The notes under the pieces are model-generated. The model was given only the letters and a program-made list of their open reading frames with translations. It was not told the DNA's origin and ran no database searches. The position numbers were made by a program, and so were the translations under genes. 64,000 nt of DNA from Corallochytrium limacisporum Hawaii (taxonomy: Eukaryota > Protista > Pluriformea): the NCBI GenBank assembly GCA_002811645.1, contig PDIP01000008.1, positions 190,608-254,607 of the forward strand. Direction: 5' to 3'. Shown here piece by piece: positions 1 to 64,000 of the stretch (positions are counted from its first letter, which is position 1; the number at the start of each line of letters is the position of its first letter).

Positions 1-913
1 GGTCGTGACAAGTTGGGATGTCATCGATAAGGCCAATGACAGGGCCTGCGGTCCAGATTCCGTGATCGGGGTCACCACGTTTCTCACCCTCACGGCCACG
101 GGTACCGTTGACCAAAGGCGCAAGGTCGGCAAAATCGGTCTGGCCGGCCTGACTCTCAATGTTCACGACCTCCTCAGCAACCTTGTTTTTGTAGACACGG
201 GCAGTGTTGCGCAGAGAGCGGAAGATCAAAGTCGTCTGGCGCTCGTCACTTTCAACACAGCGCTGTTTGAACTCCTGAGGCCAGGGACATTCCTTGGTCA
301 CGCAGAAACGAGTGCCCATGTTAATTCCAATGGCACCCATGCTAAGGGCAGCTGCCAGTCCCGCTCCGTCACCGATGGAGCCGGAAGCAATAAACGGCAC
401 CTTCAACTTGCGCTTGCAGATGGGCAAAAGAGTGAAAAGAGTGTTGTCGTCCTCACCAGGGTGTCCCGCGCATTCGAAGCCGTCCATGGATACAATGTCG
501 ACACCGGCACGCTCGGAGCTCTGGGCGTGGCGGATGCTGGTGCACTTATGGATGCAAATGAGGCCGGCGTCCTTGAACATACGGACCCACTTCTTGGGGT
601 TGTTGCCAGCGGTTTCGACGATTTTGATGCCTTCCTCGATAATCACCCGAGCGAACTCTTCGTACGGAGGGGGGGTAATGGCAGGCAGAATGGTCAGATT
701 CACGGCGAATGGCTTGTCAGTCATGCTACGTACTCGTGCGATTTCACGGCGAAGGTTCTCAGGAGATCCCGTGTTGAGGGCAGTCAGGCACCCGAGAGCA
801 CCAGCATTGGACACCGCAGCGGTCAGCTCAGCTGTACCAGCACCAGTCATACCACCGCAGACGATGGGGTGCTGGATGCCCAGCATTTCGGTAAGCTTGG
901 TCTTCAGAGGCAT
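1..913 (-). CDS. FMN-dependent NADH:quinone oxidoreductase / nitronate monooxygenase family (PA1024-like); 3' end runs off the window
   Basis: Not in ORF track; translated by hand from ATG at 913: MPLKTKLTEMLGIQHPIVCGGMTG...VETAGNNP...HKCTSIRHA...DGFECAGHPGEDD...IASGSIGDG...NMGTRF...RSLRNTARV...GIWTAG; open to the window edge. Confidence 0.92.
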   Translation of the reverse strand, partial: MPLKTKLTEMLGIQHPIVCGGMTGAGTAELTAAVSNAGALGCLTALNTGSPENLRREIARVRSMTDKPFAVNLTILPAITPPPYEEFARVIIEEGIKIVETAGNNPKKWVRMFKDAGLICIHKCTSIRHAQSSERAGVDIVSMDGFECAGHPGEDDNTLFTLLPICKRKLKVPFIASGSIGDGAGLAAALSMGAIGINMGTRFCVTKECPWPQEFKQRCVESDERQTTLIFRSLRNTARVYKNKVAEEVVNIESQAGQTDFADLAPLVNGTRGREGEKRGDPDHGIWTAGPVIGLIDDIPTCHD

Positions 914-2460
914 AATGTATCACTGATCTTTTCCGACCTCGATTCTCTCTCGAACCATCAATTTGCTGATCAACTCTGCAGCTAAACACGCACCGTAACA
1001 GCTTTTATACCTGCGGACTGCGCAATTCTCTGTGGGAGGCTGTGTGTCAATATGGCGGCTGTGAATCAGCCTCGCTCTGGCTATGCCCAACACACAGTCA
1101 TTCCTTTCGGCAACGCATACTCCTCTGCGATACAAGCCACCTGGAAAGGGCAAGTGGTGTCTCTGGCTCTCGTACACCCCCAAACTCCCTGTACCATCTC
1201 TCAGAAGGGCCGGCGGTTTTGGGCTGTGGTTCCCCATCGACGAGTGAGACAACCCAAACCCACGGCTGTGAAAGCCCACATCAAAAAGCTCTGTGCAGGA
1301 AGAGAAGCATACATACGGAAGGAACCAAGCACGGGATCTTCACCGCAGGCAGCGGTGTATCATTCAAGCCTCAGCTGACGGATCCCTAGATTGCTTTGAG
1401 CACATACACGCACGTAAATCCAGGAGTCCGCGTGTGTATGTGCAGGCATTCGTTGCCGATGGATCAGCACACTTGCCTCGTCGCAGAGCCCACCTTAACC
1501 AGTCTTGCGAACCTCGGTGTGCCTAAGTTTAGAACAGAACTTCACATCCACGGCCGAATGGTCGAAATAATTGCGGGTGAAGCCGAGAAAAGCCCACCCA
1601 GCACAGTGTGCCTCAGTACCGCCACCACCGGGGTCACCGACGTGTACGGCTCGGTGCTGAATAAACGGACACAGAGCCACACTACCGGGCCGTCCAATTA
1701 GCCTCCATTTCATCTCCCAACGGGAGGAGCGTCTTCGCGCGAGGGCCCCCCCCCGGGCAAGGCGGTCGTGTTTTTGCCGTTCCTAGGGCTTGGTTTGCCC
1801 GTGCATGGCTGGGTTCTTTGGAGGCAAGCGAGGCCTCCTTAGGTTGCGCGCTCGCCGGAACAGCGAAGGGCGTTCCAAAAAGGATAAAAAAAATTTAACC
1901 CCGGGTTGGCGGCGTGCAAAGCGGCCAGGGGACAAAAAGAACAAAATGGAAACACAGGCCTGACACAAAAAGGCAGAATGACCCATAAAACCGGGAAAAA
2001 GTGCCAAATCCTAACAATGGAACTGAGGATTCATCGTCACCCAGTACCCTGTCACCATCAGTCAGCCAGTTCTGCAGGGTCGAGGTTGGTTGAAGAGCAG
2101 GGTAGACCCACTGTGGCGAAGGCCGGCGTCATCCAAGAAGACATAACAAACAGGAAGGTAAGTACAGCACACACTGTACGGCAGACACGGGATGAGACCG
2201 AAATAACACCACCATCCACAGGGACGACACCAAGTAACAACACAAGGGGATCGGTCGCGGAGCGCCCCGTCTCGGGCGCTGTGTTCTGTAGTAGCCGAAC
2301 CCGTAGCACGATTCTGTCTGCTTCCCCGGGTCAAACAGCGGTAGAAGCACGGACGAACTTGGGGAGGGGGGATTGAGTGATAATCGCTCCTTGCTGGTGC
2401 GGTCCGCGACGGACAGTGCAGTGTGTTTCTATTTTTTTCCCCTTTAAAAGGAACCCGGGG

Positions 2461-2487
2461 CACACACACACACACACACACACACAC
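2461..2487 (+). repeat. (CA)n microsatellite
   Basis: Direct read. Confidence 0.9.
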
Positions 2488-3306
2488 CGTCTCCTCCCCT
2501 CACCCCCACCAAGCGCAAAAAACTCTTTCTTTTTCTTTTTTTTTGTGTCTTTCCCGGTCGGCCTGATCCAACCCCCCCCCCCTTCCCCCTTCCCTCTGCT
2601 GACTCGGACGTGTGCTAAAAATAGCTTTGAATGGGCAGCGCAGTATATTCGCTACCTCGGCCAGCCCCCCGACCGCCGGGCTTAGGGAAGCGCTTGGTTC
2701 TTTTCCCCCCCCCCCTTCTTTTTGCTCAGTGTTTTCTTTGAAAGACGTGCAGAACAGACCCATTGGGAGGGGTTCGGAAAGCGCAGTAGTGAAACCGTCG
2801 TTGTGGGGATCGGTACTGTAGGTGCTCGCAGCACGCCTTCAAGCCTGGCGGCTGTATGCATAATATGTCCAACGCAGTGAAGTATCATCGTCAAACATCC
2901 TGGCCAGTCCCATTTAGACATCTTCTTCGTCATCATACTTGAGCTTGTCATATGGTGATTTCGGCGCTCCCACACCACAAGGTATGGTGGTTGGTGAGTG
3001 CCCTGGATATGCTTTGCATGTGGCAGATTGTACGGTTGGCGGGTACGGCTGACAAATACGCAGAGATCCCGAACCACAACCTCGCCAGTGCACATTTTTC
3101 TGATTGTACAGGCGCCCCCAGGCGGAGAGAGGAGTGCGCAGCGATGACCGGGCCCGTATCACCGACGAAGGTGGTGCGGACACTGAACCAAGTTCCGGGT
3201 GCGTACACCACGTACGAAAGGAACGAGGTTTCACCGCACATTTACAATGTGTGGCTTAACGTGAACTCCGGTGTTCGGATCGAGTTTGTTGTGGGTCCCA
3301 ATAGAT

Positions 3307-4644
3307 ATGCCGTCGTCGTCCAAGGTCGCTGAAAGAGCCGCGACCGCTGGCCGCAAGGTCAATTTTGGCTTGCCTAAAGAAGTCACTGACTATTTGCATG
3401 AGTTGGATGGCTTTATTGAGCGAGAGATTAAACCTCTGCAGATGCAGAATGACAACATGCGGTTCTTTGACCACCGGCGTGAGGATAGTCGCACTGACTG
3501 GCACCGGGGAGGCCTGCCCAACAAGGAGTGGGAAGAGTTGCTGAGTGAGATGCGCCGGCGCGCCGATAAGGCAGGCCATTTGCGTTTCGCACTGCCCCGC
3601 AAATACGGTGGTAGGGACGGTGGTAACCTCGCTATGGCTGCAATCCGGGAGCATCTGGCTGCCAAGGGTCTCGGCCTGCACAATGATCTACAGAACGAGG
3701 CGAGCATAGTGGGCAATATCCCCACTGTGTGGATGTTTGACCTCTTCGGAACCGAGAAACAAAAACAAACTTTCATCAATGGCATGTTTACAGGTGAAAC
3801 TATCTGTGCCTTTGGCTTGACTGAACCTGCACACGGGAGTGACGCAACTTGGATGGAGACAAAGGCAGTACAGGACAGCACCGGGAACTGGATCCTTGAC
3901 GGTGAGAAGACCTGGAACACAGGTGTTCATGTCGCCACACACGACCTAGTCTTTGCACGCACCCACGGCAAGGACGGCGATGCGTTCGGTATAACTTGCT
4001 TCATCGTTCCTATGGACAGCGCTGGTGTTAATGTGGAGGAATACCTCTGGACCTTCAATATGCCCACTGATCATGCCCGGGTGAGCTTCCAGAACGTCAA
4101 AGTGCCTAAGGACATGGTCCTCGGGGAGCCTGGCAAGGGTTTAGCAGTGGCACAGTGCTTTCTACACGAGAACCGCATCCGCCAGGCTGCCAGTGGCATT
4201 GGCGCCGCGCAGTACTGCGTAGATGAGGCGGTCAAGTATTCACTGGAGCGCAAGGTTTTTGGCCAACCATTAGCCCGCAAGCAGGCTATTCAGTGGCCCC
4301 TGATCGAGCTGCAGAGTGAAATCGAAGCCGTGCGTCTGTTGATTTATAAGACTGCTTCTCTAATGGACCAGGTGGACCCCAAGGAGTACCCAGCCAAGGT
4401 AGGACACTTGGTCAGCATGTGCAACTACCGGGCGAATCGTCTAGTGTGCGAGGCAGCAGATCAGGCAATGCAGGTTCATGGTGGTCTCGGATACAGCCGG
4501 CACAAGCAATTTGAACACATCTACCGCCACCACCGGCGATACCGGATCACTGAAGGTTCCGAGGAGATCCAGAAACGTCGAGTCGGTGCCTGGCTCTTTG
4601 GATACATCGGTGAAGCACCGTGGCAGAATCGGTCAAAGCTGTAA
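3307..4644 (+). CDS. Acyl-CoA dehydrogenase, bacterial-type clade, with C-terminal PTS1 (SKL)
   Basis: AFGLTEPAHGSDA, GEKTWNT, ERKVFGQPLA, AMQVHGGLGYS, RITEGSEEIQ; ends NRSKL; first in-frame ATG is 3307 (ORF track starts at a GTG). Confidence 0.93.
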   Translation: MPSSSKVAERAATAGRKVNFGLPKEVTDYLHELDGFIEREIKPLQMQNDNMRFFDHRREDSRTDWHRGGLPNKEWEELLSEMRRRADKAGHLRFALPRKYGGRDGGNLAMAAIREHLAAKGLGLHNDLQNEASIVGNIPTVWMFDLFGTEKQKQTFINGMFTGETICAFGLTEPAHGSDATWMETKAVQDSTGNWILDGEKTWNTGVHVATHDLVFARTHGKDGDAFGITCFIVPMDSAGVNVEEYLWTFNMPTDHARVSFQNVKVPKDMVLGEPGKGLAVAQCFLHENRIRQAASGIGAAQYCVDEAVKYSLERKVFGQPLARKQAIQWPLIELQSEIEAVRLLIYKTASLMDQVDPKEYPAKVGHLVSMCNYRANRLVCEAADQAMQVHGGLGYSRHKQFEHIYRHHRRYRITEGSEEIQKRRVGAWLFGYIGEAPWQNRSKL

Positions 4645-4703
4645 GGCTTTGCTAGATACTTGAAATTCGAAGATTTTGATATATTACAGACTAGTGAATG
4701 AAA

Positions 4704-6302
4704 TCAATCTCCCAGAGGGACGTTGCAATCATACTTCGACATCTGGTTCCGTGTCCTTGCCATGATCGCATCCTCTGTGCCTGTGTTGCGGATGAGTCCC
4801 TTGAAGCTTAGCAGGTTTTCAAGCATGCCCTCCATATTTTCTTTCCTGAAGTCACGACTAAATTGCCGCATCAGTCCCAGACCAAAACTGACCATGGCCT
4901 GGTAGCCCTCTAACAAGAAGACGTCCCAAAGGCGAAGCGTCAAGCTGAACGGCACCGCATCAATGTATCCCGTCAGGAACCACTTGGTGGTGAACATTGG
5001 CATGCCCAGGTCATGAGCTTCCATATGCCGACCCAGCCTGCGGTCGCAGTGCATGATGCGCTTTTGGAGTACGTCGTTAGTGAGGAATAGCCTCGGGAAT
5101 CCCGGCTGGTACAGTCCTTCGAGGCCATACTTGGGATCCTGCATCAGTTTGTGGAGTACCCAGAAGCATTCGTCCTCGTTCCGAATGTACATCAACAGGA
5201 ACGCTGTCAGGCCGGACATACCCTGACAGTATCCGACGGTTGGATTGTATACACTGTAGGCGCTCAGCACGCGAAACAGCTGTTGCTGCTTAACATCGTA
5301 GCGGTCCTTGTAGGCGACATGGTTTCGAAAGGTGCGATGAATGTCAATGTCAATCTGATGCAGATCATTGCTAGTCTTCTCCGCTCTGGCCAGACAGTCT
5401 TCATATACTCCTGCCATCTCCTTCTCCTCACGAATGGCATCAATGTCAATGTGTAAGAGGCGAGGCCAAATGGCTGACCTGTAACTGTCGGGAATGCCCT
5501 TGTAGATGCGGCCTTTGAGCTTTGCAGATCCTTTGTACTGCTGCCATTTGCGATCCATTTCTACCCACTTCATGCTGCGTCTCCTTTCTGTTGCCTCTTC
5601 TTCGAGTTCTTCTCTCGTCTTGTCTTTGTCGATGATCTTTTCGTCCCGTATAAACCCATAGCGGTCGACCCGCGCCGCCACGTCGAAAATGGGATCTTCC
5701 CAGTCTTCAATGGGTACAGCTTTGTCTTTGCTTCTGCCCTCGCGATACTTTTGCACAATCAATGCCCGCTCTGCGTCCGCTTCGGCCTTCAATTCCTCCT
5801 CGGTCTTTTCTTCTGGTTCCTCCTCCTCGGTTGAAGAGTCCGTCTTGGCCGTTGCGGTGCCGTCTCCACCAACAAAGGGCACTGGTCCGGCAAAGTTCTT
5901 TAAGTCAATTTTTCGCTCATCTTCTGCAGTCTCCCGCATACGAGCCAGTACACTTTCACGGGTGGCTTCGTCCAGTCTTGGCACTGGATCCTCCGCACTG
6001 CTTATGTCAGACTTGGTTGCGTTGTCGTCGGTTCCGTAGAAGTCAAGCGTGCTCGATACAGTGCTAGTGCAGTGCGCATGACTTGTTCCCATACCGGAGT
6101 CATCTATAGTCTCCTCTTCTTTCTTTGGGTGTATAATTTGTTTACCGTTTACTTCGGAATCTTCTTCGCTGGCATCATCTCGGTGGTCTTCAAGCACAAC
6201 TTCAACTGGATCCGTGGCCGGACCGGGTGCCTCATACTCGTCCAGTGCCGGGGATGTCGGCTTTTCCTCCGGTAAGGGATCATTTTTTGTTACCTCTGTC
6301 AT
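4704..6302 (-). CDS. TBC-domain Rab GTPase-activating protein (USP6NL/RN-tre-like)
   Basis: VDRYGFI, RIYKGIPDSYRSAIW, QIDIDIHRTF (Arg finger), GYCQGMS (Gln finger), LRLWDVFLLEG; acidic N-terminus. Confidence 0.92.
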   Translation of the reverse strand: MTEVTKNDPLPEEKPTSPALDEYEAPGPATDPVEVVLEDHRDDASEEDSEVNGKQIIHPKKEEETIDDSGMGTSHAHCTSTVSSTLDFYGTDDNATKSDISSAEDPVPRLDEATRESVLARMRETAEDERKIDLKNFAGPVPFVGGDGTATAKTDSSTEEEEPEEKTEEELKAEADAERALIVQKYREGRSKDKAVPIEDWEDPIFDVAARVDRYGFIRDEKIIDKDKTREELEEEATERRRSMKWVEMDRKWQQYKGSAKLKGRIYKGIPDSYRSAIWPRLLHIDIDAIREEKEMAGVYEDCLARAEKTSNDLHQIDIDIHRTFRNHVAYKDRYDVKQQQLFRVLSAYSVYNPTVGYCQGMSGLTAFLLMYIRNEDECFWVLHKLMQDPKYGLEGLYQPGFPRLFLTNDVLQKRIMHCDRRLGRHMEAHDLGMPMFTTKWFLTGYIDAVPFSLTLRLWDVFLLEGYQAMVSFGLGLMRQFSRDFRKENMEGMLENLLSFKGLIRNTGTEDAIMARTRNQMSKYDCNVPLGD

Positions 6303-7395
6303 AGTGCTTGCCTATGTGAAGAATATTATTTAGATTGCAACAAAAGGTAGCGATGCTTCACGGAGTACGACCCATTGTGAACGATAACCTGTTTGCCTCC
6401 TCCTTTTCAACAGCTCTTTCCGGACCCAAAAGGCTTCCAATCTTTTTCAAAAATTAATTTTGAACATATGTACTTGTATTCACACCTGTGCGCGTTCAAG
6501 TAGCTCTACCAAAGACCGTGAGACCAGTCTTTTCTGCTGGTTAGTGTTGGCGGTTCCCCCGAGCGACAAAGAGTGTCCACAGTATCAACCCTTTCATCCT
6601 GGCCCCTCAGAGCCCTCTGATACGGTGTCGCCGAGCAGTACATTCACTACTGGTGTCAAGGCTCCTTCTGTTGTGCTGGACCGCGTAGGGACTATGGTGG
6701 GGGACCAGACCAAGGGTAGGATCTGTGAGCTCTCGTTTCTCACGGAATCCATAGTGAACATACTGAAATTGTTTCTCAAACCAGGGAAGCAACAAAAAGA
6801 GCTTAAAGAATATGATAAGGCGCAATGGGCACCCCCTTTAATGCCCAACAAAAGCGAGCTAAGCTGGGTTCATGGAATAACTTCTTTCAGACGGCAACGC
6901 GCAGTGAATGTACCGAAACATTTGCGGAGCTGAGAGTGGGTGTTCCTGTTGGGCGTATAACCAATACACAGAACTACGGGGCGTTGATTTAAATGATTAA
7001 ATGATTAAAACTATATTTGACTACGAACTGTAAACAAAACACGAGGACAGAAGGAGGGGAAGGGAAAGAGAGGGAGGGAGAGGGTATACGGCAAAGGGAG
7101 AGAGAGACCCACGGCCCAGCGAGGGTGGGGCTATGGTGTTAGTGTACGACAGTACCCGCGGATACAGCGCACGGCAGCACACATATTGCAACACGTCAAG
7201 CTCGGACTGCACTTTTTCATTTTCTATTTGGCTTAAGAATGCAAACGGTCACCAAGGCCATTTACACATTTTCAGTTGTGGTATTTGGAAAATCATGCGC
7301 GAACTATGCAACATGAACACATCAGGACAAAAACCACGGAACTCACTACCGGGACAGTAGCTTTCACACACTAGACTACACCTCACATATTCACC

Positions 7396-7629
7396 ATGGG
7401 CCTCTTCGACACTAAGATTAAGGATCTGCCTCGCTACTTTACCCGCCAAGTGGTCGGTGGCGGCGTCGTCACCGACGTGTCACGCTCCTTCATGGGTTAC
7501 GCTCAGACTTACCTCCGGGCGGGCAAGGTCAACCCTGTGTTCCACGTTATCATTGGTCTTGGCATTATGGGATATGCTCTGGAATATCCTCACATCTACG
7601 AATCTGAGCGCCAGGCCAAGCACCACTAA
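7396..7629 (+). CDS. ATP5MF: Mitochondrial ATP synthase subunit f
   Basis: 77 aa; KIKDLP N-terminus, Y..TYL, one TM helix ending GYALEYPH, C-terminal KHH; good start context (caccATGg). Confidence 0.72.
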   Translation: MGLFDTKIKDLPRYFTRQVVGGGVVTDVSRSFMGYAQTYLRAGKVNPVFHVIIGLGIMGYALEYPHIYESERQAKHH

Positions 7630-7797
7630 GTCCACTTGTGATTTATGCGGGACAATAGTACGTTCATGAAAAAGCACATTCACGTGGGATCATTCTCCTA
7701 GTAATAGTTAATAAACAAATTCATCACATCGTATAAATATGAGCATGGGTTACCATTGGCAGCGATTTGAGGCACAATGAGAACATACTACATGGAT

Positions 7798-9582
7798 TTA
7801 ATGAATACGAACCTTATCAAAGTCAAATGCCAGGGTATTTGAGGCATTAATTTGCTTGATCAACTTGTTCTTGTAGGCATTGAAGTCGCCCTCAAACTCG
7901 ACCACCTCCTTATCCTGACCACAAATCCAGATCTTCTCACAGACCTGGTCGATGAAGTAGCTATCGTGAGACACAGCCACGACGCCACCCTTAAACTCGT
8001 TCAGAGCCTTGATAAGGGCGTCAATTGAGTCCATGTCCAAATGGTTAGTAGGCTCGTCCAACAGAAGAATGTGCGGTGCCTTCCAGCAGATGTAGGCAAA
8101 CCAGAGTCTAGCCTTTTGTCCACCACTAAGAGTCTGAGTCGGACGCATGGCAAGTTCACCGGAAAGACCAAAGGCACCCAAATGGGCACGCACACGCTCG
8201 ACTCGGGGACGACCCTTATCATCCTTCTCGATGTCAGGAAACTTGTCCAGCATGTACTGCACTGCAGTGACCTCCAAGTTCAACTCCTCGATGACGTGCT
8301 GAGAATACACAGCAGTCCGCAGGAATTTGTTGCGTTCTACATCACCCTCAACGGCCTCTAGTTCACCACTAAACAGCTTCAACAGAGTGGTCTTGCCACA
8401 GCCATTGGGTCCAACCAGGGCGATGCGATCCTTTAGATCGATACCGAAGCTCAGGTCTTCGTACAGAATGTGTTCCTTGTCGTAACCAAACTTGGCGTCG
8501 TGGAATCGCAAGATGGGGTGCTGCAGCTCACCCGGATCGGGAAAGACGAAGCGAACGTCCTTTTCCTCGGTGAGAGCCTCAACCATCTCCATCTTCTCCA
8601 ATTTCTTCTTGCGGTCGCTAGCCATACCTGCAGTTGATGCGTTTCCGCGGGTCCGCTCAATGGTCTCCTTGAACTCCTTGATTTGCTTCTGCTGCTTGTC
8701 GTAGATCTTTTGTTGTTCGCGACGACGCTCCTCACGGATCTTGACAAACGCATTGAAGTTACCAGGGTAGTCGTTCAGCTTCTGGTTCTCAATGTGCAGG
8801 ATGTGGTTGCACACACTGTTAAGGATCTCCTTGTTGTGACTAATTAAGACGAGGGTCTTAGGATACCGAGTCAGGTAGTCCTCCAGCCAAATTGAGGCGT
8901 GCAGATCCAAATGATTGGTTGGCTCATCAAGCAACAGCAGCTGAGGCTCACGCAGTAGGGCACGAGCCAGACTGATGCGCATCCGCCACCCACCACTGTA
9001 GGTGTCTACTAAGCGCTTCTGCATCTCCGGAGTGAATTGAAGCCCCGACAGAATGGCCGCTGCACGAGCCTCAGTCCGGTCGGCCTGGATCTCTTCCAAA
9101 CGTTCATAAACCATCTGCAAGCGCTCAGCATCCTCTTCCGTGATTTCTTCTTTCTCTGTCAGACGCTTCTCTTCCCTCAGCAGACCCTCACGCTCCCAAT
9201 CGGCCTCGATAACGGCCTGGAGAGTGTCCTTTCCAAGAATTTCGGACACATCCTGTTCAACATACTGCATATCCAATTCCCTGGGAATGCCTGGAATCTG
9301 ACGCTCCGCAATAGCCTTAACCAAAGAAGACTTACCACTGCCGTTCTTACCAATGATACCATAGCGCTTACCCCAGGCAAAGACTACAGTGGCATCATTG
9401 ATGAGCTTGTTGCCGCCGTGTGCAATGCTCACTTTCTGAAGACTGAGATCGAGTTGAGGGTCCTGCCATCCAAGACGGATCTGGAAGGTACCATCACCTT
9501 CCTCCTCAAGCTTTAACTGTCGGATCTCTTCCTCTTTCTGCTTCTTGACCGCAGCCTTTTTCGCACGATCGCGTTTACCCAT
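7798..9582 (-). CDS. ABC-F family soluble ATPase (two NBDs, no TM segments)
   Basis: GKNGSGKS / YSGGWRMR / LLLDEPTNHLD and GPNGCGKT / LSGGQK / LLLDEPTNHLD. Confidence 0.95.
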   Translation of the reverse strand: MGKRDRAKKAAVKKQKEEEIRQLKLEEEGDGTFQIRLGWQDPQLDLSLQKVSIAHGGNKLINDATVVFAWGKRYGIIGKNGSGKSSLVKAIAERQIPGIPRELDMQYVEQDVSEILGKDTLQAVIEADWEREGLLREEKRLTEKEEITEEDAERLQMVYERLEEIQADRTEARAAAILSGLQFTPEMQKRLVDTYSGGWRMRISLARALLREPQLLLLDEPTNHLDLHASIWLEDYLTRYPKTLVLISHNKEILNSVCNHILHIENQKLNDYPGNFNAFVKIREERRREQQKIYDKQQKQIKEFKETIERTRGNASTAGMASDRKKKLEKMEMVEALTEEKDVRFVFPDPGELQHPILRFHDAKFGYDKEHILYEDLSFGIDLKDRIALVGPNGCGKTTLLKLFSGELEAVEGDVERNKFLRTAVYSQHVIEELNLEVTAVQYMLDKFPDIEKDDKGRPRVERVRAHLGAFGLSGELAMRPTQTLSGGQKARLWFAYICWKAPHILLLDEPTNHLDMDSIDALIKALNEFKGGVVAVSHDSYFIDQVCEKIWICGQDKEVVEFEGDFNAYKNKLIKQINASNTLAFDFDKVRIH

Positions 9583-10547
9583 GGTGATAGTCTGCTTTCA
9601 CGTTCCTTGTTCTCCAACAGGAAATATACAAACCTATTCACGCTTAGATGGCCAGTTACACTGCATGCATATTGCTATCCTCAAATACTAGTCAGTCTAC
9701 GTCCTAGACCGGCTGCAATGTGCTTATCGATATTTGAAAGGCGAGCGCACCTCCGTGTTTACTGTCTTGGCTCTCACAATTCTTTTCGTGGGGAGGTCTC
9801 AACAAACATATTTTTTTCTTCGTCCTCCCCCCCTCCCCCTTCCCTCCATCCACGCAGGTACGGCGGCAACCACGAGAAAGGCAGCGCAGAATTTTGCTTC
9901 GTTTTAGCCCTCTACGTGTTTGTCCGATCCTGGCTGTAGACATTCACCGGGGTTCGCTCCAACACCCCTGCCCCCCCGGGGGGGGGGGGGGGGGGNNNNN
10001 NNNNNNNNNNNNNNNNNNNNNNNNNNNNNNNNNNNNNNNNNNNNNNNNNNNNNNNNNNNNNNNNNNNNNNNNNNNNNNNNNNNNNNNNNNNNNNNNNNNN
10101 NNNNNNNNNNNNNNNNNNNNNNNNNNNNNNNNGGGGGCGTTGTTCCTCTGCTTCCATTCCTCGGCGCCCTGTGTTCGTGAGGCTCTCCCTGTTTTTCTCC
10201 CGGTGTGGTCCTTGTTTCCTCCCCCTCCTGCCCACCTCTTCCGTCCCGCACTCTTTAGAAATGTCACGCGGGTCGGTCGAGATTTGTGGGGACGGTCACT
10301 GAGGGTTCGACTCCTCACTTTAGTGTCATGCAGTCGTACGCTTTGCAATGAAAATGATGTGTACTGTGATGGGCTATGACGATCCCTGATGAGCAAAGCA
10401 AACTGACGATGATGTACATGGCAAATATGGATACTATGTGTTTCATATTATTTTGAAACTATGGATTTCGAAACAAGGAAATTGGAAATGATGAATGATG
10501 ATGTTTGTGATCTGTTTGCTTTGGATATAATTCAGCCCAGAGCCGAA

Positions 10548-12662
10548 TTACTGGATACCGTACTTCTTGTAGCGCAAGATCAGGTAGCCAATTACATGGA
10601 GTACAAAAATTTCGGCCAGAATGACGACAACGCAGACGGTGCGGCTGAGGTAGTCGGGCACACCAAGGGAAACCAGGACATCGTTACCATCGCAGACGCC
10701 GCCAGGACAACTGGGGCTTGCGTAGTTGTACCGAGTAGAGTCCTGGAATTCGTTGATGAGCAGACCATTGAAGGCGTAGGTGAAGGGCGAGATGTAGAAG
10801 AGCCAGATCCAGTAGTCGGGAATCTCATCAAACTGAATGAAGAAACCAGCACCCATAACCAAGACAAGGGGAGCTACACTGGAAATGGCCTGAGCAGCCT
10901 CAAAGGTAGGCATGCTCCAGGCCCAGACCGAGCTGATGGCAGTACCAAAGTCACCCATTAGGATAATGAGGAGGGTGAAGTAGAAGAACTTGCCAGCATC
11001 AGGGTCGAACCCAACGCCCCAATAGATGAGCAGAGACCATAGGATGGCACGGGCAAGCACGAACGGCCATTCGATGGACAGAAGAGACCAGTAGTATGCT
11101 GAAGCCTGGTACGTAACAGCATTGCGTTCACGGGTCACGAGAAGACGTTCGTTGAAAATGGGCTCAATCAGACCGTTGGAACCAATAGCAAAGAAGAGGA
11201 CGGAAAGGAAAATCAGAGATTGTTTGTTGCGCACACCCTGCTCATCAGTGCCAGAATCGGCGTACACAGACAGCAAAACCAGGGCGATGAAGATCCACTG
11301 CCCGACACGCTTCAAGACGAAGGTCTTGTCACGGGAAGCACCCCGGTAGGCCCGACGGGTCAACCAGTTGTAATTCCACCACATCGGGTTCATTTCAGCA
11401 GAAGCATGCGGATGAGCTGTTTGGGAGGCTAGACGGGCAGCTTGTAGGTTCTTTGTGCTCTGGAGACGCTTCTTAGCCATATCCGACTTCACGTACTCAT
11501 CCGCAAAGTAGCCCGCTCCATGACGGGGTCCCTTGACCATCATATTTTTGGTCAGATGCTGGCCAGTAATGCTCACAATGAATTCGGCGGGATTGCTGCC
11601 TTCCTCGAATACATAGCCATACTCAGAGAAGTGCGGTACCACGTCCTTGGTCGATCCCTGGTACACCAAACGACCATCTACCAAAAGAATGAGCTTGTCA
11701 AACAGAGCAAAGACCTCAGTGCTGGGTTGATGGATTGTGCAAATAACAGTGGTACCCCGACTGCAAATTCCTTTGACAACCTCAATCACATCCTCTGCTG
11801 TCGCACTGTCCAGACCGGAAGTGGGCTCGTCCAGGTATAGCAGCACTGGCTCAGTGATGAGCTCAATCGCAATGTTGACACGCTTCTGCTGACCACCAGA
11901 AATACCACGGGTGCGGTCGTCACCAATAATAGTGTCGGCACATTCAGTTAGACCGAGCTGGTCGATGACTTCCTGCACACGACGTTCCTTCTGTGACACT
12001 TGAAGAGTGCGGGGGAGACGCATGTGTGCCGTGTACATAAGCATCTCGCGCACAGTCAGAGTTCCCATGAGAATATCCCGCTGCTCGACGTAGGCGCTGA
12101 ACATGCGAAGATCGTCGTCCATGGGCACACCGTTGAAGAGGACATTACCTTGTACATTCTCAACATTTTTGCGACCGGCAAACACATCAAGAAGAGTACT
12201 CTTACCAGCGCCAGAGGGACCCATTAGGGCGCACAGCTCACCGGGCTGAATGTTACCAGTGATATCCTTAATAATAAACTTGCGAATGAGGTGCTGCTTG
12301 GGCCTCTTGCTAAGGACCTCGTCGAAAGGACTCACCTTGAAACCGTTGGCGTAGGTCACCGGACCGTCGGTACCAATGCCCGAGTCCTTTGCGAGCTTCA
12401 CCTTCAAGTCCACGAAGTAGGACATTTGTTCAAAAGTAACGGTCACAGGGCGAGGCTTGGGGCGACCAATCAGGGAAACCGCACGCTCCTGGACGTCCGC
12501 CTTAACTTTTGAGCGCGGTTGAACAGGTTCGCGGTCATCTTCGTAACTGGGGGGACTCTTATCCGAACCCGAGCTGGAGGAGGGGCGGTCCTTTGCCTCG
12601 TCTGTGTTTCCGGCATCGTCGGCCACCGGATAAGCCTCGTCATTGTGTGGTTTCGGTACCAT
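10548..12662 (-). CDS. ABCG (White-like) half transporter, NBD-TMD
   Basis: GPSGAGKST, ISGGQQKR, LYLDEPTSGLD, CTIHQPS, then about six hydrophobic helices. Confidence 0.95.
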   Translation of the reverse strand: MVPKPHNDEAYPVADDAGNTDEAKDRPSSSSGSDKSPPSYEDDREPVQPRSKVKADVQERAVSLIGRPKPRPVTVTFEQMSYFVDLKVKLAKDSGIGTDGPVTYANGFKVSPFDEVLSKRPKQHLIRKFIIKDITGNIQPGELCALMGPSGAGKSTLLDVFAGRKNVENVQGNVLFNGVPMDDDLRMFSAYVEQRDILMGTLTVREMLMYTAHMRLPRTLQVSQKERRVQEVIDQLGLTECADTIIGDDRTRGISGGQQKRVNIAIELITEPVLLYLDEPTSGLDSATAEDVIEVVKGICSRGTTVICTIHQPSTEVFALFDKLILLVDGRLVYQGSTKDVVPHFSEYGYVFEEGSNPAEFIVSITGQHLTKNMMVKGPRHGAGYFADEYVKSDMAKKRLQSTKNLQAARLASQTAHPHASAEMNPMWWNYNWLTRRAYRGASRDKTFVLKRVGQWIFIALVLLSVYADSGTDEQGVRNKQSLIFLSVLFFAIGSNGLIEPIFNERLLVTRERNAVTYQASAYYWSLLSIEWPFVLARAILWSLLIYWGVGFDPDAGKFFYFTLLIILMGDFGTAISSVWAWSMPTFEAAQAISSVAPLVLVMGAGFFIQFDEIPDYWIWLFYISPFTYAFNGLLINEFQDSTRYNYASPSCPGGVCDGNDVLVSLGVPDYLSRTVCVVVILAEIFVLHVIGYLILRYKKYGIQ

Positions 12663-15600
12663 TGTGACTTATTTCTGTTAAAACGTGTGTGTTGGTACGC
12701 GAAATAGAGCGACCAGATTTGTATACCTTCGATTTAGATAACTCCGTGTCTGGTATTCTACTGTAGCCCATTGAATACCTGTTTATGCCCTGCAAGTACA
12801 GATCACGGGCCATACATATGAATTAATGTGGCGTTTCCTATATTATTGGCCCTTTTCCCTTCAGCCTTGTCCCAATCCGTGTTCAAATGACACAAGAAGA
12901 CGTGCACGCTTGGAAATAAGGAAGAAGCCGGCACCCACCTTCGGTCGTCCCCTGGTCCAACTTCCCAGATGTTCCGTTCCCTTCCCCTCTCCCTCCGGAG
13001 AGCCTCTCCGTCGGCCCGAGGTTCTCTCCACCTCCTTCCGCCTCCCTTTTCAATTGGAAATGTACTACCAAATCACCAGAGAATTTTTGCTCTGTCTCTC
13101 GTTCTCTCTCTCCCCCCGCGCGCCCAGGGTGGGTGATTTCTTCTCATTCCTTTTTCTTATGTTGCCTGTTGCTTTCCCCATGGTAGAATACGCAGGAGTT
13201 CGATCCCCAGTTTCACTGTTACCAATTTTCTGTCGTCGTTCCCCTTCGGCGCTGGTTCTTCTCTAACTGATCGGCCTGGCCTTGGTCGCTTTGGTCAGGT
13301 CATGCCAGTCCTAGGGCTCCTCCCAGGATTTTCATATTTTGTGGTATTCGCCTTGTGCGGGTTCTCCGTTAATTCATCTCGCTCTCTCTCTCTCTCGCTC
13401 TCGCTTACTCTGTGACAGTTTCCTCATCTTCCCCAACCCATCCCTCCCCCTCCCCTCTGCTCTCTCTCTCTCTCTATCTCCCTCTCGCGCGGCTGACTTG
13501 TTCGGTATAGAAACGGAAGAAAAGAAGCGGGAAGAGGCGGGACACAAAGGGTTCCAAAATTTGCGACGACAAAATACAGGCAGGGCAATATTGCCACATA
13601 GCATTGCGCAAAATTTTGGGAACGAAAAATTAAAGAGGGGACGTGGGGGGAGGTGTGAGCCCCCCCGGGGGGGGATTGCCTCTCTTCCTCCGTGTGCGTG
13701 TGCGTGCGCGCGAGGTTCTTCAGCTCTTCAGAGTTCGTACGTGATTCATCACTCTAAGCTACCCCTCTCACAACCCTCATGGGCGGTTTCGAATCCGGTC
13801 AGCTGAGCCGGGGCGGAGGTGACAACCGAACCTATCGCCATATAGTCACTATGGAAAACCAGACCTTGCCAGACTGGAAAAACCGTCACCGCATAGAAAA
13901 TTTTCTTTCCCCTTGCTGGTCACCATACAGGCTGTTGAAAAAGGGCGTGCTGCAAGAAGAAAAGTCAGAAACTGGCAGCGGACGGTGGGGACCGTCCAAA
14001 TGATCCTTGCCGCCTTGAAAGGATGGCCAAAGTCCCTACAGGAACAATATACAACCATAGAGACATGAGTTGTAGGTCTGTCAACGACCCCTCCCTCCCC
14101 AACAATCCTTGGGTGAGCCGACCACACAAGGAAGGCAAGACCGGTCGGAGACGGCAGGGGCTCGGTTATTATCGTGCACAACACGAGGCAAGCAACTGCA
14201 CCGTCAGAATTTTATTTTTCCTTTTGTTTGCGTAAAGTCGGTGCTTACGTTATATACCAAGAAGATGATTCGAAGTGCAAAAAAAAAAGGAAGAGAGAGA
14301 ATAAGGAAACTGAATAAGGTAGCGCAGGCGGGTGGCGAGGGGGCGCAACCAGAAGATCCAAAATAAGTCCGAGCAACGGGAGATCGGGTGGCGGGCGGAG
14401 AACGGGGGAGAAAGAGAAAGAGAGCAAGAGAGTGAAAAGGGGGGGAGCTGAGAGAATGGAGTGTGGAAGGGTCAAGGAAACAACCGAGCACTGCTACACG
14501 ACTGGGGCAGAGTGGCAAAAAAAATAGCGAAAGGGGGGAATGACGAAGAGGTGAGTCAGTGGCAGTTTGCCCGGCACAGATAAATTGAGGTGTGTACGAG
14601 CGGTGTGGTCCTTGATAAGTACCTGACCCGCTCAGCCCCACCGCTTTTCTATTTTGTATATACTGCAGATACCGACCGGAACATCAGCTGATGGGTTTCC
14701 GTGCTGTTGCCCATGAAGAAAATATTTATCGGTTACTCCTTTCATTTGTTTTGCCTATCGTGGTAGAGGAAAAGGAGGGAGTGGACGTTAGAAACGGGAG
14801 ACCGGTAAGATAGAGCCCAAGACCTACAAGTTCGAATCAACGTGTTGCATTTTTGTGTGTGCCTTTGGAAATTCCTATGAAAGAATTCGTCCACTGCTTG
14901 ATACTAGTATATCATTATCGATCAAATCCGCATGATGTATGGTCGACCACGCAGGCTCTCGCCGAGAGTTGTGCTGCTCCATGGGCTGTCGCAGCGGGAT
15001 GGTTTGGCAAGTATTGTCTCGGTCAGCCGACACCTGGTCTAATGTGTCTAACCGACGGCTAGTTTTTTCCCTTGCGCTGTAACTACTACCATGTCTCTAT
15101 GATTCTCTCATGATCGACGCGCGGCGTCCGGAAAAGACCCGTTTGGAGAGATTGGGAGAGAGTTCCATTGGACCGGTCACCGTTGAGTGTGTGTGGCCCA
15201 TTGGGCACAACAGTGGTTCAATCGCACCGGACAGAGTTAGTCGAACTACTTTCGCATGTCCATTACTATTCAGCGTACCGCCGCGCTCCCATTTGACCGA
15301 TTTAGTTTATATAACGTGAGTTGCGGCTTTCATCGCGCGGGTAAGACGTCGAGCCATCCCGCTGGCAGACAAAGGAAACCGTCCTACGCTATGTATGAAA
15401 GATCGAGGTAGCAATTTCCCTCACCTTCAACCAGCATCGGTCCATCTATCAACTCACTCCCTTCCCCTCGCCCCGCTGCCCCGGAGGGGGAATGGGGGGT
15501 TAACGGTACGGCACTGCGCTGCGGACCAAAGTCCGACAACACACCTGCCCCTCAGTAGATACTCTATTATCATTCGGGTCAGCTGACCGGCTCATTGGGT

Positions 15601-18204
15601 GAGTGTGAAAAAAAACACTGCACACCTCATTTTCTCTATCATTCCCGCATTCTGTGCACGCGGTGAACGATAAGCGTACCAGGGAGAAAAAATTGGGATC
15701 AGGTACATAGTATGTTCACCATGTGGTATTGAATTGGAGTACTTTCTCAAGTACCAATAGAGTGAGTGTTGTCCGCCAGCGATAGACATCTCCCGTCGCT
15801 GCGAGGTTTCATTGCCTGATACTCTTCTCATTTCTCACAAAGACAGACGGTTGCAGGGAATCCACTGCTGATGATCACACATACATGCGGCCATGAGTAC
15901 TTAACAAGTGAAGAAAAAATCAGTTCCGCTCAAGAAACTAACAGTGCAATGTGTGCCGACGTCTCATCACAAGGAGGGCACGCGCGGGTAGAGGTGACAA
16001 TTTCTCAATGAGCGCTTCTTGTTGAACGGAAGACCGGAGCATGTTAGAACTATCCATATAAACTGTACTATCTATTGCGTCGAACTAAAATGATGATGTC
16101 CGTAACAAGGTAGGAATTTTCCGCAGATCTGCCTTTGTTCGATTGCTGGGCTGGAATGTACGCGGCGATTGTTTCACCACGGGAAAGCCGTACTAAATAT
16201 ATGGATAACTTGATGCGGACTGTTCACTGTACAATCTCATTCCTTCATCTCCATTTATTCTGTGTCTTGAGGCCACAAGATCCGCCACCGCTTCATTCTT
16301 TCTCAACCTCTCTTAGTGCAATGTTTGTCCAGTGCTTAGGTACCGCTATTCCGTAAATGAGCCCCCACCATCAATCAGACACTTCTGCGACCCATTTTTG
16401 GTAAGAATTCCATTCCTTGGCCCCAGGCGATCCCTAGCAGGACGGGCTGAAAGTGCCTTAAAGCGATCTGGAAATTAAGTACATTCACTATGCCCATCGC
16501 GACCGACGTCAGGTGATCATCCGTTTACTGGCACCCATCCGCCCACACGCCCTTGTGGACTTATCCCGCAAACGTCTCTCACTGGCTTTCAATATTTAAT
16601 GTTCCCGTGGTTTTGAGCGGCGTGCCAACATGGGCACAAGAATCGCACGTCTATAACTTCCTCCTCACGTAATATCCTTCGGTGCCAGCAACCAAGTTTG
16701 TATTTAAACCAGAGTAGATTAAGTACTTCGAATGGGACTCTATTGGCCCACGTTTCCTTTGATCCATTGGCAACGACCGTCCGTCTCTGCTTGCGCTCAG
16801 TATCTTTGCAGAATTCGTCCCTGTTGCCGTGCAGTGTATGATTGCAGCGTTGCGTACTGTTGGCACTATATTCCGCATAGAGTGTTTATAGTATTCCATG
16901 TCTACCGCGGGCGGCAGTAATGAATCAGCAGACAACTTTTTCCGGACAACTGCAAAGCGAAACAAGACAAGCATCCAGATCCCAAGTCTTGTAATTTTCC
17001 TTTCGAGATGGCCGTCGGCAAGTTTGCAAACGCGTCCAAATTCTGTTGTCATATGGCTTACGTGAGAGCTGCCAGTAAGTGAAAGATTTTCGTCACGGAG
17101 CCGGTTTCAAATCTTTCCAGCCGTTGTGAGGACGCACTCAGGTGGACCAGCAGAAACAAGTGACCATGTGCGGGAGTGGCACCTGTGGTTCGTGATGAGG
17201 CTGGTACCGCGACATGGTGTAGGGGGGTTCTCAGCTGTGCCCCCCCTGAGATATTTTGCATGTTTTGACGTGAAATAAACATGTGGAAGGTGCGTAGAGT
17301 AGCGGGAAATGCACTCGACCAAAGGCCGTCATTGGCTAACCCAGCAGCGCAGGCCAACCAAAGAATCAGGTGAGGGGGGTGGGGGGAAAAAGAGAGACCT
17401 TGCGCAGACAAGTGTCCCACCCCCGGAAGAAGCGGGGCATGAAACGGTAGATGAAAATGAATCGGTGGCAGGCGAGAAGAAAGTTTTTTTTTTCAAACAA
17501 CCGCAACCTTGCTATTCTGGCTTTCGCACATATTTATTTCTCGAATGACAAATCCAGAACCGAGGACACGTTAGGTCGCAGATTCTGTTACGTCGGTTGC
17601 GCCACAGTTGTGACTCTTCGGCATCATTCATTAAGTTTCCCTTCCCTAGAGCTCCACGTAGTCTTCATTCAGCTCTCAGCTGACTCAGTTCTCAGATTGT
17701 GGTCCATGCAGGACTTGACTTGTTTTTTTTCTTCAACGGTGTGAACGGCACGAAGGCCAATTAATGTTCTTCAGATACTGTGAAAGATGGTGAGCCTCAC
17801 AGCGGAGGAACAATTACTATAGCCCGCCACAACCAACGGAATCGTCAGTTCGACCCCGACGCCGCAAAGTGGACCTAAAACATTCTGCTTCATTGTGCCC
17901 TGCCTGCCAGACTCATTGCAGAGCGGGTGCTTTGCCGAAAGAATGCGAAAAGTTCGCTGTGGAGCTCAATGTACAGCCGAAAGAATAAAACAAAATAAAA
18001 ACGAATGGAAGGAAAACGTCAATCTGCGCAAATAAGTGTTTGCATCTCAGGATTCACCGACTTGGTGTTGTGTGGCACCTGAACCCCCGGTCGCGTGCGC
18101 TTTGACCTGTCCTCATCTTTAACAGTTTCCCTTGTATTCGGTACGCGCCGAAGATTGCAGGAAGAAACCGGAACCCCCGGAATTGAAAAGGGGGAACAGA
18201 AGGG

Positions 18205-18207
<3 letters not shown>

Positions 18208-18247
<40 letters not shown>
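18208..18247 (+). repeat. (GA)n microsatellite
   Basis: Direct read; related GA/CT tracts near 13381, 13461, 25299, 46903, 48016. Confidence 0.9.
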
Positions 18248-18250
<3 letters not shown>

Positions 18251-19010
18251 AGAGGGTAAGGACTTGGTGGGGAGAGCATTTGGCAACGCTTTCTTTTATC
18301 GGCTGACCCTACCCGTCCGGGCCATCATTCGATATCTGCTGAGGCGGGTGGTGAAGGGGGGAGAGGGGGGAGGGGGGAATGGGCTGCAAGCAAACGAGGG
18401 AAGACCGGGGGTGGAAGGGAGAAAGAGAAAGGGAACGGAACGGAACGGACGGGAGGGGGAGAGGGGACGAGGACGAGGAGGAGGCAAAGACCGGGGACAA
18501 AATGGAACACACAGACAGACAAAGGGGATGAATCGCGCGAGGCAGGAAAGGAACGGGAGAGAAAGTGAGCGAGGAAACTGTGGTGTGGATTTACCTGAAC
18601 GGTTGTGCGGGCCCGGAGAGAGAGGGGGCAGGTTGTTCACCCTCTCTTCTGACTCACTTGTTCCCTCTCGTGCTGGCAAAGTCTTAAGTCTCGGTGGTAC
18701 CGCCGCGCACTGGACCAGCCGTTGAGTATTTTGTATGCGTGCAGGCCTCGCTGCCGTGTACACTGAGCACGTTTTCATTGTCAGTAATTTGTTCATAAAG
18801 GACTTATACTTTCCCTCTGAGGAGTTGACGAGGGATACGTATGGGTCAGGAGCATCTATGGTATGGTAAGGTATGTGAGGTACTGACGATGAAGATTAAG
18901 CAACGTAAAGAAACAGAACTTCAAGCTATGAACGAGGTACCGTATCCTACGGACCCCATTTTCCCGCTAGTCGTTTATTTTATATAGACACAAAATACGA
19001 AACAGAAACC

Positions 19011-21089
19011 ATGGCGAACCCGGATCAAACGAACGAGGACCAGCCGAAGGTCTTCAGTAACACAAAGCAGACGCTGGAGGGTGATACTGATGGTGTCTAT
19101 GGTAGTGAACCCCCAAAGCCCCCGGCACTGGTCGAAGAGGAGCGCAACAAGATGATGTCTGTCATTTCCAACCAGGGCGACGGACAGGAAATGACCATCA
19201 CTCTCGACCAAGTTGGATACACTGTCCCTATTGCAACAGAGTCCTACAGTAAGAAAGAGAAGCTCAAGAGCATGGTGACTTGCAATGGCATGCTAAGGGA
19301 CCACTTTGAGGACAAGGCCCTGTTGAGCGACGTTAGTGCTGTGATTAAGCCCGGTACCTTGACTGCCATTATGGGTCCCTCCGGTGCTGGTAAGTCCACT
19401 CTGCTTGACGTTATTTCTGCACGCAAGAACCAGGGTATCATCAGTGGTGACATGCAGTTTAACAAGGGCGAGCGTCCGAAGAACTGGAAGCGCCTGGCCG
19501 GATACGTTGAGCAGACCGATGTTCTGCTGGCCACCCTTACAGTACGCCAGACCTTTTACTATGCAGCACGGCTCAAGATTCCAAAGGCAGAGTGGGGTAA
19601 TAACTGTGAGTTGATTGACAACCGCGTAAATCGCGTTATCGAAATGCTGGGTCTGGAGAGCTGTGCGGACACCATTGTGGGATCTGCCAGCCTGCGCGGT
19701 ATCTCCGGTGGTCAGGCTAAGCGTGTAAACATTGGTATTGAGTTAATCACTTTCCCAAGTGTGCTCTTCTTGGACGAGCCGACCACCGGTCTGGACTCCC
19801 AGACCGCCTACGATGTTATGTTGGTCGTCAAGAAACTGGCTGCAGGTGGCCGCACCGTCCTGGCCACCATCCATCAGCCCAGTCCGGACACATACCGCTT
19901 GTTTGACTCCTTGCTGCTGCTCGTCCTGGGTGAGACTGTCTATAACGGACCTCCCCTGGGTGCTGTTAAGTATCTTGAGGACCTGGGCTACCAGTACCCC
20001 ACCAACATGAACCCGGCTGACTTCATCATCGCTGTCACCGGCGGTGGTACGGGCCACGGTCACCGCAACATTGAGGGACCGGAGGTTCAGGACCCCCGCT
20101 GGTTTGCCCAGCAGTGGAAGAAGTCCTCCATGGCCCAGGAACGTGCCGCCTCCCAGATGCGCGCAAACCGCGAACTCAGTTCCAAGAAGCGTAAGCAGAT
20201 GATTCAGCTGGATGAGGAAAGGTTCAGCAACAGCCGCTGGACCAACTTTGTGACCGTGCTGAAGCGGTACCTCTACCTGCGTATTCACGACCCGCGCTAT
20301 CTTGGTGTGCGTTTCACGCGTGTACTCTTCATGGCCTTCCTGATTGCCACTTTCTTCAAGAATCAGGGCACGGATAGCCAGGCAGTCTACAATCTGTTCT
20401 CCGTTTTCAACTTCACTGTGATGAATTTCTCCTTCGGTGCTCTCGGTTTCCTGAACAACCTCATTGAAGAACGGAAGGTCTTTGTCCGTGAACGCAACGC
20501 CGCAACTTACCAGGTCTTCCCGTACTACATGGCTCAGGTGTGCTCCGAAATTCCTTTCACGATTCTCCAGGTGATTCTCTGGACCATCATCGTCTACTTC
20601 TCCGTCGATCTGCGCTCCGGTGCAGAATTCTTCTTCACCTACATGCTCATCACCTATCTATTGGGTGAGTGCGGTCTTGCAATGGTGCAGACATTCTCTG
20701 CACTGGCTGACGACTTCACGGAGGCTAACTTCCAGATCCTTCCAGTCCTGATGATCAGCTTCATCTTTGCCGGTTTCTATATTCGTGCCCCAGAAATTCC
20801 CGACTACTGGATTTGGGCCTACTACATCTCCTATATTGGCTACGGTCTGAACGCCCTGGGTATCAACCAGTTCGATGATAACTTTAGCTACACCCAGGAC
20901 TGTATTGTTAACGGTGAAGCTCAACAATGCCCATGGGACCCGGATGACCTGATGTCCTTCTGGGGTGTCGGTCCAGAGGGTGTGGTGTCCAACAAGTGGT
21001 ATTCCATTCTCATCCTGGCACTCATTACGTTTGCCTGGCGCACTATGGTCTACCTGATGCTGCGCTTCAAGAAGCATGGCACCCGGTAG
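19011..21089 (+). CDS. ABCG (White-like) half transporter, NBD-TMD; paralog of 10548-12662
   Basis: GPSGAGKST, ISGGQAKR, LFLDEPTTGLD, ATIHQPS, IPDYWIW, six TM helices. Confidence 0.95.
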   Translation: MANPDQTNEDQPKVFSNTKQTLEGDTDGVYGSEPPKPPALVEEERNKMMSVISNQGDGQEMTITLDQVGYTVPIATESYSKKEKLKSMVTCNGMLRDHFEDKALLSDVSAVIKPGTLTAIMGPSGAGKSTLLDVISARKNQGIISGDMQFNKGERPKNWKRLAGYVEQTDVLLATLTVRQTFYYAARLKIPKAEWGNNCELIDNRVNRVIEMLGLESCADTIVGSASLRGISGGQAKRVNIGIELITFPSVLFLDEPTTGLDSQTAYDVMLVVKKLAAGGRTVLATIHQPSPDTYRLFDSLLLLVLGETVYNGPPLGAVKYLEDLGYQYPTNMNPADFIIAVTGGGTGHGHRNIEGPEVQDPRWFAQQWKKSSMAQERAASQMRANRELSSKKRKQMIQLDEERFSNSRWTNFVTVLKRYLYLRIHDPRYLGVRFTRVLFMAFLIATFFKNQGTDSQAVYNLFSVFNFTVMNFSFGALGFLNNLIEERKVFVRERNAATYQVFPYYMAQVCSEIPFTILQVILWTIIVYFSVDLRSGAEFFFTYMLITYLLGECGLAMVQTFSALADDFTEANFQILPVLMISFIFAGFYIRAPEIPDYWIWAYYISYIGYGLNALGINQFDDNFSYTQDCIVNGEAQQCPWDPDDLMSFWGVGPEGVVSNKWYSILILALITFAWRTMVYLMLRFKKHGTR

Positions 21090-21267
21090 GGTCTCGGTTG
21101 TGCACATTATTATTCAAAACAACTCCACAAAAGCGACAAGACATTTTCATCTCCTTTTCATACATACATAGTAAATTGGCCTACATGTACACATTTACAA
21201 TTTTGTTGCTGTTGAGTATGCTACGCAGCATCATCCGACGAATCCCATGAAAAGCGTGTTCAGGAAT

Positions 21268-22662
21268 TCAGCTCAGCTGCTTGCAGTGGAAGCTCTTGGG
21301 CTGCGTGACAGAATCGAAGCCAAACTGAGACAGGCTGACACCACGACCAGAATCCTTCACACCCGTCCACGCCAGGGCAGGGTCGAGGTAATCGCAACGG
21401 TTCACGAAAAATGTGCCAGTCTGCACCTGGTCGCCAATGGCTAAACCAGTCTCGTAGTCCTTGGTCCACACCGATGCGGTCAGGCCGAACTCGCTGTCGT
21501 TCATGAGCCGTATGGCCTCCTCATCGCCACTGACCTTCATTATACCGATCACCGGTCCGAACGACTCGTCCCGCATTACCGACATGGAATGATCCACGTT
21601 GGTCAGAACCTGCGGAGCGAGGTACGGACCCTTCTCATCTGCCGCCAAGGGAAACAGGCTTGCATCAATATGGGTTTGTGCCCCGGCCGCGACGGCGTCG
21701 GCGATTTGTTTTCGGATCCAATCGGCCGCTGACACCCGCACACAAGGACCCAGTGTCGTACCTGCCTCTCTAGGATCGCCCAGTATCATCTTTTTGGTTT
21801 CTTCCACATACTCCGAGACAAACGTGTCGTAAACGTCCTCATGGACGTAGATACGCTCAATAGCACAGCAGCACTGGCCACAATTGAAGAAAGCGCCGCT
21901 CACTAGCTCAGCCACACTGTAAGACAGATCCGCATCCGCGCGCACGTACGCAGGATCCTTGCCGCCCAATTCGAGACCAATGGCCATAAACTTATCGGAA
22001 GCCGCCTTGACAACTTCGTGACCGCCCTTCACGGAGCCGGTAAAGTTCACAAAGCCGACCCGAGGGTCCTGGATAACCGTGGCCGTAACGTCATGGTCCA
22101 TGTGCAGGTACTGGAAGACGCCATCAGGGAGACCGGCAGCCTTAAAAGACGCGGCGAAACGCTCAGCGGCGAGGAGAGTCTGACTGCTCTGTTTCAGGAT
22201 AACCGTGTTGCCAGCGAGGATGGCCGGTACGGTTGCGTTGATGGTGATCAGGTACGGGTAGTTCCACGCTCCGGCAATCAGGCAAACGCCAATGGGATCC
22301 TTGCGCACAAAGCGAGTAAATCCTTCCACCTTACCGACTTCCACGTCCTTCAGACACTCCGGCGCAATCTTTGTCATGTATCGAGCACGTTCCTCTGTGC
22401 CACCAATCTCACCACCTGCCTGCCCCACTGGGCGGCCCATCTGCATCGTTAACTCCATGGCCAGCTCATCCTTCAAGCTCACAAAGTGGTCGATGAATTT
22501 GGTCATAATTCCACACCGCTCAGCCACTGGTACCTTGCGCCACTCCCGCTGTGCCTCCTCTGCCTTGGATATGGCCTTCAAGGCCTCATCCTTGCTCGCC
22601 AGTGGCCGTTCCACGAACACGGAACCGTCTACGGGAGACACAATCTTGACTGTACCGGTCAT
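21268..22662 (-). CDS. NAD(P)-dependent aldehyde dehydrogenase
   Basis: AWNYP, FTGS, LELGGKD, FNCGQCCCA, ESFGPV, FGLTAS; first ATG is 22662 (ORF track starts at GTG 22674). Confidence 0.94.
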   Translation of the reverse strand: MTGTVKIVSPVDGSVFVERPLASKDEALKAISKAEEAQREWRKVPVAERCGIMTKFIDHFVSLKDELAMELTMQMGRPVGQAGGEIGGTEERARYMTKIAPECLKDVEVGKVEGFTRFVRKDPIGVCLIAGAWNYPYLITINATVPAILAGNTVILKQSSQTLLAAERFAASFKAAGLPDGVFQYLHMDHDVTATVIQDPRVGFVNFTGSVKGGHEVVKAASDKFMAIGLELGGKDPAYVRADADLSYSVAELVSGAFFNCGQCCCAIERIYVHEDVYDTFVSEYVEETKKMILGDPREAGTTLGPCVRVSAADWIRKQIADAVAAGAQTHIDASLFPLAADEKGPYLAPQVLTNVDHSMSVMRDESFGPVIGIMKVSGDEEAIRLMNDSEFGLTASVWTKDYETGLAIGDQVQTGTFFVNRCDYLDPALAWTGVKDSGRGVSLSQFGFDSVTQPKSFHCKQLS

Positions 22663-23528
22663 ATTCTTTTCCACCTGCTGCCTATTGCTGTGTATATCTC
22701 TAGAGATTATAGATCAGAACCATCTATTGATCAGAACGTTGTCCCGCTGTGAACGTCCGCACTGGGGCCTACCAGCTCAAGTACCCTATAGTCGCACGCC
22801 ATGCCTCCCCGCAAGGGCACTGCGCATCAGGACTCCCCTCCTCGACAACTCCCCTTTTGCCGCCCAGGGGGGGCCCCCACCGTTTGATGTGTTGTGGCCT
22901 TTTCAGCCACTGAACAAGACCCCTTCCCCCTCTGTGCCACCAAACTCGTAGAAGCCTACACTGAGATTGAGCCCTGGATTTTCGCCACCCTTGCCAGCTT
23001 CCTATACAAATAAAATGAGAACAGGAAACAAGGACCGAATCAACACTTGCATGTAGAGTTCCATTGCTTCAGTATGGAATTGACGGGAGCAAATATGCGT
23101 ATTGAAAATCAAAACAGGAGTAAAACAGGAGTCCTGTTTTCCTGACCATCGCATCAGGGGGTCAGTTGTTAATCGAGGTGCCTCAAGGACTTCCCGTCCG
23201 TTGCATATTCTTGCATATTCTTGCATATTGAGTTCAGCCCCGGATGCACCATATTTTGTAAAAAACTTGGTGGCTGAACAATATACCTATGGCATCTCCT
23301 CAACTTCCTAAGCTGGTCGTTCATGCATCCCGATCAGCGCGGACAAACTAGCTGCGGTTGGTAAATGGGATTTCTCCCTGGCGTGGTAGTGCGATGTGCA
23401 AGACCTGGTAGTGTGCACAATCACCGACATGTAACGAAACGTGTCAATGTATGCCTTGTGCGCAAAAGCGACGGGCCGGCACGCACACCCAGCGATGGCC
23501 CACCGTTGGAACCAGACCGCTTGGCATA

Positions 23529-24820
23529 CCACCCTCTGTCTCATAATATTAGGTAGAATCTATTCAAATCATATTCATTCGAATCCCGACCGCTGTGGCG
23601 GGAAACATTTTGCGCGTTCAAACTCAGCGTAGCCGACTCTATCCCCGAGCCAATTTTCAGTCCNNNNNNNNNNNNNNNNNNNNNNNNNNNNNNNNNNNNN
23701 NNNNNNNNNNNNNNNNNNNNNNNNNNNNNNNNNNNNNNNNNNNNNNNNNNNNNNNNNNNNNNNNNNNNNNNNNNNNNNNNNNNNNNNNNNNNNNNNNNNN
23801 NNNNNNNNNNNNNNNNNNNNNNNNNNNNNNNNNNNNNNNNNNNNNNNNNNNNNNNNNNNNNNNNNNNNNNNNNNNNNNNNNNNNNNNNNNNNNNNNNNNN
23901 NNNNNNNNNNNNNNNNNNNNNNNNNNNNNNNNNNNNNNNNNNNNNNNNNNNNNNNNNNNNNNNNNNNNNNNNNNNNNNNNNNNNNNNNNNNNNNNNNNNN
24001 NNNNNNNNNNNNNNNNNNNNNNNNNNNNNNNNNNNNNNNNNNNNNNNNNNNNNNNNNNNNNNNNNNNNNNNNNNNNNNNNNNNNNNNNNNNNNNNNNNNN
24101 NNNNNNNNNNNNNNNNNNNNNNNNNNNNNNNNNNNNNNNNNNNNNNNNNNNNNNNNNNNNNNNNNNNNNNNNNNNNNNNNNNNNNNNNNNNNNNNNNNNN
24201 NNNNNNNNNNNNNNNNNNNNNNNNNNNNNNNNNNNNNNNNNNNNNNNNNNNNNNNNNNNNNNNNNNNNNNNNNNNNNNNNNNNNNNNNNNNNNNNNNNNN
24301 NNNNNNNNNNNNNNNNNNNNNNNNNNNNNNNNNNNNNNNNNNNNNNNNNNNNNNNNNNNNNNNNNNNNNNNNNNNNNNNNNNNNNNNNNNNNNNNNNNNN
24401 NNNNNNNNNNNNNNNNNNNNNNNNNNNNNNNNNNNNNNNNNNNNNNNNNNNNNNNNNNNNNNNNNNNNNNNNNNNNNNNNNNNNNNNNNNNNNNNNNNNN
24501 NNNNNNNNNNNNNNNNNNNNNNNNNNNNNNNNNNNNNNNNNNNNNNNNNNNNNNNNNNNNNNNNNNNNNNNNNNNAAAAAAATTTTTCGACGACTACGAG
24601 ATCTTCGATGTCAAGTTAATGTGAAAAGGCTCAATTTTTTGAAGTACACTTAAGTGTTTATTCAATCCGTAAACGAAATATTTGAAATTGATTTGGTGTA
24701 TAATGATATTTAATAATAATGATAATAATCAAAATATATATTACTCAATCATGATTAAAAAGAGTGATCGGGGTTCTCGTTTTCGTGCGATTTGTCTCAT
24801 ACTTAGGAGACAGAGGGTGG
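23529..24820. mobile_element. Tc1/mariner-type DNA element with Stowaway-like terminal inverted repeats and TA target-site duplication; interior mostly gap
   Basis: Left TA|CCACCCTCTGTCTCATAA (23529-23546); right TTAGGAGACAGAGGGTGG|TA (24803-24820); 17/18 inverted identity; AT-rich interior. Confidence 0.75.
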
Positions 24821-24830
24821 TACATGGTAC

Positions 24831-24899
24831 ATGCGATCCGGTCTGCCCCTTTGATGCGATCCGGTCTGCCCCTTTGATGCGATACGGTCTGCCCCTTTG
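24831..24899 (+). repeat. Minisatellite, 3 x 23 bp
   Basis: ATGCGATCCGGTCTGCCCCTTTG x3, one substitution in copy 3. Confidence 0.95.
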
Positions 24900-27800
24900 T
24901 CAAACGACATTTTCTTCTGGACTGTCGATACTGTTTGTTCTGTTGAAATGTGTGATTTGGTCGGAATGCTGAACAATTAAATCCATGCGGAAGAAAGCGT
25001 GGGTGCTGGATTCGGACAAGGGAGAGGTTTCCCTCTGCCGGCCATACTGTGGACTGGTGGTGGAGAGCTGAAATCATTCCTTGGGAATTGAGTTTCCACG
25101 ATTGCTATAATGCCACTATGATACCCCAACGGAAGTCGCGAGTAACCCCCCCTGGAGTGAGGTGTGCTCAAGCTCAGCGGAAGTCACCTCGTATGGAGTT
25201 GGGGTGGGGGGGGGCCGGTGAGGGGGAAGAGAGAGGCAAGGTCAAGAGAGTTCGAGGATTTTGGTTTCGCATGGTGGGTTCTTTTTTTTTTAATCCTTCT
25301 CTCTCTCTCTCTCTCTCTCTCCCCTGCAGGCTATTTGTTGTGCGGCGAAAGATGGATGTGTTTGGTGCGCCGGGCGGTGGGGGGGGGGGGGGGGGATGGA
25401 GGGGAGGTTGAAAAAAAGTTGCCCAGGAAAGGGAAAGAAAAAAGGNNNNNNNNNNNNNNNNNNNNNNNNNNNNNNNNNNNNNNNNNNNNNNNNNNNNNNN
25501 NNNNNNNNNNNNNNNNNNNNNNNNNNNNNNNNNNNNNNNNNNNNNNNNNNNGGGGGGGGGTGTGATGGATGGGATGATGACAAAAAGTTGGCCAGGAAAG
25601 GGAAAGTAAAAAGGGAAATTTACTTTAAAAAAAAAGAATGGGACGTCAAAAGTGACCAAAAATGGGCAAAAAAGTAGGTCTCCTGGTGGGTACGCGCGGG
25701 ACATAAACCCGGGTTCCAACGACGACAGTTTCGCAGGGGAGGAGGGGAGGGAGAAGAGAGAGGGAGGTTGGGTGGTGAGGGTCCGACTGAGTAGGCAAAA
25801 AAATTCAGGAGGAAAATCCATAGCGGGGAAGGGAAATTCTGGGGCCGAGTGAGGTGGTGTGGGCAGGGCAAAGAGTTTCCTTTCTATTTTTCTTTGGCCG
25901 GAAACAAAAGGAACATACACCCCAAAGCCAAATCCACAACTTCGCACATATTTTACCCCAAATTCCTTTGGCGATGGATTCCATTTACGGCCTCCTTTCT
26001 TGGACGGGCATTAGCACCGGAGTGGTGATTATACTTCGCATATTTTCCCAGCTTTTTTTTTTAACCACTTCCAAGTATGGTATGGGCAACAAGCAGGCGT
26101 TTATTACCAGCAACCTGGGCTCGAACATACTGGATGTCGATTTATTGACGCTGATTGGTTGGTAAGTGGCATGCACCGTTTCTTCATTACGGGAAATGAA
26201 GGGAACGGAGGGAGGGGGAGCAAAGCGAGAGAGCGAGAGAGGTTCTCAAGTCAATTAGTGCCAAAGTGGGCGGGCTGGCCGGCCCCCCGGGGGGGGGGCT
26301 TCTCTTTGTGGAGAGAGTATTATCAACGAGGAAAATGGAGGCCCGGTCCCGTGCCGGCTGCAATCCCGGAGACTTGAATATAGCGACAATGCGGACGAAA
26401 GGGAGGGGAGAGGGGAATGTGTGTGTCCTTTTTTTGCTAACCGTCGTCAACAAAAAAAAAATTCAACAAAGCAAGAAACTCCCCCCTGGAAGCCCAAGAC
26501 CCACCTCGACAACCGAGTGGGACCCCAACAACGATTGACCAGTTAAGCGTACGTTACGTTCTAGCTATCCATACCATACCCTAAGGACTTAAAAATCAAA
26601 AAAAGGGAACACCTGTCCTCCTTTTTCTCTTTCTTTTCTTGATTTTTGGGCTTTGTAGCACACCATTGCATCAATCTCCGTGTTTCAGCTCCGGCAAGGA
26701 AGGAGAGTGTCCCCTTCCCCTTTCTCCCCCCCCCCCCACCACCCTTGCCACAGATTCACTACNNNNNNNNNNNNNNNNNNNNNNNNNNNNNNNNNNNNNN
26801 NNNNNNNNNNNNNNNNNNNNNNNNNNNNNNNNNNNNNNNNNNNNNNNNNNNNNNNNNNNNNNNNNNNNNNNNNNNNNNNNNNNNNNNNNNNNNNNNNNNN
26901 NNNNNNNNNNNNNNNNNNNNNNNNNNNNNNNNNNNNNNNNNNNNNNNNNNNNNNNNNNNNNNNNNNNNNNNNNNNNNNNNNNNNNNNNNNNNNNNNNNNN
27001 NNNNNNNNNNNNNNNNNNNNNNNNNNNNNNNNNNNNNNNNNACCCCGCCGTGGTGTTCTTCCTTGGTTTTTCTTTTTGCTTCCTCCCGCATGTGTCCCCC
27101 CCCCCTCTGGCATTCCCACTGCCCACCCCTCTCTGCCCCCCTTGACACGTCCGGTAACCTTTCAGTGTTCGCTGGCCTCGCCACCAAAAATCCTGGGCGA
27201 TAGCCAAGCGCACAGTCTTTTTGCCGCCCCCTCGTTTTTCCTTCTTCTGAACCGTTCCACGGCCCGAGACGGATTGCCTTGTTTTTTTTTTTAATTTCCG
27301 TCCCGTCCTTTATCGGCCCTGTCTGGCAAAGTCGAAGTTTCGGTATTGATCTCGTGAGGATCGGTGAGATCCCCATATGGACTCTGGGCAGCTATCGGGC
27401 ACATACCCATCTTCTCTTTCGTTTTTCTTTCCCTTTCCCTTTCTTTCATTCTAGTTTTTTTTTAAACTTTTTTAGGAGGCCTCCTCTTGTTTTCGCCTTC
27501 CGGGAATGGGTATTATGCCAGCAAGGCTTACCGCAGCCAAAATGCACGCTTTGGTGGTCTCCGGCTTTGGGTGGCTCCCGCTTTTGGATGTGATCTTGTT
27601 TCGTTTGGTGCCACTCCCTCGTAGTATGGTCCGTTCTCTTCCGTCCACCTTTCTGTCGGCGGAATTCTTCGCAGTTCGGTCCGATGTCAGTTTGTCTTTA
27701 AACCTTTGCAAGAGATCCACGATGGTATGGAAGAAATACAACCCACTGAACCATGGTGAAGTCCTTCACACCCCAAGTTGGTGGGCCTGAAGGATGAGAT

Positions 27801-27911
27801 CAGTGAAGTATTTCCTTGGGAAACAGAGAGAACGTGAGGAACAAAGAGAAAACACGTACTTTGCTTTGAGTTGGCCCTAAAGAATAAGTGGATTGATCGC
27901 ACACGAGAACC

Positions 27912-29858
27912 ATGAAGGGTTCGCCAATTCGGATCGGCCAGGACCACCGCGGTCTGAGTGGGGACTCATACCGTGTCCGCTACGGCCCTATGCTCATGAT
28001 ATGCGCTATGGTGGCTCTGACTCTGCTCGTGCTGAGCCACTTTTTCATTAGTTCGAGAGACCCGGCAGGTACGGTTGTCCTCAATCCACGAGTGGAGGGC
28101 GAGCCGCCAGCAGAAAAGCATCCCTTGGGAGACGGCAAGAACAAAAAGTACCCACCCCCCGAGGTTTCATCACAGGAATTCATCGGTCACCCTCTGCCGT
28201 ATGATGACGAACAGTACCAAAAATGGGAAGGTCGCAGCATGAACATGACCATGACCAACGAGCACCCTTGGACGCAGTACCTTAACGCGAAGGACGAAGG
28301 CTTCCGTAACTGGCTTCCTGACTTCAGCTACGCCGGCTACCACTACAACACTATTCCCATCCCAAATCACCGCGTATGGGACCACAAGACCTACCGTGTA
28401 AGTTGGTACGGTGGCCATCCGAATGACGACGAATTTGACGACGAGGCAATTCAAAAGGCCATCCATGAAGCTGAGAAGTCCTGTGGAGGTATCATTACAT
28501 TTGAAGCGGGTACGTACCTCATTTCGCCGACATCGAAACTGAGTGACTACATCCAGGTCAACATGGGGAACACTATCTTTTTAGGTATGGGGTCGGATCC
28601 TGAGACGGGCACTATTATCAAGCAGGTCAGTGCCAAGGCAATGCAGGCATTCCATGTCATCCAGGTGGGTCCCGCACACAAGAGCTACGACAACAAGCGT
28701 ATCGCTAAGGTCATTGCTGACGTCCCACGGGAGTCATTTTGGATTCCGGTCGACGATGTGAGCAAGTTCTATGAATGGCAGACCGTGGTGCTGGAGAACA
28801 CGGAGAAGGACTACTGGAAACATGAATATAAGGGCATGGAAATGCCAAATCGGTGGGCACGCATGCACGAGTCCGGTCTGGAAATTTACGAACCCCATCA
28901 AATTGAGAAGATTGACTACGGACGCAAGATGGTCAAATTCCTGGAGCCAATCCGTCACGACATTCTTGTTGAATACGAGTTTACGATTCGTGACAATCCA
29001 ATGATTGAGGAAGTAGGATTCCAGGGCATCGCTTTCCACGGTGGATACGATTGGAATAACGTGCCACAGGACTTTAGGCATCACCAGGGGGGCGAAATCG
29101 GAGAGATTCATGACTGGGGCTGGCAGATGGTGCGCTTTGACCAATGCTTGAACTGCTGGATGCGCGACGTTAGCTTTAAGAACTTAAATGGTGGACTCTA
29201 CCTCGACCACAACATGGGCTTCACGTTGGAGAACGCGGTCTGGTCCGGCAAAGCCACCCACCACTCGCTGCAGAATCGCCGCAGCTATGGCTCCTTCTTT
29301 AAGAATCTGTACATGAACACCACCATGGAACATGGTCCCACCACCTGCCACTTGGCCGTTGGCACTGTGTACTACAATCTGACCATGCAAGAGGGTATGC
29401 CCATTGATTTCCATGCCGGCAATCCTCGCACCACTCTGTACGATTACACTACTGGTGGTCAGTTTGAAGGTTCTGGTGGCCCCTACAAGGCTTTCCCGAA
29501 TCACGGACATATGCTCGTGTTCTGGAATCTGTTGCATCGCGCCTGGTCCCCATACCTGATGTCCGAGAGGATCAATTTCTGGTTCAACCCCAAACACCCC
29601 GAAGGCCCCTACACACGTCACATCTTTGCAAAACCGGTTGTGATTGGCCTGGAAGGGGATCCTGTTGGTATGTACAAGAACACGACACTTTTCACTTACT
29701 CGTTGGACGAGTTTGTGAAGCCGGACAGTCTGTTCTATGCTCAATTGAATGAACGTGGCCCAACCAAGTTGAAGCCTCGCCTGAAGAAGCAAGACTACTG
29801 CGACCAGGACCTTCGGACGCGTGTCAAGAAGTACCTGTTCGAAGGTCACCATGATTAG
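27912..29858 (+). CDS. Type II membrane beta-helix protein, DUF4955 / polysaccharide lyase (PL29-like) candidate
   Basis: N-terminal TM anchor; LPDFSYAGY, DDEAIQKAI...GGIITFEAGTY, NCWMRDVSF, IDFHAGNP, GGPYKAFPNH..LVFWN, PDSLFYAQL. Confidence 0.72.
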   Translation: MKGSPIRIGQDHRGLSGDSYRVRYGPMLMICAMVALTLLVLSHFFISSRDPAGTVVLNPRVEGEPPAEKHPLGDGKNKKYPPPEVSSQEFIGHPLPYDDEQYQKWEGRSMNMTMTNEHPWTQYLNAKDEGFRNWLPDFSYAGYHYNTIPIPNHRVWDHKTYRVSWYGGHPNDDEFDDEAIQKAIHEAEKSCGGIITFEAGTYLISPTSKLSDYIQVNMGNTIFLGMGSDPETGTIIKQVSAKAMQAFHVIQVGPAHKSYDNKRIAKVIADVPRESFWIPVDDVSKFYEWQTVVLENTEKDYWKHEYKGMEMPNRWARMHESGLEIYEPHQIEKIDYGRKMVKFLEPIRHDILVEYEFTIRDNPMIEEVGFQGIAFHGGYDWNNVPQDFRHHQGGEIGEIHDWGWQMVRFDQCLNCWMRDVSFKNLNGGLYLDHNMGFTLENAVWSGKATHHSLQNRRSYGSFFKNLYMNTTMEHGPTTCHLAVGTVYYNLTMQEGMPIDFHAGNPRTTLYDYTTGGQFEGSGGPYKAFPNHGHMLVFWNLLHRAWSPYLMSERINFWFNPKHPEGPYTRHIFAKPVVIGLEGDPVGMYKNTTLFTYSLDEFVKPDSLFYAQLNERGPTKLKPRLKKQDYCDQDLRTRVKKYLFEGHHD

Positions 29859-30070
29859 TGACCATCACAGGGCCCTGTCCGCCACATCAAATGACTCGAA
29901 CAGTTGCAATTTTGAGCACAGCTTCTACAATTTATAAACATAGTTATTGTTTTCATAGTCAACCCTTGACAAACAAAGTTGAAACAAGTTCTTGCTGTAG
30001 TTATTGACATGTACTATGATTCATACATTGAAATCGAAGGATAGGATTATCTTGTGGACACCAGCCTTCG

Positions 30071-30757
30071 TCAACTTGTTTTCCCATTTCCATAAGTCTC
30101 AACACTTTCTCGCATTAATTTTATCACATCCGTTGGATCGTCAACCTTATACACACTACTGCCAGCAACAATCATGTTGGCACCTGCCTTCGCTGCAGCA
30201 TCAATCGTAGAGGGTCCCAATCCACCATCTACTTCGATGTCCTTTGTCGGGTACTTCTGACGCAGAGTGCTTACCTTGGGCATCATGTCCTCCATAAACG
30301 ACTGCCCACCAAAACCAGGTTCGACTGTCATGACCAGAAGCATGTCTGCCCCATCTGCGTAGGGCAGGATGTCCTCGACTGGGGTACCGGGCTTGATGCC
30401 GATGCCGACCTTCATGCCCGCGTCCTTGATTTGCCTTATAAGGGCACCCGGGTCCTTAGTGGCCTCTAGGTGAAATGTGAACTGATCCGCTCCAGCATCA
30501 GCAATGTCAGCCACCCACTTCTCAGGCTCGCTCACCATCATGTGGCAGTCGAAGAAAGCGTTCGGGATGTTCTTCCGCAGGCACTTGATGACTGGAGCAC
30601 CGAAAGTGATATTGGGCACAAAGTGACCATCCATCACGTCCAGGTGTAGATAGTCAGCTCCGGCATCGAGCACCTTCTGAGACTCCTCCGTGAGACGGCT
30701 CAGGTCACTGGCCAGGACAGAAGGTCCAATCTTACAATTGCAAGTGTGAAATCCCAT
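30071..30757 (-). CDS. RPE: Ribulose-phosphate 3-epimerase
   Basis: [47 protein letters not shown]. Confidence 0.97.
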
Positions 30758-31204
30758 GGTGCATGTGTTGTCGTATGATATGACTGTCGCCTAACGAGTC
30801 CGAGTATGTTACAACAGGCGGAGAACCCAATGCGGCTGCAACTGATTCTTAATACTGTTAGACCTTGTATAACTGATCAGTCCAAGTAAAGTTCATGACA
30901 TGAACTGTAATCCAAATGTGCTGCCCATATTGACCGCCCAAATTGCGGGTTTCCCCACTGGACGGGAGACGAACCCTGTATTGTTGTACCCCTTGATCAG
31001 CAAGGTGACCGGGGCTTCTGGGGTCTATCACACATGGAGAACTTGCGTTTCTCCGAACCTGCGGCCTTTGATATTCAAACATGATCCGGATATGTCTGTG
31101 TTTTTTTTGTTTTATCGGAAGTGGTGGTGAGATCATCAATGATTACGACGAGGTTGTTGTTTGAAAAAAGGAACGGTACTATAAAGAGTTGTCCGTATAT
31201 TAAA

Positions 31205-33103
31205 TTAACCAGCAGAGCGAATGTGCGCTGCGCGGCGGGCGCGGACAAGGAACGGCTTGGATCCGGCCAAGCGCTTCTCCCGTTCAAGTTCCATAACAAC
31301 GTTGTACCAAGCGGTGGTCATGAGACGATCCTCACGGTCACGATAGCGACGGTAGTCCTCGTCGAACGTATCACCGGGGCCGGGACGCATTGAGGATCGT
31401 TCCGTGCGCAGTGCTTTGGGTTCAGTTTTCTTCTCGTGTGCCTGGGCCACGTCCTTGAGTCGGATCATCTCACGCAGGTCCTGAACCTGCTGTTGCAGAA
31501 TGACAATCTCTTGTTCCTTCTGTGTCATGCCTTCCTGAGCTCGTTGGGAGTCGTCTGATTGATTGGCCTTGGCCAGGACTTGTCCAATGTGATCTCGACG
31601 TACACCATGGGCAGATAGTTGCGCATCAATGGCTTGGAGTTCCCTTGTCAGCTCTGCGACCTTGGTCTGCAAATGCTTCAGTTCGGCCTCGCCACTGTTC
31701 AGACGATTGGCATCAAGAGCTGCATGGTGCAGCTGAGCACGTAGCTCCTCAACTTGGCAATGTCGACTGGCAGAGAGGGAGAGCGCCTGTTTGAGTTCAG
31801 AACGCAGCCTTGCTTCACGCTGCTCCCCACTCAGACCGCTCAGGCCTCGCAGTACGTCCGCGCTGCCCGAAGACTCAGACTTGGCAGCCAGAGACGCATC
31901 ATCAATCATGGGGTCGCCTTCAACCATGGCACTATCAGTGACATTCATGCCTTCACTGTCACGCACGCCCTCTCGCAGTCGTTGCATCTCGAAAGCGGCC
32001 TCTTTCAGGCGGAACTCGAGGTCCTTCTTGTCCTTCTCAAGCAAAACCACCTTTTCTTGGGTAACATCGAGCAGTTTCCTGACACCCTGTATCTGTCTTT
32101 GCAATGGGATATTGCCATCGGCGGCACCGGACCCGGCTACCGCATCACTGCCGACCGTTGCATTTACATTGTCCTCAAGCTGCTGCTCCAGTTCTATGAT
32201 CCTCCGCTGGGATTTCTCCAATTGTATCTTCACCGCCCGGGACTGTTTTGCTTGGTGCCGCAACACGTCAAGCTCGTCACGTAGACTTTTTGATGCCTCT
32301 AATTCTTTCTTGAGTTCCTTGTTCTCGCGCTCCAGTCCCTGGTACGCCTGCTTCAGTCCCTGCATCTCTTGGCGTATCTGTTCCTTCTGCGCCTCGGTAT
32401 CGTCCAGTGCCGTTTGAAGAGCCTCCACATCTTCTTTTGCGATATTCTCGACAGCAGCGGCGCCTTCAGTATCTACAATGCCAGGGTTTCTCTTCTCTAT
32501 CTTACTCTCTAGCTCAGCGACGTGCCTCTCCAGCTGAGAAACATAATTCTTTAGCTCTTGGTTCTCGTCGGCTAGCTCACTCGGAAATGACTTCAATTGT
32601 TCACCATCCATGGCCATCATGGGTTCATCAACCCCAACATCCTCCATCGACTGAATTCGAGTGTGCATTAGTTCCTGAGTTACTTCCATAACTGCCTTCT
32701 GCACAGCCTGGGACTGTTGCAATACGCGAGCGATGAACACCTCCTGTTTAGAGAGCATGGTGGCACCAATAACTAGCTCGAAAAGTGCCTCGATATCCAC
32801 CAGGGAGGAATCCCGTGCAATGGCATGCTCACTGGGCATTTTTGTGATCACGTAGCCAAGCTGTTCCGAATAATACTCACTTAAGCCCTTTGTAAGGCGA
32901 TTGATGTTCGTCTTTCTGAGCCGCCAATTGTCATCGACTTCTGCGTTGATCCGATCTGAGTCAAAATAGTCTGGTGCCACCTCGCTCATCATTTCATAGA
33001 GCACCACACCACTGGCCAGGGACTCCACTGAGTCCGGCACCTGCGACAAATCATCAAAAGTCTGTGCATATTGCAGCAATAGATCTGCCCGTTCTGTACT
33101 CAT
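31205..33103 (-). CDS. HOOK: Hook family dynein/microtubule adaptor
   Basis: N-terminal Hook domain (LASGVVL...APDYF...NWRLRKTN...L.EYY), long coiled coil, C-terminal EDRLMTTAWYN...FLVRARR. Confidence 0.85.
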   Translation of the reverse strand: MSTERADLLLQYAQTFDDLSQVPDSVESLASGVVLYEMMSEVAPDYFDSDRINAEVDDNWRLRKTNINRLTKGLSEYYSEQLGYVITKMPSEHAIARDSSLVDIEALFELVIGATMLSKQEVFIARVLQQSQAVQKAVMEVTQELMHTRIQSMEDVGVDEPMMAMDGEQLKSFPSELADENQELKNYVSQLERHVAELESKIEKRNPGIVDTEGAAAVENIAKEDVEALQTALDDTEAQKEQIRQEMQGLKQAYQGLERENKELKKELEASKSLRDELDVLRHQAKQSRAVKIQLEKSQRRIIELEQQLEDNVNATVGSDAVAGSGAADGNIPLQRQIQGVRKLLDVTQEKVVLLEKDKKDLEFRLKEAAFEMQRLREGVRDSEGMNVTDSAMVEGDPMIDDASLAAKSESSGSADVLRGLSGLSGEQREARLRSELKQALSLSASRHCQVEELRAQLHHAALDANRLNSGEAELKHLQTKVAELTRELQAIDAQLSAHGVRRDHIGQVLAKANQSDDSQRAQEGMTQKEQEIVILQQQVQDLREMIRLKDVAQAHEKKTEPKALRTERSSMRPGPGDTFDEDYRRYRDREDRLMTTAWYNVVMELEREKRLAGSKPFLVRARRAAHIRSAG

Positions 33104-33635
33104 GGTTCCTCAGATGTGTATTCTGCCGTGTGGCTGGGGCTTACTTTGGGAACGTTCCCCTGGTCTCTGTACGGAGTCTAACCTTGAATCCTCCAGCCAA
33201 AGAGATCCCCCTTTAATATCCTATTGTCATGCATAAATGTGGGTAGTGCTAAATGCCTTTGCGGCAATGGATCAGAGCCTTTCGACCGAGCAATGACACA
33301 TCTGACGGTGCCGAAAAGGTCAACCGCTAAACAAACCGTATACGTCTAGTCCGGATACGTCCGAGTGTGGTTTCGGTGCCACAGTCAATGTAGGGAGGGG
33401 GAGGCCAACCTGTGGGGTCCGTACGCAATTTCCATAGCGAATGACCCATCGGACGGCCCCACGGAGTCGCTGGCGGCCGTTCTGCACAGCCCGGGTGAGT
33501 CTCATGACCTTTTGCTCCGCAATCGGCAGCTATTTGATATACATGTACTACAATCTATACCATCCTGTTACCAAGTGGGTTTCACCAATGGATTTGACTC
33601 CCAAAGGCACAGTTCACGTTACGGACAGCCGAAGA

Positions 33636-34541
33636 ATGCTGAGGATTCCGTTGAGGACGCTCACGAAATCAGGAAGTCTACTCACCAAAGCCACGGACCC
33701 ATCAGTCGGTTACTCTCTGCAACAGAGGTTTAATCATTCCAGCCAAAAGTTTGTCGGTCACACCAATATGGACGTTCACATTGTGCCCGTGCTAGAAGAC
33801 AACTACGCGTACTTGCTCGTGGACAAGGAGACAAACACCTGCGCAGCGGTCGATCCGGTCCAGGCCGAGGTAGTGACCAAAGCAGCAAAGGCGAAGGGGC
33901 TCACCATCAGCAAGATCATGACCACACACCACCACTGGGACCACTCAGGAGGTAACAATGATATGAAGAAACTGAACCCCAACGTTTCAGTACTCGGCGG
34001 CGATGATCGTGTCGAAGGCATGACGGAAATGGTGAAGCAAGGCGATCAGTTTACCCTAGGAAGTCTGAACGTGAAATGCCTGCATACGCCTTGCCACACC
34101 ACAGGCCACATAAGCTACTATGTGACTCATCCCAATGGGGAATCTGACCCTGCCGTCTTTACTGGGGACACCCTCTTCGTCGGCGGGTGCGGTCGATTCT
34201 TCGAGGGCGAGCCCAACCAAATGGTCCAGAGCCTGACCACCTTGGGATCGCTGCCACCCAGCACCCGGGTCTACTGCGGACATGAGTACACTGTGAAAAA
34301 CCTGCAATTTGCTCAAGTTGTGGAACCGAACAACATTGATCTTAAGGACAAGCTGTCTTGGTGTCAGCAGCAGCGCGCTGAAGGCAAGCCCACCATCCCT
34401 TCAACCATTGGGGAGGAGCTGAAATACAACCCATTCATGCGCTTCAACCAGAAAGATGTCAAAGCGTTTGCGAAATCCGATGAAGACACGGAAGTCATGG
34501 GCAAAGTTCGGGCGGCCAAGGATTCCTGGAAAGGTCCCTGA
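33636..34541 (+). CDS. HAGH: Hydroxyacylglutathione hydrolase (glyoxalase II)
   Basis: DNYAYLL, THHHWDHSGGN, TPCHTTGH, FTGDTLFVGGCGRFFEG, YCGHEYT, EELKYNPFMR; start uncertain (ATGs at 33441, 33636, 33768 among others). Confidence 0.93.
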   Translation: MLRIPLRTLTKSGSLLTKATDPSVGYSLQQRFNHSSQKFVGHTNMDVHIVPVLEDNYAYLLVDKETNTCAAVDPVQAEVVTKAAKAKGLTISKIMTTHHHWDHSGGNNDMKKLNPNVSVLGGDDRVEGMTEMVKQGDQFTLGSLNVKCLHTPCHTTGHISYYVTHPNGESDPAVFTGDTLFVGGCGRFFEGEPNQMVQSLTTLGSLPPSTRVYCGHEYTVKNLQFAQVVEPNNIDLKDKLSWCQQQRAEGKPTIPSTIGEELKYNPFMRFNQKDVKAFAKSDEDTEVMGKVRAAKDSWKGP

Positions 34542-35092
34542 AGCACGACGATGAATGTCAGAACAGGATGTGAGACTCTGAAAGGTGGCAATGCGAGTCA
34601 TTTTGATCAATTCCGCCGGTCGCAGCTGCTCTTGGGAACTTCACCAGTCTTTCTTTGCCACCAGCAATTTGTTTAAAAGTTTGTCACAATACAATATTGT
34701 CCTACCTCTTAATACCCTCAGATCCATCTTGTGTCACATCGCACAGCACACGACATATGAAACAGGAAACGGAACAAAACAGGCTGCGAAAGAATGGGTT
34801 ATAAGTGTTGCTTCTGAATGCCAATGGATAGTAAGATTTTATATGGAGTTTTGATCGGTTTTAGTGTGTCTGTAAGTACCTCTCAAACCACAATGGAAGA
34901 TTTTGTTGCTTTGATGACTTGTAAACTAGTAATGACACATAAAGGTGATTCATGTGAATTCAAAGAGCTCCTGTTCAATCATAATCATGCAGATACATGA
35001 TGAACGAGGGAACCCTTACAACTACGCTATGGACATGATGGAACGTTCAAGGATACATAATAAATAGGGAAAGGGATTAAAATGTTGATACT

Positions 35093-35740
35093 TTAGGCTT
35101 CCATCTTGCGGAACAGATCGTCAAGCTTTCCGTGGATAGGGAGAGTCTTGCAGTAGAAACCGTCGGGAATGATCTTACCCTCGGCACGCAGCTCCTGGTA
35201 GTCTTCGCGCAGGAAGTCAGTGAAGCCCCACTTCATGGAGACAGCAATGATCTGGCGACCCGGGAATTTCATCTTGGAACGGCGGAAAGCCTCAATGGCG
35301 TGACCGCGGTTACCGTCACGAGTGCGCATGGACATGAGAGGCTGGCCAATCTTAACGCGAGCAACCTTTCCGTTGGGCTTACCGAAAGCACCACGCATAC
35401 CCGTCTGCAGACGATCAGCACCGGCGCAACTCAACATCTTGTTGATGCGGACGACGTGGTAAGGGTGGACACGAATGCGCAAATGGAAAGCGTCCTTACC
35501 GCAGTACTTGACCATGTACTTGTTAGCGCAAATGCGGGCAGCCTCCAGAGCCTCGGAAGACAGCTGCTCAAGTTCGTTGGACAACATATGAACGCACAGA
35601 GGGAACTCGTCTACGGTTGCCTTCTTGCGGCCCATATCGTAAATGCGGATCTTGGCATCGGGCACACCACGGTTGAACCGAGACTTGGGGTAAGGCTTGT
35701 TCTTGCAGTAGCGGTAGCACCGCGCAGGACGACGACCCAT
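35093..35740 (-). CDS. RPL10: 60S ribosomal protein L10 (uL16)
   Basis: [22 protein letters not shown]; [24 protein letters not shown]. Confidence 0.99.
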
Positions 35741-36737
35741 TTTGAATTTGAGAATAAATTAACCCGTTTGCTAATAAATCCCGTCTTGGATTCCAAGGAC
35801 TTTACAGTTATGATTATGAAGTAAGTCAGCTTAAATAGGACACATGATGTATTTATGACAACCTATTCAATGCAATAGCATGGCAGTCTTCAAAACCGCT
35901 CTATTCCATAATTTGGTATAGTAGAGTGCTCGAAAGGCAGCCCTGCAGGAATTGAACGCTTGGCACTCCGGCATAGCGAAGGTGCCATTGCAACCAAAAA
36001 GTGCCGCACTCCTCAAAGCAGCCCCTTTCAGCGTTGTTGAGCTCCGGTACTGAACTCATACACTCCGTGCAACTGAGTACTTGCATCACTCTCAACGTGA
36101 ACAGCCAAAGTCAGACCCAATGTTGCTGCGGTCTAAGGAATCATTCAGGAACATATTGCTAAACTCAGCACAGAAGCGTCTGTTCGGTGCAATATATTTA
36201 GTATACGCAGACCACCCTCCCACGGGTCAGATCAGGCCATTCAACCACTCTCGTTCACAAATTCTACGTCGGCAAAGCAATAGGTTAGGATGGGCCCATC
36301 GCGTTCAAGGGATAAATATGTATTCTATTGTATATCAAATATACTGCCTCCAAATACATCCCACCTATCCATCCCAGTGTATTTGGGAGTTTCTGTACTT
36401 GAGAAGAAGTCCATATATTTAGTATGGGAATTATTACAGAAAGGGTTTTCTATATTGAAAATACTGAAGACACCAGAGCAGGCAAGGAACTGTAAATTGA
36501 GGAAATCTTTTTCGTATGCACTCGTTGTACTCTTACTACCGAAAATTGCCTGCGTCAGAAGGAGGCCGGTCGCTCGCCGTACAAAATCAGATACATTTAT
36601 ATTGTTTTGCTAATATACAGTTTTACGTCGCGAAAAGTTTTGTGTGGTTTTGAAAATGTGTGTTTCTTGGCCGCTGGAGGACAGCGGAGGGGGGGGGGGT
36701 TGGTTTGGGGGCCGGGATGGAGTGCCAGAGGAGCCCT

Positions 36738-37796
36738 TCACGACGACACGGAGGTGGCCATTTGCTGGAAACGGGTGATGTCCTCTGTGCCCACGACACT
36801 GCCACCACACACAATGAACACAATGGGCCGTCCATTGGCCCCTTGTGGGTCCAGCAACACGTTCTGAAGTTGCGGGGCTACAGCCAGGGCAGCGCCACAA
36901 GCCAATTCAACTAGGATGCGATGGTTCTCAAGTAGATCTAGGCAGGCCTTCGCAGCCTCCGCGTCAGTACAACGGCAACAGGCTGTTGGGTAGTACTCTG
37001 ATGAAGCTGGATTCGCAAAGGCAAAGGTCTGGTCGCTTGGGGTGGCCGCTCCCAGAGATTTGGCGCTGGAAACGATGTCCGTGAGGACGACCTTCTGGCC
37101 CTTCTCGACCGACAACTTGAGACAGTCAGCACCCACCGTCTCTGCCGCGATGACCTGCGGGCAGAACTCAGTTCCACCATTGTTCTTTACACCTGTGATC
37201 ACTCCATTGTAGAGACCGCCTCCCCCAACGCTACATACTATCGCTTGAGGACATTGCTTTGCTGTGTTATCCGGGTAAATCTCTCGCAACTGTTGCTTAA
37301 TTTCATCAATCATCTTGGAATGACCTGTCCAGATGCTGGGATCGTCGTAAGGATGTATATACCCAATCGATGGATCGTCTGCACAGACTTTCCGAGCCTT
37401 CTTGTCTGCCTCGGACCACATGTGCCCGTGAACCTGCACATCCGCGCCCATGTTGCGCAGTTTAACCCGTGTATGCTCAGGAGTGGTCTCAGGTAGAAAG
37501 ACTGTAATGGGCACGCCTAACTGTTTGGCCGCATAGGCAGCAGCTAGTCCAGCGTTACCTCCTGAACTGCTAACCAAGCGGGTAGCACCTTGATCCACCT
37601 TGCTCACCGCCATGTGGCCGACACCGCGACATTTGAATGATCCTGCTGGTTGCGAATTTTCCAGCTTTAGGAAGCATTCTGGGGCCCTCTCAGCACCATG
37701 CTTCCAATACTTCTCGCGTACGAGTTCAGTAAGGTAGGCAGACGGTACCAAGGGTGTTTCGCTGCAGTGCAAATAGTATTGCTTAATGCTAGCCAT
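36738..37796 (-). CDS. SDS: L-serine/threonine dehydratase (PLP-dependent, SDS/CHA1-like)
   Basis: ETPL, LKLENSQPAGSFKCRG, SSGGNAG, HPYDDPSIWTGH, SVGGGGL, VELACGA, IVCGG; start chosen at MASIK although the ORF is open further upstream. Confidence 0.9.
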   Translation of the reverse strand: MASIKQYYLHCSETPLVPSAYLTELVREKYWKHGAERAPECFLKLENSQPAGSFKCRGVGHMAVSKVDQGATRLVSSSGGNAGLAAAYAAKQLGVPITVFLPETTPEHTRVKLRNMGADVQVHGHMWSEADKKARKVCADDPSIGYIHPYDDPSIWTGHSKMIDEIKQQLREIYPDNTAKQCPQAIVCSVGGGGLYNGVITGVKNNGGTEFCPQVIAAETVGADCLKLSVEKGQKVVLTDIVSSAKSLGAATPSDQTFAFANPASSEYYPTACCRCTDAEAAKACLDLLENHRILVELACGAALAVAPQLQNVLLDPQGANGRPIVFIVCGGSVVGTEDITRFQQMATSVSS

Positions 37797-39023
37797 GATT
37801 GTGAGCTTCCGCGGTGGCCTACCATTTTGGCCACCATTGACCGAGTACATGCGTATCCATTGATACCTTTCCTCACATTCTTGAGTCATATCCAAGGCCA
37901 CTCCAGAAACAGAGACACACAGTCACATTGTCTGTGCAGATTCTCTGCCGCTTCATCTAGTGACCCAACATGTTGACACAATCTCTCCCTACGCACTCAT
38001 CTCCGGCAGGTCGACAAATATGTCCCTGGCGGCTGAAATATTCTCAGGGCACGTATTCGAATCTATTGACTACTTAGATTAGTCTTAAGTACTGTTGATT
38101 AAAAGTCTTGGGGTTGTGGGCCAGAAGAGGCTGCTGATTGGCCCATGAGCACCAGTGGTGTGCACGTCGGTACTGAATGTACTGAGGTCGAAATTTTCCT
38201 TCCAAAAACGGGAAGATGCCTGGGGAAGGGAGAAGTAACGACCCCCGCCGGGTCCGGGATCCCTAGGGCGGGGAGGGGAATTATGGATATATCGGTACTT
38301 TTACTATGAACACTTTGCCCCAATTGCGTCCCAGGTTGGCGGCCACGGGGACCCAAATACCCCCCACAGGGATCTTCCGTGGGTGTCCGCGGGACCACTG
38401 GAGAGACACACAAGAGGTCCCGGGAGACCAGGCGTTGGTGCGTTGGCGGTCAGCACCGCCGAGGTACTCGAGTACACTGCTTCCTGGGCCTGGAGCCCTC
38501 GCGGGTGTGGGGATATTCTCAGAGGGAAGGGGAGGGGAAGAGGGGTTTGTGTTGGTGCTACTTTCTTTGTGCCGAATATCCAGCGGTCAACCCGCGACAC
38601 ACACGCACACGGGAGAAAACTACGTCAGAAAAAGAGCTGTGTGTTTTGTATGGATCACAGTTCTGAAGTTGAGTGTAGGGAAGGCGTGTGGGGCCTCGAT
38701 TCCCGCGTGCCAGCTAGCAGGTGCAGTGACAGTTTTAAGGGAAAGGGGGATCAAGAACGGGAAATGAGCGCCTAAATCTTATGTACCATTGCTAGCTCAC
38801 TTCGGTCCACTCTCTGCGTGAGTCTGTTCTGGTCTCGACATCCGTATCCCAAACATCTTTTTCAATGTTGTTGAGGGGCATTTGCTTAGTCATGAGGAGA
38901 AATGCTGAGATGCTATCCAATGAACAGTGACGCATCAACTGCTTCATGTACTTCAGGGATGTCGTGGGATCTAGTTCAGAGTGCTAACCCTTCAAGGCAG
39001 GGCACACAGTAGAGTTGCTTTCA

Positions 39024-39950
39024 ATGACCATGGATACTGCAATCCATTTGTCAGCGGGTACGGTTGGTGGGATATCCGGTGTGCTGATCTCACACCCTTT
39101 CGACACCCTAAAAGTCCGGCTTCAGGTAAATCAGCACATCACGTTAGGAAAAGCCATTAGAGATGCTTTTAGGTCCTCATCAGGGTTACGGTCATTGTAC
39201 TATGGAATTACATCACCAATCATGGGCACGGCCTGGATCAAGGCCACTGCATTCACCGGAAATAACGTTGGCAGGGATGCGGTCCGCAGCATAGCTGGTA
39301 AGCCGAGGGATGCACCCCTCACGCTCACACAGAAATCCCTGGCGAGTGCTTTTGCAGGGGCAATCACTACCGTGGTGGTCACACCAGTCGAAAGGGTTAA
39401 AATTGCTATGCAGACTGCCATCATCGGTACAGGAAGGGAACCAGCAAGCGCAATTGGCACTGTCACACAACTTTTCCGTCAAGACGGCATTAGATACGGT
39501 CTTTATCGTGGATTTTTGGCGACGTTGGCTCGGGACATGCCCTCGTATGCTGTGTATTTTGTAGCCTATGATCAGTGCCGTCAGCGCCTGGCACAATTTT
39601 GGGGCACTGATCCGCAGAAGTTAAGCAAGGTACAGGTCGCGACCGCTGGGGCCATGGCCGGTATGCTTAGTTGGTTACCCATTCTGCCTCTGGATTTGAT
39701 AAAATCGCACCTGCAGTCTAGCACCTCCAACGGAGATGGTCTCCGATTCCGCGACGGAGTCATGCATGCGTACCAACTCTCTCAGCGCCATGGTATCTCT
39801 GTTCTCTGGCGTGGACTTAATGCTGCGATGCTGCGCGCAGTACCCTGCCACGCTGCTGTCTTTGTCGGCTATGAGACAAGTAAGAGGTGGCTCGAGCAGC
39901 AACGGGATATCTTGCATGCCACAAAGGCACGAGCAACTGTGACACTTTGA
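39024..39950 (+). CDS. Mitochondrial carrier (SLC25; carnitine/basic amino acid carrier-like)
   Basis: Three PX[D/E]XX[K/R] motifs: PFDTLKVRLQ, PVERVKIAMQ, PLDLIKSHLQ; RDMPSY, RAVP. Confidence 0.92.
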   Translation: MTMDTAIHLSAGTVGGISGVLISHPFDTLKVRLQVNQHITLGKAIRDAFRSSSGLRSLYYGITSPIMGTAWIKATAFTGNNVGRDAVRSIAGKPRDAPLTLTQKSLASAFAGAITTVVVTPVERVKIAMQTAIIGTGREPASAIGTVTQLFRQDGIRYGLYRGFLATLARDMPSYAVYFVAYDQCRQRLAQFWGTDPQKLSKVQVATAGAMAGMLSWLPILPLDLIKSHLQSSTSNGDGLRFRDGVMHAYQLSQRHGISVLWRGLNAAMLRAVPCHAAVFVGYETSKRWLEQQRDILHATKARATVTL

Positions 39951-40054
39951 CAGGCAAGAATCAAATAAAGAAATATGTATGTACACTTGTATGCGAGATG
40001 TGTTGCAAGCAAATGACACACACTGTATGGCGACTGTATCGTGATAATTGGAAA

Positions 40055-40495
40055 TCAGGAGAATGCCAATGCTCTACTTGTGATCTCCCTTGCTATCCAT
40101 TCCGTGGCCATACCACTCTGGGGGTCAGCGTCAGGGAGAGCCACGTACTCACCATCTTCTTCGTATCCGCCTTTAGCGTGTACAAACTTCCCGGTTCCCA
40201 GGGGCTGGTTGTTTAGCCACTGACCCTCAAACACATAGCGCTCCGTATAGCGGGTACCCAGACCTTCACGCCGTCCCTCCTTCCAGGTGCTGACGTACTT
40301 GGCGCTGGTTGACTTATGTGAATAGGTGCCCTTGCCATAGCGCTTGCCGTTCACGTAGTTGCCCTCATAGACGTCACTGCCACCGGGTAGGACCGCCTTG
40401 CCGAAACCGTGGCGCTCGTATTCCTCGTTCCGCTCCCCCTCTTAAGTCCCAAAGGGAGATTCCTCCTCTCCATTCTCACTGTCGTAGTGAGACAC
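40055..40495 (-). pseudogene. RSPH1: RSPH1-like (radial spoke head 1, MORN-repeat) disrupted gene
   Basis: One frame: [57 protein letters not shown]...KYVSTWKEGRREG...FEGQWLNNQPLGTGKF...EEDGEY; TAA at 40442-40444, GTG at 40493-40495. Confidence 0.75.
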
Positions 40496-43097
40496 GTTGA
40501 GTTCCTGTGCAGATCTACAAAGTACGAACGAGTTCAGATAGATAGCCTTCGCGGACTCATCACCGGTTCGTGATCCCGAATAGCCGTCGGCACCACATCT
40601 TCCGATTACCCGCCTTACCGCCCCTCGTCTCCCCTGGCACCCCAGCCGAAGTACGGGTCCCTGTGAGCAGGCGCAGCGTAACCCACCCACCCCGGGAAGA
40701 GTATTTCTGTCTGATTGCCTTGATTGTGTACCTCCTCCACCAAAAAGCCATATACTTTCCACCGAGTGCGATTGGAATCCGTATATTAAACACGTACGGC
40801 GTCTGAGCCACCTAAGCACGGCAGGTTGGTACACTCACCACTGCGCAGGCGGCTACACACTCGCGCACTGGTGCTTTTGCTGCTCTACGAAGAAAGGAAA
40901 AGCGTAAACAAGAGAGAGACGAAACGGTTTTTAATTTGGGGGTTGGGGGGGGGGGAGAGGAGGAAGCGCGACGTAACGGTGACACCAAGCGTTCTAAGTA
41001 CTAAATGCCAAAAGAGCCCAAAGGAAAGGAGTGTCGACAAGATATTTAATAATACGCGATTGGGTGGTGGGTCCGCCAGGGTAGGCCCCCCCCCGGGGGG
41101 GGGNNNNNNNNNNNNNNNNNNNNNNNNNNNNNNNNNNNNNNNNNNNNNNNNNNNNNNNNNNNNNNNNNNNNNNNNNNNNNNNNNNGGGAGGGGAGATGAG
41201 CAAGAAGAAGGAAATGGAAAGAAAAATATTAAAGAGGGAAGGGGGGGGGGAGCCAAAAACACGGCCCAAACCCTGAGGCAGTGTCTACGTGTGCTCGTTG
41301 CTTGTGGGTGTGTACTGTCTGTTGCGTAACCGTAACCCCCGCCGCGGCCGTCTGCCATCCAACATTGTACCCTGTTGGAGATTGGGTGGTGGCATCAAAC
41401 TGAGTTTGCGTACGCATGCCCCGTTGTTAAAGGATCTCGGGGCTGTGTGCCTGAAGTGTGTGAAGCAGGCGTGACCGTAGCACCATGTTACAGTCAGCAA
41501 AGATGCCCTGAGGAAGCAACGGATTTGCCAGTGTCCTCGTGAAGGAAGCGCGTACTCATACAAAAACTATGTGAACATCAAAGCGCCGTGGGAACTGGGT
41601 GGGCACCTGTAGGCCAGGCCGCGAGGGGGGGGGTTGGTTGTCCACTTTCATCACCCTTCGTCGGATTTCCAAAGGGTGAGAATTGCGGGGGAATGCCGGG
41701 ACTGCTATTTGCGGGCGCATGGAATCACGTAGACAAGGGAAGATCGAGAGAACCGCCGTGACAGCGAGCACAAGCGCATAACAAAGCGGGTAAACCGGTC
41801 TTGGGGACCAGAAAGCCACTTTCCTTTGCAACTTTTGGTCAGGGTTTCGCGAAATATTTATACATTTTTTGTTTAATTTTCTATTATTCCTGCGACCGGA
41901 CCCGTTTTCTCGACCAAACGGAGAGAGAGGCCAGGTGGGAGGGAGGGGTTCACGGGCAAGAGGAGCTGTGTATAGAAAGAGTACGGAATCGGGCGGCGAT
42001 ATCTGAACTCGGAGGACACATTCTTGTGAAAGCGCCAGCTGAGTGCCTGCGTGTCCGTGGGTGTTGAAATATCTAGGAAATTTGAGTAGTGATTTAAGGA
42101 CGTCTCGGTTGGGAAACATTAAAAGAAAAAAAGGAGAATCAGGTCCGAGTGTTTGCCTATGTGGAATCTCGCTCTGTGTGCCTGTACGGTCGTGCTCTTG
42201 TACCGTACCGCGATCTCCCCATTGTTGCGCGTGTGTGTGTGTGTGTACCCGATCTGTTCTCGTCCTCGCTCCTCCTCAACCCTCCTCCCATCTGTCTGCC
42301 CGTTCTGCAGGCAAACGAACTGCCCCTATCGGCTCCTCTCGCTGCCCAATACGCAATATGCACCTGCGTGCTTGGTCGACCGCTCGGATGGTGGACTATA
42401 TAGATCCCGTTGTGTTCCCTGGGCCCGCCCTTCCAAGTTCCTGACACCCCCCTCCCCTCCTCCCCGGGGTGGGGGGGGGCCTGTGCGGTAGTGCCACAAT
42501 CGATCCAGTCCGCCCGTGAGTACTTTGGGAGGAGGATTTTTTCTTTTTCGGAAAAATTTGCCAGGTCATATACCTTTCGGGCTCGCAATATTTCTGCTTG
42601 CCACACAGGACCGTCACCGCCCCCAGGACACACCCCTCCCTATACACACAGCCCTCACGGGAGCGATCACACAGGCAGATAAAACTACTCACTGGGGACG
42701 GGCGGTCTCACACACTTACACACACACCCGCGCAGAGGACGGGGGACCGACCCAGAGGTCAACAAAAAGTAGTGGAAAATTAGAAGGGGGAGGAGACGTG
42801 AGTGTGAGTTGCTCGGGGTCCGTTTCACATGAATTCAAGACTGTTTCGTGCCCGTCTGGCACGCTTGGTTCTCAGAGATGGTGTGTATCTTCGGTTTCGG
42901 CTGCAAGCGTTGGTGCTGGTGGTACGTTCCGGTTAGATGGAATGGTGCGATGGCTTGCGGAGCGATGGAACATGTCGCCAGACCGGTGTCATCAACCTTC
43001 AGAGTGTGGGTACTTGATGAACCACGGTTGAATATCATAATGGTCCGTACAGATCTTTCACTGGTTTTAATTCGGGTAATATTTTCAAAGACAAAGG

Positions 43098-44666
43098 ATG
43101 CTGTTCGTGAAATCCGCCCATACCGTGGCGAAGAGCACGCCAACTCGGGTCACAGCTCTGAACACCGCTGCCAAGGCTTTCTACAGTGTTCAAGCCAAAG
43201 GCTCAGTACAGATCTTCGATGACGCCACCAAGGCTGTGGCTGATGTCAAAGACGGATCCAAACTGCTGGTTGGTGGTTTTGGTCTGTGTGGCATCCCTGA
43301 GGGCCTGATTAATGGTCTGCTAAAGACTGGAGCCAAAAATCTGACTGCTGTAAGCAACAATGCAGGTGTTGACGATTTCGGTCTCGGTCTTCTGTTGCGT
43401 AGCCGTCAGATCAAGCGCATGATTTCTTCCTACGTAGGTGAAAACAAGGAATTCGAGCGCCAGTATCTGTCCGGTGAGCTTGAAGTCGAGCTGACGCCCC
43501 AGGGTACTCTCGCTGAGCGCATTCGTGCCGGTGCCGCGGGTATCCCAGCCTTCTTCACTGCGACCGGCTATGGTACCCTCATTCATGAGGGTGGCTCCCC
43601 GATCAAGTACAATACTGATAAGAGCATCCAGATTGCCAGCACGCCTCGCGAGTCTCGCGAGTTCAACGGTCACAATTATATCATGGAGGAAGCCATTACA
43701 GGCGACTACGGCCTGATCCGCGCGTGGAAGGCTGATGAAGTGGGAAACCTTGTCTTCCGCAAGACGACCGCAAATTTCAACTTGCCGATGGCCAAAGCAG
43801 CAAAAACCACTATCGTCGAGGTTGAGGAAATCGTGCCCCTTGGAGAGATTGACCCGCACCACGTTCACGTCTCTGCGGCCTATGTGGATCGCCTGGTGGT
43901 GAATAAGAACTTGGAGAAGCGCATCGAGAAACGTACCACACGCAAGGAGGACACAGGCGACCACTCCGTCACTGGTGACAGCCCGCAGGCCCGCCGCGAG
44001 CGCATCGTCCGTCGTGCCGCCCTGGAATTCAAGGACGGTATGTTTGTGAACCTAGGTATCGGTATGCCCATGCTGGCCTCGAACTACGTAAAGGACGATA
44101 TGACCATCTATCTGATGAGCGAGAACGGTGTGCTGGGTCTTGGACCGTACCCCACTGAAGCAGAGGTTGACCCAGATCTCATCAATGCTGGCAAAGAAAC
44201 CGTGACAGTGGTCCCTGGTTCCTCATTCTTCGGCTCTGAGGAGTCCTTTGGAATGATTCGTGGTGGACACATCGATCTGACCATCTTGGGAGGCATGGAG
44301 GTGGCCGCGAACGGTGACATTGCCAACTGGATGATCCCCGGCAAGATGGTCAAGGGCATGGGTGGCGCCATGGATCTGGTCGCCAGTGTGGGAACCAAGG
44401 TCGTAGTGACCATGGAGCACAATGCCAAGGATGGGAGCAGCAAGATCCTGGAGCGCTGCACTTTGCCCCTGACTGGTCTCAACTGCGTCGACGCCATCAT
44501 CACCGACAAAGCGGTATTCTCCATTGACCATGCCAAGGCTGCCCAGACTGGCAACGGTCTGGTCTTGCTCGAGTACGCCGAGGGCATGGATATTGAGAGT
44601 GTCAAGGCTGCCACCAAGGCTTCCTTCACAGTTGCAGATGACGTCAAGGTCATCCAGTATGCCTAG
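43098..44666 (+). CDS. OXCT1: Succinyl-CoA:3-ketoacid CoA transferase, mitochondrial
   Basis: [56 protein letters not shown]; basic presequence. Confidence 0.97.
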
Positions 44667-47600
44667 AGTGTTACGTCCCACCTGGCACCAGACGGCCAGC
44701 TCCGGGCCCACAAGGATGGGACCAATTCTACTGTTCTTTGACAGTCTCATCTTCTTTCGGTCCTTGAAACATAGCATATAACACACAGGAACAAAAGAAT
44801 CATCACAATACATTCATCAATGTCGTAGTAACAAACCCTCCAAAGCAGGGCGGTAATGAACCGGCACCGACCCCTCCTTGGGAAGCACACCACCAGAATC
44901 TCTGCACCCCCACACTCTGCCTTGGCCGTTCAACCTCGTGAGGATGTATTGGGGAGGTGTTCAGTTCTGACCATCACCACTGCGAAACCAAGGTCGGTCG
45001 TCTCTTCTGACTATGGTACATCTTGCTAGAGTGCGGTCGGGTGATCTCATGTATGTGGTGTTGGTTGGATCTTGACCATAGTGTACAAAGAGTACCGTGC
45101 TACGGTATCATAAGAGGAAGTCACCATCGCCGAGGATGCCCTCCGTAGCCACTGGTTTAAAGGAATGTAAGCGGTCTTGACACGACGCAAACAGCAAGAG
45201 ATGGAATGAGGTGAGATGAATTTTGAGAGAGCACAGGGACAGTCCATTCCCTGGGCCATCCATACATACCCAAGGGGGGAGACATGAAGTGCTTGGAGCA
45301 ATACGAGGGAGAGAGCGGTCAAGAAGCTGTTCATGTCAGCGACCGGGCTATTCCTCCGCCATTCATCACCAAGACAAATACGCAGTGTCAATCCAAACAA
45401 GGTCCAGCATGATCATTTGCTGGCTATTTTGCCCTCCATTCACTGCCTTGGTTCTACGTGGTATATCATTTATGTCCATCCAGGTTCCGTTCATCGTTCC
45501 GTTCCCTGTGCCCAGCGGCGCGCTTGGAAGCCATCACACGTCTGGGCTCAGGAACTCCCCCGGTCTCACCCCGCATTCTGGGACGCTCACCTCCGTAACA
45601 ACCCCGCCGCGGCCCGCAGCAACCGAAGACGAAAAAGGTTGTGAGGGTCTCCAAAAGAATGACCCACCTCTCGACCCGGTGAATTCCTTTCTTTTTTTTT
45701 TATCTTTCCTAATTTTTGGAGGGGAAAATAGACTCCCGTAATATATAGGAAATGTACTGAAGAAATTCCAAGTTTTGACTGTTCCCTTCGTGGCTCTGAC
45801 GTGCCCGCCCTTCCGGCCGTGGCTGACAACCGATCGTCCCCGCCGTGCCTTTTAGTCGGGTCCTCCCGACCCCGACCGTTGGAGGCCTCTTATTTTTCCT
45901 CGGTCTCTCCCCCCCCCCTCCTTTTGTTTTGGTTTCTTTGCTATGGAGAGCGGGTGAAGAGAGCGCCACAGAAAGGGGAGCAGCGGGCCAGGTGGAGAGA
46001 GAGATGGAGGGAGAGAGAGAGAGTGGGAAGAGCGATCGAGCGAGTAACACTTCCCCCCTTCCCAACTCCCCTTCCCAACTCCCGTCTTCCCGGAACCCCC
46101 ACCTCTCCCGAAAGCGGTCAGAAATGCACCGAAAATGGGAGTAAATCCAGGGCGGGTCCTGGGCAACACAACAACCGCCCTCCCCGGGCCACACACCAAA
46201 GTGCGATATATCTCTATCTCTCTCTGTGGGCACCAAGGGACTTTGTGAGGTGAAAGCGTAGAAAAGAAAGGAAAGAAAAAAAAAGAACGGTGGTAACTCT
46301 GAGTAAACGGAGGAGGGGATAAAGAGAGGTATCATCGTTGGCGGTGGGGGAGAGATCGAGCCACAGGCACGAGAACCTCCCGACGGCAGTGAGGAAAGTT
46401 TTTTCTTCTTCTTTCTCCTTCGTCTTTATTTTCCCTTTCCCTATGTTCCGCTTTTTCTTTGGGGGNNNNNNNNNNNNNNNNNNNNNNNNNNNNNNNNNNN
46501 NNNNNNNNNNNNNNNNNNNNNNNNNNNNNNNNNNNNNNNNNNNNNNNNNNNNNNNNNNNNNNNNNNNNNNNNNNNNNNNNNNNNNNNNNNNNNNNNNNNN
46601 NNNNNNNNNNNNNNNNNNNNNNNNNNNNNNNNNNNNNNNNNNNNNNNNNNNNNNNNNNNNNNNNNNNNNNNNNNNNGAGGGGGAGGAGGAGGGAGGGAAA
46701 ATGTTTCCATATGCGCAGTTCTGGAAAATATCCTCAGTAGTTTTCTAGTATTCAATCGATAAGACGTTGGGCAACTCGGGTGTGCCTTCACCGCCCGCGG
46801 GTTGATTGTGTGTGGTACCAGAGACAGATTTGCCTGCCAACACTTCCCGGTGCCCCAGCAAGGCAAGCTAAACGGCAAGGGACGATTTGAGTGAGTGTGT
46901 GCGAGAGAGAGAGAGAGTGTGTGTGTGTGTGGTGGGAGAGGGGTTGGTTGTGTTAGACTTGAGACAGAGGGTGCTATTGAAAGACCAGAATGGAGCAGCA
47001 GCGGGGCAAAAAACTCTGAGAAGGATATTAAAAAAAAATGAAAATAGCGAGGCAAAAAAAATTTTGTGATCGAGGCTGCCGGGTTGGCTTTTTCAGGTAC
47101 ATTGATCACTTGAGCCACGAGTTCCGGGGAAATGTGGCGGTAGATAGCGAAGTTTTAGGCCCCCGCTTGCCCGAGGCCCGTGGTGGGTGAGGACGGTGGT
47201 AGGGAAAGTCAAGACGGGAGGTTTTTTTTTCTTTTGGATCTTTAACTGCCCGCAACCGACCCTAGACCCACTACCCGCGAGGGGGGGGGGAGGGGAGAGG
47301 GAGCTTGGAACCAAGAGAAAAGGCTACCGCACTTGGGAGTGGGAGCATTGGCGGGGGCTGCTTGGCTGTAGCCATACTGAAATAGCTCACTTGGCCCATG
47401 TTTTAAGAAATTAGGAGGATTGGATGAGGGGGGCAAGACCTCTGGGGTTTGGCTGGAGACCGATCTACAATTTTTTTTTGATTCATTCTCTCCTATTGGA
47501 ACCCACTTGGAGTAGACGTGTGGCTTAAAGGAGGCGTGTGGGGGATGTGTCCTCCTCCCCCGCTCTCTGTCGCCCTCTCTCTCCCTGCTGAGGTAAGGGG

Positions 47601-48694
47601 GGAGGGGGGCCAAGCCAACGCAAGTTGGCTACCGTTGTTAATGGAGTGGTCACGAGGCTGCTTTTTTCTTAAAGACGTTCAAGAGATTAAAAATACAGGC
47701 ACTGTGACACCTTTTTGTCTCCGGTTCCAAGGGGCAACCGACCGCTGTAAGGTTACCTGTCCCATTCAACTTTTTTCTGAATTAAGGAGGGAGGGGGGGT
47801 CTCGGGGGGGGGTTTTCGGGAGGAGTGAGAACGGGGGAAGGGGGGATGGGCTGTCAGTTTTTTTGATAGCTTTTCTGCCCTCAAATGACGGGTGATGATG
47901 GGTTCCCCCCGGAAGAGGGAAGGGGGCAGAGAGAGAGAGAGATCTTGGGGCTTTCTGCTGCGTCCCGTTTCCAGTACAGAGCGGTGTCTGCTTCCTGAAA
48001 CAGACAGACAGACAGGGAGAGAGAGAGCGAGAGAGAGAGAGAGAGGAGGGTTTGTGTGTGTGTGTGGAGAGAGAGAGAGAGACTCACCTTTGCAACCGAC
48101 AGTTTCTCTCCTGCGGGAGGTCTGAAGAAAAAAAAATGAGAAAAAAAAAAGGGAGAGAGAGAGGGTGGACCCGCAGTAAATGATGCGTTGCAGAGCCCAG
48201 CCCTCACACAGCGGGGCGAGATACCCAGGCACAGACACAGGAGAGAGTGCGAGACGAGACCCTGACACTTCTTTTTCTTGCTGCTTGTCCATTGCTGACA
48301 TAGGGGCCCCAATTGCGTGTAGTGGCCAGGTCGGGACACGAACGGTTGTGAGCCCACTACGACGAATGCGAGAAGTGGTAAGTCGGATGAAGCCAACGAG
48401 GGTTATCCGCCAATGGCGGGCATGTGTTCACCACTGTTGGTAGAAAGGCTTGTCCGATCATTTGGTGGCTGTGTTGGTGTTTCAGGAGACCAACACAATG
48501 AAAGGGAGGTCGCCAGCAATCCCTATACCAGAACACATAGAGCCCCACGTCTCGGGATAGCATTCAATCTGCCTAAGGTATCCTAACGGGGCAGGATTGA
48601 ACTTTTCGTGACCTGGACTTGACTAGCTCCATCCCGTCGAAGGGATTAGTTACAGTGCAGTAGAATAGTGTGACTGAATTGACAAGTGTGAACC

Positions 48695-50251
48695 ATGTCG
48701 AATAGTGAAAGTAATGGACACCAGGTGCTGCGGAGGGCAATCATGGCTGTGCACAGTCATCCCGAATGGGACGCCGCTACAAAAAACCGAAAGGTGCAGC
48801 GCTTGATGATGGGGCAGACAAATGTGCCATTGGAGCAGGCGGAAATCACGGGACATGAGAGTATTACAAAGCTTTTGCAAACCCCGGGATCAACTCCCCG
48901 CAGTGCGCTCGGGGGCTGCAACTACGCTCCACACACGCCGTGCGGCAAGAGCGGTCATGCACCCACCGTTCCCTACACTGTCACTGCGGAGGAGCACCAA
49001 CATCATGCGCAGTGCAGCAGTGGATCTCCTAACCATGCCTTCTCGCGGGCAGAGACCCCCGAAGGGGAGCACGTGCCGGTCGCGGCTTCCGCGTTGCCGA
49101 AGCCAGAAAATGTCGTCCGCACCTGGCATGACAAGGATAAGGATATCCTGGGCTGTGAACACTATATGCGCAATTGCCAGCTGCGGGCCAAGTGCTGCGG
49201 CAAATACTACACCTGTCGTCTGTGTCATGATGAGCATGAGGATCATACCATGGACCGCTATGCCACGGACGAAATGCGCTGCATGGGCTGCGGCCTGTCG
49301 CAGACACCCCGGGCGACGTGCCGGAATACGGACTGCGGTATGAAGATGGCACGGTACTACTGCAAAATTTGTAAGCTCTGGGATGACGAAGAGAACAAGA
49401 ACATTTACCACTGCGACAAGTGTCGTCTGTGCCGCATTGGCCAGGGCCTCGGCAAAGACTACTTCCACTGTGACACGTGCAATGTTTGCATGAGCATCTG
49501 TCTGAAGAACGCCCATCGATGCATTGAGCGCAGTCTGGAGAGTGACTGTCCGATCTGTGGTGAGTACATGTTTACGTCCACCCGGACCGTGATGTTCATG
49601 CAGTGTGGCCATTGTATGCACTACAACTGCTACAGTCATCACATTCAGAACAGCTACCAGTGCCCGCTGTGTCTGAAGTCTCTGGGTAACATGACACGAT
49701 ACTTTGAGCGCCTAGACGAGGTTATGGAAGCCCACCCCATGCCTCCAGAGTTTGTCAGGGAACGAAGTTACGTACTGTGCAACGACTGCGAACGGAAGTC
49801 GAATTGCAAGTACCATTTCCTGTACCATCGCTGTGCCCACTGCGCCAGCTACAACACAACCACCCTCAAGACGTTCACGGCATCTTCAGAAAAGGCAAGT
49901 ATCGACCCACAGCAGCCCCGTGCCACAACAAGCAGCGATACAGAGAATTCGGAGAAGTCGGAAAGCACTAGAGACAACGATGAGAGCGGCATGGAACTGG
50001 ACACCCCAAGAGAAGTGGAGCCCGTTGACACAGACGACCAAGACGAAGATGAAGTTCTCGACGTCAGTGACAACGACACCTCTGCTGGTGACATTTCCTT
50101 CACCGAACGCAGGCCCAGTGCCCGACTCAGGAATCAGCGCCTTTCGGAAGTGGCCGACAGTTCCGAGGACGAGGAATCACCCATCCGGCCACCTGTCACT
50201 CGCTCACAAACCGCCCGACAGCGTGCACCACATCAGCCGAACCTGCAATGA
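48695..50251 (+). CDS. RCHY1: RING finger and CHY zinc finger E3 ligase (Pirh2-like)
   Basis: GCEHYMRNC..CC..CRLCHDE (CHY), YHCDKCRLCRIG (CTCHY), CPIC...CGHCMH...CPLC (RING-H2), C-terminal Zn ribbon; acidic tail. Confidence 0.93.
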   Translation: MSNSESNGHQVLRRAIMAVHSHPEWDAATKNRKVQRLMMGQTNVPLEQAEITGHESITKLLQTPGSTPRSALGGCNYAPHTPCGKSGHAPTVPYTVTAEEHQHHAQCSSGSPNHAFSRAETPEGEHVPVAASALPKPENVVRTWHDKDKDILGCEHYMRNCQLRAKCCGKYYTCRLCHDEHEDHTMDRYATDEMRCMGCGLSQTPRATCRNTDCGMKMARYYCKICKLWDDEENKNIYHCDKCRLCRIGQGLGKDYFHCDTCNVCMSICLKNAHRCIERSLESDCPICGEYMFTSTRTVMFMQCGHCMHYNCYSHHIQNSYQCPLCLKSLGNMTRYFERLDEVMEAHPMPPEFVRERSYVLCNDCERKSNCKYHFLYHRCAHCASYNTTTLKTFTASSEKASIDPQQPRATTSSDTENSEKSESTRDNDESGMELDTPREVEPVDTDDQDEDEVLDVSDNDTSAGDISFTERRPSARLRNQRLSEVADSSEDEESPIRPPVTRSQTARQRAPHQPNLQ

Positions 50252-50532
50252 GTTTATCACCTTTCCATGAAGCCCATCTTGTCGACATTTTCTCTTATTT
50301 GGTAAAGAATCACAACACACATCTTTTAAGGAATCATAATCGTACTGCCCCTATTGTAAGGCATCATCAACAGCATACAATACAATAGCATATCCATCGT
50401 CGCTTCCTATCAATTCAAAACCAGTTTGTGTATTTGGTGCTGTACAACGTGTATGAAAAATGTTATGTTATGGAACGTCTCTATGTAATGGGAAATGGGA
50501 TGCTGCGAAGAAATGTCAATGATTGCTGAGGT

Positions 50533-51138
50533 CTACCGACGACGCCCTTTCTGCACCAGCTCAAAGCCATCCTCGTCAACGATTGGCTCGGGCCGCGCGC
50601 GGCGCGGCAGAGAGTCTCCGTTAGCATCCAATTCCATGCCGTCCTCATCCATGGCATTGCCATCATTGCCATTATTATCCTCATCATCACTGCTGTCATT
50701 AACAATTGCGTTGCCAGCAACCATGTTACCGTTCTCATCGACGGCAATGCCCCGCTGCAGTCTGTCAGGGGCCATGGATCCAATGTGCTGATCCAGAGCC
50801 GAAAAATTACCGGTCATGCACCACCCGTGCATTTTCAAAATCGTGTTCGCCACCTGCCAGGTGCTGTCATCTTCACTCTGTACGCTGAATTCGTCACTCA
50901 GGAACTGATCCAGAAAGTGGTCCAGAGAGTCGGCATCGGGCATGGAAGCCTTGTTCACACTCGGATCGAACAGGTCAATGGTACAGCCCATGAACCAGGC
51001 CACGATATCTTCGGTAGCAGGGCCGGCAAATTCGTGCTCAAGCGCAAGCTTGATGGTAGTCCAGTGCTTGAACGTGCAACGTACACCGTCCTGGAACCGG
51101 GCAAAGGCCTCCGGAGTTAACTGAGGAGGCTGAACCAT
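50533..51138 (-). CDS. TSR2: Pre-rRNA-processing protein TSR2
   Basis: F..W..IKLALEH, EF...EDDS..QVA, acidic tract, VDEDGFELVQKGRRR. Confidence 0.88.
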   Translation of the reverse strand: MVQPPQLTPEAFARFQDGVRCTFKHWTTIKLALEHEFAGPATEDIVAWFMGCTIDLFDPSVNKASMPDADSLDHFLDQFLSDEFSVQSEDDSTWQVANTILKMHGWCMTGNFSALDQHIGSMAPDRLQRGIAVDENGNMVAGNAIVNDSSDDEDNNGNDGNAMDEDGMELDANGDSLPRRARPEPIVDEDGFELVQKGRRR

Positions 51139-51833
51139 TTTCCTTCTTTTACGTCGTGGACGATTTAAACCCTGTTGTTTTGCTAGTGCCCAGCAGTCGT
51201 AGAGAAGCGCGAGACCTTATGTACGTAATCTTGTGCAGACATCATCTTGACATACCAGCCAAGGTTTCGCAAACCTATTCGGACAAACTTCCCTTGTACT
51301 TTAGGCACGCACACGCACAGGCAACGCTGCTTGAGAAACCCGCCTTTTCTGCAACTGAGGCACGCGGGTTCCGAAGCCAACCGCCCCCCCACCCTTCTTT
51401 TCGGGTAGACCACCGTAGAGATGCAGGTTTTTGGGGGTTTAGGTACACATTGCCCTGCCCCAACTTGGGAGGAAGGGAGACGAGGCAGAAAAAGGGGGGG
51501 GCTTTTGGTAATAGGGGGAGGAGGGAGAGACCTGATCTCTTGATTCTCTTGATCACCAATTTTGAATCAAGCCAGTTTTGCTCGCCCGGTAGCTCCGCGC
51601 TCGAAATTGTAAGGCCGGACGAAGTCTCGAGTTCATGTCGAGCGTGGAGTACGACCGACTTTTGCAATTTCTTCTGAATTTTTCGGTCAAGATGGTACTT
51701 CAAATGAATTTTCAGTGTACGTGGTTCTAAACCATGTGAACTAGCATTTTGGCAGAAGGATCAGGGCAAGGATACATATACCATGGATGTAATATTCGAG
51801 CGTCAGAAAGAACGCACAAAATAGATAGACAAA

Positions 51834-52634
51834 ATGCAGTCAGGGGGATATGCACAGCCTCCAGGGGCTGGACAGCAAGCCGTACCGGGACTGCAGCCGC
51901 AGAGGCCTACAGGAACAGATCAGGCGCCCTCCGCAGCAGCAGCAGCAGCTGGGCAGAGCCCCGTGACTCTGAAGGTTTTCCGCCTAGCCAGGCCATCATT
52001 TCGGACCGAAGGATCAATATCATTGGACCCGGCTAATCCCTTAGAACACTCTTGCGGAAATACTCTTTGGCAATCTACAGCAGTAGCATATGAGGAAATG
52101 ATGGCGGGGGAAGAGAAGACTCTTGGTGCAAATATGCCAAATACACCGGAGAACTTCCTAATGCTACCCTCCAAAATTCGCAAGACTTTCCTTGGAGACT
52201 CATTTGTGTGCCTCTTAAGCATTGTCAATGATTCACCGGACAGAACCTTGTTGTTGCAGATTCGAGTAGAGATTCAGGTTGGATCGCGGCGCATAACCAA
52301 ATTCGATACGGGTAACGCACCAGTTGTACTGGAGCCGTATCCTTCACCAAACAGCCGCTTCAGTCGGAAATTGGAGCACGAAGTCCGCGATTTGGGTCAG
52401 CACGCACTGCGCTGCGCTATTTCCTACGTCGATCGGCCCGCAGACCAGGCCGTACAAGGTAACATAGCGCATCCCCTCGCCGGGCCGGCTGCACCCGCGC
52501 CCGGGCAGCCTCAACAGGCACCCCCACAGCAGCAGCAACAGCAGCAGCACTCGTACGGCAGTGCACCGACCACCTCAGAGGTACCACCTCCATATAGCAG
52601 CTTCCAACAGCCAGGCCAACAGCAAGAGCAAACC

Positions 52635-52667
<33 letters not shown>

Positions 52668-53708
52668 CTGCGGTGGGTACCGATTACTCGGGTATTCCGA
52701 TTCCAAGTGCTGAATCCTTTGAATGTCAGAACCAAGACTCGCGCGGATGGCGTCTCAAGCTACTATCTTGAGGCGCAGATTGAGAATTCGACGGATGGAC
52801 CTCTGACCCTGGAGTCGGCCACGTTTGAGAATGGCCCAGAGTACACAGCCAAGCAAATTGGTTGCCCTGTGGGATTCAGCAACGACGGAAACAGTGATAT
52901 GTCGAACGTTCTGGGCCTGCTGGGCAGAGTGCTAGAGCCCGGTGCTGTCACCCAGCTGCTATTCGCTCTGAAGCATGTTGAACACAGTACAGCCAACGAC
53001 ACCACGGATGCTTCCATGACACCGGGAGGGACAGGTGATGTAGCTCCACCTTCTGCTGGGACAGCGGCCACAGCCGACAAATCCAACGCAGACTTCCTGG
53101 GCATCCTCAGTCTGAACTGGAAGACCCACTTCGGGGACGGTGGACGTCTCAGAACCAATCGTCTGCAACGCCGTGTCATGCAAGCTGGTTCGACTGATTT
53201 GGTCAGCGTTTCCGGAAAGTCAGCCGCGCAGGAAGTGCTACTCGAAGAACTTTTCCAGGTAGCTGTTACGGTCACCAACATCACAACACAGGTTATCAAT
53301 GCTGAACTTGAGTGGGAATTAAAAGGCCTGACCGCCATGGAAGGACCTAAGGATATGGCTGCCATGGATCAGAAGCAAACCAACGGACAACCGGGTGCGG
53401 ATCACGATGGATCCTCCGGGGCGGCGACTCTGGAAATGATATCCACCAAGGAGTCATCAGTCCTCCAGGTCAGCAATTCTCATCCTCTTGGTGCCGCACA
53501 CATGGGCTTGCTACCTGCTGAGGGCGAGGCAGTCAGTGTCGGGCGGTTGCAACCGCTGGAGTCCCGCACAGTCACCGTTCTTGCTTTCGCGGCCGCACCT
53601 GGTCTGCAGAAGATCCGTGGCCTAACTGTAGTTGACAAGCTCACTGGACGCATGCAATCGCTAGATATTGTTGGCGACGTCTTCGTGTCGTACAATCATC
53701 ATGAGTAA
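51834..53708 (+). CDS. TRAPPC13: TRAPP complex subunit 13-like
   Basis: TLKVFRLARP, LMLP....FLGDSF, HEVRDLGQHALRCAISY, FRFQVLNPLNVRTK, LEAQIEN, LGILSLNWK..GDGGRLRT..LQR, PGLQKIRGL. Confidence 0.88.
52635..52667 (+). repeat. CAG repeat encoding polyQ in TRAPPC13
   Basis: (CAG)9 CAA CAG. Confidence 0.9.
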
Positions 53709-53832
53709 ACCACGGTGGGTGAAGTGTTTAGAAAACCTGATAGTATTAGATTTTCACTATATTGTATAATTGGTATAGCATGACGATTTTGGGACGTGGA
53801 GGAGGGCAGGCGAGGTCACTGTCGGAATGGTT

Positions 53833-54306
53833 TCAATCCGAAACCTCCTTCTTCATCTTCTCGTAGCTGTTGGCAACCTGAGACTTGACGTCGCCCTCGC
53901 GTTGGCTAGTGAGTACATGGAGACCGACAGCGACTGCAGTGCCGATCGCGGCGCCGCCTGGAATGCTCATCTTCGTCAATGCGGCCAGTGCGGCGCCCCC
54001 AATAGCACCTGCAGTTGAGAACTGATCGGTGCGGATCTGCCCTGTGTTATTGGCCAGACGGTAGACGCGGTCCTCCGCACCAGTGGCATCGATCCGAGAG
54101 AGAGCTGCCATACCCAGCGCAGCAGAAATGACTGTGAAGACAGCGCCTGACCGTGCAGCGAAGGGACCCACCCGTTCGACTGTGATGGGCTGCTTTCGAA
54201 ACAGAGACCAAGGGGCAAAGGCTACCAACCCGACGATGGACCCCATCTGCCATCCTTTGAAAACAACATGGCGCTCGACTTTCCAGTGATCACTTGTTTC
54301 CATCAT
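53833..54306 (-). CDS. Small membrane protein, DUF1757-like
   Basis: HVVFKGWQMGSIVG, EDRVYRLANNTGQIRTD, Gly/Ala-rich TM segments; first in-frame ATG is 54306. Confidence 0.65.
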   Translation of the reverse strand: MMETSDHWKVERHVVFKGWQMGSIVGLVAFAPWSLFRKQPITVERVGPFAARSGAVFTVISAALGMAALSRIDATGAEDRVYRLANNTGQIRTDQFSTAGAIGGAALAALTKMSIPGGAAIGTAVAVGLHVLTSQREGDVKSQVANSYEKMKKEVSD

Positions 54307-55379
54307 CTTTCTCTTTGTTGATCTTACATTCAACGCAAACCGATCTGAGGTGCAAGATAGGTTGACCGCAACGTCATGGTTTGCATATGAGAAATGGTGT
54401 GTGATCTAGTCACGTCACATACCTTCGGCAACCACCGTCGTTTCCTAGTTGTGCAGGCACTGCCCACCAAATCTGCCGTGTAGGTGCCTTTCCTTCGGAC
54501 GTCTCCTGACTGCCGTCCAAACGCTCGTAAATCAGCGATTTCCACCACAAATTTCGTGGTTTAAGGAGATCGGCTTCGTCGCGCATCTCCCAAACTCTCT
54601 TCGGTGAAGAGATTGCGTACTGTGCTGGGAACTGCAGCCCTTGCCTGGTTTCGGTACCGTACAGTTCTGCTGGAAGTGCAAATTCCTTCCAAAACCCTGG
54701 TCCCAAACAAACGATGAACGAGGAATGGGACAGCAAGAAGTTGGTGGCCCTGCGCAGATTTTATTCATATACGGTTCTTCTGCATACTGTTTCAATGAGC
54801 TCCAAAAACGTTTGAGTCTTTCTCATTATACGCACATTCAATATACAAGTACACCGATAAATATATACGGACGTTGTATGGCATCCTCATCCCGGTCTGT
54901 GCGTACACAAATGCGAAGTTGGGTGAGGGAAAAGCCAAGGGTGTGAGAGATAGACGATCAGCAAAAAGCACAGAAAAAAAAAAATAAGGACCAAGGCCCA
55001 AAGAAAACAGGCCACGGGACCCCCGCCCCATCAGTGTGTCAGCCCTCTATATTGCATGGGGGGTTCAACCCACGCATATCCTCCCAGTGCAAGACCCTGG
55101 AAAAACGAACAGCTGTGCGGGGTGTTTCGATAGAGTGGTAGCTGAACTGCTGTTTGTGTACCTGTGACCCGGACAAGAGACCGGCTCTTGCCCGCATTCC
55201 GTTGTGGTTTCCCACAGTGATGTGAAATCGTCTGGACCCGGATTCACTGATGGTCCACTTGTGTCCCTATGGTCCTGTCAAGGCTACTTCAGACAAGCTG
55301 ATCCCATCCTCGCAAGGCATTCGCAAGGCACTCGTTAGCCGCGTTGTATGCTGTGATACGACACAACGTACAGATCACG

Positions 55380-56330
55380 ATGGTAGCCACCAAAGCCGCA
55401 TCCGGCCTGCGTCACCTGGTGACCCTGGGTGAGTACTCCCCTGAACGGATCAGGGCACTTCTCGCATCCTCTGCTAGTCTGAAGCAGAAGTTTCGCTCTG
55501 GAGTACGTGACTACCGTCCTCTGCAGGGTCACAGCATGGCCATGATCTTCCAGAAACGATCCACTCGCACCCGTGTCAGCAGCGAGACTGGTATGGCCTG
55601 GTTGGGTGGTCATGCTCTGTTCCTTGGCAAGGACGACATCCAATTGGGCGTGAATGAGAGTCTGTACGACACTGCCAAGGTGCTAAGCGGATTTAATGAC
55701 GTGATTCTGGCTCGTGTCTTTGAGCACAAGACCATCAGTGACCTCCGTGAGGCATCTGAAGTGCCCATCATCAACGCACTGTGCGACAAGTACCACCCTC
55801 TACAGATTTTGGCTGATCTCCTGACCATTCAGGAGCATTTCGGACGGGTTGAAGGGCTGAAGATTGGTTGGGTTGGTGACGGCAACAACATCATCCAGGA
55901 GATGATGGTTGGCATGCCAAAACTGGGCATGTCCATCAACGTGGCGACGCCAAAGGGGTACGAGGTCGACGCCAACATCGCAGACTGGGCCGGAGAGATG
56001 GCAGCTGAGGCAAAACAGACCATCAAGTACACGAATGACCCGGAAGAGGCCGTGCATGATGCCGACGTTGTGGTCACCGACACTTGGGTTTCGATGGGTG
56101 ATGAAGATCAGTACGCGAAGAGGATGAAAGCCTTTGCAGGATACCAGGTGAACAAGGAGCTCACACAGAAGGCCAAGCCGGGACATATCTTCCTGCACTG
56201 TCTTCCCAGGCACAAAGAGGAAGTTAGCGATGAAGTCTTCTACAGCGAGAAGAGTCTCGTCTTCCCGGAAGCTGAGAACCGCATGCATACTCTCAATGCC
56301 GTTCTGCTGCATCTCCTGCAAAAAGATTGA
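55380..56330 (+). CDS. OTC: Ornithine carbamoyltransferase
   Basis: FQKRSTRT, HPLQ, GDGNN, DTWVSMG, HCLP, EAENR. Confidence 0.96.
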   Translation: MVATKAASGLRHLVTLGEYSPERIRALLASSASLKQKFRSGVRDYRPLQGHSMAMIFQKRSTRTRVSSETGMAWLGGHALFLGKDDIQLGVNESLYDTAKVLSGFNDVILARVFEHKTISDLREASEVPIINALCDKYHPLQILADLLTIQEHFGRVEGLKIGWVGDGNNIIQEMMVGMPKLGMSINVATPKGYEVDANIADWAGEMAAEAKQTIKYTNDPEEAVHDADVVVTDTWVSMGDEDQYAKRMKAFAGYQVNKELTQKAKPGHIFLHCLPRHKEEVSDEVFYSEKSLVFPEAENRMHTLNAVLLHLLQKD

Positions 56331-56466
56331 GTTGGCTCTTGTACATACCTTCTGAGGGATCTGGAATAAACAAGACATCCTTCTCCCCTGTTTAGTAGTC
56401 AAAGTTTTGTGCTTCAAGATATTCCAAGTAAACTAGATATAGTCTATTGTAAGTGGCTTGCAGAAC

Positions 56467-57577
56467 TTACTCGTTAAAGAGCACTCGATTGAGGAAGTTC
56501 TTGATGTCCACCAATTCCTGAGGGTGCAGAGCGTGAGGCAACCCACGGTAAGACTTGAACGTAACATTAAGACCGAGCTCGTTCTTCATGTACTCGTAGC
56601 TCTTGTGGCCATACGAGTGCTGCACAACCATGTCGGCATCACCGTGGCACTGGAAGACCGGCACTTCCTTTGCGAATTTACCGAGATTTTCGGTGACGTG
56701 CTTCCTCAAGGGGAGGTAGCAGGAAAGCGCAACGTAGCCGGCGAGCTTCTTATCCAGCTGCAGACCGGTGTACAAGGTCATGGCGCCACCCTGGGAGAAG
56801 CCACCAAGCACGATCTTTTCAGGAGGAATGCCATTGGCGATCTCCTGCTCGATCATGTCTCTTATCCGCTTGCTAGAGCCCTCAATACCCTCAAAGTCCT
56901 CTTCGGCGCGGTTGTCCAGGCTCTTGATGTCATACCAAGAAGTCATCTTCATGCCCATGTTGAGGGTGACTGGCATCAGGGGTCTGTTTACGTTAAATGG
57001 GATGTGTATACATAGATTAGTTCAACAGTTCTCAAAGAATCACATCTGTAGGTTTGAAGAGAAGATAAGAAAATACTTACGCTGTGGGTAAAACAAAACG
57101 TACGTTGGCCAGTTCCTGGCTGATGTGCCGCATGGGGTCATCCCAACCAGCACCACTGTCGCCGAGTCCATGAACCCAGAAGACGGTGGCCTCATGCTGT
57201 TCCTTGGGTTGGATCACCAAATCCGGTGCTGCTCCAGTGCTAAAGTCGCGGCCTGTTGATGCGTTGAATTCAGGAGAAGTAATTTTCTCTGTTAGTATGC
57301 TATCTTTCACATTGTTCCTGGTCTCAGGGGGTTCAGGACCCCCGGGAGGTCCTGAACCTGGTGGTCCTCTAGCGTGCATTGAACTCCCATCAAAGGCTTG
57401 GGGTAGGTATATTACAATGTAAGTAACCAGACAGACCAGAAAAAACGCCCCTGGTCCTCCAAGTGTATACCTACTCATCTTTGCGGCAAGGGACTTAGTG
57501 AAACCTTTCTTTCCGTTGGACAAAACTGCGCTTCTGCGGCTGTACAACTGTCTTCCGAACCTGATCACGCTCAGCAT
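56467..57577 (-). CDS. LYPLA1: Acyl-protein thioesterase / lysophospholipase (APT1-like), two exons: 57577-57081 and 56983-56467
   Basis: Exon 1 HGLGDSGAGW...LPTA; exon 2 PLMPVTLNMG..SWYDI, GGFSQGG, HGDADMVV, H; the 97-nt GTAAGT...CTAAT...CAG intron restores frame (1014 nt total). Confidence 0.92.
56984..57080 (-). other. Spliceosomal intron (97 nt)
   Basis: GC|GTAAGT donor, ACTAAT branch site, AAACAG|A acceptor; splicing rebuilds PTAP.PVTLN. Confidence 0.88.
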
Positions 57578-58144
57578 TAAATATACGTTTACGCGTTAAG
57601 TCTCTGGATGTACTCGAGAACAATCCTCGACCCGATACCAGGAGGTTCATACACGAGAAGAACTGGTAGGAAGCAAAGCACAGCGGTGAATCAGTACCGC
57701 CCATAAATAGCCACACGAGCACTGCAGGGCCCTGTCCCGTGTCCTCCCGCCGTGCCCTCCTTCCCCGTGGCCCTGCGCTAGGGGGAGGGAAGTTGCAGAC
57801 TACTCCCCAGGGGCAGAGAGCCCGTATCACTCACCCCCTCCCCTTGCGCTTACTGCTCAGTGCAAAGGCCGTGGAACAGTAAAACGGGGGCCCAATTGGT
57901 CGAATCCCCTCTCCCCGTCGGTTTGCAGCCGGCCCAGGAGTACTTGGTTTAGTGTGTTGAAGCTCATTTGAATGGATGCGTTGCTATTTTACAGTTTCAG
58001 CAATCGAAGACCACCAGATTAAGGAGGAAACCCCTGAGCAATTATAAATGACTATTGATCCAGGGCATGTAAGTATGTGAGCGGACACTTACGCGGCAGA
58101 CAATACGCACACGTCATTCAGAGTCAAGAGACGCATCGGACACC

Positions 58145-58678
58145 ATGGACGCTGCGGACAACATAGAAAGTCTTAAGGTGAAGCTCGCTGTACAACCCTC
58201 ACAGGTCAAGGATTGTGCTACAATACTTCTGCATGCAATCTTTCTTTGTCGGACATTCAAGGGCCCAGTGAAGCCCACAGATGCTGAGGCGGAGTTCTTA
58301 GAGTTCAACTATGTAGTATGCGACGAGGAGGATGTGAAGCAAGCAGTTGATGAAGTCTGCAGTAAATTGAAGCAACAGACCCGCTTGGTCATGCCAGGTG
58401 ACAAGATTTCAGTAGCGTTGCAGTTCTACACGACCAGGAAGAAGGGATTCCTTGGTGAGGATCGACTAGTGTTCGAAGAGTTTTTGCTAGAGTTCACCAT
58501 CAAAGAGGTCAACAGCGAGGATCAACGGATGGAATTCACAAAGGGACTGCAACAGGATTTGCGTCTTCAGATTGAACGGTTGATAAACTTTATCAATCAG
58601 AAGCAGGGGCACCTTCCCGAGTTGGATCAGACGACCAAGAGCGCAGTGGCGTTCCGCTACGATCTGAAGGTGCTGTAG
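58145..58678 (+). CDS. ATG101: Autophagy-related protein 101 (HORMA domain)
   Basis: LLHAIFLCR, VKP.D....LEFNYV, ALQFY...K, VFEEF, IN....HLP, F.Y. Confidence 0.82.
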   Translation: MDAADNIESLKVKLAVQPSQVKDCATILLHAIFLCRTFKGPVKPTDAEAEFLEFNYVVCDEEDVKQAVDEVCSKLKQQTRLVMPGDKISVALQFYTTRKKGFLGEDRLVFEEFLLEFTIKEVNSEDQRMEFTKGLQQDLRLQIERLINFINQKQGHLPELDQTTKSAVAFRYDLKVL

Positions 58679-59189
58679 ATATACATCGTTGTCTAGAGAT
58701 AATGTAAAGAACAAAACAAAGGACGTAAGTCATAGCATCCATCAATCAATCAACCATTCATAAACATAAACGGAAATATAGAGCCTTACGCAGCATCACC
58801 GACTTCTATTGACAAGGTTTCGATTGTCGCCTGTCCAGCCCTCGACCCCCTCCCCATTCCCTCTGTACGTAGGGACCCTTTCATTGTGTGCTGGTACAAA
58901 TCCGTTTCCCTTTGCTGAAATGGCCGTTACGGGCCCTCTGCTCTGCCAGGAGGCTCGCCCGCGCAATAAAGCAAAGCCAGTGTTGCGAGAAGGGCCGTAC
59001 CAGAGTGCGTCTGTTTGGGTATTAAAAGAGTCATGGGCATTGCTCTTGCGTGATCATGACCCGTACGTTGGTCGAGTATGAGGAAGTGAATGATACGGTT
59101 TACATGTTGCTACTGTACGAAGCGGCATACCTGATCTTGTCCGAACCATGAGAGAGCTGCACACGGTCATACTATAGCCCTCCAGGACG

Positions 59190-62100
59190 ATGGATTTGTC
59201 CTCGCGCATAGAGGACCAGGCGCGATCGAACGTTCTAGTGGAGGCATTTGGTGAGGTACGTGAGTTGGTGTTCACAGATTGCTTCCAGCGACTGCAAACG
59301 TGCAACTATGCGTTCCCTGGGCAAAGACGGCCGAGCTCGGTAGAGACTTTGTCGGAACCGGCCAGCAATGCAGCCACCGTGTACGGACTACGGTTTCAGC
59401 GTTTGGTTTCGAGTGAAAGCACGGAGTGGCACGACTTATTCTTCTGTCGACGAATTTTGGCAATTGTGGGCATTGTAGACTTGGACAAGTGTAAGGACAG
59501 AGACCTAACTGGGCCCTTGGAAGAAATCGGGAGCACAAAGTCGAAACTCAAGGCAATTGATCACCGCATAATCTTTGTGGGAACCCCCAAGAGTCAGACT
59601 GCAAAGGATATTGTTAATCAGAATCTGCAGTCATCGACTGCTATTCTCTTGCCGTCGGATTTTGCCCAAATTGAAGAGCATGCATTCAATCGACAGATCA
59701 ACACACTCTCAGGGGCCTTGGCAGACTCGCTGTCTGCCGCTCTGACAGCCCTCCACCGTGCTCGGCTTACCGATCGCGGCGACCGACTGCCTCTATTACT
59801 GATTCCATCGGAGAGGCAATTGATGAACAATGACGAATTCAAACGGAGCAATCGGAAAAGATTCTTGACTCGATTGGACAAGCAAACGGGAGATCTGTTG
59901 CTGCTCTTGGGAGAGTTTGAAAAGGCGGCAAAGATCTTCACCGAATGTATCAGTGTTACGCGCACCACAGATGCCTGTTGGTATGCTGCAAGTTGTGAGG
60001 GCTTAGCATGTGCCCTTTTGTGTAATCCACAGCTCCTTGATCAACACAAGAGCGTTTCTATCACATACTACAGTACCGGGGATGTGAAAGCGGATACAGT
60101 AAATCCTCTGACAAAGATAATACGTCAACAAAGCGGAGTTATAGACGGCGATGATGCGTCAATTGGTGACTACACCCCTGTTGACGCGACAGCGGTGAAG
60201 GATGGTATCCTCTACCGAAGCTTGATTGATTTTGGTCCGCAAGATGAGAGCTTAGTGAGCACAGTGCTGAGATTGTATGCGGAAGTGGTGGCCGCGTATC
60301 GCAGCACGCGGTATCGAAGCGTCTTTCGATTAGAGTACGAGGCAAGGATCAAAGCAGCCCGATTAGCGGCGACGTCTGAGAGAGAGCAGTCAAGTCTACG
60401 TGGTAGTGCCGCAAGTCAAATTCGATACGGCTATGCAGAATCTGTACACGCCTGGCTGCAGAGTGCGATGCACCAGAACATTGAAACAAGTGACCAGCGC
60501 CGGATTGAAGTGAACACAGTGTTCGGTGAAATCTACGCCAAGGCGGGCATGCAACGGAAAGCCTTATTGCACGCTGTGCGGGCATTCGAGCGCTATCAAA
60601 AGGCATCCTCGCGAATATCCTTGCCGTGGCCATATTTTCTCATCAAGACCATCGCTGAAAGCGTGTCAAAGGACATAGCCAAATCGTCCAACGAAACCAT
60701 TACGATTTGGGATGAATTGGTGAGGCCTGATGACATTACCTTTTTTAACTCTGACAACCATGAACAGGATGGTGAGAGGTGGTTTCGAGTCCCATCTTCA
60801 AGTCACTGCGATGTTGGTCCGCCTGGTGTACAGGAGCCAATCTGGAGGGCCATGAAGTTCAAAATCCTGCAACACATGATCCGAAGCGCTCGACGGTCGG
60901 GGATGAATACGGTTGCACGGAAATGGCTGGCAAAAGGTCTAAGTGATGTGGCCGACCTGATGACAGAACAGGACTTTGAAGATGCTATTGCCGTCCTGAA
61001 AACCGCGATTCCTGTCCCATGTGTCCCGTCAGCAAACCCAAATGGATTCAATGTCGATGGATGTCTGCAATTTCAGGATGGGCTATGCATAACTGACTTT
61101 GAAGTAGAGGATGCCAGTCAATCGCTGATGGAACTCGTGACAAACTCGGAGCAGCCGGATGAGCTTTCAGACGATCCTACTTCCAAGTTGCGGAAGAGTC
61201 CCTTTCTCTACTCTCCCTTCGCCAATAACACTCGGGAGAAAGGCAAGAGAGTGAAAGGGCTGACCCCAGAAGATGCCGTGATATGGCTAGCTGGCGATGA
61301 ATTTCGTATTGTGCTGTCCGTGTCATCAAAAATGGGCAACGTTGAAATCCAAAACGTCAAGGTTGTGGGTGAAATGCACAAGGAGGGCATCAGCTGGCCA
61401 TGGGAGAGTATGCCCACCAAGCTGACCTTGGACAGCACAACACCAACTAACACTAGTACACCACAGCGCAACCGCCACAGTCGAGGTCTCCGGCCAATAC
61501 AAAAACCGAAGACGCCGTCACCATCCCACCAGCGCAGCAGAGTCCGCGAACGAACAACCCGGTCCAAGTCTGTAGAACCCCACAGCGTGGCAGGCAGGGG
61601 CCCCCATTTCAGACCGTCCGATTCTTCGAGACCGGCACCGTACAGAGCATCACTTGTGGTCACAGCAATTGCTCCGTCAGAGGTTGGCTCTACTGTGGTT
61701 CTGCATGGACTGCAAGGGACGGCTTTTGGAAACCCGGTGTTCATCCCCTTTCCACCACACAAGAGAGAGAAGAACAAGGGCAAAAGTGCGGGTGAGAGCA
61801 AACGGGAAGCTCAGTCCATACCCACAAACTTCCATGTCAAGGTATTGGACTCAGTCCCAAAGATCCACGTTGAAAGTGCGACTGGTGGTCCCGACTTTAG
61901 CACCGTGCAGTACCTCCTCGAAGGAGAATCTCGCCTCTTTTATTTGAAGATGACCAACATTGGCCGTGTTCCGGTCGATGGTCTCAGTGTCAATGTGAAT
62001 GATACAAAAGTTGGCAAGGAGAAAGCTGCCGAGATGGTGAACTGGGGAGTTGTCTCCAGAACTGATCTGGATCCTGAGGACAGTGTCTCGTTTAGGACTT

Positions 62101-63467
62101 GCTCCGAGATGCAGAATATCCATCTTACGGAAGGAGAACAGCTAATCATTTGTCTAAGAATAGTGGGGCTCACAGATATCAATGGGACACTGAACTTCGT
62201 GGCGCACGGCCCCGTTTCGAGTCCTGCCGAAGCCGTGGATGAGCACAAAGTTGGCTACGCTCGTGTTGTGTCCAAAGTTTTTGAGTGCCAGTTGGAGGAA
62301 CCACTGGCGATCACAAGCTTCAAGATCATGTCCGTACCTCCTCACTTAACTGCAGCCATGGCTCGGGATTGGCTGAGTTGTGCGAATCTGTTTACTGGTG
62401 GCGAGCTGCAGATCATCAGCCCGGACGAGTACGTTCTGTTGGTGATGGATATGGAGAACCGCAGCGCCTATGACTACACGATTCGTATCTCTGTCAGTGC
62501 GCACAATCCACACGAGAATGTTGAGGCCAATCCTCAGCGACTTACTAGATCTATCTCTCACAGCATTGCGGAGATGGCTCTTGTGGAAATTGCCGGCATG
62601 CGCGAGGACGGCCATGACACGATCGAAGCCCACGTCGGCTTTAGCTCGCGGATCGTCATCCCTCTCCGGCGGTTTACTCTGCCCACTGATGTCTGGGACT
62701 GCGAGATTCCTTGGGAATCCGAGACCGTTCAATATGTGCGGCCCCGGGATGGGTCTTCCCGCGACGATGCCAGCACCCGCCGACGGTATTGGTATAGTCT
62801 CTTGCTGCGTGAGCAGATCAGCCTTGACTTCCGTTGCAAGCAGAGGAACACATCAGGCCTCCTGAGTTTAAGAGCTTTGCAACTCAACGAAAGAATGATT
62901 GCACAGATTGAGCGCCCACAGATCAGTATTCACTCGTCATTAACTATACTCGGAGCTATCAGTGATGATGGTGCAGAGGTATCCGAGGATGCGGAGCTGG
63001 CATTGAAGTCGGTGCGCTTCCCTTGCAATGAGTCCATAGTGAAGGTGAAGTGGACTGTAAGGAACAATGCGGATATAGAATTGCCACCGCTGAGGTGGAA
63101 GGTAGAGGTAGGGCCCTTAGGTTCAGCTGTCATCGACGAATCCTTTCAGGTCATCGGAGCTCTGAACGGCGTGATCTGTAAGCTCGATGCCAGCAGTGAG
63201 GAGAAGGTAACCGTTCTGCTACAATTTTTCTCTCCCAACACATACACTCTGAAGTTCAGCCTGCAACGACTGGATCTCGCCACAACAATTACAACGGGGC
63301 CTCAGGTCACAGTCAATGTCCCGGCCACCGACCATCCACAGCGGTCATCCATCACCTCCAGTCCGGAAGACGTCAAAAACATCCTGCAAGCATCTGCACA
63401 GGCCAGAGATGCCATCCGTAGTCTGCAGGGTCTACATCGACCACCACTGGTGCTACATGCAGTGTAG
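59190..63467 (+). CDS. TRAPPC9: TRAPP II subunit TRAPPC9/Trs120-like
   Basis: EWHDL...RRILAIVGIVD, RLDKQTGDLLLLLG, WYAASCEG, AGMQRK, SPFLYSPF, LLEGES...MTNIG. Confidence 0.88.
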   Translation: MDLSSRIEDQARSNVLVEAFGEVRELVFTDCFQRLQTCNYAFPGQRRPSSVETLSEPASNAATVYGLRFQRLVSSESTEWHDLFFCRRILAIVGIVDLDKCKDRDLTGPLEEIGSTKSKLKAIDHRIIFVGTPKSQTAKDIVNQNLQSSTAILLPSDFAQIEEHAFNRQINTLSGALADSLSAALTALHRARLTDRGDRLPLLLIPSERQLMNNDEFKRSNRKRFLTRLDKQTGDLLLLLGEFEKAAKIFTECISVTRTTDACWYAASCEGLACALLCNPQLLDQHKSVSITYYSTGDVKADTVNPLTKIIRQQSGVIDGDDASIGDYTPVDATAVKDGILYRSLIDFGPQDESLVSTVLRLYAEVVAAYRSTRYRSVFRLEYEARIKAARLAATSEREQSSLRGSAASQIRYGYAESVHAWLQSAMHQNIETSDQRRIEVNTVFGEIYAKAGMQRKALLHAVRAFERYQKASSRISLPWPYFLIKTIAESVSKDIAKSSNETITIWDELVRPDDITFFNSDNHEQDGERWFRVPSSSHCDVGPPGVQEPIWRAMKFKILQHMIRSARRSGMNTVARKWLAKGLSDVADLMTEQDFEDAIAVLKTAIPVPCVPSANPNGFNVDGCLQFQDGLCITDFEVEDASQSLMELVTNSEQPDELSDDPTSKLRKSPFLYSPFANNTREKGKRVKGLTPEDAVIWLAGDEFRIVLSVSSKMGNVEIQNVKVVGEMHKEGISWPWESMPTKLTLDSTTPTNTSTPQRNRHSRGLRPIQKPKTPSPSHQRSRVRERTTRSKSVEPHSVAGRGPHFRPSDSSRPAPYRASLVVTAIAPSEVGSTVVLHGLQGTAFGNPVFIPFPPHKREKNKGKSAGESKREAQSIPTNFHVKVLDSVPKIHVESATGGPDFSTVQYLLEGESRLFYLKMTNIGRVPVDGLSVNVNDTKVGKEKAAEMVNWGVVSRTDLDPEDSVSFRTCSEMQNIHLTEGEQLIICLRIVGLTDINGTLNFVAHGPVSSPAEAVDEHKVGYARVVSKVFECQLEEPLAITSFKIMSVPPHLTAAMARDWLSCANLFTGGELQIISPDEYVLLVMDMENRSAYDYTIRISVSAHNPHENVEANPQRLTRSISHSIAEMALVEIAGMREDGHDTIEAHVGFSSRIVIPLRRFTLPTDVWDCEIPWESETVQYVRPRDGSSRDDASTRRRYWYSLLLREQISLDFRCKQRNTSGLLSLRALQLNERMIAQIERPQISIHSSLTILGAISDDGAEVSEDAELALKSVRFPCNESIVKVKWTVRNNADIELPPLRWKVEVGPLGSAVIDESFQVIGALNGVICKLDASSEEKVTVLLQFFSPNTYTLKFSLQRLDLATTITTGPQVTVNVPATDHPQRSSITSSPEDVKNILQASAQARDAIRSLQGLHRPPLVLHAV

Positions 63468-64000
63468 ACCATCGGAAATCCCACTGCCAGCAAAAAGAAT
63501 GGCCAATAAAGGGCCCCGCCCCGCCACTGTGGCAAGGGTCACGATATTAAAACAGGTCAGTATATATAATTTCGGGGTCCATTTCCGGCCCCTCCACTGA
63601 CGCAAGGTAACTGCGGGGCCGCCGTGGGGAACCCGCAAGGACCCCTCTCCGCTTCAGAGGGCCCCCCCCCCCGGGGCGGACAGCGGTAGCTGGGACAAAG
63701 AAGGGCCAAAGTACCCCTGGGGGCCGGGCCCGATGGATGAGAAGCCCCGCTTGGCACTACCGGGTCACCCGAAGGTGCCGGTTGCCAAAGAGAAAGCAGG
63801 GAAATGAGGAAGGTGCCGCCCTTGCCGCTTTTTTTTTTTGGTCGCTTCCATCGCCTTATTTTCCTCCTCTGCTTTTTCCTGGTTCTTTTTTTTTTTTCCC
63901 TTCATCCCTCGCTTTCGTTTCTTCTCCCCTTTTCTATTTTTCAACTTACGTTCCCTTTGTCTGCAATTGCAAACCCCTGCCCGTATAAACGCCCTCCCTC

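Follow-up and report, generated by a model that had tools for sequence, protein, structure and literature searches.

A probable unitary pseudogene of the radial-spoke gene RSPH1 in Corallochytrium limacisporum

The reading frame and its lesions

The window considered here is the whole stretch of Corallochytrium limacisporum DNA that was analysed, 64,000 nucleotides in length, and on its minus strand, at 40055-40495, there is a single reading frame with an in-frame TAA at 40442-40444, which matches to the base the description in an earlier note of one minus-strand frame split by a stop. The frame, referred to below as the relic, opens with a former start codon (40493..40495, minus strand), for which the reference strain has GTG and a second strain ATG, the latter carrying a plus-strand C>T at 40495. 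Codons 2-17 (40445..40492, minus) correspond to the ancestral acidic N-terminus of RSPH1 in an alignment with the protein of Syssomonas multiformis (P0046), P0002, P0017 and others, and are followed by the TAA (40442..40444, minus), which is codon 18 of the frame, is present in two strains and replaces the conserved Tyr of the motif G-[TE]-Y-E-G-x-R-N-E. The 5' part of the relic is now a dead-end reading frame of 17 codons, and an ORF scan of the relic frame found no in-frame ATG 5' of the TAA in the reference strain. Beyond the TAA there are 128 open codons (40058..40441, minus), with no further stop or frameshift among them, that encode MORN repeats 1, 2, 6 and 7 and an RSPH1-type C-terminal segment. 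MORN repeats 3-5, about 69 amino acids, have gone in frame; the junction (40292..40330, minus) reads GTYSHKSTS|AKYV and resembles a fusion of repeat 2 with repeat 5 (repeat 5 end, repeat 2 start).

The relic ends with a TGA (40055..40057, minus) that is preceded by AFS and lies 104 bp from the TGA of a convergent mitochondrial carrier gene (39015..39950, plus), which is intact (Pfam Mito_carr, 3.6e-53); the convergent spacing of 104 bp given in the earlier note is the exact distance between the two stops. The spacer itself (39951-40054) varies, the second strain being without 11 nt at 40022. Some 600 bp upstream of the relic there is an assembly gap, a run of N at 41107-41185 between poly-C and poly-G tracts. 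The genetic code of the window is standard. Among ORFs in the window that start with ATG and extend to at least 300 aa, TGA ends seven, TAA five and TAG four, so that all three codons terminate long ORFs here and stop-codon reassignment, already judged unlikely for TAA in the earlier note, is ruled out. A kinetoplastid origin, which the seemingly few introns of the window might suggest, is rejected as well, for a Corallochytrium protein in EukProt matches the relic at 100%.

Comparison with intact RSPH1

RSPH1 contains MORN repeats and belongs to the head of the radial spoke in motile 9+2 axonemes. The assignment of the relic to this family had been proposed in the earlier note, together with a homology search by which it might be judged, and such searches bear it out. 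The post-TAA piece matches the Pfam MORN family at 1.4e-10, and the best matches among solved structures are mouse and human RSPH1 (E 4e-27 to 4e-24, 88-98 bits), which stand above other MORN proteins, the bit scores being 98 for RSPH1, 61 for MORN1 (E 8e-16) and 39 for RSP10. A protein search with the 128-aa piece, made within a length window, gave two matches, and shorter natural forms of RSPH1 may exist elsewhere. When the closest match, a coral RSPH1, was used as the query in its turn, it recovered RSPH1 from across the animals together with a 216-aa protein of Syssomonas multiformis (Colp12), and the named relatives of the closest match were all RSPH1.

Alignment of the broken frame was carried out by reading through it with X in place of the stop. 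HMMER gives the relic two placements on mouse RSPH1, with residues 1-88 matched to mouse 21-107 and residues 10-104 to mouse 99-190, which is the pattern of a protein without its middle repeats. The same conclusion is reached by comparison with the RSPH1 of Syssomonas multiformis Colp-12 (P0046, 216 aa), a species that is grouped with Corallochytrium in the literature as a flagellated relative. Overall the relic is 55% identical to this protein, with 61% identity over residues 3-63 and 45% over residues 120-188, and in the pairwise alignment it corresponds to Syssomonas residues 1-63 and then, from AKYVSTW onwards, to residues 135-186, which comprise repeats 6-7 and the RSPH1-type tail. The AKYVSTW part aligns to the late KYV.TW repeat and not to repeats 3-4. 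The earlier note had seen a jump from the second MORN repeat to the KYV.TW repeat and put the deletion at about three repeats, and it is indeed repeats 3-5 that the relic lacks from the full set of six to seven.

The two sequences are colinear from the Met-Ser at the start to the C-terminal segment. The acidic stretch that follows the N-terminal Met-Ser, the motif G-x-Y-E-G-x-R-N-E and the motif ERHG.GKA.LPNG all lie in this order in the DNA of the relic, with TAA in place of the Tyr and GTG in place of the Met; GTYEG in Syssomonas is GT-stop-EG in Corallochytrium. The GTG at 40493-40495 aligns with the Met of MSD or MSH in the Syssomonas and animal proteins, and the multiple alignment sets the TAA on the conserved Tyr of GTYEG.RNE, the residue that the earlier note had expected at this place. 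The RSPH1-type C-terminal segment (N..P.G.GK....G.E..GEY) is represented in the relic by NNQPLGTGKFVHAKGGYEEDGEY, which corresponds to mouse residues 160-189 and Syssomonas residues 160-186. Unlike the relic, the Syssomonas gene is an intact ORF with all its repeats.

Animal RSPH1 (meichroacidin, TSGA2; structures 7dmp, 8wzb and 8j07) is 45-54% identical to the relic over the aligned parts and shares with it an acidic N-terminus, a repeat 1 that opens with G.YEG.RNE..ERHG.GKA.LP.G, the MORN repeats as such and, towards the C-terminus, the segment KYV.TW...N..P.G.GK....G.E..GEY. The relic differs from it in having about four repeats rather than seven, a stop at the conserved Tyr and, in the reference strain, a GTG start; it is also without the long acidic tail of vertebrate RSPH1, and its translation is not expected. 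Measured against the Syssomonas protein, the relic is further by about 10-19 identity points from a sponge and two vertebrate proteins, and by only 1-10 points from the proteins of coral and Nematostella and from eukprot m.99982. These alignments show that the relic derives vertically from a holozoan RSPH1; with an in-frame TAA in two strains and no ATG in the reference strain, it is RSPH1 by descent, not by function.

Independent contigs and strain differences

Logan contigs from two DNA runs (X1 and X2) and two presumed RNA runs (X3 and X4) were compared with the locus. X1 and X2, which come from the probable source sample, cover 38900-40955 with zero differences from the reference at contig depths of 176 and 619, and with such agreement the lesions cannot stem from a slip in the consensus of the published assembly. 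Both of the positions that the earlier note wished to see checked in reads, 40442 and 40495, carry the lesion in these contigs. The DNA contigs break at a G run near 40955. X3 and X4 date from 2015, with 13-14 Mb of contigs in each run. At this locus they have contigs on genic DNA alone, and RNA is for that reason their most likely source, although this is a guess. X4 does not differ from the reference and extends over the carrier gene only. X3 differs from the reference at 15 positions in 1469 nt (about 1% of sites) and consequently represents another strain.

A single X3 contig (39069-40548) runs through the carrier gene, the 104-bp spacer, the whole of the relic and 53 nt upstream, with no joint, the TAA at 40442-40444 kept and ATG at the start. 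There is no indel within the relic frame, which indicates that the deletion of repeats 3-5 is common to both strains. The leader in this contig (40496..40548, minus) reaches as far as 40548, some 53 nt upstream of the ATG/GTG, though contigs show neither the strand nor the true 5' end. The contig is unspliced and unedited at the TAA, which bears on the RNA check proposed in the earlier note, though the run is only presumed to be RNA and contigs drop minor isoforms, such that a rare spliced form would be invisible in X3. That one X3 contig extends over both convergent genes suggests that their transcripts overlap at the 3' ends.

The second strain also allows the lesions to be placed in order. 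Since the TAA is common to strains that are about 1.8% apart at silent sites, it predates the strain split; the deletion of the repeats and the change of Tyr to stop came before the split, and the loss of the ATG came later and in the reference lineage only. The suggestion that the GTG was once an ATG is borne out by the ATG that the second strain keeps.

The carrier gene (39015..39950) served as an internal control for selection, and between the strains it has four synonymous differences and one replacement difference (pS 1.8%, pN 0.15%, pN/pS 0.08). The relic has one silent and six or seven replacement nucleotide differences, namely M/V1, N46D, L79P, V105I and a three-base change that gives L143Y and A144T, so that the selection test proposed in the earlier note gives a pN/pS of 1.7-2.0 in the relic as against 0.08 next door, on seven or eight differences and with a Fisher p of about 0.07-0.08. 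The pN of the relic (2.0%) is about equal to the pS of its neighbour. With Syssomonas as the outgroup, X3 keeps the ancestral state in P79 and the reference keeps it in N46 and V105, so derived changes have arisen in both lineages. Small as the numbers are, these differences point to neutral change in the very part of the relic that any model of a rescued gene needs to be functional.

Other ciliary genes, the public gene model and the fate of RSPH1

According to the genome paper, Corallochytrium was sequenced by Illumina, assembled with SPAdes and annotated from de novo predictions and transcriptomes, and its genome is streamlined with a reduced intron content. The draft assembly of 24.1 Mb in 286 contigs was examined by six-frame HMM searches. 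No second copy of RSPH1 was recovered when the relic and the Syssomonas protein were searched against this genome, the matches being generic MORN proteins only, the best of which is 535 aa long and combines MORN repeats with a hydrophobic stretch near its C-terminus. The Pfam families Radial_spoke (RSPH4A/6A/9) and Radial_spoke_3 (RSPH3) had no match in the draft assembly at E ≤ 0.01, and none was found for Tektin or NYD-SP28 (DRC1/2). There is one dynein AAA1 module in the genome, contained in an ORF of 4907 aa, presumably that of cytoplasmic dynein 1. A DHC_N2 linker fragment of 115 aa, with a TAG in it, was found at G000:C261:50910-51308 (L009:4711-5109, minus), and its best solved match is the axonemal dynein DNAH2 (5e-16); it is wedged in a short gap between an 814-aa ORF and Rad51. 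As the six-frame method does find other ciliary families, the absence of the spoke partners and of the axonemal dynein motors from the draft assembly is probably a real loss.

Several of the ciliary genes that were found are damaged. DNALI1/p28, an inner-arm dynein light chain (Pfam 3.7e-66; G000:C231:108020-108448, L013 about 1300-2050, minus), has homology that persists across no fewer than three or four frame changes but lacks an in-frame start codon, and it looks like a frameshifted pseudogene. The transition-zone genes B9D1 (G000:C282:9707-10180, L018) and B9D2 (G000:C70:23139-23563, L019) appear to be broken too, the former by one in-frame TAG and the latter by two TAGs at conserved Trp positions together with a frame change. 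Some motility-associated genes are intact by ORF length and HMM cover, namely GAS8/DRC4 (492-aa ORF, 2.8e-74; G000:C233:68204-68800) and PACRG (250-aa ORF, 1.7e-34; G000:C250:130244-130741), which are candidates for roles outside the flagellum now that the axonemal context has seemingly gone; two DM10 proteins and two large CFA20-domain proteins are apparently intact as well. IFT57 (G000:C143:188816-189830, L006/L007) is in two frames parted by an acidic linker, which an in-phase GT..AG segment of 73 or 76 nt could join, a frameshift being equally possible. At G000:C11:139908-140500 there are MORN matches over three short frames of 128-144 aa on one strand, and this may be another broken MORN gene. 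The survey of axonemal genes that the earlier note had recommended has thus found axonemal or ciliary genes missing, and DNALI1, B9D1 and B9D2 broken.

Taken together, these observations make it very probable that the relic is a unitary pseudogene, the single, in-place and dead copy of RSPH1 in Corallochytrium limacisporum, whose disabling lesions are seen independently of the assembly in Logan contigs of two DNA runs and in a second strain. A holozoan RSPH1 lost three MORN repeats in frame, and its Tyr codon 18 became TAA, before the strains split; apparently neutral change then followed, with the reference strain losing its ATG to GTG. The locus is still present in a transcript-type contig of one strain, unspliced and with the TAA retained. 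In the strain with ATG a transcript from near 40548 would give a peptide of 17 residues, whilst the reference strain would offer no start codon, and no spoke-head protein would be expected in either case as translation would end after 17 codons or never begin. RSPH1 may well have died because the structure it served no longer exists, a view that draws on the failure to find the spoke partners and axonemal dyneins and on the breakage of other ciliary genes.

A quite different picture of the locus is given by a public gene model, Clim_evm72s243 (EukProt, 148 aa), which is 100% identical to the relic over the whole of the 128-aa post-TAA piece. Its first exon (40691..40751, minus) is MAFWWRRYTIKAIRQKYSSR plus one base, after which EGERNE continues, and its intron of 250 nt (40441..40690, minus; donor G|GTGGGT, acceptor TTAAG|AG) swallows both the TAA, the last A of which sits in the acceptor, and the ancestral N-terminus. 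If this model were right, a new exon and an intron that skips the stop would yield a working four-repeat MORN protein of 148 aa. The borders GT..AG are in phase, and small introns are plausible in this genome if the IFT57 frames are joined in the way described above. However, exon 1 has no similarity to any RSPH1 N-terminus in the set with which it was aligned, the sequence removed as an intron holds the ancestral N-terminus in frame, GTGGGT makes a weak donor and the replacement changes in exon 2 have accrued at what looks like a neutral rate. Moreover, the sole transcript-type contig, that of X3, is colinear through 40441-40548, that is 107 nt into the intron, shows no joint there and ends at 40548 without reaching exon 1, and 40549-41090, which includes exon 1, is not covered by either of the RNA-type runs X3 and X4. 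The model is very unlikely to be correct, and the intact 148-aa protein would be an annotation artefact built on an unsupported intron. The earlier note had allowed that a spliced mRNA with TAAG as its acceptor might give an intact protein; a model of just this kind does exist in public, but neither the X3 contig nor the homology of exon 1 supports it. It is conceivable, if quite improbable, that the intron at 40441-40690 is now being born around the nonsense-mutated 5' end with a newly recruited first exon, and that a shortened four-repeat derivative of RSPH1 survives outside the axoneme after the loss of its spoke partners; such a case would show an intron in the act of being born through the skipping of a premature stop.

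The remaining explanations fare less well. Some low-level function might be retained from the ancestral start if the UAA were read through, or if the cell removed an in-frame segment of 39 nt (GTGAGA...TTAAG, about 40441-40479), a candidate intron that was read by eye from the sequence, has GT..AG ends and is divisible by three in length; the second strain retains its ATG and has the locus in a transcript-type contig, and when UAA is read through, Tyr or Gln is commonly put in, Tyr often by near-cognate decoding. Against this, a G after the UAA makes for strong termination, 39 nt is far below the 73-76 nt of the candidate IFT57 intron, the X3 contig keeps both the 39 nt and the TAA, the reference strain is without an ATG altogether and, over the seven or eight strain differences, no purifying selection is visible in the relic, so that retained function of this sort is very unlikely. 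It would be extremely improbable that the stop and the GTG are errors of assembly or sequencing, or mutations of a laboratory culture, with the natural gene intact, for although the assembly is a draft with a gap of N nearby (at about 41107-41185), two DNA runs at depths of 176 and 619 have the same letters and an independent sample from a different study, with about 1% of sites differing, also has the TAA. Finally, MORN repeats are common in non-ciliary proteins, the genome encodes a membrane MORN protein of 535 aa elsewhere, and the first descriptions of mammalian RSPH1 (meichroacidin) placed it on meiotic chromosomes and spindles, all of which could be counted in favour of a non-axonemal MORN protein that is uninformative on flagella. 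This, too, is highly unlikely given the score of 98 bits for RSPH1 against 61 for MORN1, the presence of the N-terminal motif specific to RSPH1 as well as of the segment N.QPLG.GK...E.DGEY at the C-terminus, and the closest named relatives, which are all RSPH1.

As a unitary pseudogene the relic is of a known kind, and its attribution to the loss of a trait, which calls for no new kind of biology, is well supported. Like other unitary pseudogenes that follow trait loss, it is a single in-place copy with few lesions, apparently neutral change and intact neighbours, and linked genes have been lost or are decaying too; it differs from the usual case in that the lesion is masked by a public gene model and in that a cryptic flagellated stage has been proposed for the host. 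The single stop, the lack of a frameshift, the 55% identity to Syssomonas and the modest identity deficit with respect to animals suggest that the relic is young, and as a rough estimate the neutral period would amount to no more than a few times the 1.8% silent divergence of the strains. Given that the spoke partners have gone whilst RSPH1 is lightly damaged, the losses appear to have been staggered, and another role may have preserved RSPH1 for a while; in mammals the protein has been described in a role outside the axoneme. The 128 open codons and the 55% identity to Syssomonas RSPH1 count against a dead gene, and it is possible that RSPH1 was recently active or is residually so; the intact state of GAS8 and PACRG is a further point against. 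The earlier note had viewed the locus as a recent pseudogene that records the loss of the motile flagellum; the pseudogene stands, and so does its recency as far as RSPH1 is concerned, but with staggered losses this need not extend to the flagellum as a whole.

The claim of a cryptic flagellum in Corallochytrium is said to originate with Torruella et al. 2015. That paper aside, the literature searched made no mention of flagellar pseudogenes in this organism. It has been reported that Corallochytrium possesses key components of the flagellum, which led to the prediction of a cryptic flagellated stage, and another paper inferred centrioles in corallochytreans from genomic and imaging analysis. 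A dead RSPH1 weakens the idea of a hidden swimming stage in Corallochytrium limacisporum, a single-celled relative of animals near the root of their lineage. Viewed alongside the other relics, it suggests that the motile flagellum was truly lost in this lineage, and fairly recently. The locus illustrates as well how the gene lists on which a cryptic flagellum is proposed can be inflated: the only RSPH1 is dead and yet figures in the public proteome as a seemingly intact protein. One gene model, Clim_evm72s243, is flagged for correction. The specific value of the locus lies in this masking by a public gene model and in a lesion that can be ordered relative to the strain split, the stop common to two strains and the loss of the start private to one of them providing a datable marker of flagellum loss.
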